Below, one piece after another: positions 1 to 64,000 of a DNA stretch of 64,000 nt. Numbering within the stretch: the stretch's first letter is position 1; the number at the start of each line of letters is the position of its first letter. The stretch is taken from the NCBI GenBank assembly GCA_965153355.1, contig OZ231126.1:9238001-9302000 (forward strand), given 5' to 3'. Below the pieces are notes generated by a model. It saw only the letters and a program-made list of their open reading frames with translations. It was not told the DNA's origin and ran no database searches. Source of the stretch: Flaccisagitta enflata. Lineage: Eukaryota. Both the position numbers and the translations under genes were made by a program.

Positions 1-704
1 CCCAACAGCCCACCCAGCCATCAATGGTACTTATTGAGGTTTAATTTCAAAACTCAAAAAATTTTAAAATTTTGTCAGAAACATGGTCACACATGATTGC
101 TTGAACGCTATTGATAACCATTTTACTGTCATATTGATTTCCTTATTGTATTCAGATAATTTTTTTAGCAATAGAACTGCCAGTGATATATCTTTTTAAG
201 CCTAATTTGCGTGAAGTATGAGCTTACAAAAGAAAATCCAAGTATGGATTCATTCACACTATTCAACGGACTACAGTCGTCTACTTGTCGGAGCGAATTG
301 AAGACGACGATTAAGATATAGCTTATAGTCTTTAGTTTTTAGCCCTGTGTGTTTGTTTGCGCGCTTCTGTCATGTCATGACGAATAAAATATCATTCATA
401 TGTAATAATAAGCAGGCTACATGATGATTATGGTTTTGTTCAATTTTCAAATGTAAAATTGATGAATTTCACCCTGTCCATGGTTGGGTTACCATGAGAC
501 CAGCCAAGAGTGTTCAGTGAGAAGGTTCCCCGGCCCTGATGTCTGGCAAGCGGGCCTATGAAATGAAGACTGTTTGATTTGTGCGGAATCGTGCATTTAA
601 GAGTGTTTGTGTGTGTGTGCGTGTGCGTTTGTAGGGAGGTTGTTTGTCCCTGCATATCTATCCCCGACATTGTTGTAACCAAGGATTACATGTTCCTCAT
701 ATAG

Positions 705-1501
705 GCAGCTTGGAACGAGAAATGTCGTGAGTACTTCAATGAGAATGAGGATGAGGAGAAGGAGGAGAGGAAGAGGAAGAAGGAGAAAGAAGAGGAGGAA
801 AAGGAAGTGAGCGCAGGGATTGAGAAAGGAAGTGAGATGTCACGCTTACGTTTACGATTACGCTTGGAGGACAAGGCGCAGACAGTATCGAGGGACAATA
901 ATGGGATGAGAACAGAGTTGGAAGAGGAGGAGGAAGAAATGGAAGTGGATGATCTTGATCGGTCTGATGATCCCGATTATGATCCTGAATTTGTCGACGA
1001 ATGCTTGGAAGATTCAGAGGAGGATTTTGAGGAGGAGTTGGAATGGGATTCGAAAAATCTGGGGCTAGCCCTGGAAGGCGTGTCGACAGAGAAAGAAAAG
1101 GAGAAAATGGAGGTAGTTGCCTTGTTATAACTATAAATTGTGTTTTAAGGATATCTTGCGCGCATGTTTTTAGGTGCGACAAAGCACCTCTGTAACTGGC
1201 TGTGTCTGTTGCTAAGTTGGTCTGTTTGTCGGGAACGCATTTGTTCGACGATCAACCCGTCGCACCTTATTGGCCTACTTGGCCTAGTTTTTATGCGCTG
1301 AATTTATGCTCAATTTGCGCGTTGGTAATGAGTTCAGTATTATCTTGTAGGAATTTCAAAATGAGAAAAATTTGGAGCATTTCGACATTTTGGTGGGTGA
1401 AGAGGAGAGAGTTGCCTGCCGTCTTTGCAATGCACGAATCCTGTCCAATATAAAATCACTCGCTAACCATTTGAAACTGCAACATGGTTAGACTTAACTA
1501 C

Positions 1502-1590
<89 letters not shown>

Positions 1591-4500
1591 TGACCGACAG
1601 ATACACTGACTGACAGAAAAACAGACTGACACACACTGTATTTGATATTTCTAGCGTGAGAATTGAGTAGCTGATCCTTTCGTCTATCTATGAATGCGTT
1701 CTTGAGTACACAAACATTTAATGCATAATCACCGGCACGTCAAACTGCGAGAGGGGCAATAGTCGCAAAAGATGGTCAGCTATACCCGTGCCCTGCCTTA
1801 GTAGGTTGTGGTTGAAGTTGAGGGGGGAGCCGGGCAGCGGCCCCAAAGAGGTTGATGACATATGCTTTCACACAGGGGTATTTTCTCCTCCTCCTCTGTT
1901 CCCCCTCCCCCCACCCCCAGGCCCATATCTCAGCCTCAAAGCCCATATCCCAGCCTCGAGGCCCAAATCCCAGTCTTGAGGCCCGAATTCCAGCCTCAAG
2001 AAATTTTAGCTGTAAGATGGGATTTGGGCCTTGAGGTTGGGATTTGGACCTCAAGACTGGGATTTGGGCCTCAAGGCTGGGATATGGGCTTTGAGGGTGA
2101 GATATAAGCCTGGAGGTGGGGGGGGTTACGGAGAAGGAGGAGGAGAAAATTCCCGTGTGCAAGCATAGGTCATCGACCCCTTCGGGGCCGCTGACTATTT
2201 GGACAGGTGCAGTGAGGTCCAAAAATAAAAATCATAAAAAAAGTAATGTATAACCGACTGACGGACAAAGCGGGGCGTAGAGTAGCGTACATGCGACTAA
2301 AAAAGGAAAGAAACACGCACATACACACATACATAAACACACACAGACACAGCCACACATACACTGAGACAGCAGAAAATTTGAGAAAAAATGTAAGCCA
2401 AAAAGGGAAAAAAATTAGTTTGAACAATATATTAAGAAAAAAAAACAAGGAAATAAATGCAACCTCTGCAAAAAAATTTGGTATATGAAAGGATGAAAGA
2501 AAATTATAGAAGCAAAAAAATCCCAGAAAAAAAAGACGGTATTGTATGCAAAACCGAATTTCGGGTTTGGTCTCAAAACTGTGCCTCGGCCTTCTCACGG
2601 CTAGACCCGCAAGGCCTTAGTGATGGTTCAGGATCTGACTGGAGACTCCATTAAAAGAAGTTGTCGATTGGATTGGTTGTCTCATCTATTTCTGAATCAG
2701 GTTTAAAACGCTGTGGAGACACTTTCAAGCAACTGGTTTGTCAAAGTGGTTGCGATGAGACATTGAAGTTTTCTTGCTTAAAAGATTACAAAACTCACCA
2801 TAAGAAATTTCATGGTGCGCCAGGTAACTAAACTCAAGATTTTAACTCTCAAAATTGTAAATCAACAAATGTGATCAACCAATGGATTGATGGACTGACG
2901 GATGGATCAAAAAGTGGCCTTAAGTTTTGTATGTCCGCTGCTGAAAGTAGAAAAAGTACATGTCGTCTCCTCACAAAACGATTCTTTCTTCCACGTTTCT
3001 AGCATAACATAATCCCAGGGTCACCTACTTGGGCATATACTCGATATACGACACAACCGAAACCGCCGAGAAACTAGTAGTTCTCCTAGTTTGGACATAG
3101 CGGTGGCGGAAATCTGTTGTGAAAACACTGTCCGAGCTTTCTCTGGTCAAATTTCAGCCCTTCCAATGATTTTAGTCCCAATTTTGATCATTTTCCGTTT
3201 GCCTAATTATGAGAGGGACAAGGGGAGTTATATTGTCGTTACTGTCGATCAATTTTTGTCGTCTTCTTTCCAATAGTCAAGGCTTGGAAGAAACGGATAA
3301 AGGCAGATCGCGTTCGTGGGAAAGTCCGCCGACCAAGGACATCGTTGTGTAACATTTGCGGCATGTCCATAACCAACTCATTATGGAAGCATATGCAAAC
3401 TCATCGCAGAAAAGTCCCTTGCGCCCATCCAGGTACAATTTTTTCCAGTTTCAATACCAGTTTCAGAAAATATACTCAGTAAGATTATCAACATTCCAAC
3501 TCAGACGATAATTCAAGTTGGGTATATGTCCACGTCATTACTATTCATCTAATAGCCGCGAAAGTGTTAGATGGTTAGCAGTACCCGGTGCCCCTAGTTG
3601 GATAAAATTAGTGATTTTTCTTGCCCTGAGAAAATGCGGTAGGGATCAACTGTCGTAGGCCCCAAGGAAAATGTTGAGATCAATCAATGGTCAAATGACT
3701 CGGTAAAGACTTAATGCCTATTGGCTACTGCCACATTTTCCAACAAGGTTGCGGTCAACTAGTTTCCAAAATATATTACAAAACACACATGGGACGTCAT
3801 TTTCCTGGAATGTGTCCCTTTCCTGATTGCAGAATGGAATTCAAGTCACAAAACTCAATCCAAACTCACGTCAGAAAGTAGGAAAATTTTATTAATCCAG
3901 TTAGTGACTGTCGTGACATGTCTCTATGAAGGTGATATAATAATTTGTTTCCTGCTTGATTTTTTTCTCAGCGTTCACAGACCGAGTAGAAAGAAATCGT
4001 TTCAATGCAGCTATTGTTCAAAAACATTCCTGGTTAGTATTGATTACAGCTGGTCAGTCGGTCAAACTGTGCATCCCTCTGTCAGTCCGTCCATTTGACT
4101 TTGATACTTGTCAATACAGTAGTATTAGCGGATGGGTTTGCATTATTTGTCCCTCACACCAAGTCCTCATGTGACCGAGGCAGTTGTATATCAATGGAGC
4201 ATGAATTATCAGTCATAGAAAGACTTTTTTTTTCTGAGGGCTGTTGGTGAGCTGATATTTACAGACAAAAGTGAAATACAAGATGTTAACCCCCCAAAAA
4301 CTGTTACACCCCCCCTACAGCCGCAACCGCTGAATGAAGAAAGGCATATAAGAAAGATAATGGAAGCTTACATCAATATAATTACCCACACTAGAACGAT
4401 TTTGGAATTTCAATCCCAGTAAAAAGTTACAGTAAGAAAAGTAACTAAAATTAACATTTTTTAAGTTATGTTAAAAATGCAATTTTTACTGTTTTTTTTA

Positions 4501-7027
4501 TAATTCTTTACTGGGGATGAAATTCCAAAATCGCTCTGATGAGTCTAATTATATTGATATAAGTTTCCATTCTCTACCTTATATGTTTTTTTTTTTTTTT
4601 TTGCGGTGAAGGCTGTAGGGGGGGGGTGCCACAGTTTTTGGGGGGATAACTTCTTGTATTTCACTTTCGTCTGTAGATGTATCTAAAAGAGTGTGTCTGT
4701 AGGTCTGTCTGTTGAAAGAATGTTTAAGATTTTCTCTTTGATCAGGTTGGGGAGGTGGAGGCTCTAGTGCTTATTCATATTTCTCCCCCCCCCCCCTCCC
4801 CTTTTTTTCACATTTCGCCAGAGATCCAGTTGGTTGCTCCGACACGAGAAAGAAGTTCATGGAGAATTTGATTTCCATTGTCCTGAACCAGATTGTAATC
4901 AGTCTTTCAGGTGTAAAAGAAATCTCATTATGCACAGCAATACGCACAAGACGATCAAACCTTTCCAATGCATGTGGTGCGAATTTACCGGTAGGTTTAA
5001 GGGTGATTTTTTTTGTCAGGCGGAAGTAGCTTTTTAAGTATTATTACTCCAAATTATGTTGTGCTGTGAGCACCAAAGGGCCATAGTTTATATCAAAATG
5101 ATTAAACACGATCTCATTTGAAATTTCTGAGGCACATATGGTACTTTTTTACGAAATTTCCCTCATTTTTTCCCTTTTATTCATGCTTAAAATAGGTCAG
5201 AAAAAGCGTGATTTTTGTGTGATGAGGCAAATTTGCCAAATATTTATCAATAACAATGGAATAAATATTGTGTTTCAGCCCCCATTCTAACCTAAAAGTT
5301 GTTTTCCAGTAATACGAGTTAAAAAACTAAAACTGTTTCATTGAAAACAGCTGTTACAGCGACTTACTAATGCAAGCGTCTTAACTAAAATAATACATTA
5401 TCTTTATGACATCTGACAAATGTGCAAATCAATGCCCAATACGCTCACACTGCATATAAAAATCGCTACAATGTTTTCGATCATGTAGTGTGAAGGTATA
5501 TGAGGCAGCTGAAATGATCAGGACATAGTTAGGTTCTGTTTTGACTATATTGGCGTGGTTGCAAGAGTTTCTGACATTAAGACACTTGGGCAAATAATTG
5601 TCACACATAAGTCACACTCCCATATTTACCCTACTGCACACAAGACAGAGATCTGACTTGTAATATACCTCCCTCACCCATTAATATTCCCACCTTTGTC
5701 ATTATGGTCATTGCATGTATCAAAACATGTAGAAAAAAAGCCTAAAGGTCAATATCGGGAGTTTCTGACATTAAGACAGATGTCTGAAACTCCAGACTTA
5801 GAGAAAAAATGTCAAATTTCTTCCAAAAAAAAGTTATTTTGACACCATGGTATTTAGACGTTTTATACGATTTGGAATTGAATAAGCTACATTTTTTGGT
5901 TGAATTTTTTCCACTTTCACCACCCTGACCCCGTCAGTTGAACCCACTTTAGTCAAAAAAATACATTTTTTGAAGATTTGATATTTAGACGTTTCAGAAA
6001 ATTTGGAATTGAATGAGCCTATCTTTATTTTTGGCAAAAAAATTGTCTTTTGGGGTGAGTGCCCCTGCCCCAGTCCACCCCCAGCCCATTAAGGTCAACA
6101 AACCCAAAAAACGTATAGCGAGAAAGTTGGACTACCTGCCCAGACAGAGAAAAAAGTATTTTTTCCAGTTTGAAAATTGACGATTTTTTCATTTCTACTT
6201 CCCCCTGATTAAAAAAATCACCTAAGTTGAAGTCAGGTTGAGTGAGATCTCGCGCATGCTTGAAAGGTTTCAGTCACTTTGGGTACGGCATTTTAACAAT
6301 GGCCAAAAAAAAAACCGGACGCTGTTTTTTCATTAAGGATTGCTCAGTAACTAAGAAAGACAAACCCTTAAAATCCATGTTGGTTTTAAAGATCTTCAAA
6401 ATATCTTTCATTTTAGCTCTCACAGAACATTGTAGCTTCAGAACTTTAGAAGTTATGATGCTTTAAAGATAACCAGATAACCACTCAGAAATCTCGAATC
6501 TGGAATCAATCTTTTTAGAGTAACCAACTTTGAATTAATATAGCTTGTAAACAAAGAAGAATCATGATTTCTGCATGATTCCATCTTGTAGAGAATAAAA
6601 GATACTTCAATTTTACCTTGAATTCAATTCCATTTATTTGATTTCTTTATTGTACACAATATGTGAAACAAACAAGCCCAACAGGCCAACAGTCGCGTGC
6701 TAAGTTACACAAAACTACACAACTTCATACTACACACAACTACATAACTTCATACTACATACTTACTACATACTTACATACTACATACTTACTTACATAC
6801 TTACATACTTACATACTAACATACTTACATACTTACATTATTACATACTTACCTAATTACATACTTACATATTTACATACTTACATACATACATACTTAC
6901 ATATTTACTTACATACATACATACTACATACTTACATACTTACATACATACATACATACATACATACTTACATACTTACATACATACTTACTTACTTACA
7001 TACTTACATACTTACATACATACTTAC

Positions 7028-7058
<31 letters not shown>

Positions 7059-8677
7059 CATACATACATACATACTTACTTACATACTTACATACATACA
7101 TACTTACATACTTACATACTTACATACTTACATACATACTTACTTACATACTTACATACTTACATACTTACTTACTTACATACTTACATACTTACATACT
7201 TACCTACATACTCACATACTTACACACTTACCTACTTACATACTTACATACTTACTTACATACTTACATACTTACATACTTACTTACCTACATACTCACA
7301 TACTTACATACTTACATACTTACATACTTACATACTTACATACTTACTTACATACTTACATACTTACATACTTACATACTTACATACTTACATACTTACT
7401 TACATACTTACATACTTACTTACATACATACATACTTACATACTTACATACTTACATTCTTACTTACATACTTACTTACATACTTACTAACATACTTACA
7501 TACTTACATACCTACATACTTACATACTTATGTACTTACCTACATGCTCACATACTTACATACTTACCTACTTACCTACTTACATACTTACATACATACT
7601 TACTTAATGAAGCTTATGTTTACATGCTCAAACAATTAAGGCCACCAAGGCATTGCGTTAATGCTTTAAGGCCACTAATGCACAAAATTACTCAAAAAAT
7701 ACACATGTCCAAAAATACCCAAAAATACCCAAAAATACCCATATATACCCAAAAATACCCAAAAATACTAAGAATTTATTAAAAAACATCAAAAGTACCT
7801 ATAACTACCCGAAAATACCTGAAAGTACCCTAAAGTACTTTAAGTACCTAGAATAACTTAAGTACCCTAAAGTGCCCTAAAGTACCCTAAAGTACCCTAA
7901 AGTACTCAAAATTAATCAAAAATCATCAAAACTAGCTAAAGGTACCCAAAAATACCTAAAAGTACCCTAAAGTACCTTAAGTACCTAAAATAACTTAAGT
8001 ACCCTAAAGTACCCTAAAGTACTCTAAAATACCCTAGATTACCTTAAATTACCTTAAAAAAACATAAAAAGTCATAATTTCAAAAATGTGACGGACGGAC
8101 CGACGGACGGACCTACCGACCTACCGACCGACACGGCAAAGTGTAGAGTCGCGTGCACGCGACTAAAAATGTCTTATTGTCAGGCACAGTAATTTGCTTC
8201 CAAGAAAATGGGTGTTGAATTTCAATTTTATGTCATTTCAAAACAACTTAAGCTAGAAGTTTCTGCTTGGTCTTTAAAATGCTCATGGATTTTAAGTAAA
8301 AAGTATGTGCAGTATTCAGTCAATCATGAAAAACTGAGCGTCCGGTTTTTATTTTGGCCACTGTTACGACAAGTCTGTTCCCAGTTCATTTGTGATATGG
8401 AATCTCACAACTGACCATGCGAAAAATTGCACTTGCTTTTCTTTTTTGGTTTAAGTCAGCAATTTGATAAAGTTAAGTTCTGTTTGATGCCCCAGGTGGA
8501 CAGTATAACAACATCCGATCGCACGCTTTGACCTCGCACAAGTTGGAATTCCAAAAGGCTCGAGAGAAGAGGGACAGATATTGGCGTCGTACCGCTGGCG
8601 TTGATAATAAACAATGGCCCTCCGCTGACGTTGTCAATGAACAATTGCCATCCGCTGTTGTTGACGATAAAGGATGA
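705..8677 (+). CDS. ZF-A: multi-exon C2H2 zinc-finger protein (8 fingers), 5' part unresolved, C-terminus cut by an insertion
   Basis: Phase-compatible GT-AG exons 705-1112 (acidic), 1351-1486 (CRLC..HLKLQH), 2701-2823, 3277-3432, 3748-3877, 3972-4032, 4822-4990 (CPEPDC..HSNTH, IKPFQCMWC), 8496-8677 (YNNIRSHALTSH). Exon boundaries match paralogs ZF-B/C/D. TGA at 8675-8677 is created by the insertion starting at 8676. Confidence 0.85.
1172..1287 (+). mobile_element. Short HINE (Helentron-associated, DINE-1-like) element
   Basis: Sits in a T-run; 5' hairpin AGGTGCGACAAAGCACCT, GGTC/GTCT-like repeats, 3' inverted copy GTCGCACCT then GGCC-tactt-GGCC stem-loop. Related copy in reverse at ~32408-32534. 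Confidence 0.7.
1757..2304 (-). mobile_element. Nested HINE-like elements including the GGGCAGCGGCCCC inverted-repeat family
   Basis: GGGCAGCGGCCCC (~1832) pairs with GGGGCCGCTG (~2184); internal GCCTCAA/TTGAGGC repeats; ends in GAGTAGCGTACATGCGACTAAAAA. Homologous to ~57490-57890 and to copies in 43680-46430. Confidence 0.6.
4262..4673. mobile_element. Foldback Tc1/mariner-type MITE
   Basis: TA|CAGACAAAAGTGAAATACAAG ... CTTGTATTTCACTTTCGTCTG|TA; near-palindromic throughout; TA TSD. Confidence 0.85.
5001..6222. mobile_element. Non-autonomous TIR transposon, PIF/Harbinger-like (TAA TSD)
   Basis: TAA|GGGTGATTTTTTTTGTCAGGCGGAAGTAG ... CTACTTCCCCCTGATTAAAAAAATCACC|TAA. Removing it restores an intron start resembling the ZF-C equivalent (gtaagttaaactttgagtcagg at 36079). 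Confidence 0.7.
6281..8382. mobile_element. Degenerate TIR element hosting a nested HINE; superfamily and exact ends uncertain
   Basis: TAACAATGGCCAAAAAAAAAACCGGACGCT (~6294) is the inverse of AGCGTCCGGTTTTTATTTTGGCCACTGTTA (~8337-8366); CTTAAAATCCATG/CATGGATTTTAAG also pair. Confidence 0.6.
6671..8169 (-). mobile_element. HINE expanded by internal (TACATACT)n and (AAGTACCCTA)n arrays
   Basis: Perfect palindrome AGTCGCGTGCACGCGACT+AAAAA at 8147-8169 next to GACG/GACC repeats; AACAAG..GGCC..AGTCGCGTGC at the other end; arrays at ~6750-7610 and ~7710-8055. Confidence 0.75.
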
Positions 8678-11600
8678 GTGCTTATCACAGAGAAATTCGC
8701 GATTTCTCTACATCGTGGCCGTCATTGTCTTTTTGTCTGTTGAACTGGTAGTCGACTTAGGGGATATTTTCTCCTAACCTTTACTAGATGTCAGGCTATG
8801 GTTTGACACCAGGCCCGTTAACCTCAAGTCATTTTCAGCTGGCGTTGAGACTGGAATTATTGTTATGTGATATTTGTGATAAAATATCCTAACGCCGATC
8901 GTTCACTAGTTAAAAATACTTTACGTGCAAAGATTGTGCATTAAAGCTCAGAATCCTTTCACCCTGTGGTGAGATGTGTTGTGATGTATAGGTTAGGACT
9001 TTTCTTTGATTGCTTAGGTGTTGGAGCACCCACCGAAGATGTGTTGTGATTTTGAGGATTTTCATGAATTTAGCTAAAAAAGAGTGTAAGAGGGTAGGAA
9101 CTTATGTAATTTGACTGTTTCTTAGAAGAAATGATGCTATTGGGAGTCTATGTGGCAAACATTTCAGTAGTAGTCCAATAACTAGTGGAGATTTGAAGCT
9201 AAAATCAACTAAGTATGAAAAACACCCATAAGTAGGGTGGTTCACTCCTTAAAGGGAAAAGGTCATGAGTAATTTTTTTTCAAAAATTAGGTTTTTAAGG
9301 TAGGATATGATATTTTAGATTGCTCTGAATACTCCCAAGTGGTTTTCAAGTACTTTGATAAAAAAATTGAGTCAAAAATCATTAAAAACACGCAAAACGC
9401 AAGTATGCTACACAGAAAAACTTGCCGTTTTTAACATTTTTGCTGATTTTTTTTTCAGTATTTTTTGACTGAATATGGATTTGAATGCTGTTTTTAAGTT
9501 CACTAGGTCCTACTTGACAGGTAAATTCAATCAAAATTTTTTTTTGTTTCGGGTCCATCTGTTTAAAGAGTGCTTATCACAGAGAAATTCGCGATTTCTC
9601 TACATCGTGGCCGTCATTGTCTTTTTGTCTGTTGAACTGGTAGTCGACCTAGGGGATATTTTCTCCTAACCTTTACTAGATGTCAGGCTATGGTTTGACA
9701 CCAGGCCCGTTAACCTCAAGTCATTTTCAGCTGGCGTTGAGACTGGAATTATTGTTATGTGATATTTGTGATAAAATATCCTAACGCCGATCGTTCACTA
9801 GTTAAAAATACTTTACGTGCAAAGATTGTGCATTAAAGCTCAGAATCCTTTCACCCTGTGGTGAGATGTGTTGTGATGTATAGGTTAGGACTTTTCTTTG
9901 ATTGCTTAGGTGTTGGAGCACCCACCGAAGATGTGTTGTGATTTTGAGGATTTTCATGAATTTAGCTAAAAAAGAGTGTAAGAGGGTAGGAACTTATGTA
10001 ATTTGACTGTTTCTTAGAAAAAATGATGCTATTGGGAGTCTATGTGGCAAACATTTCAGTAGTAGTCCAATAACTAGTGGAGATTTGAAGCTAAAATCAA
10101 CTAAGTATGAAAAACACCCATAAGTAGGGTGGTTCACTCCTTAAAGGGAAAAGGTCATGAGTAATTTTTTTTCAAAAATTAGGTTTTTAAGGTAGGATAT
10201 GATATTTTAGATTGCTCTGAATACTCCCAAGTGGTTTTCAAGTACTTTGATAAAAAAAATTGAGTCAAAAAACATTAAAAACACGCAAAACGCAAGTATG
10301 CCACACAGAAAAACTTGCCGTTTTTAACATTTTTGCTGATTTTTTTCAATATTTTTTGACTGAATATGGATTTGAATGCTGTTTTTAAGTTCACTAGGTC
10401 CTACTGGACAGGTAAATTCAATCAAAATTTTTTTTTGTTTCGGGTCCATCTGTTTAAAGAGTGCTTATCACAGAGAAATTCGCGATTTCTCTACATCGTG
10501 GCCGTCATTGTCTTTTTGTCTGTTGAACTGGTAGTCGACCTAGGGGATATTTTCTCCTAACCTTTACTAGATGTCAGGCTATGGTTTGACACCAGGCCCG
10601 TTAACCTCAAGTCATTTTCAGCTGGCGTTGAGACTGGAATTATTGTTATGTGATATTTGTGATAAAATATCCTAACGCCGATCGTTCACTAGTTAAAAAT
10701 ACTTTACGTGCAAAGATTGTGCATTAAAGCTCAGAATCCTTTCACCCTGTGGTGAGATGTGTTGTGATGTATAGGTTAGGACTTTTCTTTGATTGCTTAG
10801 GTGTTGGAGCACCCACCGAAGATGTGTTGTGATTTTGAGGATTTTCATGAATTTAGCTAAAAAAGAGTGTAAGAGGGTAGGAACTTGTGTAATTTGACTG
10901 TTTCTTAGAAAAAATGATGCTATTGGGAGTCTATGTGGCAAACATTTCAGTAGTAGTCCAATAACTAGTGGAGATTTGAAGCTAAAATCAACTAAGTATG
11001 AAAAACACCCATAAGTAGGGTGGTTCACTCCTTAAAGGGAAAAGGTCATGAGTAATTTTTTTTCAAAAATTAGGTTTTTAAGGTAGGATATGATATTTTA
11101 GATTGCTCTGAATACTCCCAAGTGGTTTTCAAGTACTTTGATAAAAAAATTGAGTCAAAAATCATTAAAAACACGCAAAACGCAAGTATGCTACACAGAA
11201 AAACTTGCCGTTTTTAACATTTTTGCTGATTTTTTTCAATATTTTTTGACTGAATATGGATTTGAATGCTGTTTTTAAGTTCACTAGGTCCTACTTGACA
11301 GGTAAATTCAATCAAAATTTTTTTTTGTTTCGGGTCCATCTGTTTAAAGAGTGCTTATCATAGAGAAATTCGCGATTTCTCTACATCGTGGCCGTCATTG
11401 TCTTTTTGTCTGTTGAACTGGTAGTCGACTTAGGGGATATTTTCTCCTAACCTTTACTAGATGTCAGGCTATGGTTTGACACCAGGCCCGTTAACCTCAA
11501 GTCATTTTCAGCTGGCGTTGAGACTGGAATTATTGTTATGTGATATTTGTGATAAAATATCCTAACGCCGATCGTTCACTAGTTAAAAATACTTTACGTG

Positions 11601-11920
11601 CAAAGATTGTGCATTAAAGCTCAGAATCCTTTCACCCTGTGGTGAGATGTGTTGTGATGTATAGGTTAGGACTTTTCTTTGATTGCTTAGGTGTTGGAGC
11701 ACCCACCGAAGATGTGTTGTGATTTTGAGGATTTTCATGAATTTAGCTAAAAAAGAGTGTAAGAGGGTAGGAACTTATGTAATTTGACTGTTTCTTAGAA
11801 GAAATGATGCTATTGGGAGTCTATGTGGCAAACATTTCAGTAGTAGTCCAATAACTAGTGGAGATTTGAAGCTAAAATCAACTAAGTATGAAAAACACCC
11901 ATAAGTAGGGTGGTTCACTC
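8676..11920. mobile_element. Non-coding composite insertion A-B-A-B-A-B-A with 4-bp TSD GGAT
   Basis: A (572 bp, GAGTG...CACTC): 8676-9247, 9568-10139, 10459-11030, 11349-11920. B (318-320 bp): 9248-9567, 10140-10458, 11031-11348. GGAT at 8672-8675 and 11921-11924. The ZF-A reading frame resumes after the insertion. Confidence 0.92.
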
Positions 11921-12489
11921 GGATTGCCCTCTACTGGCGCCGGCGTTGGCATAGACGATGAACAATAGCCATCCGCAAATATAGACGATGAGTCTTAATA
12001 TATCCACGTCATTACATACACAATTTTCTTTCGCGATTTGATGGAGATTTGATTTTGAGCATCACATACTTCCCTACCTCTCTTCAATTTTGTCCTTAGT
12101 TTGGTGCTCTTAATCATTTCAAACTTTGCTTTGGGTCATTCCCGGGCCATTCCAGCATCAGACCTGTACATCTTGCTTTCCTTCCGAGTAGCAGATATTT
12201 TTCCTGAAAATCTTCCGGCAAATCAAACTATGCTTTCATATGCTAGACTTAGACTCGAAAGTTTTCCTAGGTCAGTCAGTAGCTCAATCTTTTGCATGGA
12301 CCTGCTCAGCGCTTTCAATAATGCACGTTTCAAATTTCAAGGTTCTGGCTCAAATACTTTAGAAGTTATGAGCATTTGTTTGAACCATATCAAACTGAAA
12401 AAGTTCCAAGAGAATTTTTAAACTTTCTTTGAAAATATGGCCGGCAGTGAATTTCAACAGAGTCCAAGTTTCTTGAAAAAAAAGTAAAG

Positions 12490-12860
12490 TTACAGGATTT
12501 TGGATCTAGGCAAATCAAACAATTTCCTATTGATTGCACCCTACTTTTAAAAACCATTTCTTAAAAAAATATTTTGTGATTTTTTTTTTTAAGTCCCTAT
12601 CGTGCGGAACAAAAATTTTCTAAGTTTTTTGAAAAAAAAATGAAAATACAAGATTTTGGATCTAGGCAAATCAGAAAATTTCCTATCGATTGCACCCCAC
12701 TTTTAAAAACCATTTTTCAAAAAAATATTTTGTGGTTTTTTTTTTCTAAGTCCTCAACGCGTGACACAAGAATTTTTTAAGTTTTTTTGAAAAAAGTTAA
12801 AATGCAAGATTTTGGATCTAGGCGAATCAAACAATTTCCTATCGATTGCACCCCACTTTT
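12490..12860. repeat. ~157-bp tandem repeat, 2-3 copies, probably inside a transposon remnant
   Basis: GATTTTGGATCTAGGC.AATCA.A.AATTTCCTAT.GATTGCACCC recurs at ~12496, ~12651 and ~12808. Confidence 0.7.
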
Positions 12861-13808
12861 TTTTTTAAGGGCTTTTTTGGGGGCCCTTAGGGGCCCCTAA
12901 GACGTTCAAAATTTTGGTTAATGAGATCAACAGAGTTATGTGCATACACCAAGGTATCTTTCAGGACCAAATTAAGGCTGATTAATTAGACCTCAAGCTC
13001 ATGCCGTTAATCCCTCTGGCCCGGCCGCATTTAAAAGAGAAATCGGAAAATTCACCAGGACTCAGATTCCGGATGTAAGGTCAATCTCTACATATGCCTT
13101 TTCATATTTAACTATGAATGTTACACAATGTTACTACTCAACAATATCTTAAATAAGGACAAGAGCCTTTGGGGCTCTAACTGGTGTTTAATCCGGACCC
13201 ATTACAACTTTCCTGTAAATGCCTGAAAAAATATCCCTCTTCAGAAATTATAAAAAGACTGGTCAAAAGTTATGCAACATTTAGAAAATTGTCACTAATC
13301 TCTGTCTTTACATGAGATATGCAAACCACAAGAAAACACTTGATAAATCGATTGATAGAAAGAAACTCTTTTCGTCCTGAAACAACCCTCTCAAAAATGG
13401 TTGTCTATTTCTCTTTCTGTTTCTCTTTCTCTTTCTCACTCTCTCTCTCTCTCCTTCATTTCATTTTCTTGTATCTTTTTTTCACCTTCGCTTTTTTCCC
13501 CTTTGCCTTTTCTTTCTTCTTGCCCTCCCTCCTTCCTTCCTTCCTTCCTTCCTTCCTTCCTTCCTTCCTTCCTTCCTTCCTTCCTTCTTTCCTTCCTTCT
13601 TGCTTCCCTTCCTTCCAAACCTTCCGAGTATCATTCAGCCCTTCCGAGTAGCGGCGCTACTCGCTACTACAAGATATACAGGTCTGTCCAGCATTACGGC
13701 CCTTCCGATCCAATTGTGTTACCGATATTTTATGTAGATCAATTCACAGAATCTCGATTCACAAACATGACTCGCCAGACGATGTATGAGAATTGAAGTA
13801 AAACGAAA

Positions 13809-13866
13809 AATGACTTAAGTCAAAGAAGGAAGAAGGGAAAGAAGCGGAAACGGACCCGGAAGCGTT
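13809..13866 (+). promoter_or_regulatory. Putative proximal promoter of ZF-B, conserved upstream of ZF-D
   Basis: Palindrome TGACTTAAGTCA (13811-13822) + AAGAAG, then GAAGCGGAA/CCGGAAG ETS-like motifs; ZF-D has TGACTCAAGTCA AAGAAG (37466-37483) and GGAAGCGGAA. Confidence 0.4.
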
Positions 13867-13909
13867 CGTAGGATGTGCCTATGAGCCTTGAAGTGAGGCC
13901 ACGATGACG

Positions 13910-13996
13910 ATGACGGCCAAAGTGGAGAGAGGAACCGTCACTATCGGCAAAGAAAAAGCCAGGTAAGACTAATCTGAATTCTGATGATGATCCAAG

Positions 13997-14076
<80 letters not shown>

Positions 14077-16209
14077 TGATGATCGAAGTATCTCTCTCTC
14101 TCTTTCTCTTTCTTTCTCTTTCTTTCTTCTTTTTTTGGCCACATCGAGTTATTTCTCGATGTGGTCTATAACATAGCCTTGAAAATTCCTTTCGTGTAGT
14201 GAGTCGTCGTCGTCGTCGTCGTTTGTCTCAACCCTCGAAAACTTGAGATCCAGTACTCAGATGTTGATGAAACTTGGTCAGTGTTATTTTTAGGGCATTA
14301 CTAACCTGTGTACCAACTTTCAACAACATTCATAAATATTTAATACCCTTTGCCTATTATTTTTGTAGTAATATTAATTCCTGGAGTTGTGCAATTTACA
14401 TAGGGGAAGGGTAGAAAAGGTTCACCAATGTTGTTCAAACTTGCTGTGAAGGGTCATTGTATCAATTAAAGCTCCCCTGCAAGATTTCAGATAATTCTGA
14501 GTATTGGTTTAGAAGATATTAGGACGCACTGAAATTAAAGTAAGAGGAGTTTACCCAGAGGACAAAGATACTATTTACTTTACTATTTTATCATAGGTCA
14601 ATGCTTGAGTTGATTTTTTTGTACTTAAATGTGTAAACTTACATGAGGAAACCGATCTGTTACCGTCAAATGACCAAAATGCAAAAAGATTGAAGGAAAT
14701 TCGATTTTAATGAGACTAAAGAGTGAAAAAAATAATGACAATCGTTTTAGTTACTGCTCACTGAAAATTTTAAATTTGCATAAAAAATTAAAATATCATT
14801 AAAATAAGAACATAGCGCCCTCAGTTTATGTTTTAGGAATCGCGCTATGTTCTCATTTTGTTGATATTTTGATTTTCTATGCAAATTTAAAATTTTCAAT
14901 GAGCCATGGTACATTGACAAAATAAGTTTTTTATTGTATTTCATATATTTTTTCAGCTGTAAAACAAAGGATTGGATATTAAGACTTGCATATGCAAGTC
15001 AATTCATGCAAAATATGGCTGTTGACAGTTTACTTGAAAACATAAAGACAAAAATTGTCATTAAATTTCATTTTATAAATTTCTTGACTTATCTAGCTCG
15101 GGTAGCAAATTCTATGGTAATTTTCAGTGCGTCTTAGGGTATTTTGCTAGTAATATTAATTCCTGGACTTGTGCAAATTACATAGGGGAAGGGTAGTAAA
15201 GGTTCACCAATATTGTTCAAACTTGTTGTGAAGGTTCATAGCATCAATTAAAGCTCCCCTGCAAGATTTCAGTAAATTCTGAGTATTGGTTAAGAAATTA
15301 TAAGGGTATTTATGATGTATCTAGTCTAGTAACATTGTTTCCTGGACTTGAAAAATTTTATTGAAAAAAAATTTTTTTTTTTTGAAATTTTTTTTCTTTT
15401 TTTTGGAATTTTTTTTTTTCAAAAATATTCTTTTTTTTTTTTTGAAAAATATTTTTTTCCAAATTTTTTTTTTTCCAAAGTTTGTTTTTTTTTTAAATTT
15501 TTTTTGTAGTTATTATTTTTCATTGTGGTACTTCCAGGTATGCCATCATAGACTTCCATGTATGCCATCATAACTTCCATGTATGCCATCATAACTTCCA
15601 GGTACGCCATCATAGACTTCCAGGTATGCCATCATGGACTTCCAGGTTAGCCGGGTCTGATCGAGTAGCCGGGTCTGATCGAGTAGCTGGGTCTGATCAA
15701 GTAGCCGGGTCTGATCGAGTAGCGGGGTCTGATCGAGTAGCCGGGTCTGATCGAGTAGCCGGGTCTGATTGAGTAGCCGGGTCTGATCGAGTAGCCGGGT
15801 CTGATCGAGTAGCCGGGTCTGATCGAGTAGCCGGGTCTGATCGAGTAGCCGGGTCTGATCGAGTAGCCGGGTCTGATCGAGTAGCCGGGTCTGATCGAGT
15901 AGCCGGGTCTGATCGAGTAGCCGGGTCTGATCGAGTAGCCGGGTCTGATCGAGCAGCCGGGTCTGATCGAGTAGCTGGTCTGATCGAGTAGCCGGGTCTG
16001 ACGCAGCAGCCGAGGCCGGTCGACGAGTAGCCGGGTCTGATCGAGTAGCCGGGTCTGATCGAGTAGCCGGGTCTGATCGAGTAGCCGGGTCTGATCGAGT
16101 AGCCGGGTCTGATCGAGTAGCCGGGTCTGATCGAGTAGCCGGGTCTGATCGAGTAGCCGGGTCTGATCGAGTAGCCGCGTTTATTTTCACTTTAGTAACG
16201 GACAGACAG

Positions 16210-16277
<68 letters not shown>

Positions 16278-18369
16278 ACGCACGCACACACACACACACA
16301 AACAGACAAGCGCGCACTCACTTTTCTCAATGTCATTTTTCTTCATCACACAACAAATTTTTCCAGATGGGAGAAAGCCAAAGTTGGCCTTTCTTCCGCG
16401 GACGACCAATCTTTGGCAAAATTCCTTCTGGATTTGTACTTCAAAAAAGGCACCGGAGCTCCATTCAAACGATGTCGATGCGGCGCCACCAGACTTTCGA
16501 TTGAAGATGATGATGACGACGTCGACGGCAATTTGCTGAACCGCGTCGTCGACTCCAACGCCAATTTAGAGTCTACTCCAAACGACGGAGGCGAATTACG
16601 GTACGTTAAATGGTACTACTGCACGGCTTACGAGCAAATGGTGCAACTTCGAGCGTCATTTGATGATTTATTCAAATTATGTAATTTGTTAGTCTCCTGA
16701 GTCTTGATATCCATTACTGGGGGGTTCAACTGTATTTCTATTAATTTCAGACTTGGTGACGCCTCGAGCGCGAAAAACCTATCGGTTAAAGTCGAGATCA
16801 AAGAAGAAGACAAAACAGCGAGTGATGATTGTGTCATCGCAGATTACATCGCTAAAACCAGACGGGGCGCAGTAAAGCGGAGAAAATCTTCGGGAACTGC
16901 CGCTGATGAGAACGCCGGATGTGAGAGCCCTGGTAGCAATGGAAAGGGCGAAATTAGTCGCGACAGAAAAATTAATAGCCCTGGTAGTAGCGAAAAGGAC
17001 AAAGCTAGTCACGACAGCAAGATAAATAGCACAATCTATAAAAGCAAGAATAGTCATAGCATAAATGACTCAACCCTCGACGTGGATTCTTCCAATGCAG
17101 TCATGTTGCGGGCGCCGGAAGTGGAAACTTTGACTTCTACAGATGCTGAAACATTAGCGTCTCTCACGGCCTGGTGGAATAGCTATGCGTGTGCAAGCGT
17201 GATTGGTGAAGTCGATCATGGGAAAGGCGGTGGCGAGAGGTTGGCAGATACAATTGGTGGTGCGGAGGTAAAGGTGGTTGTTGACTCAAAGAACCACTCG
17301 TGTCTCGCGAAGACCGAGAAGCTCACCAAGAATGGCAAAAAAATGGGGAGACCGAAAAAGATTCCGACGAAACGCGGGCGATATCCACGAATTAAGAAAA
17401 TCGTTTCCTCGTCCGTGGGAAGGGAAAAAGAAAACTGTCAAAAGAAGGAAATGAAAACTGAAAATCTTTCGGAAATAAAGGCAGTTGAGAATACAGGAGA
17501 CGCCTCTCATTTGCGGTTTAAAAACTCTGAAAATAAAGCCAAAAGCAAAAATGATAGTGATAATGATGAGGGTGACGATTGTGGCGGTGGAAAGGAGATC
17601 GTAGCATATCCATTCGCTATTACATTTGGATCAAGTCAGGCGGAAGAGGAGGAGAAGGAGAGGAAGAAGAAGGAGAGAGAAGAGGAGGAAAAGGAAGTGA
17701 TTGCCGGGATTAAGAAAGGAAGTGAGAATTCACGCTTACGTTTACGGTTACGTTCAAAGGATAAAGCGCAGACAGAATTGAAGGACGAGAATGGAATGAG
17801 AACTGAGTTTGAAGAGGAAGAGGAGGAAGAAATGGAAAAGGACGATCTTGATGGGTCTGATGATCCCGATTATGATCCTGAATTTCTCGTTGATGAGCGC
17901 TTGGAAGATTCAGAGGGAGATTTTGGCGAGTCGGAATGGGATTTGAAAAATCTGGGGCTAGTCACGGAAGTCGCGTCCAAAGAGAAAGAAAAGGAGGAAA
18001 CGGAGGTAGTCGCCTTGTTATAGCTATGAATCGTGTTTTGCGGGTTTTAATGTAATATCTTGCGCGCATGTTTTTAGGCGTCTTAAGTCATTTTAAGTCA
18101 ATTTGAGTCATCCTAAGTTATTAATGTCCCGCACGCAACTTATAGGTGTTGGCCTTGTTTTTATGCGCTGAATTTATGCTTAATTCGCGCGGTGGTATTG
18201 AGTTAAGTATTCTTTTATAGGAATTTCGGAATGAGAAATATTTGGAGCATTTCGACATTTTGGCGGATGAAGAGGAGAGAGTTGCCTGCCGTCTTTGCGA
18301 TGCACGAATCCTGTCCAATACAAAATCACTTGCTAACCATTTGAAACTGCAACATGGTTAGACTTAACT

Positions 18370-18452
<83 letters not shown>

Positions 18453-18778
18453 GCTGACAGACACACTGACTGACAGACACACTGACTGACAGACACGCTG
18501 ACTGACAGACACGCTGACTGAGAGACACGTTGAATGAGAGACACGTTGAATGAGAGACACGTTGAATGAGAGACACGTTGAATGAGAGACACGTTGAATG
18601 AGAGACACGTTGAATGAGAGACACGTTGAATGAGAGACACGTTGAATGAGAGACACGTTGAATGAGAGACACATTGAATGAGAGACACTGTATGACAGAC
18701 AGACACAGACACACACTAATAGACAGACACAACAAGAGACACACACACACACTGACAGACACACTGATGACAGACAGA

Positions 18779-18842
<64 letters not shown>

Positions 18843-20465
18843 ACAGACACTGACAGACAGATAGAAGAGGGGGTTTAGGTAGAAATTCCATTGGATTTTG
18901 CCTTATTTCTTTCGGCTCAGGTCTGATGATGAAAGGCGAGGCAATTCAGCCGCTTTTCTGCGATAAAGTTGGATGCGATCAATCAATCATTTTCGTCACG
19001 TTCGAAGAATTAGCCACACACAACAAACTCCTCCACCGCGCTGCTAGTAAGGATTAGAGAATCTCGATTTGTTTTTCTATCGACATACAGGAAATGGTCT
19101 TGATATGTACTGAATGGCTATTATTAGGTACATGAATATGCGACGCGATTTTTTCTTAATCTCCTAATGCACATCAGAGAATTACAACAATTCGAAAGAA
19201 GGAGCCGGTCTAGTTTGTTTCCTCTGCGGAGTCGCCGTGAAAAATCTGAATGTGCACATGAAAATGGTTCATACCATCAAGGAAACAATTCCATGCTCTT
19301 ATCCAGGTTTGTTATACTTCCGCGGCAATTGACAATGTCAGCACCTTTGGAAATATTTTTAGTCGCGTTCACGCGACTACACCCCGTTGGTCTGTTGGTT
19401 TGTTGGTCACACTTTACTTTTTTTATGCTCCTGCCAAAATGCTCTGGTGGCCTCAAATATAGCCCCTGCCCACCCGCACGCGACTGGGGTAGCCGTGTTT
19501 CCGGCCTTATTGAAAGTACAATATGGCAGTTTTGTTCTTGAGGCACTTGTGTCAATTTTTAATCAGAAGTTCATGAACATGAACATCCTTAACACCTTAA
19601 ACAAATCCTCAACTTATCTTGTAATTGTCGCATTATAGGTTGTGGAAAGCTTTTTTCGAAGAATACGATAAAGAAGCACATGAACTGTCATTTGCCAGGG
19701 ATTTGTCCCTATCCCCACTGCAAAAAGAAATTCACTTCGAAAAATCGCCTCAAATGTCATGTCGAAATGTAAGAATAATTCTCGACAGGATTTTTCTTCT
19801 TCTTCTTCTTCTTTTATTTCTTCTTCTGTTTCTTCTTCTTCTTCTTCTTCTTCTTCTTCTTCTTCTTCTTCTTCTTCTTCTTCTTCTTCTTCTTCTTCTT
19901 CTTCTTCTTCTTCTACTTCTTCTTCTTCTTCTTATTCTTCTTCTTCTTGTTCTTCTTGTTCTTCATCTCCTTCTTCATCTCCTTCTTCATTTTTTTCTTC
20001 TTCTCTTTCTTCTTTTTCTTCATTTTCTTCTTTTTCTTTTTGATCTTTTTCTCCTTTTTTCCCTTTAGTTCGTTGGATCATCTATCCGTTTGGCCATCAC
20101 GCTCTGTAGTTAAAAACACGAAAACGCATATTTCTGAGGCTGCAGTTGCTATTGTGTGTGGTCATGTTTGTGAGTGGGTGGGTTGACAGGGGAGGTGAGG
20201 GTGGGGGTTGGATGCCCCTGCCCGTCCGCAACAATATTGTGGCCTGCGTCAATTGTTCTTGATCTTCTCACCGGCTTCTATATTTTTAGATGCGTCCTCG
20301 CATCTCTATAATAGGCCATGTCCGTCCGTCGGTTGGTCGGTCGGTTGGTCGGTTGGTTACGCATTCGTCCGAAACGAGAAATCCACGATATCTTTACAGA
20401 ATATTGCATCATAATCATCAGCATCATCATCGTCAACATATTCGTCATCATAATCATCGTCATCG

Positions 20466-20503
<38 letters not shown>

Positions 20504-20863
20504 TTCATCGTCGTCATCATCAGCGTCGTCGTCAAAGTTGTCATCATCAGCGTCAACGTTACAATCCACATCGTTGTCATCATTCATCAACATCATCATT
20601 ACCAGTTTTTAGATGCGTCCTCGCATCTCTATAATAGGCCATGTCCGTCCGTCGGTTGGTTGGTCGGTCGGTCGGTTGGTTACGCATTCGTCCAAATCGA
20701 GAAATCCACGATTTTTAGATGCGTCCTCGCATCTCTATAATAGGCCATGTCCGTCCGTTGGTCGGTCGGTTGGTCGGTCGGTTGGTTACGCATTCGTCAA
20801 TATCGCGAAACTCGTCATAATTTCGATGTAAAAGTGCATCATCATCATCGTAATCATCATTGA

Positions 20864-20931
<68 letters not shown>

Positions 20932-22335
20932 CCACCATCATCATCATCATCACCATCATCATCATCGTCGTCGTCGTCTTTGTCGTCATCATCATCGTCT
21001 TCCCCATCATAGTCATCGTGAACATTGACGTCCTCATCATCGTCGTCGTTATCGTCGTCGTCGTCATCAGCGTCATCATTGTCATCATCGTCGTCATCAT
21101 CGTCGTCATGTTACACCGTATAAAGTAGACCTTATAAAGTGAGACTGTATAAAGTAGACCTCATAAAGTGAGACCGTATAAAGTAACACCATATAAAGTA
21201 CGACCCTATACAGTGAGATCATATGAAATTAGACCATATAAACCAAGATCGTATAAAGAAAGACCATTTAAACCAAGACAAGACGCATCAACATTATCGT
21301 CGTCATCATAAACAACATTATTGCCATCATCATAAACATCAGCATCATAGTTACCATCATCATCATCAGCATCATCATCATTGTTACCGTCATCATCATC
21401 AGCGTCGTCATCATAATCATCATCATCATTTCCATCGACATCATCATTATCATAGTTTCTTTCCCGTCATCATCATAATCATCATCATCATCATCATCAT
21501 TGTTACCATCGTCATCATCTTTACCATCATCATTGTCATCAGCGTCGTCGTCGTGGTTGTCATCAGCATCATCGTTACAATTGTCATCATTTATCAACAT
21601 GATCATTAACGTAGTTTTTTTTCTGTCGTCATCATCATCATCGTCATATTCATCATCATCATCGTCATGTTCATCATCATCATCATCATCATATTCATCG
21701 TCACCATCATCAGCGTCATCGCTACAATTGTCATAATTGTCATCATTCAACATCATCATTACTATTGTATTTTTCAAGATGCGTCCTCGCATCTCTATAT
21801 GAGGGCATGTCCGTCCGTCGGTTGGTCGGTCGGTTACACATTTATCATAATCCACTATATCTATGCCATATTACACATGAATCACAACTGGATCAATAAA
21901 GCAGAGCAACATAGCGTCAAATCAGATTATATCTAAGAAGACATTTTTAATGAGATTAAAGTAGAACCGTATAAAGAAAGACCATATCAAGAAAGACCAT
22001 ATAGAGAAAGACCATATAAAGAAAGACCATATAAAGAAAGACCATATAAAGAAAGACCATATAAAGAAAGACCATATAAAGAAAGACCATATAAAGAAAG
22101 ACCATATAAAGAAAGACCATATAAAGAAAGACCATATAAAGAAAGACCATATAAAGAAAGACCATATAAATAAAGAAGAGGGCGCATCGTTGGCCTATCT
22201 GGCCTTGTTCATTCAACCTTTCGCTCTCTTCAGCGTGCACGAAGCTCATCTACAGAAGAAATTTCCGTGTCCCCACTGCCCTCAAATTTACAAGGTCAGC
22301 ATTTCACAATAAATCTGCTTTTGACCGAATTTATC

Positions 22336-22430
<95 letters not shown>

Positions 22431-22431
22431 A

Positions 22432-22508
<77 letters not shown>

Positions 22509-22512
22509 GGCA

Positions 22513-22611
<99 letters not shown>

Positions 22612-23520
22612 AGAAAAAAGGCTGAGACAGAGATCGTGCTCGAGAGACACAGAAAGTGAGATTCAGACAGGAAGACCGACCTATTCACATGACGCATTTT
22701 TTGCGTGTCTTCCTTTCGCAGAGAACAGTTGATTTGAGACGACACATTTCCGAAGTGCACGTGTTGGGTAAAATTTTCAACTGTCCGGAAATGGGCTGCA
22801 ATCAGGTTTTCAGGCGGCAGACCACTCTGGACCAACACGCCAGACTACACCTCAACATTAAACCATTCCAATGCCTCTGGTGTGACTTCACAGGTGAGTG
22901 CCAATCTTATTTAATTGTCTCTGCAAACCTCATGGATACACCGGAACAGGGCCGTCTATACGGTTATCCAAGTCGAGCGCGGGTGTGCAGGGGCAGTGAT
23001 GAAAATAGTAATATACCATATGATAATCATAATGTTTCTATTTTCGTCAACATAGCAAGCAACAATCAATCAATTACAGTACTACTGTTCTACTACAAAA
23101 CATGTGTAAAAGAAAAAAGAAATCAAACATCAAGGAATTCGATTCATTTCCCTCTCTTCATTTATTTGGGCAAGATCAGTGATTCAAAATCTGCTCGTAA
23201 TTGCCAAAACAGTTGGTGAAGTTTGACGGATGGATGGATCATTTGACGGAACGACAGATCGACAGACAAAGCGGGTTGTCGAGTTGCGTGCACGCGGCTA
23301 AAAAGTCGGCTATTTGATTGGTCTTCTAGGCGCTCAGCAGAACAACATTCGATCTCACGCCTCAACTACGCACAAGGAAGAGTTTCAGTTTGCGCAGAAT
23401 TCGGGATTACGATATTGGCAGAAGACAGATTCCCCGCATCCTCCTCATCTCCCTCCACCTCCTCAACGAGCTGTATCAACAAGTCTGTATCCTCAGTTGA
23501 CACTTAAAATGGATTTTTAG
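13910..23520 (+). CDS. ZF-B: C2H2 zinc-finger protein (8 fingers) with N-terminal IGKEKARWEKAK..LAKFLLDLY module, AT-hook-like motif and acidic linker
   Basis: Exons 13910(or 13904)-13962, 16367-16600, 16751-18005, 18221-18356, 18921-19046, 19178-19306, 19639-19768, 22234-22294, 22722-22893, 23330-23520; all GT-AG and phase-consistent; colinear with ZF-D. A small extra terminal exon at 23791-23813 is possible. Confidence 0.88.
14523..15133. mobile_element. Non-autonomous TIR element with GAC...GTC ends and 4-bp TSD TTAG
   Basis: TTAG|GACGCACTGAAATT ... AATTTTCAGTGCGTC|TTAG; partial second copy in reverse at 34052-~34315. Confidence 0.8.
15531..16177. repeat. 21-bp repeat followed by 18-bp minisatellite (GATCGAGTAGCCGGGTCT)n
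   Basis: About 5 copies of CTTCCA.GTATGCCATCATA.A, then roughly 29 copies of the 18-mer. Confidence 0.95.
18520..18690. repeat. 16-bp minisatellite (CACGTTGAATGAGAGA)n within a GA/CA microsatellite block
   Basis: About 10 direct copies; absent from the paralogous ZF-A intron. Confidence 0.9.
19356..19511 (+). mobile_element. HINE (AGTCGCGTGCACGCGACT family)
   Basis: TTTTTAGTCGCGTTCACGCGACT ... CCCACCCGCACGCGACTGGGGTAGCCGTGTTTCCGGCCTTATT. Related copies: 22944-23304(-), 23514-23716(+), 35111-35342(-), 35561-35728(+), 36243-36431(+), 37676-37868(-), 49170-49385(-), 57418-58012(+). Confidence 0.8.
20283..22209 (+). mobile_element. Multi-headed HINE (AGATGCGTCCTCGCATCT family) with (CAT)n and 15-bp arrays
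   Basis: The 5' hairpin head + GTCC/GGTC repeats recurs at ~20288, 20611, 20717 and 21777; single 3' end GGGCGCATCGTTGGCCTATCTGGCCTTGTT; (GAAAGACCATATAAA)n at ~21975-22170. Confidence 0.75.
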
Positions 23521-24238
23521 TCGCGGACTAGCGACTCTGAAAGGGGCTTTGTCTGTCAGACGGTTTGTCGGTCCTACTGTAATGCATGAGTGAAAAAGTG
23601 TAGAAACGCACATTTATAGGGTTTGTGACGATGTGAGTGGAGGGGGGCGTGGCGAAGGGGGTTATACTCCCCTGCCCACCTGTCCGCGACGATAATGTAA
23701 CCCCGCGTTACTTGTTAACTTGACTCTACAATGAGTGTAAATTTGATCTAAGATGGACTCAAAAAGTTCATTTTTTTTTCCATTTTCATCAGATCTCCCG
23801 TCTATTCCGGCCTAGTCCTCTTTCGCTTAGGCTCTATCTGACTTTCATCTCAATCAAATTTTTCATCCTCTGCAAATGTCTTCATCGTTATTACGGCCGA
23901 AATTTTGATTAAAATTGACCATCGGAATGCTGACTTCGGTTTATTTACGCCGAAATTGACGATTGTCAAAACTAGGTTATGCAGCAATGCTTTGAAGTAT
24001 TTCTGCCTGAGTTTTTCCTCAATTCTACAATATTGTTTTTGAAATAACTGCTAAATTGAAAATAGTAACAGTATTTTGTGTATTCGCATTCGGCTTTCCA
24101 GGCGCAATCATCAAGATTAATAGATCCATCGTTAAAGCTTACAAATTTTGATTGACTGATTCGTAGTTAGAAACCCAATCAAACTTATGCAAAGTTAATC
24201 TATCGAGGTGGAACTGTGTCGACCGCGTTCCTGACAAG

Positions 24239-25585
24239 ATGGCATTAGACGGTGTCTCCCACTCCAACGAACAGTTTTCGACAAAGTACACAGCAGTATG
24301 TTTCATGGTGGTCAAGAATATCCCTCAATTGCTAGCAGACATAGCCCATGTTTACTCGCCTCCCTTCACCTGCGCAGATGATCCAATTCGCACCACCTTC
24401 AAGATGCAGCTGGGTTTTGGAACGGAGAAGGATGGCGAGCTATCAATATACTTCTGGCCCTGTTCCAGTGATGTCAAATTGTTCCAAATTTCTGTTCATA
24501 TATGGAATAAGGATATGAGGAAAAGATGTGGTTACAATTTGAACCCTATTAACGAATTTAATGTGGTTTTCCGACGATGCGGTCCTAGCGTTGTTCCGAT
24601 CCGTAACGACGACGAAGAACTCAGAATCTTGCTGGAAGTAACATATGAAACGGCGTACTCTACAACCACCACGTCGAACAACTCCCTTTCGCTCCCGCCG
24701 AATCTCATTGAATTTAGAAAAGCCCTCGTAGGTCTGATGGGAATCACCGATAAAACCGATATCACAGTCAGTGTTGGTAATGTTTGGTTCCGCTGCCACA
24801 AAGTCGTGCTCGTTGCGAGATCTTCATACTTCAGAGCTTTGCTCCAATCTGGCATGGAAGAAACTGTGTCTAACAAAATTACGTTGACCGACATCTCGCC
24901 CGAGCTTTTCCGTCATGTGAGGAGATTCCTTTACTCTGGCCAGTTGCCCGATGATCTGGCGGGTATCGCGTTCGATCTTCTTCCATTCTCCGACAAATAC
25001 GTTTTGGATGAATTAAAGGCGGCTTGCGGAGATGCAATACGACCCTTTGTTACGCCCGATAACGTTATTCGGGCGATTGTTTTGGCCGACACACACAATT
25101 GCCCGAATTTGTTTCGTCACTGCCTTCCCATTTTCAAAGAGAACATCGACGCACTCGAACAGAAAGAAGAGTGGGAGTCTCTCTTCATCCGGGATCTGAT
25201 GGAACGTCTCCTCAAATCATGCTGTAAAGATGTTGTCAACGATACCAGCGCAACCGACGATTCGGCTGAATGCGTTCCTATCGGCTTTGTTATGCAATTA
25301 TGCACGGATATGGGGAGAATGTTTGGAGATACATTGGTTGCCGAGGTAGGGTCGGGGGGGGGGGGCTGTAGAGCGTTGATTATCATTCCGACGCTGACCA
25401 TAGCTCAAGACGGGTGGTTGTTGTTGTTTAAATTTACTGACAAAAGTGAAATGTCAAAATGCATGAAGTTAAACCCCCAATAAGTGTAGTACCTTCTTAG
25501 TCCCTACAGTCTATATTTTTGAATTGATAGACACTCATAATAAAAGAATGAAACCTTACTTAAATCAGTACAATGAGAGAGAGAA

Positions 25586-25616
<31 letters not shown>

Positions 25617-26266
25617 TGAACGAAGAAACAGATCGAGAGGATCGAAAAGAAAAAGAGGCATCGAGAAAAAAAGAAACACGAACCAACAGACACAACACTA
25701 TCATAGTCCCTATGGCTATGGAGGATGTAGGAGGGTGCCGCACTTTTTTGGAGGGTGAATGCAAAAATCAATCACACTTCTCCTGACAGGGAGGTTATGC
25801 CGATGTCTTGTTAGAGCTAGAAAATGGCGAAAGTGTTCCAGTTCACAGATCGCTTGTCATTGCCAGATCCAGCTATTTCCGCTCGTTGCTGGCAGAAACA
25901 GGGATCGTGTCAAAGAAAATACCTGGTACCCCAGCTCTGGTCAAAGAAGTGATCAGATTCTTCTATTGTGGTCTGCCGCCCGAAAATCTTGAGTCCCTCG
26001 CCATGGACTTGCTTCCGGTTGCTCGTCAATTTTATGCTTACGAACTACGCAACATGTGTGATTACGCTCTTCGTCGCACTTTGACGGTGGAAAACCTCGT
26101 GGACATCTTGGTCTTGAGTGAAGAAAACTGTTGTCCGGGGCTTTTCGCTTTTTGCCTGCCATTATACAGGGCGTCGGCCTCGGGTCTGAATGCCGAATGT
26201 CAGGAAAAGCTGAAAGCTAATCCCAGGTTGCTCTTGAAACTCGCTTTAGAGGGCTGCGCAGAATGA
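24239..26266 (+). CDS. SPOP/roadkill-like protein: degenerate MATH-like region plus two tandem BTB(-BACK) modules, 527 aa
   Basis: Exons 24239-25345 and 25790-26266 (GAG|gtaggg ... ctgacag|GGA, phase 0). BTB1 TDITVSVG..FRCHKVVLVARSSYFRALL..MEE; BTB2 ADVLLEL..VPVHRSLVIARSSYFRSLL; each followed by (V/L)TxxNx..L BACK-like helices. Confidence 0.9.
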
Positions 26267-26377
26267 AGACTGTAATGGTGCAGCGAAAAGTTCCGGCTGA
26301 ATTGTACAGACGTCCATTTGTTTTTAGAAATTGATCATCAGTCTTATCAGATGTAAAATGATATTTGATAATTGATA

Positions 26378-27005
26378 CAGTACCTTCCAAGCAAACCCGG
26401 CTAAAACTGGAGGATTAATTTTTGTTACTTTGATTTAATTTCCCAAATTTCATTTTTTGTATGTAACCTAATTAAAAGATACTTAATTCCTTGAACATAT
26501 TTGGCTGTCAAAAAAAATAACTCGTGAAATCAAAGTGCATGAAGACATCAATATGGATATCATGGAGTGTTCTAACCCAGACCATTGGATTCGGCAGAAA
26601 ATTTTTACCTATCCAAGACTACAAGAACAATTCAATCAAACAATTATTTCAGGTTTTACAGCTATTTTAAGTTTTTAAGGACAATTGTCTTAAAATGATT
26701 TAGGACAATTGTCCTTAAAAATTTTAAATGGCTATAAAACCTGAAATGATAGTCTGCTTGAGCTGTTCTTGTCGTTTAAGATTGGTAAAATTTTCCGCTG
26801 AATCTATTGATCTGGGTTAAAACACTTCATATTGATGTTTTCATGCACTTTGATTTCACGAGTTATTTTCTTTTACAGCCAAATATGTTCAAGGAATTAT
26901 GTAACTTTATATTAAGTTAGATACAAAAAATGAAGTTTGGAAAATAAAATTAAAGTAACAACAATTATTCCTCCAGTTTTAGCCGGATTTGCTCCGAAGG
27001 TACTG
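26378..27005. mobile_element. Foldback Tc1/mariner(pogo)-type MITE, copy 1
   Basis: TA|CAGTACCTTCCAAGCAAACCCGGCTAAAACTGGAGG ... CCTCCAGTTTTAGCCGGATTTGCTCCGAAGGTACTG|TA. Confidence 0.9.
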
Positions 27006-27204
27006 TACCATCAATCTGAACAAATGTAGTGTGTCCATGAAATTTCATTTGCTGAATCGTTTCGTGGCTTTTTTACCGGGTCATTGCAATAAAGCTGGGC
27101 ATAAAAACTTTTTTCTGTATGTATGTGACTGATTTTTTTTACTTTTTTTTCAGACTCAGTCAAAGCAAGTTTAAATACTGTTCAAATAAAAATTCACTTC
27201 CACG

Positions 27205-27384
27205 ATGACTTCCTTGAGCAACTGTCCTTACTACCCGAGGCATGTTTTCCCCGAGAAGAATCGGCCTCATCACGTGCCTCAATGTCGACTCAAATACAAG
27301 GCTGAGCAGATCGGCGAGCCTATGAAGTTTTGCTTCCCCGGTCAACAACAACAACAACACCACTTTTCCCATAATTTACGATGA
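27205..27384 (+). CDS. Small CHHC (U11-48K/GTSF1-type) zinc-finger ORF, 59 aa; gene or pseudogene
   Basis: MTSLSN-CPYYPRHVFPEKNRPHHVPQC-RLKYKAEQIGEPMKFCFPG...: exact C-x5-H-x9-H-x3-C with the CPY start. Just below the 60-aa ORF-track cutoff. Confidence 0.7.
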   Translation: MTSLSNCPYYPRHVFPEKNRPHHVPQCRLKYKAEQIGEPMKFCFPGQQQQQHHFSHNLR

Positions 27385-27536
27385 AAACCGAGAAAAGACA
27401 TTTTTGTGTGTCAGATTCAAGGGTTCAGCGAACACGGACATTAAAGACGTACCGCTGTGTCTTCGAAAGATCTCTTGTCGTCTCCAGAACTGTCTTAATA
27501 AATCCCAATAAGATATTTAACACATAACTCAGCAGA

Positions 27537-28108
27537 AGTGGGAAAAGTAAAAAGCTTACAATCCTAAACGCAACCAATCAGTGATTTCAAATCATTTTTC
27601 TCTTGTAGTATTATGTTTGACGTTTTTTGTATAAAAATTTTATTGGTCTAGCCTTAATAGTTTGTCCACAACATCAATTTTAAGTAAAACAAGTATGTAA
27701 AGTTTGAGCTGAAAAACCCTTATTTTAATCAGGATAGTTTTTCTTTTTACTGCTCTAATTTCTAAACGGTTTGAGCTAAAAATGCCAGATTGGTCTCAAA
27801 TGAAGTATAATTTGAAAATGCTTACATCTGAGACCATTCTGGCACCTGTTATCAAGCCGTGTGAGAATTAAAGGCAAAATATTGAAAAACAGTGTTGATA
27901 AAAATATGCGTTTTTAAGTCTCAACTGTAAACACTTGTTTTACTTCAAATTTATGTTGTGGACTAACTATTTGAGCTAGACCAATAAAATTTGAACACAA
28001 AAATCGTCATATATATTACTACAAGAGAAAAATGGTTTGAAATCACTGACTGGTTGCGTTTAGGATTGTAAGCTTTTTACTTTTCCCACTTTGAGATTGA
28101 ACACCCTG
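27537..28108. mobile_element. Foldback mariner-type MITE, left end eroded
   Basis: AAGTGGGAAAAGTAAAAAGCTTACAATCCTAAACGCAACC pairs with its inverse at 28052-28091; right end AACACCCTG|TA. Confidence 0.8.
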
Positions 28109-28475
28109 TATCTTGGCTTGAGTCTAATTTTCTTTCCGGAAATTCTCAGCTTAGCTCTGCGCGTTTGATGTGGAATATTAACAACAACAACAACAACAAC
28201 AACTTAAATTCCCCAAAAATATAAAGAAACTTACTAAAAGCGCTTAATTTCCTGTAGTATGAAACAAGAATGACTGGTAGTGGTAGCTTAAACTTCATTT
28301 TTCATCTTGTGATTTTTTTTGAGTCTTTTCATAGATATTTCTTGACCTTTCACGTTTCTATCGCTCTAAGGATACCGTCCACCCTGGATATTTCTGTGAC
28401 TTGAGGAAAGTGTTTCATCACAACCTTGTTTCATCCGAGGACTGCATCTTTGCCCCATCAAATTAAATTTCCAAG

Positions 28476-28667
28476 ATGGGAAGGGTTTACAAGGGGATTT
28501 GTGGAAGGAAAGTGAAGAAGCGAATGGAGAAGATGAGAATTGCAGCGAGAGCAGCGAAAGCAGCGAGGGCTAGTAGTGAGAGTAGCGGAGGACTAGGCAG
28601 TGCTGAGGCAGGAGAAGCCAATGCCGGAGACGATTTTTCCAGCGGGGGCGGCGTAAATGGAATAGAG
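28476..28667 (+). other. Duplicated ZF-C-type first coding exon (alternative first exon or pseudo-exon)
   Basis: MGRVYKGICGRKVKKRMEKM...NGIE|gtattc versus ZF-C MAKDNFKGTGGRKVKKRMKEL...NGLE|gtaatt; upstream ~130 bp and the intron start are also homologous. Confidence 0.7.
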
Positions 28668-28890
28668 GTATTCACATGATTTTGAACAAGATTCTCTTCT
28701 CTTATGCATTTTGCACCAGGTCGCTCCATCTGAGAAAATCTGCGCGACTCATAATTAATTCCCTTGACAAGACATGCAAATGAAAAACTAGTAGTGATGC
28801 GCGTATCAACAAGTCGCTGGGGGTTCACGAGGCCCTATTCCATTTATTTCCTGTTATGGAAAACAAACCCCCCCCCCACACACACACACA

Positions 28891-28938
<48 letters not shown>

Positions 28939-28945
28939 CTTTCTA

Positions 28946-29078
<133 letters not shown>

Positions 29079-29423
29079 CTCGCTCTGTCTGTCTTTTTGT
29101 CTCTGTCTGTCTGTCTGTCTGTCTATCTCTATCCCTTCATTTCTCTCTCTCTCTTTCTCTCACTCGCTCGCGCCAACGCGTGCGCACATGTGCACACACA
29201 CACACTTTTTTACACTTCTTCCGCTTGAAAACATTTTCAGTCGGGTATACTCGATATACTTCATTGGTTTGCGATTCCGTCAGTCGATTGTATGCAATGA
29301 TTTCTCAGCGTTCACATATCTTAAAATGCATCTCTCCATCACGCATCCAATTTTCCAGATGGGAGAAAGCCAATTTGAAGCATTTAAAATGGGAATTTCA
29401 TGTTCTTAGACTTAATCTTGATA

Positions 29424-30037
29424 CAGTAACTTCCGAGCAAACCCGGCTAAAACTGGAGGATTAATTTTTGTTAATTTAATTCCATTTCCCAAACTTCTTT
29501 TTTGTATCTAATTTAACTAAAAGATACTTAATTCCTTAAACATATTTGGCTGTCAAAAAAAATAACTTGTGATATCAAAATGCATGAAGACATCAATAGC
29601 AAGTGTTCTAACCTAGACCATTGGATTCAGCAAAAAATTTTACCTTTCTTAGATTAGAAGAACAGCTCAATCAGACAATTATTTCAGATTTTATGGCCAT
29701 TTAAAGTTTTTAAGGACAATTGTCCAAAATTATTTTGAGACAATTGTCTTTAAAAACAATAAATGCCTGTAAAATCTGAAATAATTGTCTGACTGAGCTG
29801 TTCTTGTAGTCTAGGATAGGTAAAATTCTCTGCTGAATCTAATGGTCTGGGTTAGAACACTACATAGTGAAGTCTTCATGCACTTTGATTTCACGAGTTA
29901 TTGTTTTTGACAGCTGAATATGTTCAAGAAATTAAGTATCTTTTAATTAAGTTAGATACAAAAAATATTTGGGAAAAAAAATTAAAGTCACAAGTATTAA
30001 TCCTCCAGTTTTAGCCTGGTTTGCTCGGAAGGTACTG
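29424..30037. mobile_element. Foldback Tc1/mariner(pogo)-type MITE, copy 2
   Basis: TA|CAGTAACTTCCGAGCAAACCCGG ... TTTGCTCGGAAGGTACTG|TA; same family as 26378-27005. Confidence 0.9.
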
Positions 30038-30193
30038 TATGAATTTTCTTTTACGTTTGTATCGCCCTAAGGATACCGTCCAGGCGTCCACCATGAATAT
30101 TTCTGTGTATTGAGGAAAGTGTTTGAAAGTGCGTCATAACAACCTTGTGTCATCCAATGATCGCATTTTTCCCTATAAACTTGGATTTTCAAG

Positions 30194-33100
30194 ATGGCAA
30201 AAGACAATTTCAAAGGGACTGGTGGAAGGAAAGTGAAGAAGCGTATGAAGGAGTTGACAATGAAAAGATTAGCCAAAGGCAGTGGCAGAGGAGTAGGCAG
30301 CAGCGCAGCAGATGCAGCCAGTGGCAAAGCAGGTGTAGCCAGTGGCGAAGCAGGTGCAGCCCATGACGGAGGTGCAGCCAGTGGCGGAGCAGGTGCAGCC
30401 AGTGGTGGAGCAGGTGCAGCCAATGGGGTTGGTGAAAATGGACTAGAGGTAATTACTATGTAGTGTCGTAGTGATTTTATAAAAGACTCTCTGTAACTTG
30501 TTTTTAAGCATTTTGCACCTGGCCGCTCCTACTGAGAAAATCTGAGCGAATTCAATTTCCTTTTACGCACTTCTCATGTAATGAATCATTATCAATTTTC
30601 TACAGGACTCCGAATTTGGCTCGAAGTTTGATTTTGTGAATCAACAAGATCATATCCATATTGGAAAAGAAAAGGCCAGGTAAAAATTTGTAATTTCAAG
30701 TGGCTAAATGATTTGTTAGTTTATCAGTCAATTTTTCTTAGCATATTTTTTAAAATTTTCACTGATTTAAGATGTGACTCATATGAGTACAGTGTTAGTT
30801 TACTTAACTTGATATTTTCATCAGGTGGGAGAGAGCCAAGTCGAGTTTGTCCTGCTCTTCGGACGAATCATTAGCAAAATTCCTCCTCGATCTTCATTTC
30901 AACAACCCACTGACGCAACGAGATGGTTCCGTGCAAGACGGCATAACCGACGAGAAAGAGCGTGGCAACAACGACAATGTTGGGTTTCAACTCCTTGGGC
31001 TTTACCCCGAAGAGGGTGGCGATTTCAAGCTTGTAGAGGGTGAAGATGGCGATGGTTGTGGTAATGAGTGCGATGTAAAACCTCCGCTGCCGAAACGGGT
31101 CATCACTGTGGAGATGGATGAAGAAGCTCCAGAGGATGTGAAAGTCGAAGTTAGTTCCACGGATGATTCCGTCACGATGGCGGTGCAAGCGTTGGAGCGC
31201 GAGAAGATGAGGGAAATAGCGGCCGCTTTTCAGACTGCTCTCAACGAAAGTGCTCCTCAACAATCGATAACAGTCTCAACCAACCAATCAACCATTCAAT
31301 CAACTGCCATTGTGGGCGATGAGATGTTGGAGCCAGGTTCAGATCATTTGAGCGTGATGTTTGGGGAGCCGCCAAAGAAACGAAAAAGAAGCAGTCAAAG
31401 TGGAATTGACGGAGAAACGGAAGTTGAAATTTCTTCAACGTGTCACGACGATGGGGATCTGCGATCAACTCTGATGGACTCTGATCAACCCTCTCCAACC
31501 GTGGGCAAAGGGAAGGAAACTACAACGCCAGTTTTACATGAACATTTGAGAGAGCTGACTGGGGAGTTTCCTGGGGAATTACCTGGGGAATGGCCTGAGG
31601 AGTTGCCAAAAGTAAAGCGAAAGAGAGGCCGCCCTCGCAAAACTGACGCTGAACGTGAACATGAAAAGGCGGAAAAAGCGCAAAAGGCGGCCGCCATCGC
31701 CGAAGATGATGGGTTTGAGGAGACGGTTCAGGATTACAGTGGCAGACTGAGAGTGAAGCCAAAGGAAGAGAAAATGGCCGAGGATGGGGAAGCAGATCAT
31801 GACAGCAACAAATCGGAGGTGGAAGAAAGTGAGGCTGAAAGTGCCGATTCAGATCTGGAATTCTGTTATAACAGTTGGAACAGACGCTACAACAAGTTAA
31901 AGGTATGTAGCGACAGATAATGTAGTCATGGAATTTGCAAGTTGGGTAAACGCATCGATGCAATTAAAAAAAAACAAACTGTATACTGATCATCAATACC
32001 AACCAGTTGAAATAAGTGTACAATGGATGCGGGTTTACTCTGTCACCATCTAGACATAGGTTGTGACATGCCCGAAAACGCAAGTGTCATTTGTCCCATT
32101 TGTATTTTGTTCTACAAGATTGAATGATTGATTTTTATGAGATTTTTTTAATCTCACTCGGAAACAAAAAGAAACTTTTACATTACCAATTCTTTCTATC
32201 ATTTTTGTAAGGCCCTTACAAGAAAGAGTCTTCTGAAGCATTTCGATGTTTTGTCCGAGGCTGAGGTGGTTTGTCATCACTGCAAATTGAATTTACCCTC
32301 AAGCAAAACCCCATATCTTTCCGGTCATTTGGCAAGCAGTCATGGTAAGCAATTTCTGTCTCAGTGCAGATGGTACAATTCTAAGCTATTATTCTCAAAA
32401 AAATAAAAACAAGGCCAAGTAGGCCAATAAGGTGTGGTCTGTTGATCATTGAATGGATGCGTTAACAGCCAACCAACTGACCGACTGACCAATGGACACA
32501 GCCAGTTATAGAGGTGCTTTGGCGCACTTAAAAAACAGAAACAAAACAAAAGACAATCTATGCTATTGATCAGGTTTTGAATGGCACCAATGAAGGGTCA
32601 AACACTATTCACTTCGCTTGTAAACTGACCTTTATTCGATTCTGCGTTGTACAGGCCTTGTTCGAAAGGGCGCCGTTTATAGACACTTGGTTTGCCATCA
32701 TCCGGGATGTGATTCGTCGATCAAATTTGGGTCATTACAACATTACCGAATTCACAATGAAAATTTCCACAGTGATGGTAAATTGTCTGAGCTGGATGAA
32801 ATTTGTTAGCAGGAACACCCAAACGGACTTTCTGTTCATTGCATTCTTGGTATTGCTGCCGCTGTGTGTCTGTCTCGTCCATCAATTTTTGCTTGTTTTT
32901 CCTAACAACAGACAAAATCGAAAAGATAGGGCATGACGAAGCTATTCACGGCAATGAAAAAGCGGAAAGCCGTGGACCTCAGAGGGATGAAGCCGCATTG
33001 TGTAGTATTTGCGGTGTATCCGAAAATAGCCGTAGCTCATTATTAATACACATGCGAACTCATCGTGAAAAAGTCATTTGCGCTCACCCAGGTACAAATA

Positions 33101-36100
33101 CCTCTCGAGTGAACACGTAAATATGAGTAAATATTTTGCTTTGTAGAATTTGTAGGCTTGTCTAAGAAGTTTGTATAAGAAGTTTTGTCCATCCGTCGGT
33201 TTGTTGGTCCGTCCATTGGTTTGTTGGTGTGAGGAGTCAAAAAACGAGCGTTATAGATGCTTTCTTGGTATGTGCGTTGGTGGGGATTGGAGGCCCCCGC
33301 CCATCTGTTCGCAATAATACTGTGACCCCGCGTCACTTTGGGCGTTACGAAATTAAAAGGTTCTAACTACAGTTGAGCTTCACTAGAGCGCATTTCAAAG
33401 GAGTGAGCAAAATTGTACCTTATATTGAAGCTGCCTTATAGCCAACATATAAAATACTACAAAATCTCTCATGGGATTTTAAGTTAAATGCCTTGTAGGC
33501 GGGCATGCTTTATTAGCGGGTGCGCACTAGCGGTGCTCCACTGTATTTAGTTCAGAGACTTGCACATTGCCACGAATTTTAAGGTTGTGGTAAATCGTTT
33601 TCGAAGAAACAATTTTCAAAGCACATGAAACGTCATTTGCCTGGGATTTGCCCTTTTCCCGATTGCAAAATGGAATTCAAGTCACAAAATTACATCAAAA
33701 CTCACGTCAGAACGTAAGAAAATTCTGGTTTACTACGTAATTGGTGATTTACGGGAAATCTTCCCAAAAAATTTGACGACTTTTAGTTGTTTTTCTTAAT
33801 CCTCAGCCAGAGCTAAGCTTTAATTCCAGCTGTTACATGTAGAACCTAACCAACCCTGACCCTAAAACTGATTCCAACCCCATCCCTAACCCTACCCCAA
33901 AGCTGAAATCAATGAACCGCTAAAAAAGACTTCTGTTGAGAGAAATGTAAAGCAAATTTATAAGCATTAGATTACGATGCAATCTCCGAGCTTATTTTCA
34001 CAACATAAGAAATCAGTATTAATACAGTGTGGAATGCAATTTTAGATATACGACGCACTGAAAATTACCATAGAATTTGCTACCCGAGCTAGATAAGTTA
34101 TGAAATTTGTAAAATAGAATTTAATGACAATCTTTGCTTTTATGTTTTCAATTAAACTGTCAACAGCCATATTTTGCATGAATTGACTTGCGTATGTCAG
34201 TTTTAAACCCTTATCCTTTTTTTTACAGCTGAAAAAATATGCGAAATACAATAGAAACCTACTTTTGTCAATCTACCATAGCTCATTGAAAATTTTAAAT
34301 TTGCATAGAAAATCATATACACAGAAACAATGATCAAAATTTCGAGATTTGGTTTCGCAACGGGCGTATCACATATTTGAGCATTTTGGTAGGAGCATAG
34401 CCGAATTTCTATAAGGCATAATCAATGTGAGGCAGAAGAAAAATGGAAGCTAATTCATCTGCCTCATCTCAGATGTGTCGAGAAACCACGGCGGCCCAAG
34501 CAACCATCCCCCGCTGCGAGGTTCAGCCCCCCCATTCCATGCACAAACCCCACACCCAGCCACCCCGCACTCAAACCCCCGATACTCAGCCAGAAACCCC
34601 GCCCTCGACTGCCTCTTAAAGGCCCCGAGGGAACCAACCCCCCTTTGTTCCTCCCCTAACGTAGCCCACTCCTTGGACTCTTTGAAGAATACCGTATTTC
34701 TTGTAATTAGCGCCCCGGGCGCTTTTGAAATTGAAATAGAATATAAATATTTTAATCTTGCAATTAGCGCCCCTTGTTCACTAATGACTAAATAATATCT
34801 TATGAAATTTACACTTTGTGACAATTTTTTTAGATAACAAATTGGTAAATCACAAAAAAAGAGAACATTTTATTGTATAGCATCTAATTTTTATATGGTT
34901 TCTACTAAAAAATCAAGTTTCCAACGAATTTTCTATGTTCTATTTAAAAAAATCACTTACATCATTAGTTCATTCTTTCATGAAAAAGAGGGGGGGGCGC
35001 TAATTAGAGGGGGGGCGATAAATGCAAGAAATACGGTACCAATTTACGTAACATTAAGGGTATGGTTTTTTAACAATGTTACCCTCGGGTGATTTGTTGA
35101 ATTTTGGTTAAACAAGGCCGGATACACGACTACCCCAGTCGCGTGCGGGTGGGCAGGGGCCGTATTTGAGGTCACTTTATCACTTGGGCAGGAGCAGTGA
35201 GGCCAAAGACCGCAAAAACCCAGAAAAAGAAAAGTGTGACGGATGGACAGATGGACGGACGGACGGATGGACGGACCGTTGGACGGACGGACCGACGGAC
35301 CGACTAAGCGGGGTGTAGAGTTCCGTAGCACGCGACTAAAAAGTAACAATTATTGCCCTAACTACTTTTGGTAAGCAGTTTGCTTTTGGATTAGATTGAG
35401 AAGGAATGTTTTTTAGATTCTGTTTTATGGAAAACTAGGAGTGGTGCGCGTATTAATTAGTCAGTGAGGGTTCATAAGGCCCTCTTCCATTTGTTTCAGT
35501 TTGGGTATAGTGAGGCATATTGTTCCACTTTTCATTCCTTCAAAAGGATGATTCAATTGATTTTTAGTTGCGGACACGCAACTCTATAAGAGGCTTTGTC
35601 CGTCCGTTCGTCGGTCGGTTGGTCGATGGGTTGGTCGGTCCGTGGTGATCGAGTTGAAAAGTGGGAAAACGCGCATTTCTGCTCCTGCCCACCCGTCCGC
35701 AACTGATGGCCGTGTATCCGGCCTTGTTCTCTTTTCTCAGAGTTCACAAACTGAATACGAAGAAGCTGTATCAATGCAGCCAGTGTTCAGAAGCATTCCG
35801 GGTTAGTATTGATAACAGTTGGTCAATTGTATTTTTCCTTAATTCCCGTCAGTCCATTTGTCGGGTAACTTTTTTTTCAGAGCCATGTTTTTCACCATTT
35901 CTGCAGGCGAATAGTCGGTTGATCCAGCATGAGAGAGAAGTTCATGCAGAATCTCGCGAATTCAATTGTCCTGAACCAGATTGTAACCAGTCTTTCAAGA
36001 GTAAAACAAATCTCACTCTGCACAAAAATACACACAAGACTATCAAACCATTCCAATGCATGTGGTGCGACTTCACTGGTAAGTTAAACTTTGAGTCAGG

Positions 36101-36684
36101 TCGCATTTATTCTTGTGCATGCATGCTTAGTTTGATAATGATACTTTATGGTCTGTTTGTTGTGCCTTCACGCAACTGTGACTATGCACACGCTGATTTT
36201 GTTTTGCATGAGCATTTACATCAATTGGGTAAAGACGCCACATTTTTAGTCGCGTGCACGCGACTATGACCTGCTCTGTCGGTCGGTTGATCGGTTGGTC
36301 GGTCTCACTTTTTTAACATTTTCGGCGTTTTTTTTTCATTATGGCGCCTGCCCAAATGCTTTAAAAGCCTTTTTTGTCACCGCCCCTGCCTACCCGCAGG
36401 CGACTTTGGCAGCCATGTATACGGCCTTGTTGTTTGATGTTTCAGGTGCTCAGTACAACAACATCCGATCGCACGCTTTAACCTCGCATAAACTGGAATT
36501 CCAACAAGCTCAAGAGAAGAGGGAGAAATATTGGCGCCATACACCTGGCGCAGATGATGAAGAATTGCCATCTACTGGCGTTGACAATCAAGAATTACCC
36601 TCTGCTGGCGTAGAAGATGAACAATTGCCATCTGCTGGCGCAGTCGATGAACAATTGCAACCTGTTGGCGTTGACGATCAATAA
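30194..36684 (+). CDS. ZF-C: C2H2 zinc-finger protein (8 fingers) with IGKEKARWERAK..LAKFLLDLH module, AT-hook (KRKRGRPRK) and C-terminal 10-aa repeats
   Basis: Exons 30194-30448, 30606-30679, 30825-31902, 32212-32344, 32655-32777, 32912-33091, 33584-33713, 35741-35801, 35907-36078, 36446-36684; GT-AG and phase-consistent. Confidence 0.88.
33370..33543. mobile_element. Small Tigger/pogo-like MITE
   Basis: TA|CAGTTGAGCTTCACTAGAGCGCA ... TGCGCACTAGCGGTGCTCCACTG|TA. Confidence 0.7.
34692..35036. mobile_element. Tc1/mariner (Tc2/pogo-like) MITE
   Basis: TA|CCGTATTTCTTGTAATTAGCGCCCC ... GGGGCGATAAATGCAAGAAATACGG|TA. Confidence 0.85.
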
Positions 36685-36923
36685 TTGCCGTCTGCTGGCG
36701 TAGACAATGGTCAATGAATAATTGCTATCTGCTGGCGTAGACAATGAGACTAATTGACTTCTCCTTGCCATTATTTTCACAATTGATTCGCGATTTGATT
36801 CGGGGGTCATTTTTCAGTATCACGTCCCTGCCGATTTCCATTTGCCTTCATCAACTCATTCACTGTTTAGATTGATTCAAGGAACCTCGATTCTCAAAGA
36901 TGACTTTGTGTAGGGTATTACGG

Positions 36924-37438
36924 TCGGGTGTGTCAATATGCAAAAGGTTTTTTGATGAGATCATCAACATCAAACAGCCTAAGATATTAAATTCTAAGAT
37001 TTTTAGCGTTTTTATTTTATCAAATTTCATTCATTTTTCATTTTTTTCAAAATGCCTTTTCAGACGCTAATTTGTATATTGCTGTATTGATGATTTTCTA
37101 TCAGTATCATTGTTACTGAACTTAATCAGATTAAACACATGAATATCTTAGTGCTAATTCAAGTTGCAACAAAGTAATGGTTGTCTATTTATCACCAAAG
37201 TTGTATAAAGAGACAATAACCAATCTTTTCTGTAGAAGTTATGAGTCTTATTTTCACCAAAACTCAGTGCAGATGCTGAAAGTATATATATTTTTGACAA
37301 TCTTTTCTTGCGCTAAAAAAACGGAAGATGATGGAAATTTGAAAAAATAAAAACGCTTAAAGTTTTAGAATTCTTTTGTTTACACTCCCTGATGTCGATG
37401 ATCTAATCAAACATACTTTTGCATATTGACACACCCGA
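36924..37438. mobile_element. TIR MITE with 9-bp TSD (Mutator-like)
   Basis: TCGGGTGTGTCAATATGCAAAAG ... CTTTTGCATATTGACACACCCGA; flanks GTATTACGG / GTTTTACGG (8 of 9 identical). Confidence 0.8.
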
Positions 37439-37606
37439 GTTTTACGGGCTGAGAATCGATATCAATGACTCAAGTCAAAGAAGCGTAATGGTGATCGGTG
37501 CTGGAAGCGGAACTAGAGGCGTTCGAACTCACGAGCAATGACATGAGAGTTACTGGAATGCTTAAATGTGACCAAAGGACGAGATTCCTAACCATTGCAT
37601 TTGACG

Positions 37607-49762
<12,156 letters not shown>

Positions 49763-50154
49763 ATCTCTTCATCGTCATCGTAGCAAATCTCTTCAACATT
49801 ACCGTAGCAAATTTCTCAAACGTTACTGTAGCAAAATTCCTCATCGTTGTCTCGGCAAATTTTTCGCCTTCTTTGGTCACCGGATTGCCTGGGTCACCGC
49901 CGTTTGCTGATTTCCGCCGACAATAACCACATTGATATTGAAGATGGCCAATACTACAGCATTCAGAACTGTCTTTTTGATACTATGTCCCAGTACCGCA
50001 TACTTTACCATAGCCGTAGCATCAGTCAATGAATTAGGGACAATCGACTTTCATTTGTCTAAACGTTCGTCGATCATTCGATGTTTTACCAATAGTGCCT
50101 TCTCGATCGCCAAAAATCAAATTACTTTCCTTTCACTCAGTGTCTTCGATTGTA

Positions 50155-51788
50155 TTTTTGTCCGCGACGGAATATCATTCCGACGCGGACTATAATTCAA
50201 GGCGGGTGGGTGTCGTCGTCGTCGTCGTCGTTGTCGTCGTCGTCGTTGTCGTCCCGGATTTTAAAAAATGGATAACTTTTTTATGCTTTGACCGATTTGG
50301 TTCATATTTGGTGGGAAGTTGTGCTAGGGTAAGGCGCTTTACATCCTATCCGATTTTTGTGATCCGACCAACCCAACCGGCCCAACCAGCCTACCGGCCT
50401 AAAAGTGAAAAACGTGCATAACTTTGGCATTTTTCAACCGATTTGGCTGAAATTTGGTATGGAGTCTCTAAATGGAAGGCCTCAACATATGTATATGATT
50501 TATATGCATTTGAGCATGCTAACCGGCCAAACTGACCTACCACCCAACCAGCCAACCGGCTAAAAGTGAAAAACTTATGCGTAACTTTGTCATTTTTCAA
50601 CTGATTTGGTTGAAACTTGGTATGGAGTCTCTAAATGGAAGGACTCAGCATATGCAAACTATTTATCCTGTTAAACCAGCCTACCACCCAACCAGCCTAC
50701 TGGCTTAAAAGGAAAAACGTGCATAACTTTGGCATTTTTCAACTGATTTGGCTGAAATTTGGTATGGAGTCTCTAAATGGAAGGCCTCAACATATGTATA
50801 TGATTTATATGCATTTGAGCATGCTAACTGCCAAACCGACCTACCACCCAACCAGCCAACCGGCCTTAAAGTGAAAAACTTATGAATTTTTGTCATTTTC
50901 AACTGATTTGGTTGAAACTTGGTATGGAGTCTAAATGGAAGGACTCAGCATATGCAAACTATTTATCCTGTTAAACCAGCCTACCACCCAACCAGCCTAC
51001 CGGCCTAAAAATGAAAAACGTGCATAACTTTGGCGTTTTTCAACCGATTTGGTTGAAATTTGGTATGGAGTCTCTAAATGGAAGGACCCAACAAATGTAT
51101 GTGATTTATATGCATTTGAGCATAACTGGCCAAACTGACCTACCACCCAACCAGCCAACGGCACAAAAGTGAAAACTTGCTTAACTTTGTCATTTTTCAA
51201 CTAATTTGGTTGAAACTTGTATGGGGTCTCTAAATGGAAGAACTCAACATATGCGCACTATTTATCCTGTCAAACCAGCCTACCACCCAACCAGCCTACC
51301 AACCAAAAGGTGATAAATGTGCATATCTTTGGCGTTTTTCAACCAATTTGGTTGAAATTTAGTATGGAGTCTCTAAATGGAAGGACTCAACACATGTATG
51401 TGATTTATTATGTTTGAGCATGCTAACCGGCCAAACCAACTTACCACCCAACCAGCTTACCGGCCTTAAAGTAAAAACTTTAATAAATTTGACATTTTTC
51501 AACCAAATTGGTTGAAACATGGTATGGAGTCTCTAAATGGAAGAACTCAACATACGCACACTATTTATCTAAACCAGCCTACCACCCAACCACCCTACTA
51601 GCCTAAAAGTGAAAAACGTGCATAACTTTGTCATTTTTCAACGGATTTGCATGAAACTTTGTATGGCGGCTCTAAATGTAAAGTCTTATAGTTTTGGCGA
51701 ACTTACAGGGTTAGCGATCTTTTGGTCATAACGATCTTACGGAATTGGTGATCTTTAACCCCCTTCCGTCGCGGACCCAGATACTGTT
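50155..51788 (+). mobile_element. DINE-1/HINE element with ~300-bp internal tandem repeats
   Basis: T-run + hairpin GTCCGCGACGGAAT-atc-ATTCCGACGCGGAC, (GTC)n, CCGATTTGG.TGAAATTTGGTATG core repeated (period ~301-306, about 4 units, two subunits each), 3' inverted copy TTCCGTCGCGGAC at ~51764-51776. Confidence 0.85.
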
Positions 51789-52422
51789 CAGATTTTTCTA
51801 TACTTCATTGGCATAAACTCTTTCATTGTGATTGCATTTTCGTAACTAGTCATTGATTCGGCTTTGGAATAAACTTACATCAGTAATTTAGTAGTGGTGG
51901 TTGAAAAAATTAAATGATATGATTAAAAAATTATATGAAGTTTAGAAATGAATTATGTTGATAAATTTCATAAAAAAAGTGATACCGTGAAACTAGACAA
52001 TAATGATGAAAAACAATATCAATGAAATTTCCAAATAGACCACCTTGTGTTCGTAGATTTTAGAGCGCTCTCTATCCGCCGGTTGGATTTTCCAGTGGTT
52101 TTTCAATGATTTTATTTATTTTTATGTGATTTTCAATCAAAATACTAAATTTTCTCTTGTGGTTTTCTCTCTAATCCGGTTTCTTTCTTCGAAGTTGAAG
52201 GAAATTACAAATCTGAATTCTTGCGTGACAAATTCAACGGTTCAGCAATCACGGAACTTCCTTGACTATAGACTTACTGTGTCTATGTGAGACCTCGTAG
52301 AAAAAAACTTTATTTAGCCAATTTCAACGTCTGACATTCTCACACCTTGGAGTGTGACTCCCTTTCTGGAAATTCCGCCGAATTCCTTAGAAAGAAAGTG
52401 AAAAGCTCGTCATATTTGTGTT

Positions 52423-52491
52423 ACAACAACAACAACAACAAAAACAACAACCACAACAACCACAACAACAACAACAACAACAACAACAACC

Positions 52492-52535
<44 letters not shown>
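52423..52535. repeat. (AAC)n microsatellite upstream of SCOC
   Basis: Direct trinucleotide repeat. Confidence 0.95.
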
Positions 52536-52536
<1 letters not shown>

Positions 52537-52662
52537 CTCCTAAAGTCTCATAAGGCTAAAGAGACGAAGAAACCGACTAAAACCGAGTACAGACACATCA
52601 GATTCAGATTTTCGAATCCTTTTGAAACACGAACTTTCGCATCTCATTGAAGGAACAGAAGG

Positions 52663-52950
52663 ATGTCTGGCGTCGACGTTCCCGCGTCTTCCACGGTTGG
52701 TCCCGACGTCGGCGGGTGGACGGAAGAGGAAGAGGAGAAGGCGCGTCTGACGCAACAAGTGTTGGAACTCCAAAACACGCTCTCCGATTTGTCGTCGCGA
52801 GTGGACAACGTCAAGGAGGAAAACTTTAAACTCAAATCGGAAAACCAAGTCTTGGGACAGTACATCGAAAATCTCATGTCGGCCAGTTCCGTCTTTCAAT
52901 CCACCACCTCGCCCAAATCCAAGAAATCTCAAAAGAAAAGGGACAAATGA
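52663..52950 (+). CDS. SCOC: Short coiled-coil protein (SCOC/UNC-69 family), single coding exon
   Basis: [58 protein letters not shown] matches the recalled SCOC core almost residue for residue. Confidence 0.95.
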
Positions 52951-52961
52951 TTCGGTTCATA

Positions 52962-53892
52962 GGGTAGAGTGGGGTAAAATGGGTCAGCGGGGTAAAATGG
53001 ATCACTCAACTTTTTTTTAAATTTCGCTATAATTTGTTGAAATGAAGCAATTTTTGCTTCTGGTCTGGGGAATAGGGTGCCATATCCTCCTCCAAGATAG
53101 GTAATTACCTCTTGTTGGTAATATATGGATGCATTGTGAAAATAAATAGTAAATAGGTAAAAATTGTTGGTCGCTAGGCATGAAACCAACTTCTTGTTTC
53201 CATGGAGACCAAATTGAGGAAGAAAGCCATTACCCACTGCCTAAGTAATACGGATGGATGGTTAAATGTGGGCAGTAATGGTTTTCAGTTTTTACATATA
53301 ATTAGCTAAAAAATTAATTTTTAGTAATGTGGGGTAAAATGGGTCACCATACTAAAATCATAAAATTTTCATAAAAATGATGAAATATGCTGGTTTTCCA
53401 GTCTCATGGATCAGAGTAAGTGAGATACAGCTCATTCCAGCCCTAAACATCTTGTTCCATTGTTTTTGAAAGATTTTATGATATGAAAATGATGATTTGA
53501 TGCTAAACCGTTATTTTCAAAAAACTTATCTCATAACCAAATAGTTTTTGCTTTAAAAGAATTTTTTTAGCTCAATTTATATGTTAGGTCACTTGTTTTT
53601 CACTAATGCGTCGTAGCTCCTCACTTGGAATCAAGTTATGGCTGATGTTTTTCAAAAAAAGGTAGGTGACCCATTTTACCCCACCTTGATGGGATAAAAT
53701 GGGTCACCTATTCATTTTAGAAAAGGGGGGGTTGCCCCCCTCGCTTATTTTTTGGGGGCAATTTCCTTTTTTGTGGTAGTAGAGAAAACACACATTGTCA
53801 ATAATCAATCATAAAATTCTTCATTTTTATAAAGAATTAAGAAACATTTAAAAATTAATCGAAAAAGTGACCCATTTTACCCCACTTCACCC
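52962..53892. mobile_element. Tc1/mariner(pogo/Fot1-like) non-autonomous element in the SCOC 3' UTR
   Basis: TA|GGGTAGAGTGGGGTAAAATGGGTCA ... TGACCCATTTTACCCCACTTCACCC|TA; internal repeats of GGGGTAAAATGGGTCA. Confidence 0.88.
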
Positions 53893-54390
53893 TATAAGTT
53901 GGTGCGATGCGGGAAGGGGGGTGTGTGAAATGGGACAAGTTGTTGTCTTTTTTTGAGGGGGGGGGGAGATACGAATAGGGATGGGGGCGCAAGAGGGATA
54001 AGATGGCTGGATTGGTAAAGGGCCCTTTTTCAATCCACCGGGGTCCAGCTACTTTTCATGCTCGCGCATCCAGGCTGATGATTATGGTTTTGGGAGCGTT
54101 ATGACCAATGAGACTAATCTGTAATCAGACTTCTCGTGTCAAGGAGGGGGTTAGCCGCGCTTATTTGGTAGTTTTGAACGAATTTATTTATCATTTATCG
54201 TCTTGAGAGTTTGCCCGCACACTTTATCGAGAAAAAAAAAAAGATCTCCCCAGTGATTATGGTAAGCATGTTTTAATGATCTCATCGTAACTTTTTGACT
54301 AGTCTTAATCCTTTAAATATCTATATTCTGCTTTTTTCATCAATCGGCAAGCTTTCGCGCTTACAGTACTCTTTATATCTATTTTTTTTT

Positions 54391-54453
<63 letters not shown>

Positions 54454-55502
54454 ACTTCATCTTTCTCTCTTTATAGTGGCTCATTCGCAAAATTTGTGTG
54501 TAGGCCCGCTCATTTGTATTAATTCTGCATATACGAATAAAGTCGAATATTATCCTGTACATAATTTGGCCGACTCGGTGGCCGTCTCACTTCCATTTAG
54601 ATTTCGATTATGTTTTTTTAAGTGTTTCTTACAAAATCGTTTTGAATTTTGAAATAAAAATTTACACGTTCTTTTCAGTCCGTGTGCGCTTTCTCCAAAG
54701 CTCATGCGATTTAATTTTCCTTTTGCTGAAGACCTACATTATGAGATTTTTTAGTTACACTCTCGTCATGATGAAATATGCCTTTTGTTTCGGTTTGCTA
54801 CTAGCACTACCTATTATTGTAGAAATTGCATTAATCGTTGATCTGTTGAATAATCATAGTATTATTCTACTTCATTGCATAGGTACCTCTATGCAAATAA
54901 ATGCAGGGAAAAAAAAACAAAAAAAAAAAAAAAACAACCAACAAACAAAAAACTACTGGCGGATCTTTTAAATCCTCGTGAGCAAAAATGTCGCGTGCAC
55001 TTTTTGCACACCTCGAGTTGAGATTAAAACAAAAAAATCATTCTTTCTTTAACGACCAAGAAATGTTTTATGACCGGTGGCGTATCGACGGTGTCATTCA
55101 AAACTCATAGCGGCGTCCGACCATCGGTTTTACTTTGGATTTTAACTTTCTTTCTTTTTTCTTCTTCTTCTTCCTCTTCTCCTTCTTCTTTTTCTTCTAA
55201 TTCTTCTTCTTCTTCTTCTTCTTCTTCTTCTTTGTCTTCTTCTTCTTTGTCTTTTTCCTTTTCTTCTTTCTTCTTCTTCTTTTCTTCTTCTTCTTTTCTT
55301 CTTTTTCTTCTTTGTCTTTTCTTTTCTTCTTCTTCTTTTTGTTTCTTCTTCTTCTTCTTCTTCTTCTTCTTCTTCTTCTTCTTCTTCTTCTTCTTCTTCT
55401 TCTTCTTTTTCTTTTTCGTTTTCGTTTTCTTCCTCTTTCCTTTTCTTCTTCCTCTCCAGTTCTTCGTCTTTTTTTTCTTCTTTTTTTCTCAATCCCCGCA
55501 TC

Positions 55503-59537
<4,035 letters not shown>

Positions 59538-59977
59538 GATTTCTCTCAGGGGAAAAAAGAAAAACTATTAAAAGCGAATCATTCTTCATGAATGATAAGC
59601 AAATTCCCAATTCAAAAGAGCGTCTAGGCGATGATGCATACTCACTACGCAGAGGAAATTGCACGTTAAAATGGATGGAACATTATTGATTGACTTATGG
59701 ACTGACAAACCTCTCATTTGAGTATTGTTGGTCAGCCGAGACACGTCGAAAAGTATTACTACCTAGCTCATATGTTTATCACCTCACTTATCTGTCATTA
59801 TCTCCGTTTCAAATGATGCTTTCTAAGCAAAATTGGTTAGATTCTGAAACTAGAGCAAACTAGTGGCGTTCGCCATATTGTGTTCCACGAAAACTTGATT
59901 TGGCGTGAAAAAGAAAGGCAATAATTCATAAAACAAATCTAGTAATAATAACCAGAAAAATTGGTGTTGTAGATAAT

Positions 59978-60165
59978 GGCCGCCTGTGGGCGGCCTAACT
60001 ACCATCCATGGGCGACCTCACTGCCGCCTATGGGCGGCTTTACTGCCGCCTGTGGGCGGTCCCACTGCCGCCTGTGGGCGGCCCCACTGCCGCCTGTGGA
60101 CGGTCCCACTGCCACCTGTGGGTGGTCCCACTGCCGCCTTTGGGCGGTCCCACTGCCGCCTGTGA
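59978..60165. repeat. ~22-bp GC-rich minisatellite (CCACTGCCGCCTGTGGGCGGTC)n
   Basis: About 8 degenerate copies, each with internal hairpin potential (CCGCC-tgtg-GGCGG). Confidence 0.85.
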
Positions 60166-61129
60166 ATGTGTGTGTGTGTGTGTGTGTGCATGTGTGTGTG
60201 TGTGTATATGTGTGTGAGGAGAAAGCGGGGTTGTGTGACATACATAGGAAGTTTCCACAATAAACTAGACTGGCGGAAATTAGGCGACTGAATTCGTTAA
60301 CATTGATAAAAATGTTATAATTTTATAACGATCGCACTTAATAGCTTGAAATTCGAACCTTATTCTCAAAATTCGATACTCTTTTAGATCATATAAAAAA
60401 AAATATTCTAATACCTAAAATGTGTTCAACTATGTTAATTGAACACAGAGTAACATAAACACCAGTGAGAGCTCCAAAGGCTCTCATCCTTTATTAAAGT
60501 AGGGTTGAGTAGTAATGTTGTCCAACTTTCATAAATGTAACAAGGTGTTAACATATTAGGTCACTCTCTTTAAAAATCAATTTCTCTAGCTAGAATAAAC
60601 ATTAAGGTCTGAAATTTTGCATGTAACTTGGGTTATATCTGTACTAAAGGGGGGAAAAAAGAAATTTTCCATTATACCTAAGATATTGCCATTTATAGTA
60701 TAGTTTGAAATTACATATCAAAATCAAATAAATCATCATTTTAGACAAATCAACTAAAAGTGAGATTTTTCCATTGTAAATGACAACTGGTCACCATAAA
60801 ATCTTTAGTTCTTCTTTAGGGATTTCAATTAAACAAAAATGACCTATAGTTGGGTAGGCTTAATAATTTTTTGATGTCTTTTTCATAGTGGTTTTGAGTG
60901 TGACAACAGTGTGACATAATAAAGGGGGTGATATTGGCCTATTTTTTGCTACGTAGCCTATCAAAATTTTTAGTATGAAGGATATTAGCTAGGCACTGAA
61001 TCCCAGGTAATGTGTTACAATTGCTTCTATCACAAAAAAAAGGATTAGCATAATAAAAACAATTTTTTTGCCTGTTACATCATGAATTTAAGCTGAGCGG
61101 GTTTATTGTGGAAATGACCCATATGAGAA

Positions 61130-64000
61130 TACAGGGCTGTGTGACATACTAAGGATAGTTGTGATGGGTCCGGATTAAACACCAGTGACAGCTCCAAAGG
61201 CTCTCATCCTTAAGTAAAGTAGGGTTGAGTCGTAATGTTGTCCAACTTTCATACATTGGAACAAACTGGGTATTGTGACATACATAAAAAGATAAAGGGC
61301 TGTGTGACATACATTGGAGAAAAATTGGGTGGTGTGACATATATCAGAGAATTCTGGGCTGTGTGACACACTTTGGAGAATTCTGGGTTCTGTGACATAC
61401 ATCAGAGAAAACTGGGTCTTGTGACATACATGGGAGAATTTTGGGCTGTGTGACATATATCGGAGAAAACTGGGTGTTGTGACATACATCGGAGAATTCT
61501 GGGCTGTGTGACATACATCGGAGAAAACTGGGAGGTGTGACATACATCAAAGAATTTCGGACTGTGTGACATACATTGGAGAAAACTGGGTTGTGTGACA
61601 TACATTGGAGAATTCTGGGCTATGTGACATACATCGGAGAAAACTGGTGGTGTGACATACATTGAGAATTCTGGGCTGTGTGACATACAACGGAGAAGAT
61701 TGGGTTGCGTGACATATATTGGAGAATTCTGGGTTGTGTGACATACACCGGAGAAAACTGGGTGGTGTGACATACATCGGAGAATTCTGGGCTGTGTGAC
61801 ATACATCAGAGAAAACTGGGTGGTGTGACATACATTGGAGAATTCTGGGCTGTGTGACATACATCGGAGAAAACTGGGTGGTGTGACATACATTGGAGAA
61901 TTCTGGGCTGTGTGACATACATTGGAGAAAACTGGGTGGTGTGACATACATCGAAGAATTCTAAGCTGTGTGACATCCATCGGAGAAAACAAGGTGGTGT
62001 GACATACATCGGAGAATTCTGGGCTGTGACATACATCGGAGAATTTTGGGCTGTGTGACATACATCGGAGAAAACTGGGTGGTGTGACATACATCGGAGA
62101 ATTCTGGGCTATGTGACATACATCGGGGAAAACTGGGTGGTGTGACATACATCGGAGAATTCTGGGCTATGTGACATACATTGGAGAAAACTGGGTGGTG
62201 TGACATACATCGGAGAATTCTAAGCTGTGTGACATACATTGGAGAAAACTGGGTGGTGTGACATACATCGGAGAATTCTGGGCTGTGTGACATACATCGG
62301 AGAAAACTGGATAGTGTGACATACATCGGAGAAAACTGGGTGGTGTGACATACATCGGAGAAAACTGGGTGCTGTGACATACATCGGAGAATTCTGGGCT
62401 GTGTGAAATACATTGGAGAAAACTGGGTGGTATGACATAAATTGGAGAATTCTGGGCTGTGTGACATACATCGGAGAAAACTGGGTGGTGTGACATACAT
62501 TGGAGAATTCTAGGCTGTGTGACATACATAGGGGAAAACTGGGTGGTGTGACATATATCGAAGAATACTGGGCTGTGTGACATACATCGGAGAAAACTAG
62601 GTGGTGTGACATACATCGGAGATTTCTGGGCTGTGTGACATACATAGGAGAAAACTAGGTGGTGTGACATACATTGGAGAATTCTGGTCTATGTGACATA
62701 CATCGGAGAATTCTGGGCTGTGTGACATACATCGGAGAAAACTGGGTGCTGTGACATACATCGGAGAATTCTGGACTGTGTGACATACATTGGAGAAAAC
62801 TGGGTGGTGTGACATACATCGGATAATTCTGGTCTATGTGACATACATCGGAGAATTCTGGGCTGTGTGACATACATCGGAGAAAACTGAGGGGTGTGAC
62901 ATACATCGGAGAATTCTGGACTGTGTGACATACATTGGAGAAAACTGGGTGGTGTGACATACATGGGATAATTCTGGTCTATGTGACATACATCGGAGAA
63001 TTCTGGGCTGTGTGACATACATCGGAGAAACTGGAGTGTGACATACATCGAGAATTCTGGACTGTTGACATACATGGAGAAAACTGGGTGGTGTGACATA
63101 CATCGGAGAATTCTGGGCTGTGTGACACATTGAGAAAACAAAGCGTGACATACTTCAGACGGAGAAACTCCCAATATTTAGTGTTCCACTATCGTGGAAC
63201 ACAACTAGGTGGTGTGACATACATCGGAGAATTCTGGGCTGTGTGACATACATTGGAGAAAACTGGGTGGTGTGACATATATCGGAGAAAACTGGGTGGT
63301 GTGACATACATCGGAGAATTCTGGGCTGTGTGACATACATCGGAGAAAACTGGATGGTGTGACATACATCGGGGAAATCTAGGATGTGTGACATACATCA
63401 GAGCAAACTAGGTGGTGTGACATACATCGGAGAATTCTGGGCTGTGTGACATACATTGGAGAAAACTGGGTGGTGTGACATATATCGGAGAAAACTGGGT
63501 GGTGTGACATACATCGGAGAATTCTGGGCTGTGTGACATACATTGGAGAAAACTGGGTGGTGTGACATATATCGGAGAAAACTGGGTGGTGTGACATACA
63601 TCGGAGAATTCTGGGCTGTGTGACATACATCGGAGAAAACTGGGTGGTGTGACATACATCGGAGAATTCTGGGCTGTGTGACATACATTGGAGAAAACTG
63701 GGTGGTGTGACATATATCGGAGAAAACTGGGTGGTGTGACATACATCGGAGAATTCTGGGCTGTGTGACATACATCGGAGAAAACTGGGTGGTGTGACAT
63801 ACATCGGAGAATTCTGGGCTGTGTGACATACATTGGAGAAAACTGGGTGGTGTGACATATATCGGAGAAAACTGGGTGGTGTGACATACATCGGAGAATT
63901 CTGGGCTGTGTGACATACATCGGAGAAAACTGGATGGTGTGACATACATCGGAGAATTCTGGGCTGTGTGACATACATTGGAGAAAACTGGGTGGTGTGA
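61130..64000. repeat. 29-bp satellite with higher-order structure, continues past the window end
   Basis: Alternating GTGTGACATACATCGGAGAATTCTGGGCT and GTGTGACATACATTGGAGAAAACTGGGTG variants. Confidence 0.97.

Follow-up and report, generated by a model that had tools for sequence, protein, structure and literature searches.

An array of four long direct repeats in a zinc-finger exon of Flaccisagitta enflata looks most like a KolobokP-type DNA transposon

The last exon of a C2H2 zinc-finger gene is interrupted, in the 64-kb window analysed here (the whole stretch of DNA under study), by a non-coding block of about 3.2 kb at positions 8676–11920, which as assembled has the structure A-B-A-B-A-B-A (Table 1). 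The identities of the copies A1 to A4 to A1 are 100, 99.65, 99.48, and 99.83%, and the start-to-start spacings of the A copies are 892, 891, and 890 bp. The array is 3.64 units long, and an A-B-A monomer would measure 1464 bp. The initial annotation had described four 572-bp direct repeats with three spacers and the ends GAGTG...CACTC, all of which was reproduced with exact coordinates, and the span of 8672–11924 given there equals the element together with both GGAT copies. In B2, the copy with the read-majority bases at variable sites, the arms of the 23-nt inverted repeat are 87% complementary. A second copy of A or B was not found by blastn elsewhere in the 64-kb window, where the next-best matches had lengths of 35 nt (E 0.10) and 34 nt (E 3.8e-4).

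Table 1. Features of the array and its insertion site, in window coordinates.
Feature	Position	Strand	Remark
Host open frame, last exon of C2H2 zinc-finger paralogue, to TGA at insertion junction	8477..8677	+	
Left copy of GGAT target site duplication	8672..8675	.	single 4-mer in paralogue; 30-bp periodicity
A1, terminal direct repeat, 572 bp, starts GAGTG, ends CACTC	8676..9247	+	
Subterminal hairpin, 8-bp stem and 5-nt loop, in every A copy	8689..8709	.	
B1, internal region, 320 bp, 29% G+C, starts CTTAAA, ends TTTAAA	9248..9567	+	
Imperfect 23-nt inverted repeat within B, arms 9366-9388 and 9452-9474	9366..9474	.	
A2, inner direct repeat, 572 bp	9568..10139	+	
B2, internal region, 319 bp; read-majority base at 4/4 variable substitution sites	10140..10458	+	
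A3, inner direct repeat, 572 bp; read-majority base at all variable sites	10459..11030	+	
B3, internal region, 318 bp	11031..11348	+	
A4, terminal direct repeat, 572 bp; 1 difference vs A1	11349..11920	+	
Right copy of GGAT target site duplication	11921..11924	.	
Severed tail of host frame, 14 codons and original stop	11924..11968	+	frame 2 from 11922

An uninterrupted paralogue of the host exon, with 79% nucleotide identity to it, lies at 36431–36681 (frame 36250–36681) and carries one 4-mer, GAAT, where the host exon has GGAT. When the element and one GGAT are removed, the 30-bp periodicity of the exon and its reading frame are restored. Because the paralogue has a single 4-mer and the exon is periodic, the GGAT represents a true 4-bp target duplication, and the single outer duplication noted earlier is thus backed by both observations. 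The insertion created a TGA stop codon, by which the last 14 codons of the zinc-finger gene are lost. From one contig there is a hint of an allele that lacks the insertion, and the variant pattern described below is compatible with insertion as one unit.

The ends of the element are non-random. The terminal inverted repeat of A is perfect over 5 bp and matches at 7 of the first 13 positions, and among all pairs of start and end phases of the 891-bp unit, 0.22% have a perfect 5-bp inverted repeat by chance. Inversion at the A/B and B/A junctions holds for 10 of 11 positions, as had been annotated, and this symmetry arises because each inner A has a TTAA 1 nt beyond each of its ends. In a chance control, a TTAA equally offset from both ends of B was obtained in 10 of 20,000 shuffles of B. 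Smaller elements within the array were considered and rejected: the flanks of B with 5 nt on each side, taken as a CACTA-like miniature element, give no duplication, and a miniature element consisting of A, flanked within the array by a 4-bp duplication of its own, is contradicted by the mismatch between TAAA and CTTA, the flanks in register. PiggyBac elements end in CCC...GGG, which are not the ends found here, and Helitrons make no target duplication and have 5'-TC...CTRR-3' termini, whereas this element has a 4-bp duplication and different ends. In the initial annotation, the ends and the 4-bp duplication were likened to those of Sola2/3 DNA transposons. Sola elements have terminal inverted repeats, 4-bp duplications, and GAG-type ends; the element has a 4-bp duplication, but only 5 bp are inverted and long terminal inverted repeats are absent.

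The longest open reading frame in the element encodes 112 residues (10693–11031, minus strand), and none of the 15 frames reached the Pfam cut-off, in line with the earlier statement that there is no credible coding ORF; sub-threshold matches to WHD_CHMP7 and DUF6756 in two of the frames were taken as chance. None of the 101 frames in the 64-kb window matched a transposase, His-Me nuclease, reverse transcriptase, or integrase. Searches for ribozymes and small RNAs gave no match at the gathering score in the 64 kb, and the two RNA-family matches at E up to 10 are at chance level and neither is a ribozyme. The window contains no tRNA, a viroid-like fold is absent from the element, as its RNA folding is no better than that of shuffles (z −0.04 and −1.12), and A has neither an AATAAA nor a TATA motif on either strand.

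As judged from reads, the element belongs to a family that is multi-copy in one organism and also occurs in marine metagenomes and metatranscriptomes. There are 27 variant places on the element and contigs with 90–99% identity, which indicates that the family is multi-copy and diverged. The A-B unit was found in 8 RNA runs among the 20 rows containing some part of the stretch, RNA libraries being able to contain DNA, and unit-length contigs that close on themselves (9567 to 8676) were present both in a DNA metagenome and an RNA library. The summed depth was similar on A and B in the runs X1 and X2, depth being no safe measure of copy number, and the DNA nature of X1 and X4 is a guess. Among the contigs of four runs, none spanned the whole array and none had an A-A or B-B junction, the latter being uninformative either way, as contigs drop rare forms. 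Exact-pattern scans of metagenome_contigs and viral_contigs returned no other copies. Where the units vary, the read-majority bases are found in the inner ones, and the outer ones have bases that occur in no contig of the runs compared. This pattern fits neither a single-crossover nor a circle-integration model without an extra change, and it could have been made by polishing.

Rather than an entirely new class, the element with these features appears closest to KolobokP, a type described recently. KolobokP elements are composite-like DNA transposons that carry long terminal direct repeats (LTDR), each having its own inverted ends, 11–18 bp according to the text and 1–25 bp, mostly 16–20, according to Table S1 (Kojima and Bao, 2022; PMC9587614). 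Their termini are 5'-RR...YY-3', their target duplications are 3–5 bp and mostly 4 bp long without strong target preference, their (LTDR-INT)n-LTDR multimers are flanked by one duplication, and their non-autonomous families measure 1421–1479 bp (PMC9587614). The view that the array fits no standard class cleanly therefore overstated its novelty, as such an architecture is already in print (PMC9587614); the alternative first proposed, a DNA transposon that is non-autonomous and has long terminal direct repeats, fits best, but it is of a kind already published as KolobokP. The agreement includes the (A-B)3-A layout with one GGAT duplication on the outside only, the RR...YY termini, here GA...TC, the 4-bp length of the duplication within the range of 3–5 bp, and the small non-coding form, with a monomer of 1464 bp versus about 1.4–1.5 kb. 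There are also differences. The 5-bp inverted ends are inside the Table S1 range but well below the usual 16–20 bp, the internal region of 320 bp is short, and the 572 bp of the repeat match neither of the two published length classes, about 450 and about 660 bp, but lie between them; by our reading of Table S1 these classes comprise 415–515 and 633–688 bp, with 0 of 228 families in the gap (PMC9587614). A transposase or His-Me nuclease partner is also missing from the 64-kb window. The internal region of KolobokP-1_MeMe starts and ends with TATA (PMC9587614), and a possible parallel is seen in B, which has TTAA 1 nt from both of its ends but not flush with them. Kinship with KolobokP is judged here by the published description of the architecture, and the ends of our element are known from one locus. 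TTAA is the canonical Kolobok target, but in the array it is offset by 1 nt from the repeat ends, and the in-register flanks of the inner repeats give no perfect duplication.

We propose with moderate confidence that the element is a KolobokP-like, non-autonomous, composite-like cut-and-paste DNA transposon multimer, (A-B)3-A. In such an element, A would be a long terminal direct repeat that bears the transposase-recognised ends (5'-GA...TC-3' with the 5-bp inverted repeat), and B would be a short internal region without coding capacity. The two outer ends, left in the first A and right in the last, would be paired by a DDE/DDD transposase supplied in trans, and the whole block would be inserted by a 4-bp staggered cut that produces the GGAT duplication. 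The multimer may have formed before transposition, or alternatively after insertion, by unequal crossover or by an A+B circle recombining into A; for KolobokP multimers, unequal crossover or recombination of such a circle into a repeat has been proposed (PMC9587614). Only tentatively do we suggest that the element could represent a third repeat-length class (572 bp) with minimal 5-bp inverted ends, possibly in a new host phylum, or else an independent origin of the architecture in another superfamily, that its arrays might transpose whole and so seed an 891-bp satellite, and that this may be a recent, possibly still polymorphic insertion into a coding exon. KolobokP elements were not found in arthropods (PMC9587614), the group towards which weak taxonomic hints from other frames of the window lean. 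They have been likened to bacterial composite transposons (discussion of PMC9587614), and in our element, as in these transposons and in IS26-type translocatable units, two directly repeated end modules would move what lies between them. A circle of one repeat and the internal region would be a possible intermediate, as in IS26-type units, but our element sits in a eukaryotic host, its end modules are non-coding, and the circle is hypothetical.

The main rival, which we regard as unlikely, is an LTR retroelement of the non-autonomous TRIM/LARD-like kind in a tandem array (L4I3), with A as the LTR and B as the internal region, which would be inserted by a retroelement integrase and arrayed by unequal crossover or by template switching in reverse transcription. 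LxI(x-1) arrays with one duplication are documented in plants (PMC4717578), as well as in bivalves, where they reach TDR58_I57, and, as cited there, in cestodes (PMC6934838). In these tandemly arrayed TRIMs, the outer duplication is 4–6 bp long, coding capacity is lacking, and the monomer is below 1500 bp, all of which our element resembles; it further shares with the bivalve TRIM family the lack of a canonical primer-binding site and an internal hairpin (PMC4717578; PMC6934838). An integrase would be compatible with the 4-bp duplication and the short inverted ends, only 1 of 572 positions differs between A1 and A4, and the A-B unit occurs in RNA libraries. However, the repeat ends are not TG...CA, and shifting the borders to TG...CA destroys the duplication. 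In neither orientation do the first 9 nt of B contain a TGG, the sole one being at +10 in the minus orientation, and the metazoan GalEa primer site as quoted in PMC5445492 is absent. Nor does a polypurine tract adjoin the 3' repeat (purine fraction of the last 15 nt 0.4 on the plus and 0.2 on the minus strand), a self-priming complement is likewise missing, as 290 and 299 of 300 shuffles do as well, and the lack of AATAAA and TATA motifs on both strands of A also speaks against an LTR. The symmetric TTAA flanks of the inner repeats would have no role in an LTR element and are unlike the TRIM arrays, whose repeats measure 100–250 bp as compared to 572 bp and differ also by their TG...CA ends and polypurine tract. 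Our sequence tests thus bore out the absences listed in the initial annotation, namely of TG...CA, a TGG primer-binding site, and a polypurine tract in either orientation; its LTR-like element with novel termini keeps the low probability given above, but all three of these LTR hallmarks are missing.

It is quite unlikely that the block is a piece of an 891-bp satellite, or its extrachromosomal circle, that was captured at a staggered chromosome break, with arbitrary ends and without any transposon. The self-closing unit-length contigs in the DNA metagenome and the RNA library, and the similar summed depth of A and B in X1 and X2, would agree with a satellite, but dispersed A-B-A copies would give a self-closing contig in a de Bruijn graph as well. 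Moreover, the 4-bp duplication is clean, arbitrary ends would have the perfect 5-bp inverted repeat at only the chance rate of 0.22%, and the ends of the element coincide with the TTAA-flanked unit boundary. We consider very unlikely a multimeric cDNA made on a circular or tandem RNA template by rolling-circle reverse transcription, in the manner of retrozymes or Penelope-like elements, and inserted by target-primed reverse transcription, so that its 3' end would be fixed and its 5' end set by chance. The 3.64 units of the array, the 8 RNA runs, and the self-closing RNA contig are in favor of it, and plant LTR retrozymes and animal non-LTR retrozymes (PMC4918200; PMC7229834) are similarly non-coding repeats of 600–1000 nt that are tandem and found in RNA libraries. 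Unlike these retrozymes, the element has no hammerhead or other ribozyme (0 matches at the gathering score in 64 kb) and no unusually stable fold, the folding being at the level of shuffles. An A-rich or microsatellite tail is absent, a terminal inverted repeat would be unexpected with a chance 5' end, and DNA may be present in the RNA libraries. Finally, the element could be real and its unit number or inter-unit variant pattern an artefact of assembly or polishing, for which we see hardly any probability. The array is spanned by no contig of the four runs, and majority bases inside with contig-absent bases outside are what polishing with multi-mapping short reads is expected to produce; however, simple stutter would give neither the B lengths of 320, 319, and 318 bp nor the own state of A3, and multimers are common in the families compared.

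KolobokP-type elements are rarely named in the literature searched, and the origin of their multimers is an open question in PMC9587614. The locus combines a clean insertion, near-identical end repeats (1/572), an exactly reconstructable target site, and a possible empty allele, and it is therefore a good place to ask whether such arrays transpose as a whole. Another question on which it has a bearing is whether tandem satellites are founded by such elements, and the locus provides a case in which a zinc-finger gene was shortened by 14 codons through an insertion. Should the true explanation be an LTR-type array, the interest would lie in its non-canonical ends and in the lack of priming sites. 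Among other frames in the window, a BTB frame has mostly arthropod sequences as its nearest relatives, and for a short coiled-coil frame, some of the named relatives come from arthropods and others from bivalves, with 68–87% identity.

Four copies of the 572-bp direct repeat (A) and three spacers (B) alternate as A-B-A-B-A-B-A, as the initial annotation had described, with identities of 99.48–100% to the first A and 97.8–100% to the first B (blastn). The A termini, GAGTG at the start and CACTC at the end, were likewise recovered, and GGAT adjoins the first A (8672–8675) and the last A (11921–11924) and is absent from every inner A/B junction, so the target site duplication indeed lies on the outside only. 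The terminal inverted repeat of the element is perfect for 5 bp and then falls to 7/13; a perfect 5-bp inverted repeat is present in 0.22% of all start/end phase pairs of the 891-bp unit, and the ends of the element are non-arbitrary. B starts with CTTAAA and ends with TTTAAA, and each inner A is thereby flanked on either side by a TTAA at a distance of 1 nt; a TTAA at equal offset (0–2 nt) from both B ends arose in only 10 of 20,000 shuffled versions of B, and in 1 of its 319 rotations. The inverted symmetry of the A/B junctions (10 of 11) noted earlier is explained by the 5-bp inverted ends together with the palindromic TTAA. No further copies of A or B were found in the 64-kb window, the next best blastn matches being 35 and 34 nt, and the array is missing from the Tandem Repeats Finder output because the maximum period of this program is 500.

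Coordinates of the element, its host frame and other features in the window
Feature	Position	Strand	Details
A copies	starts 8676, 9568, 10459, 11349		572 bp each, n=4
B spacers			320, 319, 318 bp, n=3, alternating with A
Host open frame	8477–8677	+	both element flanks belong to it
Paralogue of host frame	36250–36681		79% nucleotide identity over 191 nt
Paralogous gene cluster	705–1130, 8477–8677, 16701–18020, 30808–31917, 36250–36681, 39019–40515		
Tandem repeat	12466–12860		156 bp, 2.5 copies, 85% identity, ~540 bp downstream of element
Foldback-like inverted repeats	26373–27010, 27536–28091, 29498–29965		arms 183–232 nt, 83–90% complementary, 4–272 nt between
Inverted repeat pair	42823–47461		590 nt, 97% complementary, 3459 nt apart
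Long array	61200–63200		29-bp period, ~78 copies, higher-order pattern

The host frame and its paralogue have a 30-bp (10-codon) repeat in common, and the paralogue contains a single 4-mer, GAAT, where the host reads GGAT-element-GGAT. When the element and one GGAT are taken out, the 30-bp register and the frame are restored, with 14 further codons and a stop at ~11968; the GGAT duplication is real. The insertion junction as present reads GGA TGA, and the host protein is therefore shortened by 14 residues. The paralogous zinc-finger genes in the window are a tandemly duplicated cluster, in which acidic, serine-rich frames are followed by C2H2 zinc-finger exons and then by a 10-residue-repeat tail, and of these copies the one at 8477 alone contains the element.

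The absence of a credible coding ORF is borne out, as the longest open frame in the element has 112 aa and 0 of 15 element frames reached the Pfam cut-off; none of 101 window frames matched a reverse transcriptase, integrase or transposase family. The window contains no tRNA genes and no Rfam match at gathering score, and a search of 8600–10500 with E up to 10 gave two chance-level matches only and no ribozyme. Shuffled versions of the 891-nt unit fold as well as the unit itself (z −0.04 on the plus and −1.12 on the minus strand).

KolobokP (PMC9587614) is described as a group of the Kolobok superfamily with long terminal direct repeats that each have their own short inverted ends, 5'-RR...YY-3' termini, target site duplications of 3–5 bp without strong target preference, numerous solo repeats, and duplication-flanked multimers of the form (LTDR-INT)n-LTDR, in which the repeats alternate with internal regions. 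There, KolobokP is reported from seven phyla, arthropods not among them, one family has the same 4-mer at both ends of its internal region, and Kolobok proper duplicates TTAA. Compared with this description, our element shares the architecture, termini, duplication length and multimer form, TTAA lies beside its inner repeats, and its monomer would have 1464 bp, compared with 1421–1479 bp for the smallest non-autonomous families. However, its repeat of 572 bp falls between the 415–515 and 633–688 bp listed for 228 families, and its inverted ends have 5 bp, whereas those listed range from 1 to 25 and are mostly 16–20 (Table S1 of that source). From this comparison with the published features, we see an even chance that the element is a KolobokP-like composite DNA transposon multimer. 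It would work like KolobokP and is not assigned to it, because the repeat length is unmatched and a transposase/nuclease partner was not seen; DNA transposons with terminal direct repeats are an already known type, of which the element would be a variant. Two papers of the literature searched name KolobokP, and no report on elements of this type from crustaceans, copepods included, was among the search results listed. An array of LTR retroelements of the small, non-coding TRIM kind would have the same layout, and arrays of x repeats and x−1 internal regions with one outer duplication are documented: they include plant TRIM arrays such as L3I2 and L5I4 with 5-bp duplications (PMC4717578), and bivalve arrays up to TDR58_I57 in which a canonical primer-binding site was not found (PMC6934838). 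This reading is nevertheless rather unlikely, as the element ends are other than TG...CA, and B contains neither a polypurine tract nor a self-priming complement, nor a TGG within its first 9 nt in either orientation (one lies at +10 in the minus orientation), all of which agrees with the initial annotation on termini, primer-binding site and polypurine tract.

Variable sites comprise 4 positions in A and 7 alignment columns in B. A1 and A4 differ once; at A positions 82 and 453 both carry T and G, respectively, against C and A in A2 and A3, and three bases common to B1 and B3 are absent from B2. At these sites, every contig compared shows the inner-copy base (88–100% at 9515), so that the outer-unit bases occur in no compared contig and the centre is the read majority. 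Stepwise unequal crossover from one on-site A-B-A does not predict this pattern; terminal redundancy made at mobilisation, recombination of a unit from another family copy into the centre, or the use of multi-mapping reads to polish the inner units could each be its source, and we therefore infer no history from it. That the unit number is an artefact appears very improbable, and that the array is a captured piece of satellite improbable. An RNA-library contig of 920 nt closes on itself after 890 nt, in a library that may contain DNA too, and it equally fits tandem copies, circles and dispersed A-B-A copies; an origin of the array as rolling-circle cDNA is quite improbable.

Part of the stretch is present in 20 of 24 listed runs, 8 of them RNA libraries, and half or more in 6; the runs come from 11 studies and are all labelled marine metagenome except for 'organism A' and two without label. 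We compared 8100–9600 with contigs of X1 and X4 (both organism A, guessed to be DNA), X2 (a metagenome) and X13 (a metatranscriptome), the same runs that provided the variant comparison. That the element family has multiple copies is seen from the sequence diversity of the contigs, with 27 variant places on the element, each in up to 16 contigs, and thousands of contigs matching the stretch at 90–99% identity. In X2 and X13, contigs span the A/B junction as well as the B/A junction. The summed depths of the element bins (32,018–110,160 in X1, 5,388–153,492 in X4) are not copy numbers. Word depth on the unique flank 8406–8660 was 158.7–206 in X1, and in X4 it was 0 in the two leftmost of five bins and 199–236 in the other three. 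The left-flank contig of X1 ends exactly at 8675, and a 229-nt contig of X4 follows 8516–8675 without difference before 69 letters that do not fit the element; in this comparison, which covered the left side of the locus, an insertion-free allele would give such a contig.

Immediately upstream of the host exon, the repeat at 8100–8405 reaches an enormous summed depth in the runs of organism A, in the millions at 8100–8200 and 36,000–289,000 at 8202–8405, and has depth in the RNA library too; a (GACC/GACG)n run at 8090–8132 is part of it. The arms of the 590-nt inverted repeat pair start with CAGCTGGG immediately after TA on both sides, and the pair resembles Tc1/mariner-type elements whose inverted ends are long; no Pfam match was obtained for the frames of 151–154 aa within the arms. 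The foldback-like repeats may be miniature inverted-repeat elements, and several minus-strand frames stay open throughout the 29-bp array. Microsatellites are very dense, at 6642–7606 and many other places; among them are (ATACTTAC)n over ~600 bp and, at 18.3, 22.3, 28.9, 37.8–38.6 and 40.8–42.4 kb, extended tracts of (TC)n, (CA)n and (GA)n.
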